Shown: positions 1 through 64,000 of the stretch, piece after piece
How positions within the stretch are numbered: position 1 is the first letter of the stretch
Layout: each line of letters begins with the position of its first letter
Source: Lama guanicoe
Lineage: Eukaryota
NCBI GenBank assembly: GCA_013239625.1
Contig: MU053881.1
Span: 7,835,957-7,899,956, forward strand
Reading direction: 5' to 3'
DNA: 64,000 bases
Notes under the pieces: generated by a model
Told to the model about the DNA's origin: nothing
Databases searched by the model: none
The model's input: the letters and a program-made list of their open reading frames with translations, nothing else
Program-made: the position numbers and the translations under genes

Positions 1-2016
1 TCAAGTGAAGTGTAGAAAGCTCACATCTATTTATGTCCCTTCACCCTCCACAATTTATATGTCTTAAATATTTCCTCTCCATACATTGAGAACCACACCA
101 GGAAGTGTTCTAATTTTTGCTTCAACCACAACCATAATTTAGAAACTTTAAGAGAAGAAGGAAATAAATTTACTCATATTTTTACCCTCCCCACTATTCT
201 TTCTCTTTTCTGATGTTCATTTCTTTTCTATTTAGAGAATTTCTTTTAGCCATTTTTTATGATAGATCTACTAGCAACAAATTGTCTTAGTTGTCTCTCA
301 TCTGAGAATGTCTTGATTTTCCCTCCATTCTGAAAGATTGTTTGCTGTGTAGATTTTGGGTCAATGGTTCTTTTTTTTTCCCAGCCCTCGAAAAATTTTT
401 TCCCTTTCCTTTCGGACTTTATGGTTTTTGACAAGAAATGTGCTATCATTGAAATTGCTTTTCCTTATAGGTAAGATAATGTTTCTCACTCACTGCTTTC
501 AAGGTTTTTTGTTTTGTTTTTAGTTTTTAGAAATTTCACTATGATGTATGAATTTCTTTGGGTTTATCCTGTTTGAGTCAGTTCACCTTCTTGAATCTGT
601 GCGTTTATGTCTTTTTCCAAATTTGGGATATTTTCAGCTGTTATTTCCTCAAGTACAGCCCTGTTACCTTTCTTTACTTCTTCCAGGTCTCCCAGTGACA
701 CAAATGTTAGATCCCTGTGGCAGTGTCCGTTTCTTTCCAGTCTGTTTTCTCTCTGTTGTTTAGATTAGGTCATTTCTACTGGCCTGTCTTCAAGCTTACT
801 TGTTCTTTCCTCTGTTCGTTCCATTCTGCTGTGGAGCCCACCCATTGAGTTTTTTATTTTGATTATTGTATTTTTCAGTCCTGAAATTTCCATTTGGTTC
901 TTCTTTCATCTTCAGTCCCTTTGCTGAGACTGTTGGGTTTTCATTTGTACCAAGCCTATTCTTTATTGCTCGTGGGGGCATTTTCATGATGGCTGCTTTA
1001 AAAATCCACCCCAGTGTTGACACCTTTTGATTGTCCCTTCAAATTTAAGTTGTGGCTTTCCTTGTTCATGGTACAATGAGTGATGGCTCTATTGAAACTG
1101 AACATTTTGGGTGTTATGCAATGGAACGCGGGATCTCATTTAAGTCTTCTGTTTTAGCAGGCTCCTGACACTGCCCTGACAGTGGGAGGAGGTGGTAATG
1201 CCTTATTACTGCCAGAGTGGGTAGAAGTCCTGATTCCCCCTTGATGCTTGGGGGAGAGGACACCTTGTTATGGCTGGATCCTTGATATTTGGGGGCTGGA
1301 TGGAAGTGGGGTTCAGCTCCCTACTGTTGATACCACATGGCTGTGAGGGCAAAGTGCCTTTTTACTGCTTTCCACATGGCTTCCCCAACACCACAGTGTG
1401 GGTAAAGGTGACCTCCTCATCTACGGGCAGTGGTTAAAGCACTAACCTTCCCTGGGACTTCTCTGCCACCACCACAGTGGTTAGATTGTTGGGAAGAGCC
1501 AGCTTGTCGCCTATCACCAGGCGAGTCTGGAAGACCAGGCTCCCCGTGTGGTCTCCACTGACACCACGGGGAGGGATTTCATTGGCATGCAGCAGCAGGA
1601 GCTTGGCCTCCTCTGTTACTCCCTCAGCAAGGGGCTGGGACGCCTTGTCAGGCTGATGAGGGTGGGAGTCTCTGTTCCCCACTCGGCCGGTGCTGGTGGA
1701 GATGAGGCTGCGGAGTTTTCTGTGATGTGTTGCTGGAGTGGAGCAGTTACTGTCCACAAGCTTCCTGCTTGAGAGGCGGCCTCTTTTCCACTCCTTTGAC
1801 TAGGAGAGGTGGCTTTTCCGGTCTGTGCCCCCGATAGACTGGGGCTGCCGGCTTCACCAGCAGCAGGTCTGGGGTAGGTGAGGCAAATAGAAAACCCAAG
1901 GAGCTCACCACCGTGTCATTAGGATATTTGTTTCACATCATTTCCAGGGCTTTACGTTGAACTCAGTGGGGGAAGTAAGGAAAAACATCTACTCCACCTT
2001 CCCAGAAGCAGAAGTC
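1..2016 (-). mobile_element. Ancient L1 (L1M/L1MC-like) 5' portion: 5'UTR plus decayed ORF1, running off the left edge
   Basis: ORF 246..449(-) has IFQNGGKIKTFSDERQLRQFVASR, matching the L1 ORF1 C-terminal motif (FKNEGEIKTFSDKQKLREF). 796..1023(-) is a frameshifted coiled-coil segment. The element ends in TACTCCACCTTCCCAGAAGCAGAAGTC, which resembles old L1M 5' termini. Confidence 0.85.
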
Positions 2017-2454
2017 GTCTAAGATAGCTTTGAAAGCATTTCGTCAGGTACCTCGATGGTCCTGACAGGGCAGACCTGAGCCGGCTGACCTGAGCCATGG
2101 CTTATCCAAATATAAATCCACCTCTCAATCCCCTAGTGATTGTTCTTAGAGATTTCTGCCTGGCGCCCATTACAAAAGAGGTGGAAGATGCTCTCCACTG
2201 AACTGTTGATGAAAAGCTGTTCTCAAAGGGAGGAAATGGCCCAGGGTGGGGCAGAAAAGGGGTACAGTTGGGCCTCCCTACCTCTACCGCCTTGGAGCGC
2301 CTCTCCCCCTGCCAATCCCAGGGCCAGGCTGCAGGGGCAGAAAGACTGCTGACAGGCTGAGCAGGATGCTTGTCAGAACAGCCACTAGGGGTGGGGATCA
2401 ATCAGGGCGTCCGCAATTTGGGTCTTTAGGGCCATTAGATGGGATTTTGCCTGG

Positions 2455-2457
<3 letters not shown>

Positions 2458-2493
<36 letters not shown>

Positions 2494-2528
2494 TGCACGT
2501 GTGTGCACATATGTATGCACACATGTGC
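2458..2528. repeat. (TG)16 microsatellite extended by an alternating purine-pyrimidine tract
   Basis: Read directly from the sequence. Confidence 0.95.
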
Positions 2529-2704
2529 TATGTGGCTGTCTACAAGACATCTGTCTTAGAGGAAACCGTGTTTTCAGAGTCTTCCCTCTACCATCGTGTT
2601 GATTTCTCACCCTTTGTCAAGAGGGAATGAGCTGGGATGAGAGTCATTGTTTTTCTCTTTAGCTGCCAGGAGAATGAACTGGGTGGCTTATAATCATAAG
2701 CCTG

Positions 2705-2900
2705 ACATTTCCCAGAGTGTTTCCTGAAGTTTCTATGGGCTAGTAAATTAAAAAGTTCCGTGGCCAAAAAAACATTTGAGAAATTCTAGGTTAAAATAAG
2801 TTAAACACATTTACTGTGGGACTTCTACGAACCTTTCACATGCTGATGTGCGTTGTAAAATCTGCAGTTTCCCCCATTTGCCCGGTCACGGATCCGTTTT
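2705..2900. mobile_element. hAT-Charlie-type MER fossil (subfamily uncertain)
   Basis: ggttaaaataagttaaacacatttactgtgggacttct...catgctgatgtgcgttgt resembles recalled Charlie-derived MER consensus. Confidence 0.55.
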
Positions 2901-4034
2901 ATGATGGTGCATCGCGGGAGCCTCGTGTCCCGGGGAGACATCTTGCAGGAAATGCTGCCATAGACAAGGTTCAGGAGAAAGATGGTCCTTCTAGCCAAAG
3001 TGCATAAGCAAACTCTCTCCCCATCTGTGCCCACCTCTGTGCCTTCAGGAAGGGCAGCCCCAGTTTGCATCTGTCATGTAGGGAGTTGAAGAGTGATATC
3101 TTAGTCAGATCCATGTCCCCTATAAGCCCTTATTTAAAGGAAAGGACTCTCCCTTGAGTTTCCCTGAAAGAGTCAAGTGCCCCCAAGTTACACAGGGACG
3201 CAGGCTCATTCCACTGATGGGAAGACTAAGGTTTATATCCTTTTCTTACCTTCTCTCAGCTGCAGCCCGGTATCCCCATTCGAAATGAGATCAGTTCATT
3301 TAGGGACCATTTGCTTCAGTGATCTGATTTTACCTAGGACAAAAAGTTTATACTTTTAGCAGCTTGTGGGGCATTGGGGTTTTCAAGAAATTAATTTCAG
3401 ATCCAAATTGTTCGTGATGTTGCATCATGTAAACGTGACTTGAGCCAGGAGAGCGGCTCTGATGCTATCAGTTGCAGACACCGAGGTGTTGACAGCGGTT
3501 GGAACAGGCTCGCTTTGTCTGAGTAGGAATGCACCCTCTGAATGCTGACCGCGTTGATAGGGAAGACTTGAGCGCGTTGTCATTTTGTGGAGGCAAATAT
3601 GTGAATGTGCTTTGTAAACTGGTCCTTATCTGACTCACAGACGCAGGGCTGACCAGCTCAAACACCAGCCACTGACACTAGGCTGCCAGAAACCGCAACT
3701 GCTTGTTCACATTAGAGTTACTGTAACCAGGTCTCCGTGAAGCTGGTAGGTCAAGATGCCTGTCTTAAGTGCTCTCATTCTGTTTGAGTCTTAGAGCTGA
3801 TTTTTAGATGACTTCCTCTGTTCCTTAAGTAAAACATGAGATGTGGCCAAAAGAGGGCTTGGTCTGAGATTGCTTTGAAGGTTAATTTGGAAAAGCCTTG
3901 GTGAGCTTACACGTTCAAAATGAATGTTCCAGCAAATCAGGCTCGTTTTCTCTAATCCACGTTCTCAGTTTGCCCCAGATTTCAAGATAAATTTTCGAAT
4001 TCCTGAATGTCAACACCCCATAATTAGCACAACG

Positions 4035-4248
4035 GCTAATAGTTATTGTGCACTTTAAAGTTACCAAGCATCATGCTACCCTTTATAATCACTATCAGAC
4101 TGAATTCCTTGGACAACTCCATGGGGCTGTCTTGACTTCATAGGGAGGAAACTGAGGCACAGAGTGACTGAGGAACATGTTCAAGGTTGCACAGCCAGGG
4201 AAGCCCTGGGGCTGGGATTCGAAGCCAGCAGTCTAACTCCAGAGCCTA
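4035..4248 (-). mobile_element. MIR SINE
   Basis: Antisense core gaggaaactgaggcacagag...ctgggattcgaagccagcagtctaactccagagc. Confidence 0.85.
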
Positions 4249-6314
4249 TGTATCCCCTCTCACCTGGGCACAGCCCCATTCCCAGCCATGAAATGAGACA
4301 GGCGGGCAGGGGCTAGACCTAGAACCCTAGGAACAGACAGAAGGGGCCGAGTCAGGCTCAGCTGGAGGTGACAGCAGGAGGCTGACCCCAGGAAGTGGAG
4401 AGTAAGGCCGTGAAGGTAACGTCGGTAATGCCAAAGAGCTCTTAGCACGGGGAGGTAATTACGAGTAATGGCAGCAGAACAAGTAATGGAGAAGGAGTCT
4501 GTGTGACCCAGAGCTCTGGAAAGGCTGGCAGCATCAGGGGACCTTGTCAAGGTTTCCGCTGGACGGGTAAGAGTTCAAAGGCAACCCCTGTGCATTGAAG
4601 GACTCAGGTGTCGCACAGTTCACCTTGATAGGCTCAGGGCAAAGGAAGACACCTGGAACCAGTAACCAGGACCAGAGTCTCAGGTGGTGACTGAAGGCAA
4701 AAGTTGAGCTAAAAGGTCAGGTTTAGAACCAGAGTCAAAGCTGTGCTGAAGATGGAGCGTCCCCACTTGTGAGGCAGAAATCCCGAGATCCCTTCCCCCC
4801 GGGTGATAATTAACTCCTCATACCGATTCAGGACAGGCCCCAGGCAGAGAGCAAGCAGGCTCTCTGCCTGACACACAGCCTGTCCTGGAGCCAAACAGAA
4901 AATCCAGGCCTGGGCGTAAAAAAAAAAAAATGCCAAGTATCTGAAAGTTGTCTTGACAGTCTGTTAGTGGAGATATGAAAACAGCAGGGGTGTTGCGATA
5001 CCATTTAGCCACTCACTCAAATAAAACTCAGTCCGCTGCCACAGTTTGCGGGATATCATATTTGTTGAGAGAATGGGACCTGTAAATTGCCCAATATAAT
5101 TTCCATTGCTCTGTAAAGTCCGGAAGCCGGTTATAAGGCTTTTTGGACTTCAGGGGTTGTTCAGGGAGAGAAAAAAAATCATTGTTTGTCCATTTGCCAA
5201 ATATTAGAAACTTGCTCTGAGTCAAAGAGGGGTCGGGGGTCCTCCTGCCCTCCTCTTGGGCCCACGTGGAGTGAGGGGAGGGCCGCATGACTTGAACTGA
5301 AGCAGCTTGTCAGTATTCAGCTGTGAGTTCAGAAACCTGGCCCACGTGAGCAAAGTGATGTCTTAGCCACACACACGCCCCAGGAGATGTGAACTGGATT
5401 AAAATCAGAGCAGCGAGGCTGTGGGACCTCAGAGCCTTCCGGAGGTGTTTTTAGAGTGCTTTTAACCTGAAAAGGGGGAAGTGCCCCCCTTGCGGAGACC
5501 ACGAAGCTGTGAAGCGCTCAGAGCTAAACCAGGCTCACGTGGGGAGGCCCCTTGGGCGGTCCCTGGGGTTGGGGTGGGAGTGCCTGTTGTTACGCCCTGG
5601 GAATCCGACACGCAGGGGACCCTGCTTCCCTCCCTCATTCAGCCTGAGGCTGGGACTCCGAGGATGTCGGGGAGGGAAAGAATTATTCCCTTTATTTGTG
5701 AATGTGGTCCACAAACACGTGGGCAGCACTGGATCCACTTGTCAGGCCAGCTGCCCCCACTCTCCTGTTGAGGATCTCGAGGTTCCTGTCCCGACTCCTC
5801 ACAGCTCTGCAGGAGACCCTCCGCCCTTAAACTCAGCACACGAGGCAAAAAAAAAAAAAAAAATCATGTGTAGTCCAAGTCACCCTGAAAAATAACACGA
5901 GGCACCCCCACCAAGAGCTGTGGCCGCCCGATTTGCCCTCCAGAGTTGGAAGAGAGCAGTTTCTCCAGTGGAGCACCAGCTAAAGTAGTTGACTTGTACT
6001 TTGAGATGCCCGAGGGAGTGGCAGGTTTGAGCCTCCCCTGCCGAGCTCTCGGGACGTTCGCCTTCTGAGCACTGTGGCAGGTAGCTGGTTCCGTGATTGA
6101 CTGTGTCTCTCTTCTTCTTTGTAACAAATGCACATGCTAAAATTTGCCCCATTTAAGTGCATGTGTGCTGGGGATGTACTGTTAAGTTACAGAGCAGCCA
6201 TTCCAGCCAAGGCCCCCTGACTTCAAGCCTGGGCCCTTTTGTACCACTATCATGTGGCCTCCCTTGGTCCAGTATTGCCTGGCCAAGGGCGCCGTTGCCT
6301 GCTGGCCTCTCAGT

Positions 6315-6570
6315 AGTAATGATGAGGATAATGACGGTAACAAGAAGTACTGAGACCTCAAGATCTCATCTTGCACTGTGTGTACATATTTTTATCTTCT
6401 TTGTTCTTCCACCAACACCCTGAGAGATGCGCTGATTATCCCCATTTTATAGACGGGAAAACTAAGGCACAGAAAGATTGAACAGGGTCACTCGGCTGGT
6501 AAGCACCAGGGGTGGGTTCTGAACCCGGACCCAGGCATCTCCAAAGTCCTTGCCCTTAACCACCTTGCCC
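6315..6570 (-). mobile_element. MIR SINE
   Basis: attatccccattttatagacgggaaaactaaggcacaga core. Confidence 0.85.
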
Positions 6571-8249
6571 TTCTGCCTCTTTCTCATCGTTTTCCTTGCC
6601 CACACACCCTGTGAGGAAAACGAGCCCTTCAGAGGTAGACGGAGCAGTTGTGAGCACCTTACCCTGATCTCTGTGGCTTGCTCTTAACTGGGACCTGGGA
6701 AGAAGTTAGTAGCAAATGATCTTGTCATCTCACTAAACAAAGTTCCCACGAAGTATGACGCTGATGTCACATGGAAACTTCGCCAACCCCTCTTCTGCCG
6801 GTGCTGGCAACGTTCCTCAGATACAGCACACTGTCTACTCTGCAGAGGAAGCTCATTTGGGTCCTGATGGGAGGGTTATTCCAGCTCTGATTTTCCACTC
6901 ACCAAAGCCGTCATCCCAAACTGACTTTTAAAGCGACCCAGCTCTTTGGGGTGAGTGCCGCACCTGTAGTATCGTTTGGCTGTTAGAACCTGGTCCCCAT
7001 GATGCAGAGGATGGGGCTCAGGGAAGTCTCAGGAATGAGGACAGGAGGGTTGATTCCAATAAAGGGGGAAGCAGGGCTGTGCACAGTGGAAGGAATACTC
7101 TCCCAGGCAGAGATGGCTGCCAGTGATGCATTTAATGGGATGGCCCCCTGCTGTGCAGGGAGCGAGGGCCGTGGCCAGGCCAAGGGCCGCTGGTTCAGTG
7201 GGAAGCAGGGGGATTGCTGCTTCCGTGGAAAACGCTGATCCCAGTGTCCCTTACGTGCAGCTTTTCTCCCCCACTCCCTGCGCTGATTCCTGGCCTGACA
7301 CCTGCCTCCCAAGTCCCAGCTTGTGTTGCTGGAGTTTCTTCCACTGCTGGACCCCTCCCATCTGGAAGTCCAGCTGCAAAATGTTTAGGGGGTCCTCTCT
7401 CTTGGGGTCAAGAAAGGTTGGAGTTTCCAGCCCCTCTAGTGGGAGTTCAAATTGCCGATTCACGAAGCCACGTGCAGCGGGCGGCGGGGGGTCCTGTAAG
7501 AATGACATCATTTACTGAATGACATCTGGACGCTGCTCTGCATCCCCAGGTCCTTTGGAGATGAGTAGATGGGACCACTCTTGTTCAGACAGGAGCTCTT
7601 GTTCAAGGTGTTGGTCAAGGTCACAGTGCTTCAGTGAGGCCCAAGAGCAGAAGCCAGGTTGCCTGATTCCCAGGCCAGACCTCTCACACTCTGTATGCTG
7701 GCACCTCCTTAAGACAAAGAAGTGACACTGGCTACTCTACCCAAAATTCTTACATCCCTAGGTGACATAGGTGTGTATATGTGAGAAACAGTGTGTGTGT
7801 GTGAGAGAGAAAGCGGAAAATGGGTGTGTGTGTGTGTGTAGAGCAGGATGGGATGGTGTTCCTTGATCCCAGCCTAAAACAGAGGCCATTTTCCTTTCCT
7901 TATTTAGACCACTGTTTAGACCCAAGTGTCATCTGCTTGTCCCTGAGAACCTGCTCAGCCTCACGGCTTTATCTTACTTCATATTTAACCTCATTAGCCA
8001 TTTGCGGGCGTGCCTGGGCCAGACAGTAATGGCAGGCACACACGGCAAGGGGCCCTGCTGTTTATCTCTGCTGTGGAGTGTCTGGTGTAGTAATTAACTT
8101 TGAGGTCTTGCATACAACAGGCTATGAGGGGGAAAATCAGAAAAGCCCTCGCTAATCTGCACAAGACTTTATGAAACAGAAACCAGTTATTTGTTTGTTG
8201 CTCGTATAAGGAATATTTGCAATATCCAATTGCATATCAAAACGTAATG

Positions 8250-8440
8250 GAGAAGAGCCTGGTTTTCGTGTCTAACTACCAGGGTTGGAATCCCACTCAC
8301 CAGCTGTGTGATTCTGGGCAAATTGCTTTCTCTCTCAGAGCCTCAATTTCGTCATCTGTAAAAGAGGAATGTAAAACGAGGATGAAATGAGATATGCAGT
8401 TAAAGTCCTTGGCTCTGACCCTGGCACACAGAGAGGTCCA
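8250..8440 (+). mobile_element. MIR SINE
   Basis: cagctgtgtgattctgggcaaattg...cctcaatttcgtcatctgtaaaa. Confidence 0.85.
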
Positions 8441-8789
8441 CTGAAGCAGGGAATCCTCTCCAGCATGCTGTGGCCGTCCAGCGTCCAGTGGTACCCACTG
8501 TGCCTATGGCTCAGATTCCTATTAAGTGGGATCATCTAACATTGATCATTCCTGACTCAGAAGGACAGAATTGAATTGTTAACGGAGTACCCCCAAGACC
8601 TTCCAGATTTGAGACACCATTGCATAACCAGGTTTCTAATATCATTTACCATTAGTTATGCCCATGATCTTTCAAGTTGTGCAGCAGCAGACAGTTTGCC
8701 CCCCTTCGCTTTCGTGGGCACAGGCAAAAGCAGTTAAATATTGGCCCCTTTCAGGTCCTGGTTTCCTCGAGTCCCTGGACTTGTGCTGA

Positions 8790-8808
8790 TAGCCACTAGA
8801 GGGTGCAC
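8790..8808 (+). promoter_or_regulatory. Candidate CTCF site
   Basis: GCCACTAGAGGGTGCA matches the CCACYAGRKGGCGC core except for one CpG>TpG change. Confidence 0.5.
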
Positions 8809-9194
8809 CAGGGGCCTCCGGAGTCTAGGTCGTCTACTGATAGACTGAGAAGTCAAAAGTCAATCCCTGCAGAGCCCTCAGAAGGGAAAAGCCAGACTGC
8901 AGTGTAGATGACAGGAACAGAATTTTGGAGCTGGAATTAATAAAGGAGTCTTACCGCATGATGGAAATACATCCGCATGTTGTATTCCTTTGTGAGGTCA
9001 GGCTGTATCTTTTTCTAACAAGACCATTTACAATGATTTTACCCCCAAGCGATCATTGAGTACAAAATGCCCTTCTCTAAGCAATCAAATAAAATCTGTT
9101 AGTATCATTTCCTTTTAATTTGTCATGCAATTAGCGTGTGATTAGAACTTCCCAGGCTGTGTTTCTTTGCTCTCTTTTAGGAGGCTGGGTGGCT

Positions 9195-9420
9195 GGTGGT
9201 CATGAACTTTAGAGTCAGAGAGATCTGGCTTCAAATCCCCGCTTCCTCCGTCTACCCGCTGTTTAGCTTTTGGCAGATCATACCTTTCTAACCCTCAGTC
9301 TTCTCCTCTATAAAATGGGAATGCTAATATTCCTGTAAAGGACTTCTGTGAATAGTAGATGTGCAGTATAGTGTCTGGGATAGAGTAGCTTTTCAATAAA
9401 TAGCAGATATTATGATTATT
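9195..9420 (+). mobile_element. MIR SINE
   Basis: ttagagtcagagagatctggcttcaaatccc...cctcagtcttctcctctataaaatggga. Confidence 0.85.
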
Positions 9421-10757
9421 TTGACTTTTTTAAATGGTGCTGTTAGTCACAAACACTACTGATCTGCCTTGGAGAGCAACTTCGGACTTTCAGGCTGTAA
9501 TTAAATATGTCAGCTCCACTACGTCACAGTTAAAATTTGATCCATCCTGTTTCCTTGTTAAGCATTTATTAGACCATTTAAGAAACAAGCATTTTATATG
9601 AGTGCCAATGCCAAATCATAATTAGTGACAATTTTTATAGAATACTTACAGAGGTCGGAAGCTGTTTATGCAAGAGGACAACAGTCCGCGAACAACGTGC
9701 GAAGAAAATATTATACCTCCTTGGCCATTCCTAACGTTGCACGTCAAGGTGTTGCATTTAATTAATCTGTAGAACGTTTAATCTCAGACTTATTAAGAGC
9801 ATTATTTTGTGAAGGCAAACAAACAGCTCTGCTAGCGGCACCAAACATGTTTATTCCAAATAGTTAATTAAATTGTGTCATTTCCTACCCTGGAGCTTTC
9901 AAGCTATTCTGTTTTTCTACCCCGTGTGGACATTTTGTCATCATTCGTTTTTATTTCCTCTCCGGCCTTTTAAAAAGAGAAGCTGAGCAGCAGCCCACGC
10001 GTCTGTGTAGCTGGAACATCTTACAAAGTTAAATTGGCTAAACACGGGCCCAGCATGGGCTGCTGGGGCCGCCCCCATCTTTCCAAACCCACTGGGGTTT
10101 TCCAGCAGCGTCCAAACATGCCTGAATGATCCTGAACCTGAACATGAGCAGCAGTAATGGACCAAGGCTTGGAAGATGTTGGAAGTCACTGGAGCTTGAA
10201 GCTGCGCGGAAGGAGGAACAGTGACCTGACCCTGAGTGCCAGGAGATGGGGTGGTTGGCTTCCAAAGCTGCCGACCCACATCTCTTCGTGTTTCGCTCTG
10301 GCCTGCAAAAATATACAGGGATATATCAGCTTAGGATCTTTCTCTTGGAAGTACAGGGGCTTCCTTTCAGCTTTAAGAATTCGGGGTCCCAGCCCTGGAG
10401 AGGGTAGGGAGGACTTGGAGGCAGAGGGAAAGGCTCACAGCTCTGCATGCCTGGGCTGCAGCATCAGACTCCAGTGCTGAAACTTCCAAGGACCGGGGGA
10501 CACTGGACATGGGGCAGGCTGGACCGGATACCCTCCACTAAGAAGTGGGGGAGCTCCAGGTCTCTCCACACTCTCATGCTGGCACCTCCAAAAGTGCCGG
10601 GCTAAAAAGTACAAAAGTTAGAAAGAAAGGTGCAGAGGGCCAGGGTCTCTCAAATTAGTCCACAAATAGATACGACCTTGCAAGTCCTCTTGCACAGGAG
10701 CATCAGCCGTGGTTCCATCCACAAGGAGCTGTAGTCCAGTGTAACAGATGACGCCAG

Positions 10758-10947
10758 TGGACATTGACCGAGCACTTGCTCTGAGGCAGGCACTAGGCTA
10801 AGTGGTTTCCCCATATTAACTGCAAACAGCTCTGTGAGGTAGGCACATTCGTTATCTCCATTTTAAAGACAAGAAAATTGAGGCACAGAGAAGTTAAGTG
10901 ACTTGCCCAAAGTCACACAGCTGGTAAGTGGCAGCTCAGGGATTCTG
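10758..10947 (-). mobile_element. MIR SINE
   Basis: gaaaattgaggcacagagaagttaagtgacttgcccaaagtcacacagctggtaagtggcag. Confidence 0.9.
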
Positions 10948-11089
10948 CTGCACAAAAAGATGATGTGCTAGTATCATGCATTACGAAAGCAAGCAAGCAA
11001 GAATAAACAAACAAACAAATAAAATACATGTACACATATATATATACATCCATGTATCAGCTTGGCAAATTTATGTGAAATTTGAAAAA

Positions 11090-11420
11090 CTCAGGACAAT
11101 AGATGTTTCAAGGAGGACGAAGTCCCAGTGAGCTGAATCTTTGGCAAAGGTGTCCTTAAGACATGGGGCACACCAGTTGGGTTTGGAAGAACTCACAAAT
11201 GTGGAGAGAGGGAGAGAAGCAGGAAGACATCCCACATGGAGGCAGTTGTGCAGGTGGCCGGGGAGCCGGGAGGCGCTGGAGTGATCTGAGACGGGTGGCA
11301 AGGGAGGGCACATGAAGGGGCTGGAGGATGACTGGGGCCAGCTGGCTCGTGGAGTGCCTTGAACGTCAAGCCATTGTCGTCAGACCAGAACCAGGGGAAA
11401 TGAAGTGATTCAAGCCCCGC
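11090..11420 (-). mobile_element. L2 LINE fragment
   Basis: Purine-rich antisense L2 motifs (gagctgaatctt..., gctggagtga..., gccttgaacgtcaagc). Confidence 0.55.
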
Positions 11421-11599
11421 AGCTGGCGGCATCCTGAAGGGCACCAGGCTCCCTCGGGGCAGTGGATCCCCTTGTCCTACAGCTGGGAGCTGTCGTTAGT
11501 TAGCAGGATAATGACACAGGGCCACGTGCTGCATCAGTGTTTGTGTACCAAGCCGCCAGCCTGTGCTTGAGCAGGAGTACAATTTTTGTGGTTATGCCT

Positions 11600-11810
11600 G
11601 GCTTGGTGCCCTGGTTCTGCCGTGTAGCTGTGTGCCCTTGGAAGCGTGACTCAGTTTCTCTGTGCCTGAGTTTCTTCTGCACTGTCAAATGGAGGGGCAG
11701 TGCATTTCTGGGGCGACTGTTGTGGGAATCACAGTGCCCTGGCAGGCAGTAGGTCCTCAGTATGTGTTAGCTGTCGCTCTTTCTGTTATTATCATAATCA
11801 TGGTAATAAT
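11600..11810 (+). mobile_element. MIR SINE
   Basis: tagctgtgtgcccttggaagcgtgactcagtttctctgtgcctgagtttc. Confidence 0.8.
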
Positions 11811-12908
11811 AATTTAGCTTTGAGATCTGAGCATTATTCCAGAGCCCAGAGGATGCCAGGGACAGACAGGTTTAGCCCTCTCTCTGCTTCTCAGCTGTCT
11901 GCCCTAAGGGCAATTAATTACGCTAAAGGGTGACAAGGAGCCCAGCCACTCCACCCTGGCCACTTGGTTGTAAAGATCTTCTGCCTTACTGCAAGGCTGG
12001 TAACACAGGTGTGCTTCCTTCGACCCAGGGAGGCTCGCTGAGTGGAGGTCCATGGGCTCTGCCTGCAGCTTTGGCTTCTCTAGTGTCTGCACGTCCCTAC
12101 CTTAGGGGCAGTGTCGACACAGGAGAGGCCAGCAGGCAGTACCCGGCTTTCCCGGGAAGGCCACTTACCCTCAGCGGACCTTAGTGGGCATCACAAAATA
12201 ATAAATTGTATTTCCTCTCTAGTCCAGGAGACAGGAAGCTCCAAATTGGACTCTAATTAACTCGAAAGGAACAATGGGTTCCTCCAGAGCCTGGCAGTTC
12301 CAAGCGGGTCTACGGAGGTGTCACGCAGCCTTGGAAAATAATTACAACCGTAATAACGATGGCTCCAAAGTCGGGCTCCTGACGACACACCTCCAACAAA
12401 TGTGTTTCTCCTTCCTTGCAAGGTTCGCTGCCCTTAATTGCTACCCTGCTTCATTAAGGGGCAATTAATTTTGCGACTGGGTTTAAAAAGGCGGCAATTA
12501 TCGGGCGAGGACAAAAGCCCATGGTTAAACATAATCAGCTGGCAGTGAAAGGTGCTCCTTGGCTGATTCAGGGAGAGGGAGGGGAGAGGTTTGTGTTCCA
12601 AACAGGCCCCGTTTTCTTTCTTGGCTCTTCTTTTCTCAGTTCGCAACTGCCTCTGCTCTAACAGAGTCAGGCATGTGACAAGCCTGTCTTTTTCTGCCCC
12701 GGTTACAAGACTTGGCATCTCAAGCTGATTTTGAGGTCTTGGCCAGTGGACCTTCTCCTGCCATAGAAGTCACCCAGAAGGCCGGGCCGAGCTCAGTGCG
12801 GCCAGGGGCCTTGAGCGGCGGGCGTGGCTTCCCAGAGACACCAGACTCCACCTTAGGATTTGACATGCTGGGGGCACTTTTAATTCCAGCGTCATCCTTG
12901 GACACACG

Positions 12909-13350
12909 TTCATTCATTCTCGCGTCATATGCCACACGTTTGTTGAGAGCATGGTAGACGCTGCGCAAGTCTCTTGGGGTGAAGTGGTGGGCACAATAAG
13001 TATGCCCATGCCTTCAGGAGTTCATAGGCAGATGGACAAGCTGGACGCTAACGAAATAATAACCCAGGTACGTCACGAGAAGCCCTGAAACATGCCAGAC
13101 AAGAGAAAGGGACTACGGGAGCATACCCCGGGGTGTCAAAATGGCCAGGAAGGAGGCACGTGGAGCTGAGACCAGCAGGAGACGAACTCAGTCGGCCAGT
13201 GCGGGAGGGAGGGAGGAGCCTGGTCCCGGGAAGAGCAGGTGCAAGGGCTCTGAGACAGGAGCCGGTGAGACTCCTTCAGAGAACAGCAACTACTGTCAGT
13301 GGACCGAACCCAGAGGGGAAGGAGGTGAGTGTCACATGTAAAGGGCTAGG
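12909..13350 (-). mobile_element. L2 3' end
   Basis: ttcattcatt...tttgttgagagc tail, gccttcaggagttcatagg, gcaggtgcaagggctctgag. Confidence 0.7.
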
Positions 13351-13789
13351 CAGCTTGATGGACCTCAGTTTTCCCGTCCATGTAATAAACATGGTGCTGC
13401 CTTCTCTTGTCTGCACCATAGCAAAATTGTAAGCATAGAGTGAGAGAGTAGCTTTGTGACTGTCATCTGTGCTGCGGTGTTTATGGAGATCCTGCCAGGC
13501 ACCGGGCATTTCCCTTACAGGGGAGAGTCAAGGCTGGAATCACAGTGCTCAACCTGCTGACGCTGCTGAATGCTGGCCGTGTGAAATCCAGGACCTTCTG
13601 CTTTCATATTTCTACACTCTCTCCCCATTTTTCACCATGTACCCGTGTGAGCCTGCCTGTTGTGAGCTCTTCTCTCTCTCTCTCCCTCCCTCCCCTTCCT
13701 CTCCCTCCTCTTTCTCGCCCCCTCTTCTCTCATACACCCACGCACATGCATCCCTATTGTTTATTTAAACAAAATTGTAATCATACTGC

Positions 13790-14110
13790 ACTGCGACAGT
13801 GTGTGGGTTATGGCTTCGGCTTTGGTGTCAGGTTGAGTTTGTATCTTGGCTGTGGTCACCACTGGCCACCCAACCGTGACAAAGGTACTTAACCTCTTTA
13901 AGCCTCTTTAAGTTTCTACATCTGCAAAAAGGAGGTGTGAATATCTGCTTCACTGGTGGTGTCTGGATTAGACAAGAAGACAGTCCACAGAGAGCCCCTA
14001 GCAAACTGTAAACCCTCGATAGACAGTAACCCTAACGACAGTGTTGTTGGCCTTCCTGTATGGCTTAGTACAACATCTGGCACCTAGTAGGTGCTCCGTA
14101 AATGATGGTA
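13790..14110 (+). mobile_element. MIR followed by an L2/MIR tail
   Basis: gtacttaacctctttaagcctc...catctgcaaaaagg and ctggcacctagtaggtgctccgtaaatg. Confidence 0.7.
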
Positions 14111-14285
14111 CAGTTCCTGAGAATAGCATTGATAAGGATGCTTTAGAATAAAGAGGCACAGACACAACTTATAAAAAAATGAGGAGTTACTAGCTTTTAG
14201 GACTCATCCCCTTTTCCTCTTTCTTTCTGCATCTCTATTCTCTCTGGATTGAATGGGCTTTCTTTTTATCTGTTTCTTTTCCCCA

Positions 14286-14570
14286 GACTTTATTTTTTTA
14301 GAGCAGTTTTAGGTTCACAGCGAAGTTGAAAGGAAGCTGCAGAGGTTTCCCATCTACCCCTCCCCCACGCAAGCATGGCCCCGCCATGGTCAGCATCCCC
14401 CACCGGAGTGGTACGTTTGTTACAGTTGATGAACCGGCATTGACACACCATAATCACTCAAAGCCCACCGTTTACATTAGGGTTCACTCTCAGTGGCGTA
14501 CATTCTGTGGTTTGGACAAACGTACAATGACACGCATCCATCACTGTAGTGTCATACAGAGTATTTTCTC
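14286..14570 (-). mobile_element. L1MC-like 3' end
   Basis: ttttttagagcagttttaggttcacagc...gtggtacgtttgttacagttgatgaacc...ttacattagggttcactc. Confidence 0.85.
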
Positions 14571-14574
14571 TGTG

Positions 14575-14770
14575 GGTGGGCTTCATGTAGCAGAAAGGTG
14601 GTCTCCAGAAGTTCCAAAGATGTGTTCTTTCACCCACGACCAACCTGGAAAGGATGTCGTCTTCCAGCTCCGGGCGCAACAGCTCCCAGTGTGGACTCTC
14701 GTTGGCTCTGCTGGCACACACGCCCGTCACATGGACCAGTGACGGCAGCCTGGGATCGGAGCTGGGGTGG
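14575..14770 (-). mobile_element. Old MaLR (MLT1-type) LTR fragment, possibly continuing at ~14130-14260
   Basis: ggactctcgttggctctgctggcacacacgcccgtcacatggaccagtgac motif. Confidence 0.45.
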
Positions 14771-15639
14771 TTGGCAATCCCCGCTGTACGATTGTGGGGT
14801 GGGAGTGGGGGTGTGGGAGCAGGTTGTCCCATAGAGGGTGGGATGGTTTAGTGGGGACACCCCCTGATTAGGACCCAGGCTCAACTCACCAGTGCTCTTG
14901 AGCAGACTCGTCAGGGCTTCGAGGATTAGCGCTCTGTCATTTGACTCAGGACCTAGACGCTTCGTGAGTCCCAGTCTACACTCTGTCTCAGAGCTAATGA
15001 ACTGCTTTGCCATTTCTCTCTGTCTCTGGGCTGAATCCAGTGGGCAGTGACCCAACGCCCAAGTGATTTGCGAGCCTGAAGGAGGAGGGGAGAGGCTGAT
15101 TATGGAGTCAGCAATTACTCTGCCCAAGCCCATGCCTGGCAGGGCCTTATCTTTATTTATAGCTGGCTGAGCCTCCCAGAGCCCAGTTTTTGCCCTTGAG
15201 TGACTAGTACACTGCAGTTTTAGTTCATAAAACACTGTTTGTTTATAATCCTTAACGGATTCTGTTTTATTAAAAGAGAAGTCTCCATCCAGAGTATAAA
15301 TAACGTTAACTGGTTAAGTTTTAGTTTACATTCACAGCGAATACGCAATGGATGGGCACACACCACAGAATTATGCACACTCATGACCTGACTTTATTAA
15401 AAAAAAATGTTTAAAGGTCTCTGCGGTCTGAACAAAACCTTTTCCAAAGAAAGGAGAGTTGGAGTGGAGGAATTTAAGATTTTTAAATCAGCTTTGTGGC
15501 AGTGTTTTTTTTTTTTTAAGTTTCTTTTTGTTTCTTTGACAGTATTTATAGCAGGCACAATGTCTTTGGGTACAGTTCTATGATTGGGGGGATGGAATTG
15601 GGGTAGACCTGAGTCTGTTTCTATTTAAGTGTGTGTATG

Positions 15640-15970
15640 TGAGTGAGTGAATAAGAGAAAGAAAAAGAGACAGAGACAGAGAGAGAGAGAACAAATCAAG
15701 GGAACAGAGAAGAGGGTTCTTGGAGCTGGTGGCCCTGAGCTGAATCTTGAAAGATGGGTCCGATTCTGAACAGTTCAGAAGCGAAAAGGAAGGAAAAAAC
15801 ATGAGTCAGACTCATGGCAAAGGGAAAAAGTTGGGTTGTTTAGGTTACTGTGAGAGGATCAATTTGCGACAGCACAAAGATGACACAGGGAGATTAGACT
15901 CAGAGATAGGGCCCTGCTGGAGGCTGACGGCCAAAGGGTTTTACACTTGATTTAGAAGGCAGTGGGGAGG
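15640..15970 (-). mobile_element. L2 fragment
   Basis: ttctttggagctggtggccctgagctgaatcttgaaagatggg. Confidence 0.65.
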
Positions 15971-17029
15971 AGCATGGCTGACCTTACCTCTTACGTGATT
16001 CTTCCTGGTCCCATCCCTTGGAAATGGTCTTCCCTCTTTTAACCAGTGTCTCCCCTGAACCCTGGTGGAGCAGCCCCCATTGCTCTCCTGCCCGCCCTCT
16101 CTTTCGCCTTCCTTCTTCTCCTGTCGGTCTTTGTGGTTGCAACACCCCCTGGAGAGGTGGCCTCTGTGTGGCAGTTTGCTCTTGTAAGGAAGGAAGGGGA
16201 GATTTCAGGGTCTCTGTGGGGTGAATAGGCTCTGAATTTCTTGCCAAAGACCTACTAGTGCTTCAGGAGTTTCTGAGTAAACTTTGGCCCCTAGTGGAGG
16301 GAGCGGGTCTTTGGGATCTTCCCGTAGCAGCCTTGCCAAGGGGGAGAGAAGTCCCGGAGAGAAGATGGGATTTTTCAAGGCAGTAAAACTCCAGGGGATG
16401 CCAGGAATATCCTGCCTGCATCCTTCCTTCTTCTCTTCCTCCCTCCCTTCCTTCCTTTCTTCCGATGAATAAATTTGTTAAGCCCCTATTATGTACTTGG
16501 CATTTTTCATAGACTGTCCCATTTTCTCCTTGGAGAGACCTGGAAGGGTTTCTTGGGACAGAAAGATCGCAGCCTCAAGCATCGTCGCGGTCCTTACACA
16601 CACAGGAAGGGACGGCAAATACCTGGCGTATTTGTTGAGACTCTCGCCTGTAGCCAAGGCCAACATCACAAATAGATCACAAATGACTGTCTCGCAGCGC
16701 CTAGAAGATGCCTCAGAATCATTCTTGACACAGGTGTCCAGGCGGCAACTCCCAGCTGGTAAGAGTGGGCTCCCAGGATTGGCCCTGCAGGTCTGACGTC
16801 CTTCCTAAATACCACCTGGGTGTGCCCGACTTCCTTCACACGCGGCTGCCTGGTGCGCCTGGAGCACCTGCAGCTGCGTACGCCCCGCCCCACCTGCCCC
16901 CCTCCTCGTCTCGCCCCCCACCTGGCCCTTCCCGTGCTCACTCGCAGCTGAGAGGACGCACTGGCCGCCACTGGAAACTGGCAGTGGTATCTGAGGCTGG
17001 GGCCAGTGGTGAAGAGGCAAGGGTTAACT

Positions 17030-17190
17030 CTGCAGGAGACAGAAGCCTGGGTCCTACTCCGGGCTCGTCACTGACTAGCTGGGACCTTGGGCAGGTTCAT
17101 TCGCCTGCCTGGGCCTCCGTCTCCTCATCACTGAAACAGGAGTTTGGATGAAGTGGGGTCTTGTGTCCCTTTAGGCTCTGACATTTTCTG
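17030..17190 (+). mobile_element. MIR/MIR3 SINE
   Basis: cactgactagctgggaccttgggcaggttc...ctgggcctccgtctcctcatc...ttaggctctgacatt. Confidence 0.8.
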
Positions 17191-18959
17191 ATCCGGTGGA
17201 TTACATATTTCACTTTTAAATCAAAAAAAAAAAAAACGAAATTCCAGCCGTGCCTTTAGTGATGAAGGAAATAAGAAAGGAAGGAGGTAAAACAGGTTTC
17301 TGGGTTTTGTTACTACTGTATGTGTATAAATACAAATAAGAGCCCTGTGATCTGGAACCGCGCAGAACTCAGCGCGGGGTCTCCCTTAGACCTTCGGCAT
17401 CGCTGCCACGTCTCTTTAACTCCTTGTGCCCGGGGCCCCTGCTCCTGGCCTCGTCTGCTCATCCCTGAAGCCTGCAGGAGGAGGCGACGGTGGTTCCCAC
17501 AGCCCTTTCCTGAACAGAATCTGGCTCTGCCCCCAGCCTGTCTGTGCCACTTTCCCATCATCCAGGAGGATCTTGGCATCCTCTGGTCTCTTGCCCCCCA
17601 GGCAGGCCTGCAGATTCCTCCCCTAGGTCAGGACGGGGGCAGTGGGGAGGTGGCAGCCGGCCAGCCGCCCCCTCCCTGCTGAGGCATGCTCGCTGTACTC
17701 AGAATGTTTGAGCTGCGGTTAATATATCAATATTTGCTCGGGAGGGTGTTTGGCACAGAGCAGGTCCCCAGGACGCCAGCAGATAGATTGCCTTCCCTCG
17801 CAGCATTCTTCATTGTTTTGGCAGAGATGAAGGGGTGACTCGCTGCTGACAAGAGGCGTGGAAAAGCAGCCCCGCTTTTCCCAGTCTCACAATGTGGCCC
17901 CGTAGGGTGTTGTCAGTGCCTCATAGTGTCCCCGTCACTCCCTATTTCCCGGTTATATTTCACTCACTCCCCCTCTGCTGGAGTTCTGGTCCTTATACTC
18001 ACGTTTGTTTCGCCCACTGGACTGGAAGCCCCTGGGGGTCAGGCTACGCCGGGAGGAGTAGAGCTTAGGAGCTGAAAGTGTGAGCCTCGGCTGGATCCTG
18101 CTCTTGCTGGCCAGACATACACCCTGGGCAAGCGCCTGCCTCTCACAGCCTCAGGCACCCCTCTGGGAAGGGAGGAGGAGGATGGCAGAGGAGCGGTAAG
18201 GGCTAGCAGAACACCTCGCACACAGTGAGTGCTCTGTAAAGGTCGGGCCTTGTTAATCATCGCTTTCCCCTTTCGATCAATATCTGGTCATTCTTGGATC
18301 CTTTTGCTGCCCTCAGTTTCTTGAGGACAAGGACTGAACCCTGTCTTTCTTCTGTGGTTCTTCTGCCTCCTAGCAGCACAGTGCTGGCTCACACGAAAGA
18401 CTCCCGCAACTCTGGGGCTTTGATGGAGGTGCCCCGCAGTCACAGGCTGGTGCCCTCGCAGCCCTGGGCAGGAGCACCCGGGGGGAGCCACCGGCACCAG
18501 GGAGAGAACTTGTGCCTGGACTCAGGCCAGGGCTTTCCAGCGAAAACCGAGAGGGGGACCCTCCGGTCTGCGATCTCTCTGGGAGGCGGATTTAAAGACG
18601 ACGGGGGCCCGGGGCGGTCTTCCCTCCAGGGAGGGCTGGGGCCGTTGGGGCAAGAGGGAGACAGCACTTCTCAGCTGTGTCCATGGATCACTGAAGCTTT
18701 CCTATAGTTCCTCTAAACATTAGAACAGTTTCCCCCATTACTACGTCACTTAGCGGCCAGTTCTGCTCTGAAGCACTTTCTGGAGTTGAAGTCAGGGACT
18801 GCGTGATAGCTGGGGTCCCCAGCGTTTGGCAGGTGTGCCACGCACAGGGGCGTTGGATAGCAGCTGAGGTGCCACCGATAGGGAAGAGGCCAGACCTGTC
18901 CCAGTTCCTGGGACGAGACTCAGGCGCAGAGGGCAGGGCAGAGCGGCCGCAAGATGGGA

Positions 18960-19600
18960 ACTTACCGTGTGCCAGGCTCCAACGTAAGGGTTTTACATGC
19001 ACGGTCCCATCTGGTCTTCGCCGCCACTCTGTGAGGCAGGTGCCTTAGGTCACACTCCGTAGAAGCGGTGCCTCAGCTCCAGATTCTTTCTCAAGTGATT
19101 TGATGCGGAAGTACTCACAGAGAGATCCTTAAGGAAGCGAGGGACGCAGGATGGGACCGGGAGGATGCCAAGCAAAGTGTGGCTGCGGGAAAAGTCCAGC
19201 CCCTGCCTGATCCCACGGGCAATGCTGGCCAGTGAGTGGCACCTCAGGCCTGCTCCCACTTGAGGCGAGGAGGCTGGGCTTCTGTCCTCCTGTGTCAGTC
19301 ACTAGCTGCAGATCGCACCTCCCGGAAGAGGGTGGGTACAAATCCCCCTGCATTTCTGGGAGAACGTCTCCCGTATTCCAACGGCAGCTCCGAGCTGTTA
19401 GCAGCCAAACCCTAGGGCGGCTGGGAGCAGTAAGGGGAAACTGGGTGGCGCACCAGCAGCCCCTGCTACCATGAGTGTGGTTAATAGCCCCATTTTCCAG
19501 ATGGGGAATCTGAGGCCTAGAGTGTTCATGTAACTGGCCGCCAGATGTGTGCAGCCAGGGGTCAAACCCAGGCGTCGGTCTCCAGAGCCTTTGGTCTTGC
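18960..19600 (-). mobile_element. MIR split by an LTR16-like ERVL LTR (~19041-19470)
   Basis: MIR halves at ~18960-19040 and ~19480-19600. The insert ends ggcgcaccagcagcccctgctac, like an antisense LTR16 start. Confidence 0.6.
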
Positions 19601-19764
19601 ATGACTTACACGCTCTCCCCTGATAACTCGTGAGTCCTGGTCAAGGGCCGGGTGGGAACCAGTAAATGAGAGACAGGTGAGACGCGGGCTCAGAAGCCCT
19701 GGAAAGAAGGTTTAAAGAGGCCACGGGAGGAGCTCAGGGGACAAGACCAGACTCTAGGCCTCTG

Positions 19765-19881
19765 TGGTGTGGCTAACTCATCCTGCTTTGTCTGGGACTT
19801 TCCCAGTGTGGGCACTTAAAGTCCCACATCCTGGGACCCCCTCCCTGAGTCCCGGGCAAATCAGGACAGTTGGTCAGCCCA
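19765..19881. mobile_element. MER81-like hAT-Blackjack MITE
   Basis: catcctgctttgtctgggact...gtcccgggcaaatcaggacagttggtcagccc, ~115 bp with inverted ends. Confidence 0.8.
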
Positions 19882-20256
19882 GCCTTTGGGATGCGAGCCA
19901 GGTAAGGAGGTGAGGGTCTTTATTTATGGTGCTGGTGAGACAGGTCAAAGGTAATCAGAGCTGTCATCCTCAGGGCTCCCGACGTTGGAGCCACCGCAGC
20001 TTAGGGCTGTTTAGGGCACACGGGTGAGGGAGGCAGGGGGCGAGCCAGGAAAAGCCCCTGGCAGGAGGGTATCCTGGCCAGGCGCTGAGCAGAGAGGGTG
20101 GTCTGAGATCCAGGGTGGGCTAATGAGAGGAGAGACTTGGATGGATCGGAGAAGGGGAGGGGAGTAAGTTACCAGTCCCCTGAGGCCTCCTCACGGAGCT
20201 TGCCAGAAATAGATACCCTTCTCCTGCCTCCCGCTTTGAAGCAGGCTGTTTTGCTA

Positions 20257-20298
<42 letters not shown>
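20257..20298. repeat. Compound (TG)10(AG)11 microsatellite
   Basis: Read directly from the sequence. Confidence 0.95.
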
Positions 20299-20299
<1 letters not shown>

Positions 20300-20614
20300 A
20301 CAAGGGAGAAGGAGGGAAGGAGGATGCACGTTTGAATTAATCCGATGAGTGAGTGTTTTCCTATTAAGTTCCACCCCATCCATAGGGCCGAGCAAGGCCT
20401 TTTCAAAGCCCCGATCATCTGGATCTGAGTAATCTGCCGACCTAACAGGAGAAGCTCTCATGAACCCAGCAGCCATGGAACTCATGAATAATCATGGCCT
20501 TTGGTGAAGCTGTCTGGGTACCAGGCAGAAGGGTGGTCAGGATCTGAGGTGCAGAGGCCTGAAAGCAAGTCCTGGATCCCCAGGATTGAGTCTTAGGCTG
20601 TAAGGACTCAACTC

Positions 20615-20730
20615 TCACATATGTGTATATAATCTATATGGTGTAGGTATATAAATACGTGTATAGGTGTGTATATATGCATACATAGAGTCATGTGTAT
20701 TAGGTACATGTGTACACACACTGCACACAC
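20615..20730. repeat. Degenerate TA/TG/CA simple repeat
   Basis: Read directly from the sequence. Confidence 0.8.
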
Positions 20731-22019
20731 CTGTGCTTCTAATCAGAAAAATACCCTGGCCCATTCTGTAGATGGGAAAACTGAGCTCAGGCCCAGACTC
20801 AGGGCTCAGGCTTGTTTTTAGGAGTTGAAAGCAGGGGCCAAGGGTCATCAAGTTTAACCTCCAAAATGGTCGCTTTAGCAATTCTGCCCACTGCATGATT
20901 GACCCGTGGTCCAGTCGGACCCATGATTGAACTGCCACCTCCTGCCCTTTCAAGAATACAGGTGGTCACGTGACGGTCCGGGGGCATAGGATGGTGGAGC
21001 GGAGTTCTGGCTGACAGCATCTCCGCTTCGGCGGCAGAGGGTGGGCGGGGCTCCATGGCGTGGGTCCTGGAGAGCATACTGGGACATGTAGCCAGGTGAC
21101 GTGCAGGGACCCCCTTTGGTTTAGACGTCTTTCAGTTCACCACCGATACTTCCATCTGCTAGTTCATGCTGCTTTCTCTGTTTCCTAGTCAGTGTTAACC
21201 GCTGAGAAGTCTGCCGCTTTGGGGGAACGCTCTGGGGAAGGGGTCCTCCTCTCCCCCTGGGCTGGATGCTGACAGTGACATCCAGCCCAGCTCCTCCCCA
21301 AATGGTGGGAAAATTGAGTCAACTTAATTTCTAGTTCTCCTGGTCCAGCATCCTGGCCCCTTTCCTTTTGTTCCGGAGACTGTCCTGGGAGAAGCAGGGT
21401 TGAGAAAGGCGCTGGCCTTTCCCTGTTCGGGACATGACATGGAAGACCACGCTGGTGAGGCGGTGAAGTTGGGACTGACTGGGGCCTGCTTTCTCACGGA
21501 CCAAGGCTGTTGCCTCAGGTCCCTCAGTCTCTGGGAACAAAGGGAGCTTCTGTCCCATTTAGTGGGGCCTTCCCAGCCCACCCCCGAGGTGGTGAAGGGG
21601 CGGCGGGAAGATGGATCCAAGAAGGCCAAGGCTGGGAAGCAGCGCAGTCCAGTCCTTTCCCAGCTTCCAGTGTTTTGAAGACTTCCTGACGTTTCTTGTC
21701 TCTGCCCCTCAGAGAGAGCTACGTGTACTTTACACCATGACCCAGGACACAGACGCATAGAAATATAGAAATGCAGAAAGAAGAGAGCCATGGAGCAATA
21801 CTTACCCTTCTGGTATCACTGGCGGCGAGGGCAAGTATTGGTCCTGTGTTTCTGGTGGTTTCTACGCTACTTCATGTTTTGAAAGTCTTCGTGTTGATGG
21901 TAGTTAACAGTTGGTGGGGTGGAGAAGAGATCACCGCCCACAGGGTGAAAGAACACTGGTCTGGCAGAGGAGGCAGAGGCACAGGGAAGGGAAATGATTT
22001 ACCCAGGGTCACACGTCAC

Positions 22020-22690
22020 GCACGGACATTTATCCAGCAGCTACTACGTGCAAGGAACTGCCCCAGGCCGTAGAGGGATCGTGGGGAGCAGAGCGCATGT
22101 GATCTCCACCCTCCCGGTGCTTAGCGCCTCATGGGGGAGGTAGACGTGAAACAGAAACACAAACAGACCGACGTGCACAATCATGGTACAAGGTGGGACC
22201 GGTGCTGTGGGGGAAGCAAGCCCAGAGCTCCAGGGCAGACCCGCTGGAGGCGCAGGGATGGCCGGCGCCTGCTTTTTGATTGGGTGGTCGGGAAAGGTCT
22301 CCTTGCAACATTAAGCCAAGAGAATTAGGCAACTACGGAGGGAAGGCAGGCGTTGTTGGAGTGGAGGGGGCGTGTTTTGAAAAAAGGGGGCAGCAAGGAT
22401 GGAGACCTTGGGTCAAAGAAGAATGGAACCGGAGCTGAAAGAAAGCCGGCGTGTCTGGAGCAGAGTGATAGGGAGAGAGGCCTGCGATGCTCACACAGAG
22501 ACCCAAGAGCTCACCCCTGAAGGCCTTTGGACTTTCTTCTAAGTGGGAGCCACTGAAAGAGCTTAAAGCAGGTATTGGCGTGGTCCCATCTATGGCTTTC
22601 ATATATCCCCTGGGCTCCTAGGTGGAGAGAAGGTTGGAGGGGGGGAGTGTGGAAGAGGAAGATCAGTGGATTTTAGTCTACAAATTCTCC
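22020..22690 (-). mobile_element. L2 3' fragment
   Basis: catttatccagcagctactacgtgcaagg...ggcctttggactttcttctaagtgggagccactgaaagagcttaaagcagg. Confidence 0.75.
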
Positions 22691-24649
22691 GTAAAGACCA
22701 AAGGATCCGCCTTTGCAGGGGCCCAGCGCTTTGCACACTCGGAAAGACCGCATCATTAATGAAACATTTGCATCTTAGGAAATGATAAAACAGGCTGCTA
22801 CATGTAAAAATTAAGTAACTCAATTTGTTTTAACAGCTTGTGCTCTAGTACAGCAATTTGTTTGGCACATACACGGGACTCCATCTGAACGGTAATTATG
22901 CCACGCTAATTATTTTGCTGCGTCGTGTACATCTGACATTTAATTACGGGCAAGTGTGTGAGGGTAGATTTTCTTCCTCCCTCTGCCTGCCTGACAGGTA
23001 TAGTGTTGTTGCCCGAACCTCTTTTCCACCTACGTTGTCTTTATGCCAACTTGTCATCTGCCACGAAATCGTGTTTCCATGACAGCTTAGCTCAGCCATG
23101 TTGCCTGCAACTTGCAGACAATCACCAAAATAAACAGTTGACACAGATGTCATTCTCACCCTCCCGTTCTGCCTCTCCCTCCCGCTTGATCTGGCTCCTA
23201 CTATGAAGATTGTGTGGGTTTTTTTTTTCTTTCTTTCCACTTTGAGAGAGGAAAGTGATCCCTGTCAGCCTTGCGCATCCTTTGATACGTTGGCACGTCT
23301 CCCCGTGGCTTCTCTTGTGACCTCTGCCCTTCTCCATGGAGACGGCTGGCAGGCTGACTCGTGTGGCCCCGTGTGCAGACGATGTGGCCAGCCGCTGTGG
23401 GTGGTAGACAAACAGGCTCCAACTTTGCATTCACGAGAAGGTGGCAAAGATGGGCTCACCTCTCATGATTCCAAGGCTGCGGATCAAGGCTGCGGGGTGC
23501 TCTTCAAAGGGTGCCACTGACAAACGCCATCGAGCGCCGTCAGGCTGGGTGCCCGGCCACGCCCTGCAGAGATGGGGCTGGGGGCCGGCTGGGGAAGGGC
23601 AGAAATGCAGAATCTCCTCGGGAGGAGGGGAGCAAAAGGAAGATGAGTCACGTCAGCACCTCCTGCTGGTCTGTCATCTTGGCTGGTGTGTCTGTAATGG
23701 TCTCTCCACGAACAGGAGAGGGCCGTCTGTGCCTCTCTGCTGGAGGGAGGTAGTTGAAAAGAGAAAAGAAGTTGTGAGAGCAGAACAAGAAAGAAGGGAA
23801 AGGCTTGGAAATGAAAGTGACCAGAACACCAAAAGGGATTTTTTAGAAAATGTGCATTGCTACAAGACTCGATCTTAACATAGAGCAAAGGTGCACTGAA
23901 TCACACACACACAACACACACAACACACAACGTATAAAAGGAATGTCCAGGGGGTTCAGGGATCATGGGAATCCTCCCAAGGCTAGAGCAGGAGCCATTC
24001 TTCCCTCTGTGTTCATTATATTTCCTCTTATACCTGGAGTTAGCCAAGAAATTTGGTGCACCTTAGGGAAATAAAGATTAGACCTAAAGACCTTCAGCTT
24101 GGTACAGAATGTGCTCTTTGAGAAGTCCTGGTTCCTGCTAAGTTCAAGCTGTCTTTGATTTGGGTCTTTCCAGCTTATGTTTTGCTATTTCGGACCCAAA
24201 GCTGCAGACCCTCTGGGCCAGGAATTTGCATCAGTCCGCGCTCCCCGCGAGAGCCGGGTGAGCCTCTGTTGGTTCGCAAGATGACTGTTGGTGGCACATG
24301 GACCAATGTATATTTTTTTCAGTTTAATAGTCATATATTCATTTTAATGTGCATTAATATATATATAAGCAGACATCAAACACATGTGTTAATGGATATA
24401 ATAAAGTTTCTTGTACAAATTCAGGTTTGGCATGCCTTCTTGGTTCCTCTCTTCCAGACCTTTCTACTCACTTTACAGACTTGCTTAAAATGCTCTCCTT
24501 TTAGGCACCCCATCCTCAGTCATCCCCCCCGGCTCTCTTCAACCCTCTCTTGTCTTACCTCTATTTCTTCCTCCTCCCCTGCTTCCTCTTCCCCTTCCTT
24601 CTCCCTGTTACCATCCACAGGTGTTCCCTAGAGATGGGCACGTGCGGGA

Positions 24650-25010
24650 CATCAATCAGGAATGTGTTCAGCTGTAGTGACAGAGAAGTCATGCCCTGGC
24701 TTAAAGAAATGGGGCTTTTGAGTCCTGAGGGAGGCACGATAGAGCTGATGCAGCTGTTCCTGGGTGACCTCGAAGTCCCAGGTGCTTTCTTGCCTCCTGG
24801 GCCTCCATCCCTCCCAGGTGACCTCCATCTTCATGTCTGCAAGAAGGCTGCTACACAGAAGTGATACCTGTGAAGGCCTCGTTCGGTGTTTAGGAAGTGA
24901 AACCCTTCCACGTTCATCTCATTGGCCAGAACTGCTTCACATGGGGGTACCTAGCTGCAAGGGATGTGGAGAGAGAGAGAGAGCGTGTTTTAGCTTTACA
25001 ATCCTCAATA
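24650..25010 (-). mobile_element. Old MaLR LTR (MLT1J/K/L-like)
   Basis: cagctgtagtgacaga...tctcattggccagaactg...cctagctgcaaggga. Confidence 0.7.
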
Positions 25011-25338
25011 GCAGCGCAGTAGAGGAAGGTGAGGAAGAACTGGATTATGGGTGGTTTAGGGGTGGCTGAACCGGAACGAGCCAAGGGGAAGGACAAGAAG
25101 AAGTGTGGAAAGTCACCTCTGTGCTCACGATCTCAGGGTTGAGAAAGTATGTGTTAAAAGTTAACCTTGTGATCTTATATAAGTTGATGTACTGGCACAA
25201 ATTTATAGAATTAGAAAAGGGCTTAGAGATCATTTGGACCTGGCCCATATTTTAAGAGATGAAGAAACTAAGTCTGAGATAAAGGGGCTTAGTCAAGGCT
25301 CAGCCAGACAGGTACCCTCTCTGTAGACCTTGCCAGTC

Positions 25339-25527
25339 CTGGGGTTCTCCTTTGGACAAAGCATCAGAATCACCTGCAGGGCTTGTTAAAATACCTATCG
25401 CTGGGCCCCACCCCCAGAGTTCAGAATCCGGTAGATTCCGGGTGAGGCCTGAGAATATGCATTTTAATCAAGTTCCCAGGTGATGTGGATGCTGCTGGTC
25501 CAGGAACCCCGCTTTGAGAAGCACTCT
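25339..25527. mobile_element. MER5A hAT-Charlie MITE
   Basis: gcatcagaatcacctgcagggcttgttaaaa...aagttcccaggtgatgtggatgctgctggtccaggaaccccgctttgagaagcac. Confidence 0.9.
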
Positions 25528-25784
25528 GCTAACCAATTGCAAGCATGCAATTTACAACCAGTAATCCCATGACAGACTTTCCTAAATTGTGCTATTTTAA
25601 TCTCTGCTTCTTTGTGTGTTCTTTAGCAATTAAATAACATAGTAGCGCACAATGAATGCTTCTAATGAGCCATCTAACCTCAATCTTAACAATTGTCAGT
25701 GGTCACATTGTTTGGAAGGCAGTCTCTTTGCTCCTGTGACCTGGCTGTGCCTCAGATGGGATGAACAGTGGTGCATCCTCAGTC

Positions 25785-26105
25785 ACTCTGCCCTTTCCCC
25801 AAGGTGACAGCTACCACACATTTAGTGGACCTTTCTGGTCTGTGTTTCCCAGTTTTTTTCCACCGTGTAACAGTATCTATAAACCAAATGTAGCTGCTTT
25901 TTGTATATTTTCAAACATTTTACATAAATAGCATCATACTGTGTACATTGTTCTGCAACTTACATTTTGTGTTCAGTGTTAGGCTGAACTCTAGTCATGG
26001 CGATACATCTTAATCTGGCTTATTTATTCTGTCTGCTTCATGGTGTTCCGTTTTCACATGCCATAATGCATTTATCCTGCCCCAATGTTTCGAGTTATTT
26101 CCAGT
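25785..26105 (-). mobile_element. L1ME-like 3' fragment
   Basis: ttttacataaatagcatcatactgtgtacattgttctgcaactt. Confidence 0.65.
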
Positions 26106-26199
26106 AGGATGAATGAGGCTTTGATACTGCTGTTAATAGCAACAGTGTATGGAAGTGGGATGCCATCTTGAACGCTCTTCATGTGGTCACTCATGTAAC

Positions 26200-26460
26200 A
26201 CATCTTTGTCAGGTAGCTGCTTTGTGCCAGGCGCTATTCTGGGCACCAAGGAATTAGCAGGTGCGAAGTCTCTCCCTCCCTTGTGATGCTTACTTCTGGT
26301 GATGCTTGCTACAAGTCTATCAGACAGGTGCTAGTATTCACATTTTACAGATGAGGAAACTGAAATTCTCTGTTTTAAGTGACTTATCCTGGTTCCCATA
26401 GAAAAGAGTATGGAGTTTTGAATCAAATCATCTCATTCCAATTCCAGAGCTATTTCTAAT
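26200..26460 (-). mobile_element. L2 fragment plus MIR fragment
   Basis: tgtgccaggcgctattctgggcac and cattttacagatgaggaaactgaa. Confidence 0.7.
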
Positions 26461-26554
26461 TTTATTGGAATTTCTGGTGAGACTGGTATCAGTGGGACTA
26501 ACAATTACCATTTCCTCATCCCACCCCTCTTTAGAGGCCTTGATTCTTTTAAAA

Positions 26555-26870
26555 ATAAGCTTTTATTTGGGAATAATTTTAGATTTACAGAAGTTTCAAA
26601 GACAGTACAGAGAACATCCATACACCTCATCCGGTTTCCCTCATTATTACCATATTACTATGGTGTGTTTCTCAAAACGAAGAAACGGACATTTGTTACT
26701 ATAAATTGAACTCCAGACTTTATTAGGATGTCACCAACGTTCCCATTAATGCCCTCTCTGTTCCAACATCCCATCCAGGGCGCCACACTGCATTAAGTTA
26801 TCATTGTCTCCCCAGTTGCCTCTGACATGGCAGCTTCTCGGTCTTTCCTAGTTTTTCATGACCTTGACAA
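26555..26870 (-). mobile_element. L1MC/MD-like 3' end
   Basis: ttttatttgggaataattttagatttacagaagtttcaaagacagtacagagaa...tttttcatgaccttgaca. Confidence 0.8.
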
Positions 26871-27569
26871 TCAGTGTACTGAGACCTTGATTTAGCGTCG
26901 TTTACCACAGGGGTCCAAATGAGGCAGTATCAAGAATTTAGAGATCCGTAACCAACTCAGCTGACAGTTAGGGTTTGGTGCCTCCTGGCAGTGAAGGGAG
27001 GTTGCCGTTTCAGCACACCAGAAAGGGGCATCTTTTCGACACTGCTGCCTCAGTGCTGCCCTGGCGCAGGGACACAGGGAGACAGTGGGCTGACACGTTG
27101 TCCTGAGGCTGGAAGTATGGCAGCTGGTAGGTTTCTGTGACCAAGCAGCTTACTGAGGAATTATAACCTCGTGCCCACCGATGTCCAGTTCCAAGTGTCT
27201 TGTAACCACAGCGTGATGCTGCTCCATTGCCCTCAGGGCTGCCTTTCTCCATGAACGTCTGTGTCTCTCAAAAGTCATTCCTTACTTCTGATTTCTCCCA
27301 GTAAAAGCCCTTCTTCAGTGACAAAGGGATGAGTGTGGGCTTCCATTGCCTGGCTTCTGTGATGTGGTCACAAGAGAGAATTTAATAATTACGTTTGTCG
27401 GACCCACTGTGCATGTTGGCTAGCAATGTGGCAATATCAGAGAACTCTTTGAAGCAATATCCAAATTGTCGGTTTAAAGAGTTACTAGGCTTTAGGATGG
27501 AAGAGCCCAGAAAGGGTCACTTCTTAGAGCCAACTGTTCACTTAGAAGATCAACGTTTTGGGGATGCTT

Positions 27570-28105
27570 TATGTTTTAAATTTAAATTTTGATTTACATT
27601 TGTATTTATTTATATTTAAAATTTATTTTATTTGAAATATATTTTAAATATATATAGTTATGTTTACTTTCATCCCCATTATAAAATAAATGATAAATGC
27701 CCACTGTAAAAATTATAGAAATTTTTCAGAAAGTAGCACCTAAATATAGTTGTTCATGCTCCACTTCCCAATGACAGTGACTGTTAAGATTTTGCCTCTT
27801 TCTATATAGTTACACTTTTGTCCTCAGAACATGTTATATACTTTGCGAAATATTTACACAATGCTGTCATAAGCATTCTACCTGTTACTTTTAAGTAGCT
27901 ATCAGATAAGATAATAATATCTTATTTAAATAATCTTTATTTCACTTAATCACTCTGATAATATTTGGTTAATTTTCATGCTGAGAGAAGTATTTGTTAA
28001 AGTAGAACTTTCCTCTCCTTGTCTATTAAATTATTTCTGTAAAATAGAATCCTGAAAGTGGGGTTACTGGGTTATTTTAAACATTTTTAAGGTTTTTGAT
28101 ACGTT
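27570..28105 (-). mobile_element. Very AT-rich, decayed L1ME-type 3' remnant
   Basis: tagaatcctgaaagtggggttactggg...catttttaaggtttttgatac. Confidence 0.55.
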
Positions 28106-28249
28106 TTGGGGTAGGAGGACCCCTTTTTATGAGGACTCTATGGAAACCATGTAATAACACTAAATGTCCTAACTTTGTCCTATGTCACTGCTTCTCCTTG
28201 GATGTAAAGAAACCTTGACTTAGCCAGAACAGCTCAAGTTCTGACTGAC

Positions 28250-28372
28250 TAATTCATTCGTTCATTGATTCACTCATTCGCTCACTTAATCATAAGTCTC
28301 AATATGAGACACTCTACCAGATGCTGAGGATAAGGTGCTCAGCAAAGCTAGAGCCCCTGCTCTCATGTCCAG
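28250..28372 (-). mobile_element. L2 3' tail
   Basis: attcattcgttcattgattcactcattc...ccctgctctcatg. Confidence 0.7.
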
Positions 28373-31300
28373 AATAGCATTTGGCTCAGGAAGACCCTGA
28401 TTTGGCTGAGAAAAGATTTAGACCCTTTGGAAAGCATCTCTCACCAGAGGCTTGGTGGTTTAATGCCCACTACGTCCGGTTTTTTTTTTCTCACTGTGCT
28501 CTTCTGATCCTACAGAAAGATGGCCACTCCACTTTCCATTTGAGAGATACTTGTTTTGAGTCCAGGAGACCAAAAAAAGCATTTGCTCGGTGCACAGGCA
28601 AGCCATTTTGGCTAGAAGGCTGATAGTCACGGACCTTTCGGCTGCTGCCCCCTTTCAATAATTGAAACGCACTCACATGCCTGGTAACAATGGGAAACAT
28701 AGTCTGGAGGGTTTCTCCGGTGATTTTAAGGGCAGTGCTTGTCTTACTGTTCTCCGCATTGGAAAGTAAAGTCCCTGATTTTATGACTCTGCCTGTCAGA
28801 TTCTCCTCGTTGGTCCTCTTAACCATGCGTGGGGTTTTCATTTGGCTTTTGCCTTCTTGTGATGAAGACTGGGTCTGAGAGGCACCGTCTTTAAATGGCT
28901 TCCTGATAGGATCGGAGGAACAAATGTCTGCCGCTTAGCAGCCAGTGACTGAGGTCAACCGGAGAAACTCTCAGGCTGGCTCTGATGATGAAGCCGTGGT
29001 CAGCCGTCTGGGGAACGTTTTGTCTAAATCACTTGAATCACTGAAGTCAGTGCAGACTTTTCATTGTAATTATGTGGATCATGAAGTCCTGATGACTCCC
29101 AGTGGATCTCAGCAAAGAGTGACTAATGGATCATGGGGTCATTTGGTTAAGTTGGGGAGAAAAATCTGGGCAGCCAAGGGCGAGCCTCGAGGCATTCCCC
29201 ATCCGTGGCCAGCCTCCAGGAAACGCTGTTTCCTTCTGTCACCCGAAGACCCTGACCCATCAGGGCCTCCCTCCCCAGCCTCATTAGAGGAGAGCCCCAG
29301 ACACACTGGCAGGTTCGCGCGTCTCCAGCTTTGCCCCTTGCCCCCCCGGCGCCTCGAGTGGTTGATATCACCCTGTCAGGAGAACAGAGTCTGTCCGTGA
29401 GCAGAGCTGCGGTGGAGAGCTTGCGAAGGGCAGTGCTCTGTGTGAACCGTGATGTCACTTGTGGGGGTCAGCCTGGCCCAGACTCTGCTCATCATGATGT
29501 CACCGCTACAGTCCCTTGGCTCTGAGTCTCAGTTGTTCCTCTCATGTTAACTTGTATTTGTTCATTGGTAATAGGAGAGGAAAGAGGCTCTGAAGATCGT
29601 TCAGCATTTTACCTTTAGCAACATCGTGGTGTTCTCTAGACGAGGTCTTGCATATCTATGTCTACCTCCCTTTCTCTGTTTCTCTGCCTCCACCTTCCTC
29701 TTCTTGTGCCCTTCCCCGACTCTCCTCTCTCTCTCTTATCTATACACACTTGCTTTTTAATTTTTCAGAGCACCTGTCACTTCTAAATCTAAATAGGATG
29801 TCCAAGGTGGATGATTTTTAAAACAAAAATTTATCCCAGGATCTCACATGAGAAAATAGTCCCATAAGATGTTTTGAGGTCAAACGGTGTGCCCTTGGAG
29901 CACTGGAATCTAGCCTGGTCTCTGGTACCGATCTCCCCCTGATAAATGTAGTGTCTCCTGCTGTAATTTCCCTCCGTGGGTCCCCGTGCAAGCATGTTGT
30001 CGGGTGATGAGCACAGAAGCAAGGTGACCAGAATGAAGTCCCTGTGGGGTGTGAACCCTGGGCCCCCAGCCTGGCTAGAAGCCCGTTTCATCTCCTAGCA
30101 AGCTGGCCGCATCTCTACCTGAGGAAAGATAGAGAACTTTGCTCAGGAAATGTGAACCCTCTTCTCAGGCCTTGTTCCTCTCAAGCTGATGGACAGGTAT
30201 GGAAGGAATGCTTTTGTTGGCAGGAATTCGATGGTGCCCAGGCACAAATGGAAGTCACCTTCTTATCCGTCCTCTCTCTGCTTTGGGGAAGAAGCCATGG
30301 TGGAGGAGGATGCTCTGCAGGGAGAGGGGTGCAGAGCAAGCTGTCTCAGTTTCAGCCAGCTGCCACTTGGCAACGGATTCCGACAACGCCCTCCGGCTCA
30401 GTGAGTGTGTGGACGCCGGGAATGTGCCTGGTGGTGAAGGTGGAGTGACCAGTGGGAAAGTAAACCTTCAGTGCAGGTCAGGAACAAGCTGCAGGGACTC
30501 CCAAACAAGGGCGTTCCCCACCCTGTGCTGTTAGACACAGCTCCTTCCTAACTGTGACACTTAGTGTCCCCTTTGCCTCTGTTTCTAGCCAGAAGGCTTT
30601 TCGTGGCAAGTAGGTGGCTAAGACAGGAATTGAGACCTAGTTAACCTGAAGTTCCACCAACAGAATTGGCCAAATGCATTATATTGAAGAGAAGGCTGCA
30701 CTACTGTTGCAAGTGGTGCTGGGGATATATCTTAGCTCCCGTGCAAAGATGGGCAGGACATGACAGGCAAAAAGCAAAGGCTGTAAACAGTATGCACAGT
30801 ACATTTCCCTGTTGGCATGCGTGTGTGTGTGTGCGCGTGTGCATGTGCATTTCAAAAATGAGAGTGGAAAGGAATACACCAAAGATTTGAATAATCATCG
30901 TTTCTCAAGGTGATGTTACTGGTGATTATTTTTCCTTTTGAGGATTTCTTTGTTTTCCAAACTTTTTTCTTTTCTCTGATGACTTACAATCACTCCAGTT
31001 CTAGCAATTTCTACCTAGGTTCATATTCCATATTTACATCTGCTTTTCTCTAGGGTTGCTCTGTCCAGTGGGATAGGTTGTGCACTGCACACATTTAGAC
31101 ACGGGTGAGTGGGGTCTGAAATCTGTCTCTTGATCTACTTGCAAAATCATCCCTGGGTTGTGTCTTCCCATAGGAAGGGAAGCCTTTTTCTAATTTAACT
31201 GCCCAGAGAGAGATGCCTTTTTCTAATTCATGCAGTGACAGTGGACTTTCCTTTAGCAAATCTGCTTCTCTGTATGTGTGTGTACGTGTGTTGTGTGCAT

Positions 31301-33289
31301 TGCTAACCATTTTAGCCATCTTCTATAACCACCGTATCGTATGATAAAAGGAAATTATTTCCCAGTCTAATTGTCGCAGGATTCTTTCTACTCAGGTTCA
31401 GATTTTAGAAATGGCTTTCTCTGCGGGTGAGTGTTCAAGGGTTTTTCAGAAGGACCAGTTTCTTTGGGCCTGGCTACTATCCTTTTATGTGCTTAAATTC
31501 ATGTTTCCCAGGGGTGAGAATGGATTGAGGGAGGAACGAGAATATCTGACTTTGAAATGTCAGTAATAGACACTGAGCAATCAAAGACCCAAGTAACCCC
31601 TGGATGCCAGTAGGTTGCAGGCAGCCTTCGTTGTTCCAGGAGGTGATGATGGCGTCACCAGTGGCCTAAGATGAAGGGACACCATGACCATGTGGCTGTG
31701 CTCTGGGGTGGAAGATGGTCAAATTCTTTCATCCTCTTTTCAGTCTGCATCTCTTCATATGGTCTCACCTTTGTTAATTTGGGGATACCGGGGTAGCGTA
31801 ACAGTGAGAGCACACAGTAGCATGAGAGATCCAATAGGCGTGAAATAATGGAACTGAACAGCTCCCAGCGTTCTTTCCTCAAGTCAGAGAAAAGCCGTGA
31901 TGAGCCAGGGGGACGCTGGGCACCAGAGCCCAAGCCTTTGATGATGCACGTGCAAAAGGCAGGCACGTTCCAAAAACAGCTTTCCTGACCCCAGAGATGG
32001 GGGCGGCCTTGTTTGAATTTCAGGGTTGGAATAATGACAGTTTTGTGAACAACCAGTTATTCCGGGGTTCTCCTCTTGAGAGTGTGGTCTGAGGCCTTGG
32101 CTTGTGTAGGCTAAGTGTGTAATAACATCTGATTGTGCGCCCAGTGATCCGGTGACAGCCTTCACTTTGAGTTCTGTTTCAGAACAGCCTCCTATCTGGA
32201 AGCACCTAAACACAGGCCCGGGTGAGGCAGAATTTAGAAGCAGCATTATCTGCAGCGCAGCCTGGGGCCAAGCTGGTCAGCTCCCCACTCTCAGCTCAGT
32301 GAAAAGCGACAAGAAGTGTCGCCCTCCACTTTTGGGGGATGGTAAAAGGGGCAGCCATCTGGTAAGCAGAGGGAGTGTCCCCGTGCAGCTTATGAGCAGC
32401 CCTAAAATTCCCTAGGAAGTCGGTAGCATTGAAGTGTCAGGTGGTGACTTGCGGGAGAGGAAAACGTACTGAACTAGGAATCATAGCAACTCCCGGATGA
32501 TCTTGGGTACATCACTGTCCTCGATAGTACCGTCTGTAGTTTGTCACCAGGGGCTCTTCCTGCTGTAAAGCCCCATGGCTTGTGAACAGAACCACTCGCT
32601 AAGGATGCCTTAAAGAAAAATTCCAAGGAAAAGCTTTCAAACCAGAAAGAAGTGTAGATTGTTTTTCCCTCCCTCTCTCTCTCTCTCTGCAGAACACATG
32701 TCTGTAATATTTACAGAAGTGAGGTTTTTTTTTTAAATGTTAATGATGAGATTGTGTTTGCCTCTTAGAAGAACCTCTAAAGGTAAATACAGAGCAGCGA
32801 GGAATATGGAGATGGATGATCTCGTAGACAACGGCGGACCGTGAAAGCCAAGCCCTTTTGGTTCTGGAACGTTGAGCACGGGCAGGACCGTGTGGACAGA
32901 CCTAGTGGCAGCCAGTGGCTGGGGCAGCCGGGCCACCGGGGGTCACAGGAGGGTCTCCCTGTGGGTGAGTCGTGTTGGAGGCACAGACAACAGACTCACG
33001 TCCCCGGGGGTGGAGGTTGGGGGGCGTTTTTTGCATCGCTGTGGGTGGTGAGTCTAAAGTTCTACAGCGTGAGCTGCCTTAGAACCTGGATTTGGTCTTG
33101 CTCTCCACTGAGCGAAACCAAGCAGAGATTCAGTCAGTTTCCACGGTCATCGGAAAAGTGTAAATTTCCGCATTCTAGGGTCAAATCGGAGCCACCGGGG
33201 TTAAGAGAGAAGGCTCTGGTCCCCGGCTCCTGGGGTCTCTCGTAGGGGTGGGGTGGGTCACGAGGGTGGCCGTGCTGAAGAGTCTTCCA

Positions 33290-33455
33290 GAACATAGACT
33301 GTGGAGTTGGACAGATCTGGGTTGCAGTCCTGGCTCTACCACTTAGTAGCTGTGTAAATTGGGACGGGTTAACACGTCTCTAACTTTAGCTGCCTTATTG
33401 CAATATGGGGGCGGGGAAGGATACAGTATGCTCCATATAGTGAGTAGTAATGAGA
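33290..33455 (+). mobile_element. MIR SINE
   Basis: gacagatctgggttgcagtcctggctctaccacttagtagctgtgt. Confidence 0.8.
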
Positions 33456-33727
33456 AGTAAGAGATACCACCATAAATTCCCAAGAAATGGATGTGAGGGC
33501 TACAAGAGAAGATCCCGTATCTGTCCTGAGACCAACACACTGGGATCTGACCCAGCAGCACTAAAACAGGGAGAAGGGGACTAGCTGGATACTGGGATGT
33601 GGGTGGTAAGTCAGAGGCTGGAAAACCGAGACTGTGGTGGTTAAAAGCCAGGGGGAAGCTAAGCACAAATGGATGCAGCTATGGGGTGGGCACAGAGCAA
33701 GTGTGTGTGCAAGGTGGGGAACGTCTT

Positions 33728-33965
33728 GGATCACGTTTCTTACTGCTACTGTAACAAATTACAATAAACGTCGTGGCATAAAGCAACACAGATTTATCAC
33801 CTTACAGTTCTGGAGGTCAGTAGTCTCCAATGGATTTCCCTGGGGTGAAACCAAGATACTGTTAGAGCCACATTCTGGAGGCTGTAGGGGAGAATCCATT
33901 CCCTTGCCTTTTCTGGATTCTAGGGGCTGCCTGCATCCTTTGGCTCATGGCGCCTTCTTCCATGG
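33728..33965 (-). mobile_element. MLT1C/D-type MaLR LTR (partial)
   Basis: ctgtaacaaattac...aagcaacacagatttatcaccttacagttctggaggtcag...taggggagaatccattcccttgcc. Confidence 0.85.
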
Positions 33966-35304
33966 GGCAACAGGATAACATTTAAATATTACGCTGTGTT
34001 TCTGTTGTCACATTGCCCTCTCTCTCCTCCTAGGCAGGGGTGGAGCTCCGGTGGGTGGCACTTCCCTCCCAGAGAATTTCTCCAAGTCGTGTGTTCCCAG
34101 AGCAACTATATGAGGAAGACGGACAAGGCTAGAAAATTATGTCCCTGTTGCTTCTCCGTCTCATGTCTTACACCATCACTCCCAGACTGAACACTCTGTC
34201 TTTACATCTGGGATCAGTCACGTTTCTTGAAAGATCAAATTAAGTCTAATTTTAAATGGGAAGGAAGGTAAGAGTCTCTTTACCTTCCTACTGAAGAAGA
34301 TATCCTTCTTGGTTCTATTCTGTGCCTGCACGTGGAGTAGGGTTTTAAGAAGCCAGATCCAAGGCTGGATGTGGAAGCCAGTGAGTGGTGCAGCGATGAA
34401 GAGCTTTGTGATGAAAAGGAATTGTATTGGCCTCCCATCAGTGAACTGATTTCTTTCTTTCTTTCTTTAAATAGCATGACAAACAAATGTTGTAATAAGG
34501 TTGTCTTTGGTGTGGTTTCGTGAACTGATGTAATTAAGAGCCATTTGAACTTGGCAGTGCTGCAAGAAAACCATCCAAATCACACCAAACAGAGAAAGCA
34601 CTTAATTAGCAACTTAGGTGAGCGCCCACTCTTGAGCAAGTGGATGTTAAGATTGGAGGAAAGACGGGAGACCCACAGAGGCAGCACACCAAGGCTGGGT
34701 GGTCAGCCAGAGACACATCCCCCCACCCCTTTCCTGCTACCCGTGCATGAGTATTTACCTACCAGCTGTATCCCTGAAATGGGATGTGATTGGCTCTGAC
34801 TGCTGCTGCCGCCCACCTGTTGGCGGGAACGTCAGTGTCCAGGAAAAATGATTGTGTCTTTGGTTCCCTCCAGTTCTCACAAAACAAACATCACCTGGCA
34901 ATTCCTTCTAGATTGATTAGTCACACATTTCATTCCCGTGGGTCCTTCCTGCCAGGTTAATCATTGTTCTAAACAGTGGCAGCATTAATCAGCGTGATAA
35001 CAGTTTCTAGTCATTAACAGCGTAATCAGGTTTTATGCCAACTGGAGGTCCTTTAATCAAACCGTCATGAAGATCGGAAAATCATCCCATGGTGGACACT
35101 GGTTCCTAAGAGAGCCATATGTGCTCAGAGGGAAAACATCCCTGTGTGAGCTTTACTTTGGATCATTTCCAGGGGTCATCTGCAAGGCAAGGGTGAGGGA
35201 AGGCCGTTCTGGTGGAATTCAGGACCTTTGCCCTGAGTCCGCCAGTGTCTCTGACCTCCATGTGTATTGACTTTGATGCTTTTAATAGCTGCACGGGCAG
35301 TCCA

Positions 35305-35471
35305 AGTATTGTGGCTTTGGATCTAGACAGAACTTGGGTTCAAATATGAGCTTCAGTACTGACTGGTCATGGGAACTTGGGAAAATTTTTCACAGGGGAA
35401 TAAATATAATAATCTCTGTAGAATAGTTTAACATGGTGCCCGGTACACAGTAAGTGCTCATAAATGGTAGT
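35305..35471 (+). mobile_element. MIR SINE with an internal deletion
   Basis: ggctttggatctagacagaacttgggttcaaat...gtgcccggtacacagtaagtgctcataaatg. Confidence 0.8.
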
Positions 35472-35475
35472 TTAG

Positions 35476-36178
35476 AAACTGAGACCACTGATTCCCTGAT
35501 AGGCAGGGTCAACGCCCCTACTCAGCCCGGAAGTCGTTTTGGAAGACAGACCATCGCCCCTCTGCATCCCCCATAAGATTATAGGAGTAAAATCTCTGAG
35601 GGGGGAATCAGGTGGGAAGGGGGCAGGGCACAGCCATTCAAGGAATGATGTCACAATTAACACCAAAATGTCAGAAGATTCAACTCCTAGTAGACCTTGA
35701 GGCTCAAGATGGCGGGAGATTGGACTTCTAGTAGACCTTGAGCTTCGTTGTATGTTCATTGTGATATCAGCATGGTAAATGACACTCCTGCAGGCGCCAT
35801 GACAGTTCCAAGGCGAACCACAAAAGGTCATAGTGGGCGGTGGCCCAGTTCCTGGGAATCCCAGCCCCTTCCCCAGGGTAGTTGGAATAGTCCTCCCACT
35901 CGTTAGCATATGAAGCTACTACGCCCATAAAAGCTGGCAACACCAGGCCTCGTGGCCACCTCTCTCGCTCCCTCGTCTTCAGAGACAGCCCGCACTCTGT
36001 CTATGGACTGTGTATCTGCTTTTACTTTAACCTGAGCACCCAACCCCCACACCTCGTGGCCTTTTTCTTGCCTTCTAAAACAGCCTACACTCTATATAGT
36101 ACGTATTTCTCTAAATAAATCTACCTTTACTCAAAAAAAAACCCAAAACAACAACCAAAAAAAACCCAAAACTGAGAC
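35476..36178 (+). mobile_element. Processed (L1-retroposed) class I ERV 3' fragment: post-env tail, PPT, U3-R, poly(A), TSD
   Basis: PPT GAGGGGGGAA 35598-35607; TATA-like CATAAAA 35926-35932; AATAAA 36114-36119; A-rich tail from 36133; TSD AAACTGAGAC at 35476-35485 and 36169-36178. Confidence 0.85.
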
Positions 36179-36192
36179 TAGTGAAATTGTTT

Positions 36193-36463
36193 AAAAATTC
36201 ATAAGATACAAACTGCTATATATAAAATAGATAAATCACAGGGTCCTACTGTATTGCATAGGAAACTATGTTCAATATTTCGTAAAAAGAAAATATGTAC
36301 ATTTAAATATATATATCTGTGTGTGTGTATATGTATTATATATATAAATATATATAATATATATATATGTAAAACTGAATCACTTTGCTGTACACCAGAA
36401 ACTCACACAACACTGTAAATCAACTATACTTAAATGAAAAAATGGAAATAAAAAAAAATTCAT
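36193..36463 (+). mobile_element. 5'-truncated cetartiodactyl-type L1 3' end with TSD
   Basis: aactgaatcactttgctgtacaccagaaact...ctgtaaatcaactatactt followed by an A tail; TSD AAAAATTCAT at 36193-36202 and 36454-36463; TT/AAAA site. Confidence 0.9.
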
Positions 36464-38559
36464 GAAGTCCCAATCTGTTTTCTGGGACTTTAGTGCCAGG
36501 GAGTATATATTCAGAGAGGCAGAAACAAACCAAAAATCTCATAACCACCGATCAGGTGAAAAGGTGGCTCGTGTTCCCTGCTCTCAGAGTGAGTCACTAT
36601 TAGAGTGGCAGGTCTGTGCATAAACAGGTTCCTTCAGGCGCCAAATGACACACCAGCCCTTGTAGCTGTTGTTAAGTTTCATCTCCTAGTGATGGCCATG
36701 GTCCTAAACCCCCAGACCTGCATGTCATCCAGACTCCTGGGTCCTCCCTTCTCCCCGGAGCAGAGCAGACCACTGGGGAGACCACATGTTTCTATCCCCT
36801 TCACTTAAAGCACAGACGGAGCTCTGTGCCTTGACTCCTTTCTCCTGGGCCGACAGCCCGGTTTGGCCTGATCCTACCTAGGATTTCAAGAAGAGCAGGA
36901 CAAAAATCACTGACTACAAATTTTCTGGCCACTTCTTGGTCTCACCTGGTCTTTCAAAGGCTGTTCGGGGAACCCTCGAAGACTGAAGGGAGCATTTGAG
37001 CCAGGGGGCCCCTCCAGGCACTGAAACAGGAGGGCCAAACTCAAAGACTGGAGCGCGGTCTTGGCACCATCTGCCGAACACTTCTCCCCCAGAACACAAA
37101 CATCTTCGTTTAAGACTTCGATAAATGTGTCTCACCCGACCTGTCCAATACAAATTATCAGGGAAATGAAGCCTCTGTTATACCCAGACGTTGGAAAGGT
37201 ACACATTTCAAAAATGCTACAGTAGAAAGCATACATTATAAAATCAAGGACCAGCAACACCCTCTGGGCCCCTGTCAGAGTGTCTTTTCCTTGTAATGCC
37301 AACTCATGCTTAGAAAATGTCTGGAATATTCTCAAGTGCCATTTAAAGGGTCAAGGGAGAGAATCGGGAGTTTTCAAATCTATTAAATCTCTCTGAATTC
37401 ACTGGCAATATTCAGAGCTCACTTTGCATAGGAGAACGCGAGAGTTCTCCTGCTGAGATTAGAGACCTGCAGGTGCCATGAAACAGCATTCGTCGTTCTC
37501 CAGGGAAGGGGAACCCTTGGCTGTGGGTCGGGTACGACTTTAAACAAACAGAATTCTGGCTCACACCACCCTCCCATCAGCGCCTAGAAATCCTCCGTTC
37601 CTCTCCCCACTCCACCCCTGGATCAAATTTGAGGTGAAGTTCAGGTTGGCAGCAGCTTGGCTTCTGCCATCATGTTCAAATTCCACTATTTCTGGCCCAA
37701 ATTTGCTTTTCCTGGCAGACTTGAGCCACGTCCCAATGCAACATATCCACGGCTTTCAAAATTACAGACAAAATCAGCTGGCAAGAGGTGTAGGGGCAGA
37801 GGAGGGAGGGGTGAACAGCCAGGGTAATTGCTGTGAATGGTCCTGTGATGAGGATCTATTTCCAGGAAGTAATCTCTGCTCACTCACTTCCGGTTCAGCT
37901 CTCCCAGCACCAGGAGCAGAGCCATGCTTTTTTACAGACTGTAAGCCCATTGTGAAGTTATGTGTCCTGGCAGTTTGTAAAGTCGTGTTTTCTTTATCTT
38001 TAGTGGTGCCCCAGGCAAGCACACACGTTTGTCCACGCTGTCCCTGACTCATCCAGCAGGACCGTCCCTCCCAGCCTTTCACGGGAAGCCACGCTCCTCC
38101 GGGACCCAGGGCAGCCTCTGAGTCTCCGTGTGTCTCCGGTTGAGGGTCCCCAGCCCATCCCGGGTGTGGTAGGCATGAAGGAGTCTGGAGGATGCAGCCC
38201 TCCCTGAAGGGTTCTGTACATCTAAAAAGCTCTGTGGACTTTGAGGCCGGCCCAGGAAAACCTCAACAAGTCAGCTACCCCTTGCTTTTTATTGGCTTCC
38301 CTATAAACAGCTAGGCCACGGCTGCTGTGGGAATCAGAGGGCAGGCGGCAGTTTCATGCTTGAGGGCTTTTCTCTGGCGCTGGTGCCAAATAGTTGGGGC
38401 CTCTTCTCATAATGCAAGCTTGATTAGCCTGGTGCTCCCTCCGACCTCAACCTTTTGTTGAGGGGAAGAAATATTTATGGCCGAAAGAAATGTAATTCAC
38501 AGAAGGATTATGTACATGAACTGGCATCTCACCCATGATGACAGTGGGACTGGCTGTCT

Positions 38560-39430
38560 ACATTTTTCCCATCACCGCCATGTTCTGTCAGCATGGCCTT
38601 CATAAGTCCCCCTCCATTCCTTTATCAATGTCTTCAGGCTTCTAGTCTTTCCCTCCTCAGATCCATCCTCAACACTGTAACAGGGTTGTTCATCCTGGAG
38701 AGAGAGCTTGACACCTTACCCCTAAACATTCAATAGCTCCCTATTTCCCCAGGATAGAGTTCTAACTTTGTATCTGACATCTGAATCCCTACAAAGCATG
38801 GTCTCAACCCATGTTTATGGCCTCATATTTCCACACTGTTTCTGTGGAAACCAGATCAGAGAGCTCATGGCCCCTCAAACACCTGCCTTTACCACATCCC
38901 TGCTCAGAATGATCCAGAATGATGTCCACTGGCTGGACTGCCCTGCAATGTTGTTCCATTCAAATCCTCATCCCTCCCAGAGCATCCCTGACAGCTCCAG
39001 CCTCAGGTCGATCTCCCTCTCTCTCGCTCTCTCTCTCTCTCTCGGCTCCTTTAGCACTTGCAGGCTAGGAACGTATTTCTCACTACTTTGTAGAACACCT
39101 ACCCTAAGTTTGAAGACTGTTCTCTGTCTCTGTGCAGGGCCCCCTGTGCCTGCTTTTCTGGGTGCGCCTTGTCCAAAGTGGAGGTGGGCTGACACGGAGG
39201 TCAGGACCTCTGGCCCGAGTCCAGAGGGTCGAGGCTTGAGTCCCACCAGAGTGTGCAGCCCTGGGCAAGTGCCTTCTCTGGTCCAGTTTCCTCATTTGCA
39301 AAGTGGGGAGTGATGACTCATTGGGCAGAAATAGTTGTGATGCTTAAATCAGATACATTGGCATGGCGCTAAATGCAGTGTTATTATTATTATCCTTATG
39401 ATCGCTCAATAGGCGTGTATTGAATGAATA
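38560..39430 (+). mobile_element. L2 3' region with a nested MIR (~39185-39395)
   Basis: ccatcctcaacactgt..., cattcaatagctccctatt; MIR core cagtttcctcatttgcaaagtgggg; L2 tail gctcaataggcgtgtattgaatgaat. Confidence 0.7.
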
Positions 39431-39489
39431 GAATTCTGCTGATAAAACCCAGGGCCTTTCTGTGGGGTTGAACATTTGGCTCTATCTGT

Positions 39490-39655
39490 GTGTGGAACCC
39501 CTGGTCTGCTTCTGTAAATCTGAGTAAATCTCAGTTTCCTCCTGTGGGGCGGAAACTGGAGAGATTAGGAGTGCCCGCCTCCCAGGGTTGTAAGAATTAA
39601 GTGTGGTGATGGGTGTGAAATGCCTACGCTTCAGAAAGACTCGGTAAATGAGAAA
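39490..39655 (+). mobile_element. MIR SINE
   Basis: tctcagtttcctcctg...ctcccagggttgtaagaattaag. Confidence 0.65.
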
Positions 39656-40589
39656 ACCATGGGATTCCGAGCATCGCTTTGGGTAAAAGGTGAGGCGTGC
39701 TGGCCCATGTGGTGTCTCAGGCTTGTCTTGGTGGGCCTCAGTTTCCCCAGTCTTCACCTTGAGTCTGTTTGGAGGCGGAGGAGAGAGGGAAGCTTCCTTC
39801 TGGCTCTGACTTTATATAAATCTGCTCGTCTGCCCCACTCCCCCCTTTGCCCACTAAGTCCAGACCAGAACTGGGAGAGCTTTGGGATTTCAGAGGCTGC
39901 TTCGCGTTCCTGACTTACAGGTGGGGCCCTTCAAGTGGCTGAGGTGAATGCATCACCTGCTTGGCCCCAGGCAGCTCGCCAGACCCTGCAAACGCTTCCC
40001 TGTGAGCACCCCTGGAAACACACGCTCTGGGCTGTGCGATCCAGCACACAGATGAGCGCCCTGCCTCCCCAGCCCTGCCCTCTCCGTTTCACCAGCTTGA
40101 TCCTAGGCTGGATAATGTTTCTCTGACTGCCTAATTGGGAGAATTTAGCTGGAAAATTGCCATCGTGTTCTCTTTTAAAGGGTGCCAGCAGCCGGAGGCT
40201 GCCAGCTGTAATGTCAGTGGGTAATCCCGGCTTTGCTGCTGCGGATCCAGGGAGCACCCCTCTTTCTTCAGTCTGCTTCCCAAGTGATTAGACCAGACCA
40301 CTGGCTCTGAGAGAAAGGAACGCCAGAGAGAGGGACAGAGGGGCCAAGGACACTCTGCAGGCACTGATGTGGTTCCCGCCCATCCCACATGCCCCACTGG
40401 GAGTGAAATACAATGAACTGGGGAGGGGAGTTCAACCAGGTACCTTGGCCTTCAGGGGCAGTGGTTAGTGCCATGGTTGCTTTTTTTTTTCCCCCACCAC
40501 TGCAAGCCTGAGTTTAACCTAGGTCTGGGGGTTGTCAGGAAAAGGAAAATGTAGTTGTCAAGCCTTATGCCTAAGTTTGAGAGAGAGAC

Positions 40590-41005
40590 AGTGCAGAGTC
40601 GCGTTTAGGAGTGTGGACCCTGGTGCCAGACTGCTTGCCTGGGTTCACATCTAGGTTCTGCTGCTTGTTCCCAAATCTCCTGATCTTGTCACCCATAAAA
40701 CGTGGGCGATAATACTAGCACCTCCCTCTGTCCACATATCAAGGGACCCAGGGTTACGGCGGCTCTGCCACCTTTAACAGGTGACACCAGGATCTTCCTG
40801 CAGGGTGGATGTCAGCCACACAGAAAGCGAGATGCAGAAAGGACTGGCTGAAGGAGGTTTTTATGGGCCAGGCTTAGAAGAGGGATGTCCGACTCCAGTC
40901 ACATTCCACGCTCCAGCATGCAGTCCCGCAGCCCCTAACTAGACTAGGGAAGGTTGTTAGCTGGTGCTGAGGGTGAAGAGGCACTGCCACCCAGCTCTGC
41001 CACGG
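40590..41005. mobile_element. MIR fragment (+) followed by an old MLT1-like fragment (-)
   Basis: gtggaccctggtgccagactgcttgcctgggttcac; gtttttatgggccaggcttagaag...ccagtcacattcc. Confidence 0.6.
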
Positions 41006-41119
41006 AGAAACCTTCCTAGTAAGAGCAGGCATTTACTGAGTACTTGCCAGGTGCCAGGTGCTGATCTAAGTGCTTTGCATGTATTAACTTAATTACTCAA
41101 AATGACATGATGATACTAA

Positions 41120-42135
41120 GTGTATATTATTTATCCGCGAGACTCTTGGGAGGAACCCAGTGGAACCCTCAAAGGGACAATTAAAGAAGATTTAAGGATA
41201 TTTGCACACCCCATATTCATAGTAGCATTTTCTACAGTAGCCAAAAGACAGAAGCAACCCAAGCATCCATTGACAGACGAGTGGATGAGCAAAATATGGT
41301 AAATACACACAATAGAATATTATTCCACTTTAAAAAAGAAGGAAATTCTGACACGTGCTACAACATGATGACTCGAAGGGTAAACCTTAAGGATAAATAT
41401 GCTAAATGAAATGAACGAGTTATGAAAAGACAAATACTGTATGATTCCACTTACATGAGGTACCTTAGACAGAAAATTCAGAGGCAGAATGTAGAATGGT
41501 GGTTGCCAGGGAGTAGGGGAAGGGGGAGGTACTGTTTAATGGATGCAGAGTTTTAGTTTTGCAAGATGGAAAGAGTTCCGGAGATGGGCGGTGGTGATGC
41601 CTGAACAACAATACGAGTATATTTAATGCCACTGATCTGTACACTTAAAAATGGTTAAAATGGTAAATTTTATGTTATGCATATTTTACCACAATTAAAA
41701 ATAATTTTAAAAGAAGGCTAAAGGAGGGGGATATTTACAGAGATTATCGGTGTTAGTTATCGGTGCCAGTGAGCGATGTTTCAGCACAGCAGTAGCAACC
41801 ACGGGAAGCTAATTCACCCACAGACTGAGGGGTGAGCAGCAATGGCGGCTTCTAGAACGAGGTGAGAAGAGCAGCCGTGGGAAAAGGGCCCCCAGCAGGA
41901 GCTTTAGGTATAGAACTCATTCGCAAACTGCAGCCCAGCAGAGAGGAGCTGGGGGACAAGTACCCTGACCCCTGTCCTGCTGCCCATGACTCCCCTGGCC
42001 ACACCCAGCTGGAATCAGAAGGCAGGGGAGGCTGGTGATGTCATCTATTGAGCCGGCCTCCCCAGGGCTCCGAGAAGGGAAGAGAGTGGAGAACAGACCT
42101 GACATTGGGGAGAAGGGACCAGAAAAGATTCAGCG
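41120..42135 (-). mobile_element. Ancient LTR (MamGypLTR/LTR85-like) interrupted by L1, within a split MIR
   Basis: ccctcaaagggacaattaaagaag // ggatatttacagag...ggccacacccagctggaatcagaaggcagggga. Confidence 0.5.
41192..41705 (+). mobile_element. L1MB-like 3' end (ORF2 C-terminus plus 3'UTR)
   Basis: ORF 41120..41302 has HPIFIVAFSTVAKRQKQPKHPLTDEWMSKIW, the L1 ORF2 C-terminus; ends ttaaaatggtaaattttatgttatgcatattttaccacaatt. Confidence 0.92.
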
Positions 42136-42269
42136 CAGCTACCATTGTTCCCACTCTGTGGATGGGGACACTGAGGTAAAGTACCTCACCTCAGGTCACC
42201 CGGTTAGTGAATGCAAAACAGGCTTTGAACCCCAGAGCCTCCTAAGGGAAAGGACAGAAACTAAGATGT

Positions 42270-42412
42270 CATGAAGGTCTACAATGTGCCCAGCTCAAAT
42301 GAGTGAGGAAAGAGGCTCAGAGAGCTTAAGTCGGTAACTTGCCCAAGATCAGGCAGCTCATCAGCGGCAAATCCAGGGTTTCAGACTCCAGAGCGTGGCT
42401 CTTTCTACCAAC
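42270..42412 (-). mobile_element. MIR SINE
   Basis: gaggctcagagagcttaag...aacttgcccaagatc...cagactccagagc. Confidence 0.75.
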
Positions 42413-42875
42413 TTGCAGGGACCTTCAGCCATGCAGTCACTCGCTGTCACCACCATTATCACCAGCATCAGGATGCGGTCCCTGAGCAAGGGCCGCATTG
42501 TGCCTTGTGTCTGGACAAAGGGAGCTACTGTGCACGGACCCCAGGCCTCTCCCACCCCCACTGAGCCTTCGGGCACCTAGTTTGTAACAAGCCACACTAA
42601 ACACAGACACAGAGCGCCATCCACCCGCAGCGGCAGTCACCAGGATGCTGGAGCTGAAAGAGACGTCTGAAACCACGTGTCAGCCCCCTCATTTTCCCTG
42701 GGCCAGAATGACCCACAAGTCCAGGGTGAGTTCAGCTCAGCAGTTCAATTCCCTGAGCACCCACCTAGCTAGTGCCTGGTCTGAACCTGACGTGTTGGGA
42801 GACCCAAGGTGCAGACCCAGGTATCTCACATGCCATGCCATCCACTTCTCTTCACTGCACCACCATCACCGAGAC

Positions 42876-43100
42876 CCGGAGTCCCAAAACCATGACCCAT
42901 CGGCCAAACCTGGCCTGCTGCCTGTTTGAGGAAATCAAGTGCTGTTGGCATGTGATCATGTCCATTTGTTTACCTGCTGCCTGTGGGCTGCTTGCACATT
43001 GCAACAGCTTGGTTGAGTAGTTTCCGCAGGGACAGTGTGGCCCCCAAAGCCAGAAATGTTTACTACCTGGCCTTTTACAGAAACAGCTCGCTGACTCCTG
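42876..43100. mobile_element. MER58A hAT-Charlie MITE
   Basis: ggccaaacctggcctgctgcctgttt...aaatgtttactacctggccttttacagaaa. Confidence 0.85.
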
Positions 43101-43112
43101 ACCTGCACCAAG

Positions 43113-43494
43113 GGTATTCGCTTGCTAGGGCCGCCCTAAACAGAGTGCCCCAAATTGGGTGGCTTAAAATAACAGAAATTTATTGTTTCACAGCTGGGGG
43201 CTAGAAACTCGCGATCACTGTGTCACAGGGATGGCTGCTTCGGAGGGCTGGGAGGGAGAATCTGGTCCAGCTTTTAGACGGTGTTCTCCTTTGGTCTTCA
43301 CGTCCGTTTCCCTCTGTGTGTCTGTCTGTACATTCAGATTTTCGCTTTTGGAGAGTCATGTTGGATCTGGGCCCATCCTAACGGCCTCATCTTACCTTGA
43401 TCATCTCCAGAGATCCTACTTCCAAATGAGGTCACATTGGTAGGTGCTGGAGGTTAGGATTTCAATGCTGGGGGACACAGTTCAACGCGTAACA
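43113..43494 (-). mobile_element. MLT1A/B MaLR solo LTR
   Basis: ttgctagggccgcc...gggtggcttaaaataacagaaatttatt...gggggacacagttcaacgcgtaaca. Confidence 0.88.
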
Positions 43495-44180
43495 CATGAT
43501 TTCTCACCTGGACTATTGCAGTAGCTTCCTAACTGGTTTTCCCACGGCCATTTTTGCACAGCAGCCCAGCTCTGTCCTCACACCCTTATCCTTCACCGAC
43601 CGTCCACATCGCAGATGAGTCATTTCACAGTTTATACTGGATGATGTTTGAAACCCTCCGATGTACACCCAGTGGGCCAAGGCTGAACTCTAACACGGTT
43701 CGCGGTGTGCTGCATGTGGGGTCTGCCCCAGGGTCCTTACCACTTCCCCACACCCCCCACACCTTCACCCTCTCTCTGCTGCAGCCTTGTGGGCCTTCCT
43801 TCAGTTATTCAAACTTGCCAAGCATCCTTCTCTGCAGGGCCTTTATGTAAACTGTTCCTCTGCCTGAGGCATTCCTCACCTCACCTCGGCCTGGTCAACT
43901 CCTACTCGTCCTTCATAGATCATCCTAACCATCCCTTTCTCAGGCACCCTTCCCTGACCTCGCTCACTAGGTCACATCATCCATTACTGGCTTTATAGCA
44001 CCATCCTTAATGCTCTGGGAGTGTGGGTGTGTGATTCAGGGATTGATGTCTCTCTGTCATTAGATCAGATCCTCCACGAGATAAGAACACCATTTCTATG
44101 CTGCTGTTGTTAGCGTTTGTATCTTGGCAGCTAGCACACTGCCTGGCCCACTGTGAGCTCTCTAAAACCACCTGCCAAGG
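43495..44180 (+). mobile_element. L2 3' region
   Basis: tctcacctggactattgcagtagcttcctaactggt...caactcctactcgtccttca. Confidence 0.85.
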
Positions 44181-44467
44181 GTGAGGAGAAGGGAGGAAAG
44201 AAAACGGAAAGACAGGGCTCCTCCCCTAGAGGAGCTCAGGGCCTAGTGGGTGAAATCAGTGTGAAAACAGAAAGAGCCATATAGTGTCAAAAGTGTTATT
44301 ACGGAGCAAACATCTGCGCTTTGTAGGAGCACAGACGAGAGACGCGTAAGGTGAGAGCAGAGTGACAGCAGGGAAGGCTTCCTGGAGGAAGAGGTGCCTA
44401 AACCTCATCTCATCAGAGTCCTTTAGTCTTCCAGGTAGAGAAACAGCATAATGAAAGGCCTGGACAC

Positions 44468-45118
44468 TGTATTACTTTTCTATTTTTGTGTCGCAGATTA
44501 CTACAAACTTACTGACCCAAAACAGCATTTGCCATCTCACCGTCGGTGTGGTCAGGAGTCTGGGCACCGTGTGGCTGGGGCCTCTGCTCAGGGTCTCACA
44601 GGGCTGCCGTCAAGCTGCTGGCTGGACCGCACTTTCCTCTAGAGGCCTCCACCTCCAAGCCCCTGCAGGCTGTTGGCAGAATCCATCTCTTTGTGGCTGT
44701 GACTGAAGGTCCTGCCCTTTGCTGGCTGCTGGCTAGAGGCCACCCCCATGTCCTGGAGGCTTCCCGTGGCCCCTCCGGTGGGGGTGGGAGGGCTGCCTAA
44801 TGTGCCTTGCTTCATCACCCCCAGCGAGGGCTCTGTCCAGTCCACTGAGACAGAGTCTTGTTAAGTGAATGTCATCACAGGAGTGCAACTCATTCCTTTT
44901 GCTCCGTAACACAGAGTGATCATGGGAGGGAATCCTGCCTCCTTGGCTGTACAATTGAACTGAATCTAGGGGTGATACTCCATCACCTCTTTCCTATTAT
45001 TCTGCTTAGGAGCAAGTCACAGGTCCTGCCCTCCTTCCAAAGGAGGAGATCGCCCAAAGACGCAGACCCCAGTTGGTAGAGATCCATCCGGGGTCACTCT
45101 AGGGTCTGCCCACCACAG
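44468..45118 (-). mobile_element. MLT1E/F-type MaLR solo LTR
   Basis: tgtattacttttctatt...ggtcaggagtctgggcac...tctgctcagggtctcaca...gtctgcccaccaca. Confidence 0.85.
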
Positions 45119-45529
45119 AGGCTGGGGAGTACAGTGTGAGGATGCAGGCCATTCCCTCTGTCACCCCCGAGCACTCACTCTCTACCAGGCACCGTTCTTG
45201 GTGCTGGGAACACAGCGGAGAACAAGACAGACCAGCCGTCCTCCTGGAGCTTCTGCACTCAGAGCTGTGGGAGTGGGCCGTGAGAGGGGAGGCGACTGTC
45301 ACTGGGGTGGTGTTTGGGCACCTTCCCGTTGGTCTTGTTGAGCGTGCTGGACCAGCTGCCTCTGGGTCTGCCAGTAATCTCTTCTCTCAGATAGCAATGC
45401 CGGTATCCAGGTGTCAGGGCAGGGACTCAATCCAGGCCGCCTGGCCCTGAAGGCCCTTCTCTTCCGAAGTGCCTTGCTGTCTGGACTGAGCGCACCTGTC
45501 CTTGCCTTCCAGCTGGAGAACTTTGACCT

Positions 45530-45920
45530 TTCACTCATTCTGCAAGTGTTCACTGAGTGCCTGCTCGGCGCCAGACCCCATATTGGGTGCACTGGGGTAA
45601 TAAGTCCCTTGGCGAGCTTGCAGTCTCCTGGAGGAGATGGTCGAAGCTTGAAGGATCACACACGTAGGTGGAAATGACATGTGATTCCATCTGTGATAAA
45701 TGCTAAGAGTCAGCAGCACGTGGTGATGGGAGAGCCCATGGTCAGCAAGATCAGGAAAGGCACCCCGGCCTCAGAGGTTCTTATCCTGAAATGAGGTGGA
45801 AGAAGGAAAGTTAATCAAGTCAAGGGCACGACAAGAGGCAGGCAGAACAGCGATTCAGGCAGAGGGTGTAATGTGGGCAAAGGCCCTGAAGCGGGAGAGA
45901 GTTTGGAGGAGCCAACAAGG
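45530..45920 (-). mobile_element. L2 3' fragment
   Basis: ttcactcattctgcaagtgttcactgagtgcctgct...attcaggcagagggtgtaatgtgggcaaaggccctga. Confidence 0.75.
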
Positions 45921-47394
45921 CGAGTTGGGTGGGAGAACGGAGAGCCAGGCAGCAGTTCTTGCTCGCTGTGGAGTCGGACGGCCAGACCCAAGCAGAGAGA
46001 GCGGAAGGGCCCCAAGCCCTCCTTGTTCCCAGGCTCCCTGTGGTCCCCGCGCGCCAGGGCCTCCCATTCATCATTCCGGAGAGCCCCGCCGTGCCTGCTC
46101 CCTGGGGCCGCCACCCCTTGGGAGAGGTTATCGCCGCACAGAAATCCAGCCAATCCTCTTACCACGTTCCAGGCACACAGCTTAGAATAATAACATTTTT
46201 TCCAAGCCTTCAGAAATGTCAAGCCCACATCTACTTGGAATGAGAGACTAATGTTTCAGCTCTTAGCACCCTGGAAAAATGCAGGCCACAGCTCTGAGGA
46301 AATTAAATAAAGCCAACACGGACATTTGGGTCTGTAAAGGGGGGGGGAAGCTTGATCTTCTGCCCTGTTTGGCACCCCCTCCCCAACACCTTTGGGTTTG
46401 GGAGTAAAAAGCTTGGGTTGAAGGGAGTGTAACCGCAGGGCTGATCTATGAAGAAGAGAAAGGGAGACACACAGACTCCCTCACCTCCTCCACCAGCGGC
46501 GAGGAGCATATGGGCAGTCATGGGGAGGCAGGGACCCGTGTGCCCTGCTCAGCACTAATCAGGAGCAAGCAAGGCCTGGCTGAAGTGGCTGCAAGGACGC
46601 CCAGCGGGGACCATTTCCTGCTCAGGGCGGGCAGCCCTGGATGAGGGGCCGACAGGTGCTGCCTCCTCTGATACTTTTGGCAGCAGCTCACCTGCTCCCG
46701 CAGCTCATCTTGAGATGCGCGTGACCTTGGAAGCTGGGCTTGGCTGAAGGTCCTGGGGACTGCTTTCTGCAGGGTACTGCTGTCTCCTCAGCTCTCTCTT
46801 TGGAGGGTTTATCTGCAAAAGCTGAAGGACTTCTGCGTCTTTTGAAGTTCTGCCCCCAGAGTGGGTGGTATTTTGACCTAGCTGTTTTGACGCAGGGTCA
46901 TTTCGACATGACCTAGAAATCAAGCCGGTAAATTGGCAGCGTATGTTGTGATGCCGTAGCACACTGCAGGAGACGGGGAGCGGGTGACGAGACATGTGCA
47001 GAAGCATCGGGGTTGTGGCAAACTCGAGACTGAGACAGAAAAATGAAGAGGAGGTCAGAAAGAGTAAAGGATCAAAGATGATAGTTGCACTCGATCCTGG
47101 CAATCTGTACAACAATGTATTGCCCACTGATATAGCAGTTATGATTTTGGAATGACTGTGGCAAGAGGGTCATATCAGAATGACCCTCTTTGCATTGGTG
47201 ATGCTGAGGAAGGGTCCATTTGATAGAAATCTTCATAGAGTTGCCCCCTCTCTCCTCTCCTTTCATACCCTTGGCCTAGACTCTCATCATCACTCACTCA
47301 TAATACTGCAATAGTCCCAGCATTGGTCATTCTGTGGTCTGCCCTCCATGTTGCAGCCAGAGGGATTTATTTTCTGAAACGAATCTGTTTAAAA

Positions 47395-48070
47395 GAGAAT
47401 CCTTAACTAAAAATAGACTCACCATATGATCCAGCAATCCCACTCCTGGGCATATATCCAGAAGGAACTCTAATTCAATACATGCACCCCAATGTTTACA
47501 GAGGTACTATGTACACTAGCCAAGACATGGAAACAGCTCAAATGTCCATCAACAGATGACTGGATAAAGAAGTTGTGGTATATTTATACAGTGAAATACT
47601 ACTCAGCCATAAAAGGGTGAAATTATGCCATTTGCTGCATTATTGGATGGACCCAGAGATTGTCATTCTAAGTGAAGTAAGCCAGAAAGAGAAAAAAAAA
47701 ATACCATGTTATATCACTAATATGTGGACTCTTAAAAAAAAAAAAGACAGAAATGAACTTATTTACAAAACAGAAACAGACTCAGAGACATGGAAAACAA
47801 ACTTCTGATTACCAGCAGGGGAAGGGGATAGGAAGAGATAAATTGGGAGTTCGAGATTTGCAGATTCTCACTTGTCTACATAAAACAGATAAACAGGTTT
47901 CTTCTGTATAGCACAGGGAACTGTATCCAATATCTTGTAGTAACCTATAATGGAAAAGAATATGAACAGGAGTATATGTTTGTATATGTATGACTGAAAT
48001 ATCATGCAGTACACTACGAACTGACACAACCTTGTAAACTAACCATACTTCAGTTAAAAAATTAAAAAAG
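47395..48070 (+). mobile_element. Younger lineage-specific L1 3' end (ORF2 C-terminus plus 3'UTR), camelid-like, inserted in L2
   Basis: catatgatccagcaatcccactcctgggcatatatcca; agatgactggataaagaagttgtgg; ctgtatagcacagggaactgtatccaatatcttgtagtaacctataatg; A tail; upstream TTT/AAAA. Confidence 0.92.
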
Positions 48071-50019
48071 AAGCAGCTCCTTGGCTTCTGCATTCTGACA
48101 CAAACCCTGGGCTGCTGACCCTGATCTCTGAATCCTGTTCTTGCTACTTCACTCTGCTCTGGAGCATGCTGGTTTACCCAAGGACGGGCCTCGAGGGCAT
48201 TATCTGGTGGGCGAGTTTTATCTTCACAGGCCTGAGCCCCTTGAGGCTGCCTTGTACCTAAAAGGCATCCCCAAACCGCAGTAGTATTCCTTGTGCCTCT
48301 GTAGGGGGTCAGGAGGGGCGTGTTCTCAGCACAGTCGAGTATGGCCCCCCTGCACTCCTTTGCCTGAAAAACCGCTTTTCTGTGAGGATGAAGATGGGGC
48401 TAGAAGTTGTACCGTGGGTATTTCCTTGGTTTAAAAGGAAGAAGGAAAAGCCTTCTCAATCTACGTGATCATGTACATATATGTGCCTTCGAATCGTTGA
48501 AGTTTCTTTGGAGAGAGGTTAAATTTATGTGTGGTTTAACCAAACGATGTATCTCCAGGGGATAGAAAACCACCCCCACCACCCTCATTAAATAGTATTT
48601 GTGATGCACGGGGGGAGAAAAGGAAAGAAAAGAAACGTTGAACCCTGGAAGCTAGCGTGAGAAAACAAAGGGGAAATCGAAATTGTGGATCTGCCAGAAA
48701 CCTGCCACTCACAGAGCCCACAAATCACAGGGAAACAAAGAGAAATGGAAAGATTTGGTATTAAAAACCCATTCTCCCCTGAACCTGTGCCAGCTCTATA
48801 AAACAATTACATGTGATCATACTTGAGGCTTTTCTGAGACACTAATTCTTCTCTTGACGTTAAAATGTTGTGCATGTTGCTTTCAAAATGTTGCACCCCG
48901 TCAAGAAGGGCACGCATCAGAAGGGCAGGCGCAGAGTGGAGGGCAGCTCAGCCCAGCTCCTGAAAACTGGGAAACGTCTGGGATTTTCGTCCTTTTCTCC
49001 CCTGGAAGTTCCTGGAGTTGCTGATTTTTTGACCATGGCGTTGGAATGTCCTTGTCTGGCTCCTGGATGGCTCCCTGGTTGCAGGGAAACCACTCAAAGG
49101 TGGTGGATGGTTCCACGAAGTCCCCCCGCCAAAATACAAGAAAAATTCACCGGGGCTCATGACCAGGAGAAGGTGATATGTCTCCGAGCGTGGCAGGAGC
49201 GGGATGAATGCGCGTGCTCAGCGACTACGGAGAAAGCCCACCCCGGGATCCGATCCACTTGTCCACGTGAAGTTCCTCGTCGAGTTCAGTGGGCCTTTGA
49301 TTTAAGATTAAATAGGGCCCCTGTGTGAAATCGGTTGTTAGTTTTAAAAGCCTTTTCATTTTGACAGGTGAAAACCTCATCAGAATTACCCTGTGCAAAG
49401 ATGTCAGGAAAAATATACAAGAGGAAATTGGAACATGTGATTGAGCCGAGCATGCACTGCCTCTCCCCCGGCGTTTCTGCCCGGCTTTTATTTATTTCTC
49501 CTGCATTTGCTCTTTGGGCCTTTCCCCTAATTGAGGCTGCGATGTAAAGTGCACAAAAGGCAGGTGATTTCACAGCTTTTGGCTCCTTGCTGGCACGGCT
49601 TCATGGGTACGCTTCTCCGCAAGGGGACCCACCTTCGGATCAAATGCAGGGGTATTTCCAAATGGGGCTTCGAGGAGTGGAGCCCAGAGATGGAAAGCCA
49701 AGAAGAAAAATAGGTGAATTAAGTGAAAAGCGTGTTGTGGGCCAATTTAATCAGGGCTAATATATCAGGGCCTCATATTGTTTTTGGAACTGGATTCGGG
49801 AGTAATAGGATCCCTGACAAGTTGTAGCCAGCCCTGCTAACGAGTGACTGCGGAGTTCACAGACCCGTCTGGAGGAAACCGCAACACAGAGCAGCAAGTG
49901 GCAGGTCCGCTCCGGTGGCAAGGGTGGATGCACGGCCAGCTCCCTCTCTCCTTGGCCTCGCCGCCCTTGCCGCTGGTGGGAGACAGAGGCTGGGAGCCGG
50001 GGCTCTGGATCTGTAACGG

Positions 50020-50300
50020 TCTGCCAGGCTTTGAGCTTGAAGTGGCATATCAGCTCTGCAAATTTTGGAGTTGCCAGCCTCCGTATAATAACGTGTGAGT
50101 GTATGTATATACAATATGTGCGTGTGTTGTATATGACATTTATGTTATATATGTTTTGCTTATATGCATATGCACAGACACACATAGACAGATACATGAC
50201 TGAGAGCCAGATTTGGCCCTTAGGTCATGCACTGGTCAGGGTTCTCCAGAGAAGCATAAACAATTTGTGTATGTGTGTGTGTACACATGTATGTATGACT
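50020..50300. mobile_element. MLT2 (D-like) LTR fragment; body on +, terminal segment on -
   Basis: ctgcaaattttggagttgccagcctcc (sense) and tgcactggtcagggttctccagagaagc (antisense 3' terminus). Confidence 0.7.
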
Positions 50301-50679
50301 GTGTGTTTTCATGTTAAAAATAACCCAAATATCCAGGTTCCTTGAAAAACCAGAAGCTATTTTGCAGTAGTGTAAAACTGGCTGGAGGTGATTTCAGCTC
50401 TCTCCAACAGACAGGGCATGTGAGCCCCAGTTCTCCCTCCCACCCAGATGTACATACTCCCTTTTGCATCCAGCTCCACATAGTTACTGGAGAAAAATTT
50501 TGAGAGATCCTGGGGAAGTTGGCTGCCCTTCAGAATACGGGATTCATTCGTATAGTCAATATTCACTGGTAGGAGGCAGGGTAAAGGTAAGATATGCATC
50601 ACTTCACTTAAGGAGTTCACCATGTGTTGGAGAAGAGAGACACATGAGTGGAAAGCTGCCATGCTAAATGGTTAGTGCT

Positions 50680-51100
50680 GAGACAGAGGTCAGGTCAAAT
50701 TCTCTGGGGTCATCCAGTCTGGAGTAGAGGGGATGTTAAGGAAGGCCACTGAAAACTGGGGAGCCCTTGAGCTGAGTCTTGAAGATTGCATAGAAGGATA
50801 GACAGGTGGCAAGAAGATGAAAGATGCTCTGAGTGGCGGGAGTAGCCTGTGCAAAGGCCCTAGGGTAAGGGAAACAGGATGGATTTAGACAACAGTTTGC
50901 CATAGCTGGAGCCTATGATGACACTCAGGTGTTGAGGCCAGAGAGGAGAGACAGGATCATCAGGATCATTTTTCTTGAAATGAGGAGGTTTTCGCAGAGA
51001 AATGCACGGCATATTTTCATTTTAGGAAGATCTAGCTGTATTGTGGAGAATGAATTGAGCTGGAAAGATATAGGCAAGGTGACCAGAGAGTCTTCATGGC
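50680..51100 (-). mobile_element. L2 fragment
   Basis: cccttgagctgagtcttgaagattgcatag...agcctgtgcaaaggccctagg. Confidence 0.75.
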
Positions 51101-52129
51101 AGATGTCTAGAAATCTGAGATTTCCATTCTAGTAGTTAAAGCTTAGGTTCCTACCACACTGTGTATGGGATAAGAATTTAATCTCTTATCACACTTCGAC
51201 GTGAATGAGTTCAGAGACCTTCCCCAAGAACAAGTCTCTGTGGTAGGAGGTGTAGAGGGTACTAAGGCATTGAAAACAAACTTCACCTGCCTCATTGTTT
51301 TGCCCAGGTCCTATCCTGTGAGGAGGGACCATCTAAGAGTTCAGGAATGGTCTTGGGTGGGACTAAACACTGTACAGCAAATCAGCGGTCTCATTGTCCC
51401 CGATGCTCGTGTTCATAGCTTTCTTCTTAGAAAGTGACAACCAGTTTGTCTTTCCTCCCTGAGACCATCAACGTGAAAACGGTCATTTCAGACATCCGTG
51501 GCACTCGGGATGAGACTGAGTGCTGGCTGTTAACTTTGCCTTTGTCAGAGCAAACAGAAATCAAAACCAGTTAGCCAGGATGAACCCCCAGGAGGAGGGC
51601 TTCAATTGTCAACTTTCACTCTGGCTCCCCTCCTGGGCTATTTGTTTAAAAAAAAAAAAAAAACAGGAGGACATTTGGAGAGACAGCAACTAGCATTTTC
51701 CTGCCTGCGGGCTTCGTTGATAAATGGGATTTCCTTGTGTCAGCTTGTCATCTGCCAGTGGCCGTGGACAGTGCTGATGAGTCAGCCTCGTTCCAAACCT
51801 GGAGGCACCCCCGGCCCACTGGTGAGGACGGGGGCACCCGGGATGAGCCACAGGGTCCCTGGAAGGTGGGATGGCTCGGTGTCTGCTCCAGCCTATCCCT
51901 CCGCCACCGGTTTAGGAATGGAAGCTCCGAGTCAGACGGTCCCCGTGAAGGTTGTGGATCCTGTTTTTGGTCTTTGTTTCCCCGCTTCTCCCCACCCTCA
52001 GTGCTGAAGGAGTGAGCCAGCATCAGAAGGGACCTCACACATCATTTGCTGAGCTCCCATTGTTCTCCTCTGCCTGCGTGAGAACACGGCTCCCTATCCC
52101 TGACCCTCTTACGTGGTGGAGCGCCTGAC

Positions 52130-52325
52130 CTGCTTTGCTTTACAAAGCCCTTTCTGGCCACTCTTTTCTTTGTGCCTGAAACAACCCCGTGAGGTGGAAT
52201 CATATTCCTCATGGCTGAGAGGTAAACTGAGGCTCATCTACGTTGAAGGATTTGGCCTAGAGTTTCCAGAGCTTCCATATGATCACATGAGGTCTGAACA
52301 CAGCTAAGTCCAGAGCATTTTCCTG
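52130..52325 (-). mobile_element. MIR SINE
   Basis: acaaccccgtgaggtgg...gaggtaaactgaggctca. Confidence 0.7.
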
Positions 52326-52934
52326 CCCTCTCCTCCCCAACCGACGGGTGATGCGTATCGTTGTCTCTCCGCGCCCAAGGGGAGCCCGCATTTGCCTTTC
52401 TCCCTTGGCTCTTCTTTATTTGGACTGGATCCCGCACTCTGCCTGGCTCCGCTCCAGGCTTGCGCCTGCCTACTTCTCTGGACCAGTACAATCTACTCTG
52501 TCATCACTGCATCCTGAGCATCCGCGGTACGGGAGGAGAGCTTGACAGGGTGATTAGATGAGTGGAGGTGAAGCAGAACAAGGCATTCCGAGCTAAAGGT
52601 CAGTGGTCTCGCTGACATCTGCTTCCCAGGGTAGAAGCTGCTTTCTAGCTCGTGGTCAGTTGGCCTTTGTTTAAATGAACCCAGCAAGTGGGCCTGGACC
52701 TTCCTGTCCCAGCTGGCAGTGGTCCGACTGGCCTCCAGGACTCACCTTAGGTGTCACTGCCTCCTTGCAATGCGCCCTGTCTTTCTGCCCCTCAGGCAGG
52801 GTCAGATGCCCTTCCAGCCTGCTTACCCTTCCCGTAGCACACACTGCATTGTGCCTTAATCCCCCCATTTCCTGGCCACCTTGCCCACTGCACTGTGAGC
52901 ACACTGAGGTCAGGACCAGGATTCTGTGGCAGCC

Positions 52935-53290
52935 ACAGCCATGGTTAGGACTGGGGTGGGCTGTGAAATCAGGCTGCCTAGATTAAACACTGGCTCCAGC
53001 CGTAATAGCTGTATGACCCACTTAGAGAATCTGTCTTCACATCTGTAATCATACCTAATCAGCAAGTTACAGGGATAAAATGGTACACTACCTAAAAAAT
53101 ATTCATCCCTGTGAAGGGCACACAGTAGGTGTGCAACCCAATTAATTATTATCATTATGATTGAATTTGTATCCCCAGTGTCTGGCAGGAGTACATGGAA
53201 GGCAGAGGAGGGAGGGAAGGTGAGAGGGTGGGAGGGATGGAGGAAGGAAGACTTGATTTGAAGTAAGAAATGATGAATGATTGAATAGAA
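52935..53290 (+). mobile_element. MIR plus L2 tail
   Basis: tagctgtatgacc...tcttcacatctgtaa; ttgtatccccagtgtctggca...tgaatgattgaat. Confidence 0.65.
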
Positions 53291-53307
53291 GATGGATAAG
53301 CCGTTCA

Positions 53308-53516
53308 AGTATGTCAGGGTTCTCCAGAGAAACAGAACCAAACGGAGGGAGGGAGGGAGGGGGAGAGAGACAGAGAAATATGGATAGAAGGATGAGTGGG
53401 ATGGATGGAAAGAGAGAGAGAGAGGAGGAAAGAGAGAAAGCAAAGGAGAGAGAGAGGAAAGGAGGAAGATGGAAGCATAGATAGATAGAAGGATGGTTGG
53501 ATGGATAGATAGATAT

Positions 53517-53551
<35 letters not shown>

Positions 53552-53899
53552 TTTAATGTAAGGAATTGGGTCATGCAACTGTGGAGGTTAAAAAGTCCTA
53601 CAATCTGCTATCTGCAAGCTGAAGACCCAGAAAGGCTGGAGATATAATTCAGTCTGAGATCCAAGGCCTGAGAACCAGGGGACGTGACGGTGTCGATCCT
53701 AGTCCGTGGACAGAAGATGAGCTGAGATGTCCCAGCTCAATCAGTGAGGCAGGAAAGAGGGGTGAGTTCCTCCTTCCTCTGCCTTTCCTTTGGTTCAGGC
53801 CCTCAGCAGATCGTGCGAAGACACCCTCAGACACACCCACAATGATGTTTCATCTGGGCGCCGTGGCCAGCCAAGTTGACACGTGAAATTAACCTGCAC
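53308..53899 (-). mobile_element. MLT2 (B/C-like) ERVL LTR with an expanded internal simple repeat
   Basis: gtcagggttctccagagaaacagaacca...taaggaattgggtcatgc...ctgcaagctgaagacccagaaag...caagttgacacgtgaaattaacc. Confidence 0.9.
53345..53551. repeat. Purine-rich GA/GGAT tract ending in (GATA)n
   Basis: Read directly; pure (GATA)8 at 53520-53551. Confidence 0.95.
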
Positions 53900-55751
53900 G
53901 TACAGACATGAGGGTAAGACCAGGGTCCCCAGCAACTCAGTCCTTCCTACCGGCCTGGTACCTGGTATGTCGAGGCCACTGTGTTTGGGGTCTGCTGTAC
54001 CTGTAAGTCACCTACATTGTGGAAACACAATCTACAATCTGAGAGGCATAATCCATGCTGGTCAGAGAACTTTCTGAGGTTGTTTTCCCTCCAGATAGAA
54101 GGAAGGACAGTCAGAAGAAGATGAGATGGCAGAAGACTGGGGGGCAGGGGTGGGCTGGCGGGGAGATGCTTGCTTTGGCCTCCGGAGAAGGTCAGGCAGA
54201 GGCAGCGGGTCTGTGACACCTCCACCAGGCTGCGGGGAGCAGGCCCTGAGCTTGTGAACTCCTAGGGGGAGGCAGACATCCGAGATCTGACCTCAGAGCT
54301 CCATGTTCCGGCCTTCCCCGGCCTGCCCAGGTGTGTGACCCTCCCACCCCCTGGAATGCGGCTGCTGGAGATGTAATCAGCAGAATTCCTCTGACTTCTC
54401 AAGAAATGCCCCTTTGGGAGGGAAAAACACAGATGGGTTGGGAAAACGTGAATTTTGCTGCTCGGGCCTGAACAATTGCCCCATTGTCACGCCCCTGCGC
54501 GGCAAAGTAGAAGTCCGGGCTTTCCAATGCCGCCTTTGTCGGAAGCCATCCATACGTAACTCTCGTATCGTTTTTGATGCGTTTGTAGGTGGGTGTGTCA
54601 ACTTCATCCTCTTGCGCTGCTGTGTTCGTTGGCTGAGCCATGTCACATCCACCAAATTGTATACAACGTCTTTCTTCCTGGAATGATCAGAGCTGGAAGT
54701 ATCTAGAACTAGAGTCACATGACGTGTAGAATTAGTAGGTGGTGTTTCCACTGGTAGATGGCCTCCTCCCTGCCTCCCAGCGTTTGTTCAGAATCTGTCA
54801 TAAAAATAGTCCCCACTGAGTCTCTGGACATGGTGGCTGCTGCGTCTACTACGAATGGATTCACACTCAGGCCAACAATGTGCCTAGGGCTGTGCTGACT
54901 TGTCGGCTGCATGTGGGGGGGGTGTGCGCGTGTCCATGGGTGTGGCTTGGCCCACGTTAAAAAGGATGAGGTGCTTTTTGTGGGAGGAAAAGATTTTTGG
55001 TCACTTGGCTCCTCGGAAAGGGACGTTCCTCCCAGAGTAACTTGGGACTGAATAATGCACGGCAAGCCGTGAAACACCCAGCGAGGGTGCGGAAAAGCCA
55101 GCTCTCCAAAAGAAGCAAAGCCCAGCTGGGCCCCGTGATAACCATCGGGAAGGTGCGGGCCGCTGGCCCAGACGCGGGAGTTTCCCTTTGCTGTGGGCAT
55201 CCCTCTGACACGTTTTCCCCAAACTGAGAGTAAGCGCTTGTCAAGTATATTAAAACAAAAATTTTAAAGGAAGAAAACATTTTGAATGGCTCCTGATTCA
55301 GGCCCCTTGGGGGTTCCCCACTTATGTTTTTAAACAGCTCAGGCCCTGGCAGGGCTTGGCTTTCCAGTTGGCATGAAACGGAGTGGAAAATGCACTTGAT
55401 CCTCCCAAGTTGTGCCTGGGGACCTGGGTTTGGAGCTAAGAAAGGGCAAATGAAACGAGGAGCAGCATTTGGGGACCTTTGAGGTCTCCAGAGCAAGCTG
55501 CAAAACCCCAGTGTCAACTGGCGGCGTTCCTGCTGTTGCCAGCTCACATGACCACTCTCCCCAAGAACCTCTAATGGCCAGGCCGTCCATGGCTAAGACC
55601 ACATTATCCCCAAACTGCTCTTTTTGCAGAATAAACTTCTCCCCGGTAGTCTGCCCCTGACCGTCTTAATAGGTCCCCAAACTGTCCCTAAGAGGTGAAA
55701 GCATATTGGGTAAACACAATTTTAAAAGGGCCTATGTGTTTCACAGTGCAA

Positions 55752-55910
55752 TTCTTTTTTCCCTCATTTCACCCTTCCTTCCTTCCTCCCCTTTTTTTCC
55801 CCTCTCTCCTTCCCTCTTTTCCTTTGTGTCCTTTCTCCCCTCCCCTCACTCCCTCCCTTCCATCCACCTACCCACCCACCTATATATCCATCCATTCGCC
55901 TTTCATCCTT
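55752..55910. repeat. Pyrimidine-rich low-complexity tract
   Basis: Read directly from the sequence. Confidence 0.85.
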
Positions 55911-56274
55911 ACTGGCTGAAACACAAACGAGCTTTACTGCCACTTCTCAGACGTACTGGACCAAGTAGGGAAGACAAGTGAGAATCTCCTTTCAAAGAGA
56001 AGACTTAGGAGTTACAGTGTCTCAGCCCTGGAGGCAGGGCTTGGTGCGCGCTGGAGCGCTGGATAGACGTCCAGCCACGTGGGTCCTAATGTAAGCAGTC
56101 TTCACTCGAGGTGGCCCTCAGGAGCCCTCTGGAATGACCTGAAATTGTAGGCAAATGTGCATGTGCCTGGGGAAGCGGTCTACCAGAACCATTAGATTCT
56201 TAGTTGGCAGAGCCATCTGGGACTTAAATTGCTGATCAGCCGAGTTTTGACCTGTCTGCACTCTACCTCTGCTC

Positions 56275-56462
56275 CCTTTAATAGTAAAAAGTCTGGAGTC
56301 TTGCCACCTGGATAGGAAAACCAGCTCCTCTCAGTTACCAGCTTTGTGATCTTAAAAAATTAGTATTTAATATCACTGAGCTTGGACTAAATGAGTTAAT
56401 CCAGGAAAAGCATCAAGCAGTGGGTGAAGCCCATCCAAGGAGCTCAGTAAATGTTAGTAGTC
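56275..56462 (+). mobile_element. MIR SINE
   Basis: ggactaaatgagttaatcc...gctcagtaaatgttag. Confidence 0.6.
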
Positions 56463-56528
56463 ATTGAAGCATTGGTGTGATAGCCTGGAAATACCCCTAA
56501 AACGCCACCCATGTTACGTGCTGTAAAC

Positions 56529-56751
56529 CAAAGGACCGGCAAACTATACCTCTGGGCCAAATCTGCCCACTGGCTCTTTTTGTAAATAAAGTTTTATTAA
56601 GACATGGCCACAGCCATTCATTTATATACTGTCTGTGGCCTGCTTTCAAACCACAAGTGCAGAGTTGAGCGCTGTGACAAGGACCAGATGGCCTGCAGAG
56701 CCTAAAATATTTACTCCCTGGCCCTTTACAAAAAGCATTTGCCAGCCCCTG
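56529..56751. mobile_element. MER58A MITE with a degenerate 8-bp TSD
   Basis: ggcaaactata...tttttgtaaataaagttttatt...aaaatatttactccctggccctttacaaaaagcatttgccagcccctg; flanks CTGTAAAC/CTCTGAAC. Confidence 0.92.
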
Positions 56752-56789
56752 CTCTGAACAATTAGGTAACAATAAATAACATATAATCT

Positions 56790-57255
56790 ACCTTGGAGAA
56801 ACTCACACGTGCTCAAGGATGCACAGACAGAGATGTTTATAACATCACTGTTCTACTCTCAAATAGCTAGAAACCATCTAAATGTCAATCAGAAGAGGAA
56901 TGCTCTATTCATACTATGGCAGATAAAAAGAAGGCATTCTGTCTCTACTGAGTAATGTGGGAAAATCTCCAGTAGGGATTGTTGAGTGGGAAAAAAAAGC
57001 AGAGATGTTACCATTTGTATAAAAATGCGAAACAGATTGTATATTTTCAACCAGTTCATATGTCAGTATACAAATGCATAGGGAAAAACTCTGGAAAAAT
57101 ACACAATAAAGGGGTAATAATACTTGCTTTCAAGGAGGAGTGGACGGAGCTTGCAGGTTTTTGTCAGTAGAGACTATCTGTAAATGCTTTTACAGTATGA
57201 GCCAGGAAAATTCATCCATGTATTTCTCGCTTAATTAAAATTGGTTGAAAAAATA
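56790..57255 (+). mobile_element. L1ME-type 3' end
   Basis: acagagatgtttataacatcactgtt...catctaaatgtcaatcagaagagga...ctggaaaaatacacaataaa. Confidence 0.75.
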
Positions 57256-58215
57256 TCGTATATAAAATATAAGACACTTGGGCAGAACATTGGGAGATGG
57301 GTGTGGTTCCAACAGGTGGAACGACAGGGAAGAACATGAGGCCAGGCAGAGGGACCACAAGAGCAAAACAGTGGCGGCTGGAAGGCACCACTGTCCCTGG
57401 ACAGTGATGACAGTGACTGATGTGGCCACATGAAAGGCAGGAGGAGGCGAGGACTGCGGAAGGGAAACAAACAATTGGCACCGAGGGAAGCCTTTTATCA
57501 CAGTAGAGGTCATAACGGGAAATTAAAGTGTTACACCTGATGCCACAGTGGGCCCCTCCCAAGAGAGGCAGCAGGTGGGAAGGTCATGGGTGCTTAGGGA
57601 GGCTGGGCAGAGCCCTGGGGCCCATCTGGACTGCCAGACTAGGGAGTGGGGTTTGCACTTCTCAATCCCTACCCCTTTTAATTTTTAAATTTCTTCAGAT
57701 TATGTTCTAGCAGGAGGGGACCAGAGAATTTGTTCTGCTTCTCAGGGCTTCATAAAACTGACTGGACCATTGGATTTGGTTTTTAACATTAGGAGGGGAA
57801 AAAAAATGCCTGTTTCTAAAGCAGTTGCTGTAACATGTGCAAGTGCCAGTCACATGTGGTTTGGGGCCAGATGACTCTGAATTCATATTTTTAACATTAG
57901 GAAATCCACCCAGTTGGAGGAGAATTTAAATAAGCTTTCTGGGATGAGCAGTAGTTACACAATGGACAGGAGGAAACTGAGTAGGTGGCCAGATTTGGGG
58001 CTCTTGTTTGAGACAAGGGTGTGCCCTGGCTCTGGGCTCTTGGCAGAGACAGGAAGTAGGGCAGGGAAATAAAGTTTCAAAGCTACAAAGATGATTCTCA
58101 GATGTCGTCTCTGGGAATCAGCAGTCTTCCTTGCGGTCCCCCTCCCAGCCCACGGCGGTCCCTGTGGTGTAAGATGGAACCAGTGAGTCACTAGCCATCC
58201 TGGCTCCTCCCCAGG

Positions 58216-58416
58216 CAGGGATTGGTTCGCAAGCTGTCTTTGTAAAGAGTCAGATAGTAAATATTTTAGGATTTGCAGGACATGTGGTCTCTGTCCACAA
58301 AGCAGTCATAGACGGGTACGCAGATGAATGGGGGTGGTCGTATTCTAATAAAACTTTATTTATAAAGGCAGCGACAAGCTAGATTTGGCCCATGAGCCAC
58401 AGTTTACCAACTTCTG
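58216..58416. mobile_element. MER58A MITE, opposite orientation to the 56.5-kb copy, internally deleted
   Basis: gtaaagagtcagatagtaaatattttagg...aataaaactttatttata...agatttggcccatgagccacagtttacc. Confidence 0.88.
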
Positions 58417-58487
58417 TTCTAAAGCAGTGATTCTACACCTTAGGGTGCCAACACTCTGTTCTTTCCCCAGATTTGCTGTATGTTGGG

Positions 58488-58925
58488 AGCTGGTTAAAGA
58501 CAGTGGCTTTGAATTCTGACCCGAAGCCCTTAATTAGCTCTGGGAAGTTGGACAAATGATGTTACCTCTTGAGGCTTAATGTCCTCATCTGTAAAAATAG
58601 AGATAACGCCCACTGTATTGGGCACTTTTGAATACTGTGTGATTAATGAATGGAGGAAGATTAGCATTAGTAGTTAAGCATACAGAATGCAGATTTACTG
58701 GACTCAAATCACGGCTCCAGCATTTATTAGCTTGTGTAATCTTGGACCAAGTTCTTCATAGTTCCATTCCTCGGTTTCATCATCTGTAAAATGGGATTCA
58801 TAATATCTTCTTCATAGCATGTTAGGACCGTGTTGTGAGTTAACAAACATGGAGAGCTTAGACCAGTTTTGGGGAAATAGTACATTCTTAAACATCAGAT
58901 ACTGGTAGTAAGTGGTAGTGACTGC
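58488..58925 (+). mobile_element. Two adjacent MIRs
   Basis: Cores tcctcatctgtaaaaatagagataa and cctcggtttcatcatctgtaaaatgggatt. Confidence 0.85.
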
Positions 58926-59784
58926 TTCTATTATAAGTATTTTGTTTTAAATAATAACAGATTTTCACCTACCTTAAACATGTATATATTGAGGCTAATT
59001 TAAGGCTATCCTGATGATAAGGTCACCCTCACTCACTTGCTTCGCAGTATAACTTGTTTTGAGAGGATGAGAAACAAATGGAACATCAGCTTTTAATCAA
59101 CAGCCGGCCTTATATCTGGCACCACCCAGAAGCAAGTAAATTCTACCAGTAATAAGTTAATTGTGAAAGAATAAGAAATTGAAAAAACACGAGTTACTCT
59201 GCTGTAAGACTTGACTTCTTATAAACTGGGGGAGTAGGGAGGGCGGGAGGTGAAGGTCTTAGTGAAACCTGAGAACAGGTAACGGAATGATCCGTTCGCC
59301 TCCACAGCACAGTCCAGACCGACCGGTCAGCGTCTGCCCCCCTCCTCGCCCAACCCCAGCCGTAGGTTCGAGTTTGCCCAGGATTTTGCTGGGCCTTTTG
59401 GGAAGGCAAGTGGGGTATTTTGTTTTGTTTTGTTCTGTTTTTAATCTACTGGAATGGCTAAGCTGGTAGAAAACAGGCCTGGAGGAGCCAGAGACCATGA
59501 CATGAACAGAAAGAAGCATTCTTGGCATTACTTAACCTCCCCGCATCCAGCTGTACTGGGATCCTCTTCACACCCATACTTACAGTTATAAATAAATCCC
59601 CATTGCTCTTAAACCAGGCTCTGTCACTTGTACCTCAAAGAGGCCTGACAAATATATCCAACGCTTGATGCTGACAGAAAAAAAATTGAAAATCACTTTC
59701 CAGGACTCTGTTCTGGATAAAACCGGGCCACATTTTCTCACTTCCTCCAGCCATTTAGAAATAAGCCACTACACACTCTGGATC

Positions 59785-60265
59785 AGGCCGGGTTGATAGT
59801 TCTGAGGCACAGAAATCCACGCTGGCTAAGGTAAACAGTAGATTGATTTATAGAAAATGAATCAGGTGACTCTCGGCATCGCTAGAGATCTGAAGACCTG
59901 GGGCTCAGAGTGGGGCTGGGAACGGGACGTTGGCGCACCAGCACCACAGAGGGCCAGGCAGAGAGCAGGCTGGTGCCACTGCTAATAGTGGACACTGTCC
60001 TGGGTGCAGGCAGCCGTGTCTAGCACTGCTTCCCCAGAAATGGACTGTGCTACCCCCCGCCGCAAGAATTCTACATGCCCACTGACACTGCTGCTTCGTG
60101 AAAAGCTCCGAGTTCAAAAACCCCAGGCAGGTGCATCTGATGGGCTCAGCCTGCATCACAGGCCTGCACCCTAGCTGCAGAGGAGGCTGCGAAAGTGATC
60201 TGGCCATTTTGACTTGTAGGGTGGCAGAGAGACTGCACCCTCCCCCTGAGACTCTGGGTAGCAAA
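59785..60265 (-). mobile_element. Old MaLR LTR (MLT1-type)
   Basis: acagaaatccacgctggctaag...gcatctgatgggctcagcctgcatcacaggcctgcaccctagctgcagaggaggctg. Confidence 0.65.
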
Positions 60266-61441
60266 AAATAAGAATGGAATGGAGTAGAAGTAAATAAAAT
60301 GGTATATGTCCACTATGGTCCGTCTTCCCGTTCTGAGATACGCTGCCACCCTATGCAGGCATCTGCTCACCATCCTTGGCCCTTTTTCACAGCTCACCTC
60401 CTGTGCCCTGTGGGTCAACCAGAACCCATGACCTGACCAGCCCTGCCCAACTCTGAATGTCTTGTCTGAGCTCCTCAGCGATTCCCCTGGGACATGCTTT
60501 CCCTAAGCTGTCAGCCTTGGGCAGTGTGATTTCCAGAAAGTCCTCAGCCCAGCTCATGCCACCTGTGAGCAGACTCTAAAGCCGCCCACAGCCCTGAGTG
60601 ACAGCTAATTATCAGGCCAGCCCAGCCTCAGCGCAAGGCTTTGCGCACGTCTGCTCCGCATTGTGGGCAGAAGGAGAATCGGGCAGGGAGCAGCGTCAAG
60701 GAAGCCACAGGTCCCGTCAAGCCTGCCCCCCTTGTCATTTCCCTTTTGTCTCCCTGGAAACTAATCCCATCCCTCTTGACGACTGCGCAGCGAGGCTGCT
60801 TGCTCCAGTGATTGTCAAGGTAGCTTATCCCCTCGTTAATTAACTATTCAGAAAAATGCTGTACGACACTGTGCCGTTTGGCTTCCAGCTTGTTAACACA
60901 GGGGACTCCAGAGGAACACCGTGACCCGGCCCAGGGCTCAGAGTTGGCTGAGAGAGGAAAGAGGGATGGAAGGGGAGCTTCCCCCACCATGGTTCACCAC
61001 CACTTTTGGGGACCACAGGATGGATAGGGGGGAAGAGGGGGACCAAAGCTGCCATTGGGATGCTGTGTTTTCTGCCACCTGAAGCAGAGGGCTTCCCTTG
61101 CAGGGCCTCGGGTGATGGGGGCTGGGTTACAGGGCACAGAGATCTGCAGTACCGAGTCTGTCCAGGTTGCTAGAAATACGGGAATATGTTAACCTCTTCA
61201 TTTGGGCAATATTGTCCTAAGTAAGAGATCAACGATCAGATGTGGCTTGAACCTAAATTTAAGTCAATAATTTGTCATCCATCATTTGCCAGTCACTGTG
61301 CTGAGAACTGTGGAAATAACCCTCAAGTCCTGTCTAGTAGGACAGATAAGACAGTGGAAGAGGCTGCTTTTCAGTGCAAAGGGACAGTGGGCCATGGGGG
61401 TGAGCAGGGGGTGTTGTTATAGGAACACAACGGAGGGGCGC

Positions 61442-61897
61442 TGTGTTAGTTTCCCATAGCTGCTGCAACACATGACCATAAACTTACAGGTTAAAGCAGT
61501 GGAAATGCGTTCTCTCACAGTTCTGGAGGCCAGAAGTCTGAAATCAGCGTGTCTGTAGCATGACCTTCCAGGAGAGAGTCTTGTTCCTTGCCTCTTCCAG
61601 CTTCTGGTGGCTGTCTGCATTCCTTGGCTTGTGGCTGCATCATTTCCATCTCTGCCTCCCTCTTGTTTTCTCATCACCTTCTGTGTGTCTGTCTTCTTCT
61701 GTTTCTCTCTTATAAGGACACTGAAGATGGCTTTTAGGGACCATCTGGAAAATCCAGGATAAGCTCCTGTAAAGATCCTTAACTTAATCACATGTTTAAA
61801 AAAATATAAGGTGAGATTGTCATATAAAGCAATATTCAGGGGTTCTGGGGATTAGGGAATGAGTGTATTTGGGGGGAGCATTTTTCAGCCTACCACA
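61442..61897 (-). mobile_element. MLT1C-like MaLR solo LTR
   Basis: tgtgttagtttcccatagctgctg...ctctcacagttctggaggccagaagtctgaaatca...ttcagcctaccaca. Confidence 0.92.
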
Positions 61898-61914
61898 CCC
61901 CCTAATCCAGCCGT

Positions 61915-62375
61915 GGATGGGGGCAAGACCACTGACCCCAGGCCTGTGTGCCTTCAGACCCATTCCCCACCCTCCTCTGCTCTGTGTCTTGAGGGGGGCC
62001 AACCCCTGGAAGCTGCGGTTCCCATGTCAGCTGGCTTCCATCTGACTCCTGCCAAGGAGAGCCATTCGCGGGAGATGTGGGGGAGCAGACTGGAAGGGAG
62101 AAGCCAGGATATTTCTTCTTCTTTGCCTAACAGCCTCTCTGGTAGTGATTATCTCCTTGGTGCTTGCACCTCCTGCCAGATGGGTCCCTGGGCTCCGGTA
62201 ACATCACCTGTTCCCATTGTGCTTCCCTCCTAGGCTTGGGAACAGCTTCCGCTGTTGCTATGGGGATAGCGCAGCATCCTCTGTTGGGCTCTCAGCTCCT
62301 CTGTCACCTGTACAACCAATTCCCTTGCATTAAATTCCCTCTGTAGGAAATACTTAAGGTAATTTCAGTGAATAC
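61915..62375 (+). mobile_element. LTR33-like ERVL LTR
   Basis: cagctggcttcc...gggagaagccaggatatttct...aaccaattcccttgcattaaattccctctg. Confidence 0.7.
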
Positions 62376-62394
62376 TCTAAGATGTGGACTGTTG

Positions 62395-62870
62395 TGTCAA
62401 GAGCTTCAGTGGTGAGCCAGCCAGCCAGATCCTGCCTCTTCGGAGTCCTCAGGTGAACAGGAAAGATAGACAGTAATCAACTCACCACCCAAAGAAATAT
62501 ATGATGACAAACAATGGTCAGTGGACGAAGGGGAAGTCAGAGAGCTTTAGAAAAAGATGAAGAGGAGACACCCAATCGAGGATGGAGGGTCACGTTTGAG
62601 CGGAGATCTGAGAGCAGTTAGGTGACCCAACTAACCTGAGACATTCCAGGGAGCGTGTGAAGCATACACAGGAGGGAGCTCTCCAGGGTCTGAAAGGAGG
62701 TCACCATGACCAAGTGAAGGGCTTCAGGAGGAGGGCAGAAGGGGTAAGGTGGTGGCAGATGGTGCAGGGTCTTGTGGGATTTGGGTTTGGGAAAAGGAGT
62801 CAGTGGTGTTGTTTCCTTGGAGCAGAAGGGACTACAGTTTGGGCTAGTAGCTCCCTAAGGTAGGTCTTAG
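62395..62870 (-). mobile_element. L2 fragment
   Basis: tcctgcctcttcggagtc...tttgagcggagatctga...gcagatggtgcagggtcttgtggg. Confidence 0.65.
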
Positions 62871-63149
62871 CTGAGCCACAGGAGGTCAGGGGCAGAAGCC
62901 CCCTGGCTCCCCTAGTCCTGCTGGCGGGGTTTGAGCGGACATTTTTCTTCTCGAGTAATGAGGTAGCACATACTGGACACAGAGGCCATATGAGAGAACC
63001 TCAGAATGCAGGCACCAGGAAGAAGTTTCTAGAAGTTTCCAGCCACAGAGGGGCCTGCCCTTGAACTCACTGATAGATAGCCAGAGTGCAGGATGGAGCG
63101 GATTCTGGCTGTGGCTGGGAAAGGGGTCCTAAGGTTCTTTAGCACTTGT

Positions 63150-63330
63150 GTGCAGGCCGGGAGTCTGGGGCTGGCTGCCTGAGAATCCAAGGCACGTTTG
63201 CTCAAAACCGAGGTTCCCTGGCCTCACCTCTGGGGATTCAGATTCAGAATTTCTGAGGAAGGGCCTGGAATCTGTACTCTTGAAAGCTCCCTGGGGATTC
63301 TTATGCACAGCCAGGTTTAGCAGCCAGCGC
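63150..63330. mobile_element. MER5-family MITE (decayed)
   Basis: ctggggattcagattcag...gggcctggaatctgtactcttgaaagctccctggggattcttatgcacagccaggtttag. Confidence 0.75.
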
Positions 63331-64000
63331 TCACAGGCTGACTCTCAGATGGAACCCTGCCCCAGGTCTTGTTTGAGGTGTACCAGTCACTCCCTCCACA
63401 CTCCTCACTCCTGGGATGACTGTAGTTACCTGCTTCGGAAATGCTGGTTCTATGCTGTGAGTCTCTCCAGGTTGGCTGTCCCAGTGCCCATGGTATTTGT
63501 TGCTACTGTTGCTGTGGTGGTGGTGGCAGAGGATGGCTATTTTAAGAAAAAAACATTGAAAGAAGAGTAGGGGACAGTGTGGATCTCAGCATTTTGCAAA
63601 CTCCTTGCTGGACCCTTTGTCATGTGTTGTATCTTTCAAAACTTCTAAAGCACCATATACTGCCTAGCTAAGATGAGACCAGCTGAGGAAGAGTGACAGG
63701 CTTCTCTCAGTGCCAGACGGAACCCCCCATCCCACACTAGAGGAGGGATGGCTGCTTCGTTCCCACCTATCTAAAATCGTTGTCCTTTGTTTCCCACTTT
63801 AGAGAACCTGGGGGCACATCTGCCTTGAAAACAGCAGGAGGGACCATCTGCCATGCAGAGAAACATGGATACTGGCGTCTGGGGGCTCTCCTGCCCCCCT
63901 GCCTTTGATGTCCCACTTTCTTGGAAGCCAGGGAAGTCCCCACTCATAAGGCCTGGAAAAACAGAACAGTAGGAGAATAAAGAGAAAGGGGAGGGACTGG

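What the first reader, a model, noticed from the sequence alone, without database searches (positions are those of the whole stretch)
35476..36178. ERV mRNA retroposed in trans by L1: a SINE-R-like element (post-env tail, PPT, U3-R, polyA, TSD)
Seen in sequence: (1) about 110 bp resembling the class I ERV post-env motif (CAGCCCGGAAGTCG...CCATCGCCCC, 35523-35560); (2) a polypurine tract at 35598-35607; (3) an LTR-like U3-R with CATAAAA at 35926 and AATAAA at 36114; (4) 13 nt after AATAAA the element ends at a CA and an A-rich tail begins; (5) an exact 10-bp direct repeat AAACTGAGAC flanks it, and the left copy follows an endonuclease-like TTT/AGAAA. There is no U5, 5' LTR or PBS. Established: integrase-made proviruses and solo LTRs have complete U3-R-U5 and 4-6 bp TSDs, and solo LTRs lack the internal PPT side. 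A U5-less, poly(A)-tailed, 5'-truncated copy is the L1 TPRT signature, as in HERV-W processed pseudogenes. The env-3'/LTR layout also resembles the SINE-R domain of SVA. Inference: this ERV transcript used L1 ORF2p. If many such copies exist, it would be a lineage-specific ERV-derived non-LTR retroposon family that repeat annotation would probably label as plain LTRs.
Basis: partly seen in the sequence, partly recalled or inferred. Interest (0 to 1): 0.8.

Follow-up and report, generated by a model that had tools for sequence, protein, structure and literature searches.

The report
LINE-1-pasted retroviral LTR fragment
A 700-base non-coding scrap with the layout of a retroviral RNA 3' end, an A-rich tail and a duplicated target site was likely pasted here by LINE-1 machinery, a route already known from primates; whether it belongs to a large family of such copies in this mammal is untested.

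Summary
35476-36178 contains about 110 bp of non-coding sequence, a purine tract, an LTR-like stretch with one AATAAA, an A-rich tail starting 15 nt later, and a flanking direct repeat. The repeat is 10 bp exact and extends to 16 bp with 2 mismatches (null: 2 of 4000). Two unrelated database translations match the LTR stretch and lose similarity at the purine tract. This shows that the LTR is repeated elsewhere and fixes its 5' edge near 35608, but those relatives look like solo or 5' LTRs. Best reading: a 5'-truncated ERV processed pseudogene made by L1 target-primed reverse transcription, as described for HERV-W, HERV-H and HML-2. An orphan L1 3' transduction cannot be excluded. Loss of U5, the empty site and the copy number were not tested, because no host genome or contig overlay was available. 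'SINE-R-like' is an analogy only: there is no SVA or SINE 5' part and no evidence of a family. Verdict: a new member of a known kind, probably in a camelid (host recalled, not shown), of modest interest unless copies prove numerous.

The parts
35471..35478 (+). L1 endonuclease-like target (TT/AGAA variant); the expected nick lies 2 nt upstream of the exact repeat
   Evidence: sequence; TT/AAAA consensus as quoted in PMC5016936
35476..35491 (+). left target-site duplication: first 10 nt exact, 14 of 16 identical to the right copy
   Evidence: (D8)
35492..35597 (+). 5'-truncated non-coding stretch upstream of the purine tract, likely the 3' end of an ERV internal region (starts at 35486 if the TSD is 10 bp)
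   Evidence: position directly 5' of the purine tract; class I post-env resemblance recalled only; no Pfam hit in 3 of 3 frames
35598..35607 (+). polypurine tract, 10 nt
   Evidence: similarity to two database relatives stops here
35608..35955 (+). U3-like LTR part with a 41-nt-period tandem repeat (35664-35742, 82%) and a TATA-like CATAAAA at 35926; the U3/R border is inferred
   Evidence: D2; translated matches P0001 and P0003
35956..36133 (+). R-like part inside a diverged ~104-nt tandem duplication; AATAAA at 36114-36119 only in the second unit; ends 14 nt after the hexamer
   Evidence: (D9)
36134..36168 (+). A-rich tail interrupted by C, likely an aged poly(A) tail
   Evidence: 28 A, 10 C in 36134-36171
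36169..36184 (+). right target-site duplication (first 10 nt exact)

Best explanation
This is likely a 5'-truncated processed pseudogene of an endogenous retrovirus: a polyadenylated RNA ending in the provirus's 3' LTR was probably reverse-transcribed and inserted by L1 ORF2p in trans. Shown: purine tract, LTR-like repeat, AATAAA, A-rich tail, 10-16 bp TSD and a TT/AGAA site. Inferred steps: a provirus, or a host transcript running through one, was transcribed and cleaved about 14 nt after AATAAA, so U5 was never in the RNA; ORF2p nicked the T-rich bottom strand and primed on the poly(A); reverse transcription stopped after about 640 nt; second-strand cleavage 10-18 nt away made the TSD. The copy is probably old and inert: it has CpG depletion like the host, a degenerate tail, no coding capacity, no PBS and no 5' LTR.
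For: The TSD is far beyond chance (2 of 4000 null; about 9e-4 expected per kb for the 10-mer) and brackets internal side, LTR and tail together. The tail starts 15 nt after the only AATAAA. P0001 (E 1.5e-4) matches 35800-35619 in two frames and has 0 of 22 identities beyond the LTR edge. P0003 (E 1.4e-4) has 19 of 28 identities inside U3 and 2 of 13 upstream. So U3 is a dispersed repeat whose 5' edge is the purine tract. The hallmarks match those listed for HERV-W pseudogenes (PMC5016936, passages) and for an HML-2 retrocopy with a 13-nt TSD carrying one mismatch (PMC3590776, passages). Trans-mobilised truncated copies rarely have TSDs of 9 bp or less (PMC2912911 section 14). CpG o/e is 0.43 in the element and 0.35 in the window.
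Against: Loss of U5 is not shown: no reference LTR or paralogous DNA was obtained. The last four bases before the tail form a near-inverted repeat with the first four of U3, so the CA could be an att end as well as a cleavage site. The tail is 26% C. The exact repeat starts 2 nt after the expected nick. No empty site was seen. The ERV identity of the 5' 110 bp rests on recall. Trans versus cis cannot be told from one copy.
Confidence: 0.7

Rival explanations
1. Orphan L1 3' transduction: an L1 upstream of an ERV remnant read through its own poly(A) site, used the LTR's AATAAA, and the copy was 5'-truncated before reaching L1 sequence. ORF2p would then have acted in cis on its own RNA.
For: It gives identical hallmarks. 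Orphan transductions are described in PMC7058536 (passages). L1 3' ends are present nearby.
Against: It needs an active L1 directly upstream of a same-sense ERV 3' end. The L1 piece at 36203-36453 is downstream and has its own 10-nt TSD (D11), so it is a separate event.
Confidence: 0.12
2. Member of a self-propagating, SINE-R-like non-LTR family: a short ERV-derived RNA with a defined structure repeatedly mobilised by L1, giving hundreds of U5-less tailed copies.
For: The layout parallels the SINE-R domain (3' env plus 3' LTR; PMC12593883, passages). Finding one copy in a 64-kb window is easier if copies are common (inference).
Against: No internal promoter or SVA-type 5' module is present (no tRNA; no Rfam match; no tandem array within the element). 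The copy lacks a full-length RNA's 5' end, so it cannot regenerate the same unit from its own U3 promoter, which would start at R. There is no second copy in the window. Both independent relatives (2 of 2) lack the purine-tract side.
Confidence: 0.08
3. Ordinary provirus remnant or complete short LTR: the LTR ends at this CA, the rest of the provirus was deleted, and the A-rich tract is a microsatellite or the tail of an unrelated tiny insertion.
For: Near-inverted LTR termini; a C-rich tail; a region prone to L1 insertions.
Against: It does not explain a 10-16 bp repeat bracketing exactly the internal side, LTR and tail (2 of 4000 null). An LTR ending 14 nt after AATAAA would have no U5 or downstream cleavage element (established retroviral LTR organisation). 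Integrase TSDs are 4-6 bp (established knowledge).
Confidence: 0.1

Closest known systems
HERV-W processed pseudogenes (L1-retroposed ERV transcripts; PMC5016936, PMC5537654; Pavlicek 2002 seen only as cited there)
   Same: 3' LTR ending at the poly(A) site, A tail, TT/AAAA-type site, TSD longer than integrase makes. Very short truncated copies were the commonest class in one HERV-W dataset, as quoted in PMC5016936.
   Different: A different, non-primate host and a different LTR family. The 5' R-U5 is absent through truncation. HERV-W has 135 such copies among 213 loci; the copy number here is unknown.
Single retroposed HERV-K(HML-2) locus at 2q32.1, and HERV-H retrocopies (PMC3590776; Goodchild 1995 seen only as cited there)
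   Same: Sporadic L1-made copy of an ERV RNA with a truncated 3' LTR, A tract and mismatched TSD. This is the closest match if the copy is a one-off.
   Different: That copy is a spliced, near full-length mRNA with part of the 5' LTR; this one keeps only about 640 nt of the 3' end.
SINE-R domain of SVA (PMC12593883)
   Same: 3' internal end plus 3' LTR followed by an A tail; mobilised by L1.
   Different: SINE-R comes from HERV-K10 and sits in a composite with hexamer, Alu-like and VNTR parts, all absent here. No family is shown.
Artiodactyl class I (ERV1) LTR families of the ERV1-2-LTR_BT / ALTR2 type (names and resemblance recalled; no call confirms them, and the ALTR2 paper search, listed only unrelated papers)
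   Same: Recalled similarity of the U3 motifs and purine tract; by recall those LTRs continue more than 100 nt beyond AATAAA.
   Different: Normally found as solo LTRs or proviruses with short TSDs. No sequence comparison was possible.

Membership tests
ERV processed pseudogene (HERV-W type criteria, PMC5016936) | poly(A) tail after the 3' LTR poly(A) signal | tested here: met
   28 of 38 A, starting 15 nt after the only AATAAA; degenerate
ERV processed pseudogene (HERV-W type criteria, PMC5016936) | variable TSD of about 5-15 bp | tested here: met
   10 bp exact, 16 bp with 2 mismatches; null 2 of 4000
ERV processed pseudogene (HERV-W type criteria, PMC5016936) | TT/AAAA-type insertion motif | tested here: met
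   TT/AGAA variant at 35472-35477, 2 nt upstream of the exact repeat
ERV processed pseudogene (HERV-W type criteria, PMC5016936) | 3' LTR is U3-R and lacks U5 | tested here: inconclusive
   The end lies 14 nt after AATAAA, but no reference LTR was obtained; the translated search over R found no candidate; near-inverted termini leave doubt
ERV processed pseudogene (HERV-W type criteria, PMC5016936) | 5' LTR is R-U5 (full-length copies only) | tested here: inconclusive
   The copy is 5'-truncated, so the feature cannot be scored; no second LTR copy in the window
ERV processed pseudogene (HERV-W type criteria, PMC5016936) | derived from an ERV: purine tract followed by a dispersed LTR repeat | tested here: met
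   P0001/P0004 and P0003 match U3 and stop at the purine tract; the class I assignment is recalled
HERV-W group itself | sequence descent from HERV17/LTR17 | not testable with these tools
   No reference held; the host appears not to be a primate, so membership is not claimed
SVA / SINE-R | hexamer, Alu-like and VNTR modules 5' of the ERV part | tested here: not met
   The TSD abuts the ERV part; no tandem array called in 35476-36133
SVA / SINE-R | high-copy family sharing one 3' end | not testable with these tools
   No host genome; collection scans gave no mammalian DNA
SINE (Pol III type) | tRNA-, 7SL- or 5S-derived head | tested here: not met
   0 tRNA genes and 0 Rfam matches in the window
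Solo LTR or integrase-made provirus | 4-6 bp TSD, no tail, and either no purine-tract side or a second LTR | tested here: not met
   10-16 bp TSD, A tail, purine-tract side present, single LTR

The most novel reading that the evidence does not exclude
A non-primate (probably camelid) class I ERV family that, like HERV-W, spread largely as L1-made, U5-less, poly(A)-tailed copies, with tens to hundreds of them hidden under plain LTR annotation. It would be an independent case for finding which RNA features make an ERV an L1 substrate.
Probability: 0.25. Interest if true: 0.6.

Novelty: new member of a known kind. Interest (0 to 1): 0.3.

Why it matters
One such copy is an ordinary L1 by-product, already described for HERV-W, HERV-H and HML-2. 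It would matter if copies are numerous. PMC5537654 (passages) calls large-scale L1 mobilisation unique to HERV-W and its determinants unclear, and PMC6995185 (passages) reports that close New World monkey relatives were not mobilised. A second, independent lineage would make that question testable by comparison, and would mean repeat annotation misfiles L1-made copies as LTR insertions, which distorts dating of ERV activity.

Tried and rejected
No host genome is held. Pattern scans for the LTR gave 0 hits in viral contigs, 6 in prokaryote genomes, 8 in metagenomes and 0 with a second pattern. None of the 14 loci resembles the element beyond the 13-14 nt pattern, and all have high CpG content, so they were dropped as chance. 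A translated search of viral contigs confirmed 0 of 2 stretches. Protein searches: 1 hit among 19 candidates; 0 of 122 longer proteins for the 5' frame, so no env link; no candidate over R; 1 hit among 1.84 billion representatives. Pfam gave 0 families for 3 of 3 plus frames; Rfam and ARAGORN gave 0. No overlay of contigs on the locus was obtained. Earlier scan findings: none by sequence or words. Paper searches listed no report of L1-retroposed ERVs in camelids or other artiodactyls. The library lacks most subscription papers and Repbase/Dfam entries, and the supplements of PMC8605555, which hold camelid repeat libraries, could not be read. Rejected: the downstream L1 piece as part of the same event (it has its own TSD), a coding role, and a solo LTR.

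Full report
Observation. Between two copies of a direct repeat lie about 110 bp of non-coding sequence, a 10-nt purine tract (35598-35607), about 525 bp of LTR-like sequence with CATAAAA at 35926 and the only canonical AATAAA at 36114, and an A-rich tail (28 A and 10 C in 36134-36171) beginning 15 nt after the hexamer. The repeat is 10 bp exact and extends to 16 bp with two mismatches. These are the only plus-strand copies of the 16-mer at up to three mismatches, and 2 of 4000 random 16-mers from the window had a comparable copy 200-1500 bp upstream. One further exact copy of the 10-mer lies on the minus strand elsewhere. A 10-bp and a 16-bp TSD are about equally likely (ratio 0.3-4.7). The left copy sits in a TT/AGAA context, but the exact repeat starts 2 nt after the expected nick.

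Is it an LTR? No host genome is held, and scans of the prokaryotic, viral and metagenome collections gave only chance hits (14 of 14 loci) or nothing. Indirect evidence came from spurious translations in the protein collections. P0001 matches the minus strand of 35800-35619 in two frames (18 of 28 and 24 of 45 identities) and has 0 of 22 identities beyond that point, where the window continues into the purine tract. P0003 matches the plus strand with 19 of 28 identities inside U3 and 2 of 13 upstream. So the sequence after the purine tract is a dispersed repeat whose 5' edge is near 35608, as expected of an LTR. Both relatives lack the internal side, as solo or 5' LTRs do. This is two loci only, of unknown host. 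P0004 is 77 of 82 identical to P0001, including 21 of 22 flank residues, which suggests the same insertion in two diverged genomes and hence an old family (inference). The element's CpG ratio (0.43 against 0.35 for the window) and degenerate tail also point to age. U3 holds a 41-nt-period repeat and the 3' part a diverged ~104-nt duplication in which only the second unit has AATAAA. The class I post-env resemblance of the first 110 bp is recalled; a search for longer proteins ending in that frame found 0 of 122 candidates and Pfam found nothing.

Host. The window has no obvious gene and almost no young interspersed repeats (three weak self-matches). That fits the camelid table in PMC8605555 (abstract and first part of section 13 read: SINEs about 1.6%, nearly all MIR), and the L1 3' ends look artiodactyl from recall. 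The host is therefore probably a camelid, but no call shows it. Fourteen of 24 listed runs, from six organism codes and five studies, hold 0.60-0.67 of the sampled words of 34900-36900. That share would arise either from 0.9-1.6% divergence or from absence of the element (0.638 expected). It was not resolved.

Mechanism. An integrase makes two LTRs or one complete LTR with a 4-6 bp TSD and no tail (established knowledge). An internal side plus one LTR ending at the poly(A) site, a tail, a 10-16 bp TSD and a TT/AAAA-like site are the hallmarks listed for L1-made HERV-W pseudogenes (PMC5016936, 12 of 23 passages seen). I put 0.7 on a 5'-truncated copy made in trans from an RNA polyadenylated in an ERV 3' LTR. 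Truncated trans copies rarely have TSDs of 9 bp or less (PMC2912911, abstract and section 14), which is compatible. Against it: U5 loss is inferred and not shown, the search over R found no relative, the last four bases before the tail are nearly inverted to the first four of U3, and no empty site was seen. An orphan L1 3' transduction (PMC7058536, passages) gives the same marks (0.12). A provirus remnant with a chance repeat is unlikely (0.1). A self-propagating SINE-R-like family gets 0.08: there is no promoter-bearing head, no SVA module (PMC12593883, passages), no second copy in the window, and the two relatives lack the internal side.

Comparison and novelty. It works like a HERV-W processed pseudogene and meets four of six scored features of that kind; two are inconclusive. 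It is not claimed as HERV-W and fails the SVA, SINE and solo-LTR tests. Sporadic L1-made copies are also reported for HML-2 and HERV-H (PMC3590776, 10 passages). Large-scale mobilisation is called unique to HERV-W with unknown determinants (PMC5537654, 12 of 20 passages) and was not seen in New World monkey ERV-W (PMC6995185, 11 passages). Nine paper searches listed no artiodactyl case, but the library is partial and the camelid repeat supplements were unreadable.

Verdict. A real feature with the mechanism largely as proposed, but of a known kind; the family claim is open. Interest 0.3. The most novel reading, a HERV-W-scale L1-driven ERV family outside primates, has probability about 0.25 and would merit 0.6.

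Noticed in passing
window 36193-36463: A separate 5'-truncated L1 3' end (36203-36453) with its own exact 10-nt TSD (36193 and 36454), 8 nt from the element's right repeat. It is 66-72% like the longer L1 piece at 47862-48072. Two L1-type insertions lie side by side.
   Followed up: partly
window 35664-35742 and 35941-36127: Two internal duplications in the LTR: a 41-nt-period repeat in U3, apparently also present in relative P0001, and a ~104-nt duplication in the R region with AATAAA only in the second unit.
   Followed up: partly
window 34900-36900: The best 14 holders in the run index share only 0.60-0.67 of the words, close to the 0.638 expected if the element were absent from them; uniform 1-1.6% divergence fits equally. 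It could be a polymorphic or lineage-restricted insertion.
   Followed up: partly
window 35309-35470: The left flank looks like the 3' part of an old MIR-type repeat (recalled; no match within the window); the insertion sits at its A/T-rich end.
   Followed up: no
window 47400-48072 and 41180-41710: Two older 5'-truncated L1 3' fragments on the plus strand (family types recalled); no coding L1 sequence was sought.
   Followed up: no
window 56538-56732 / 58239-58408: Inverted pair of an old ~190-bp repeat (74-82% identical), probably two MER-type DNA transposon relics (recalled).
   Followed up: no
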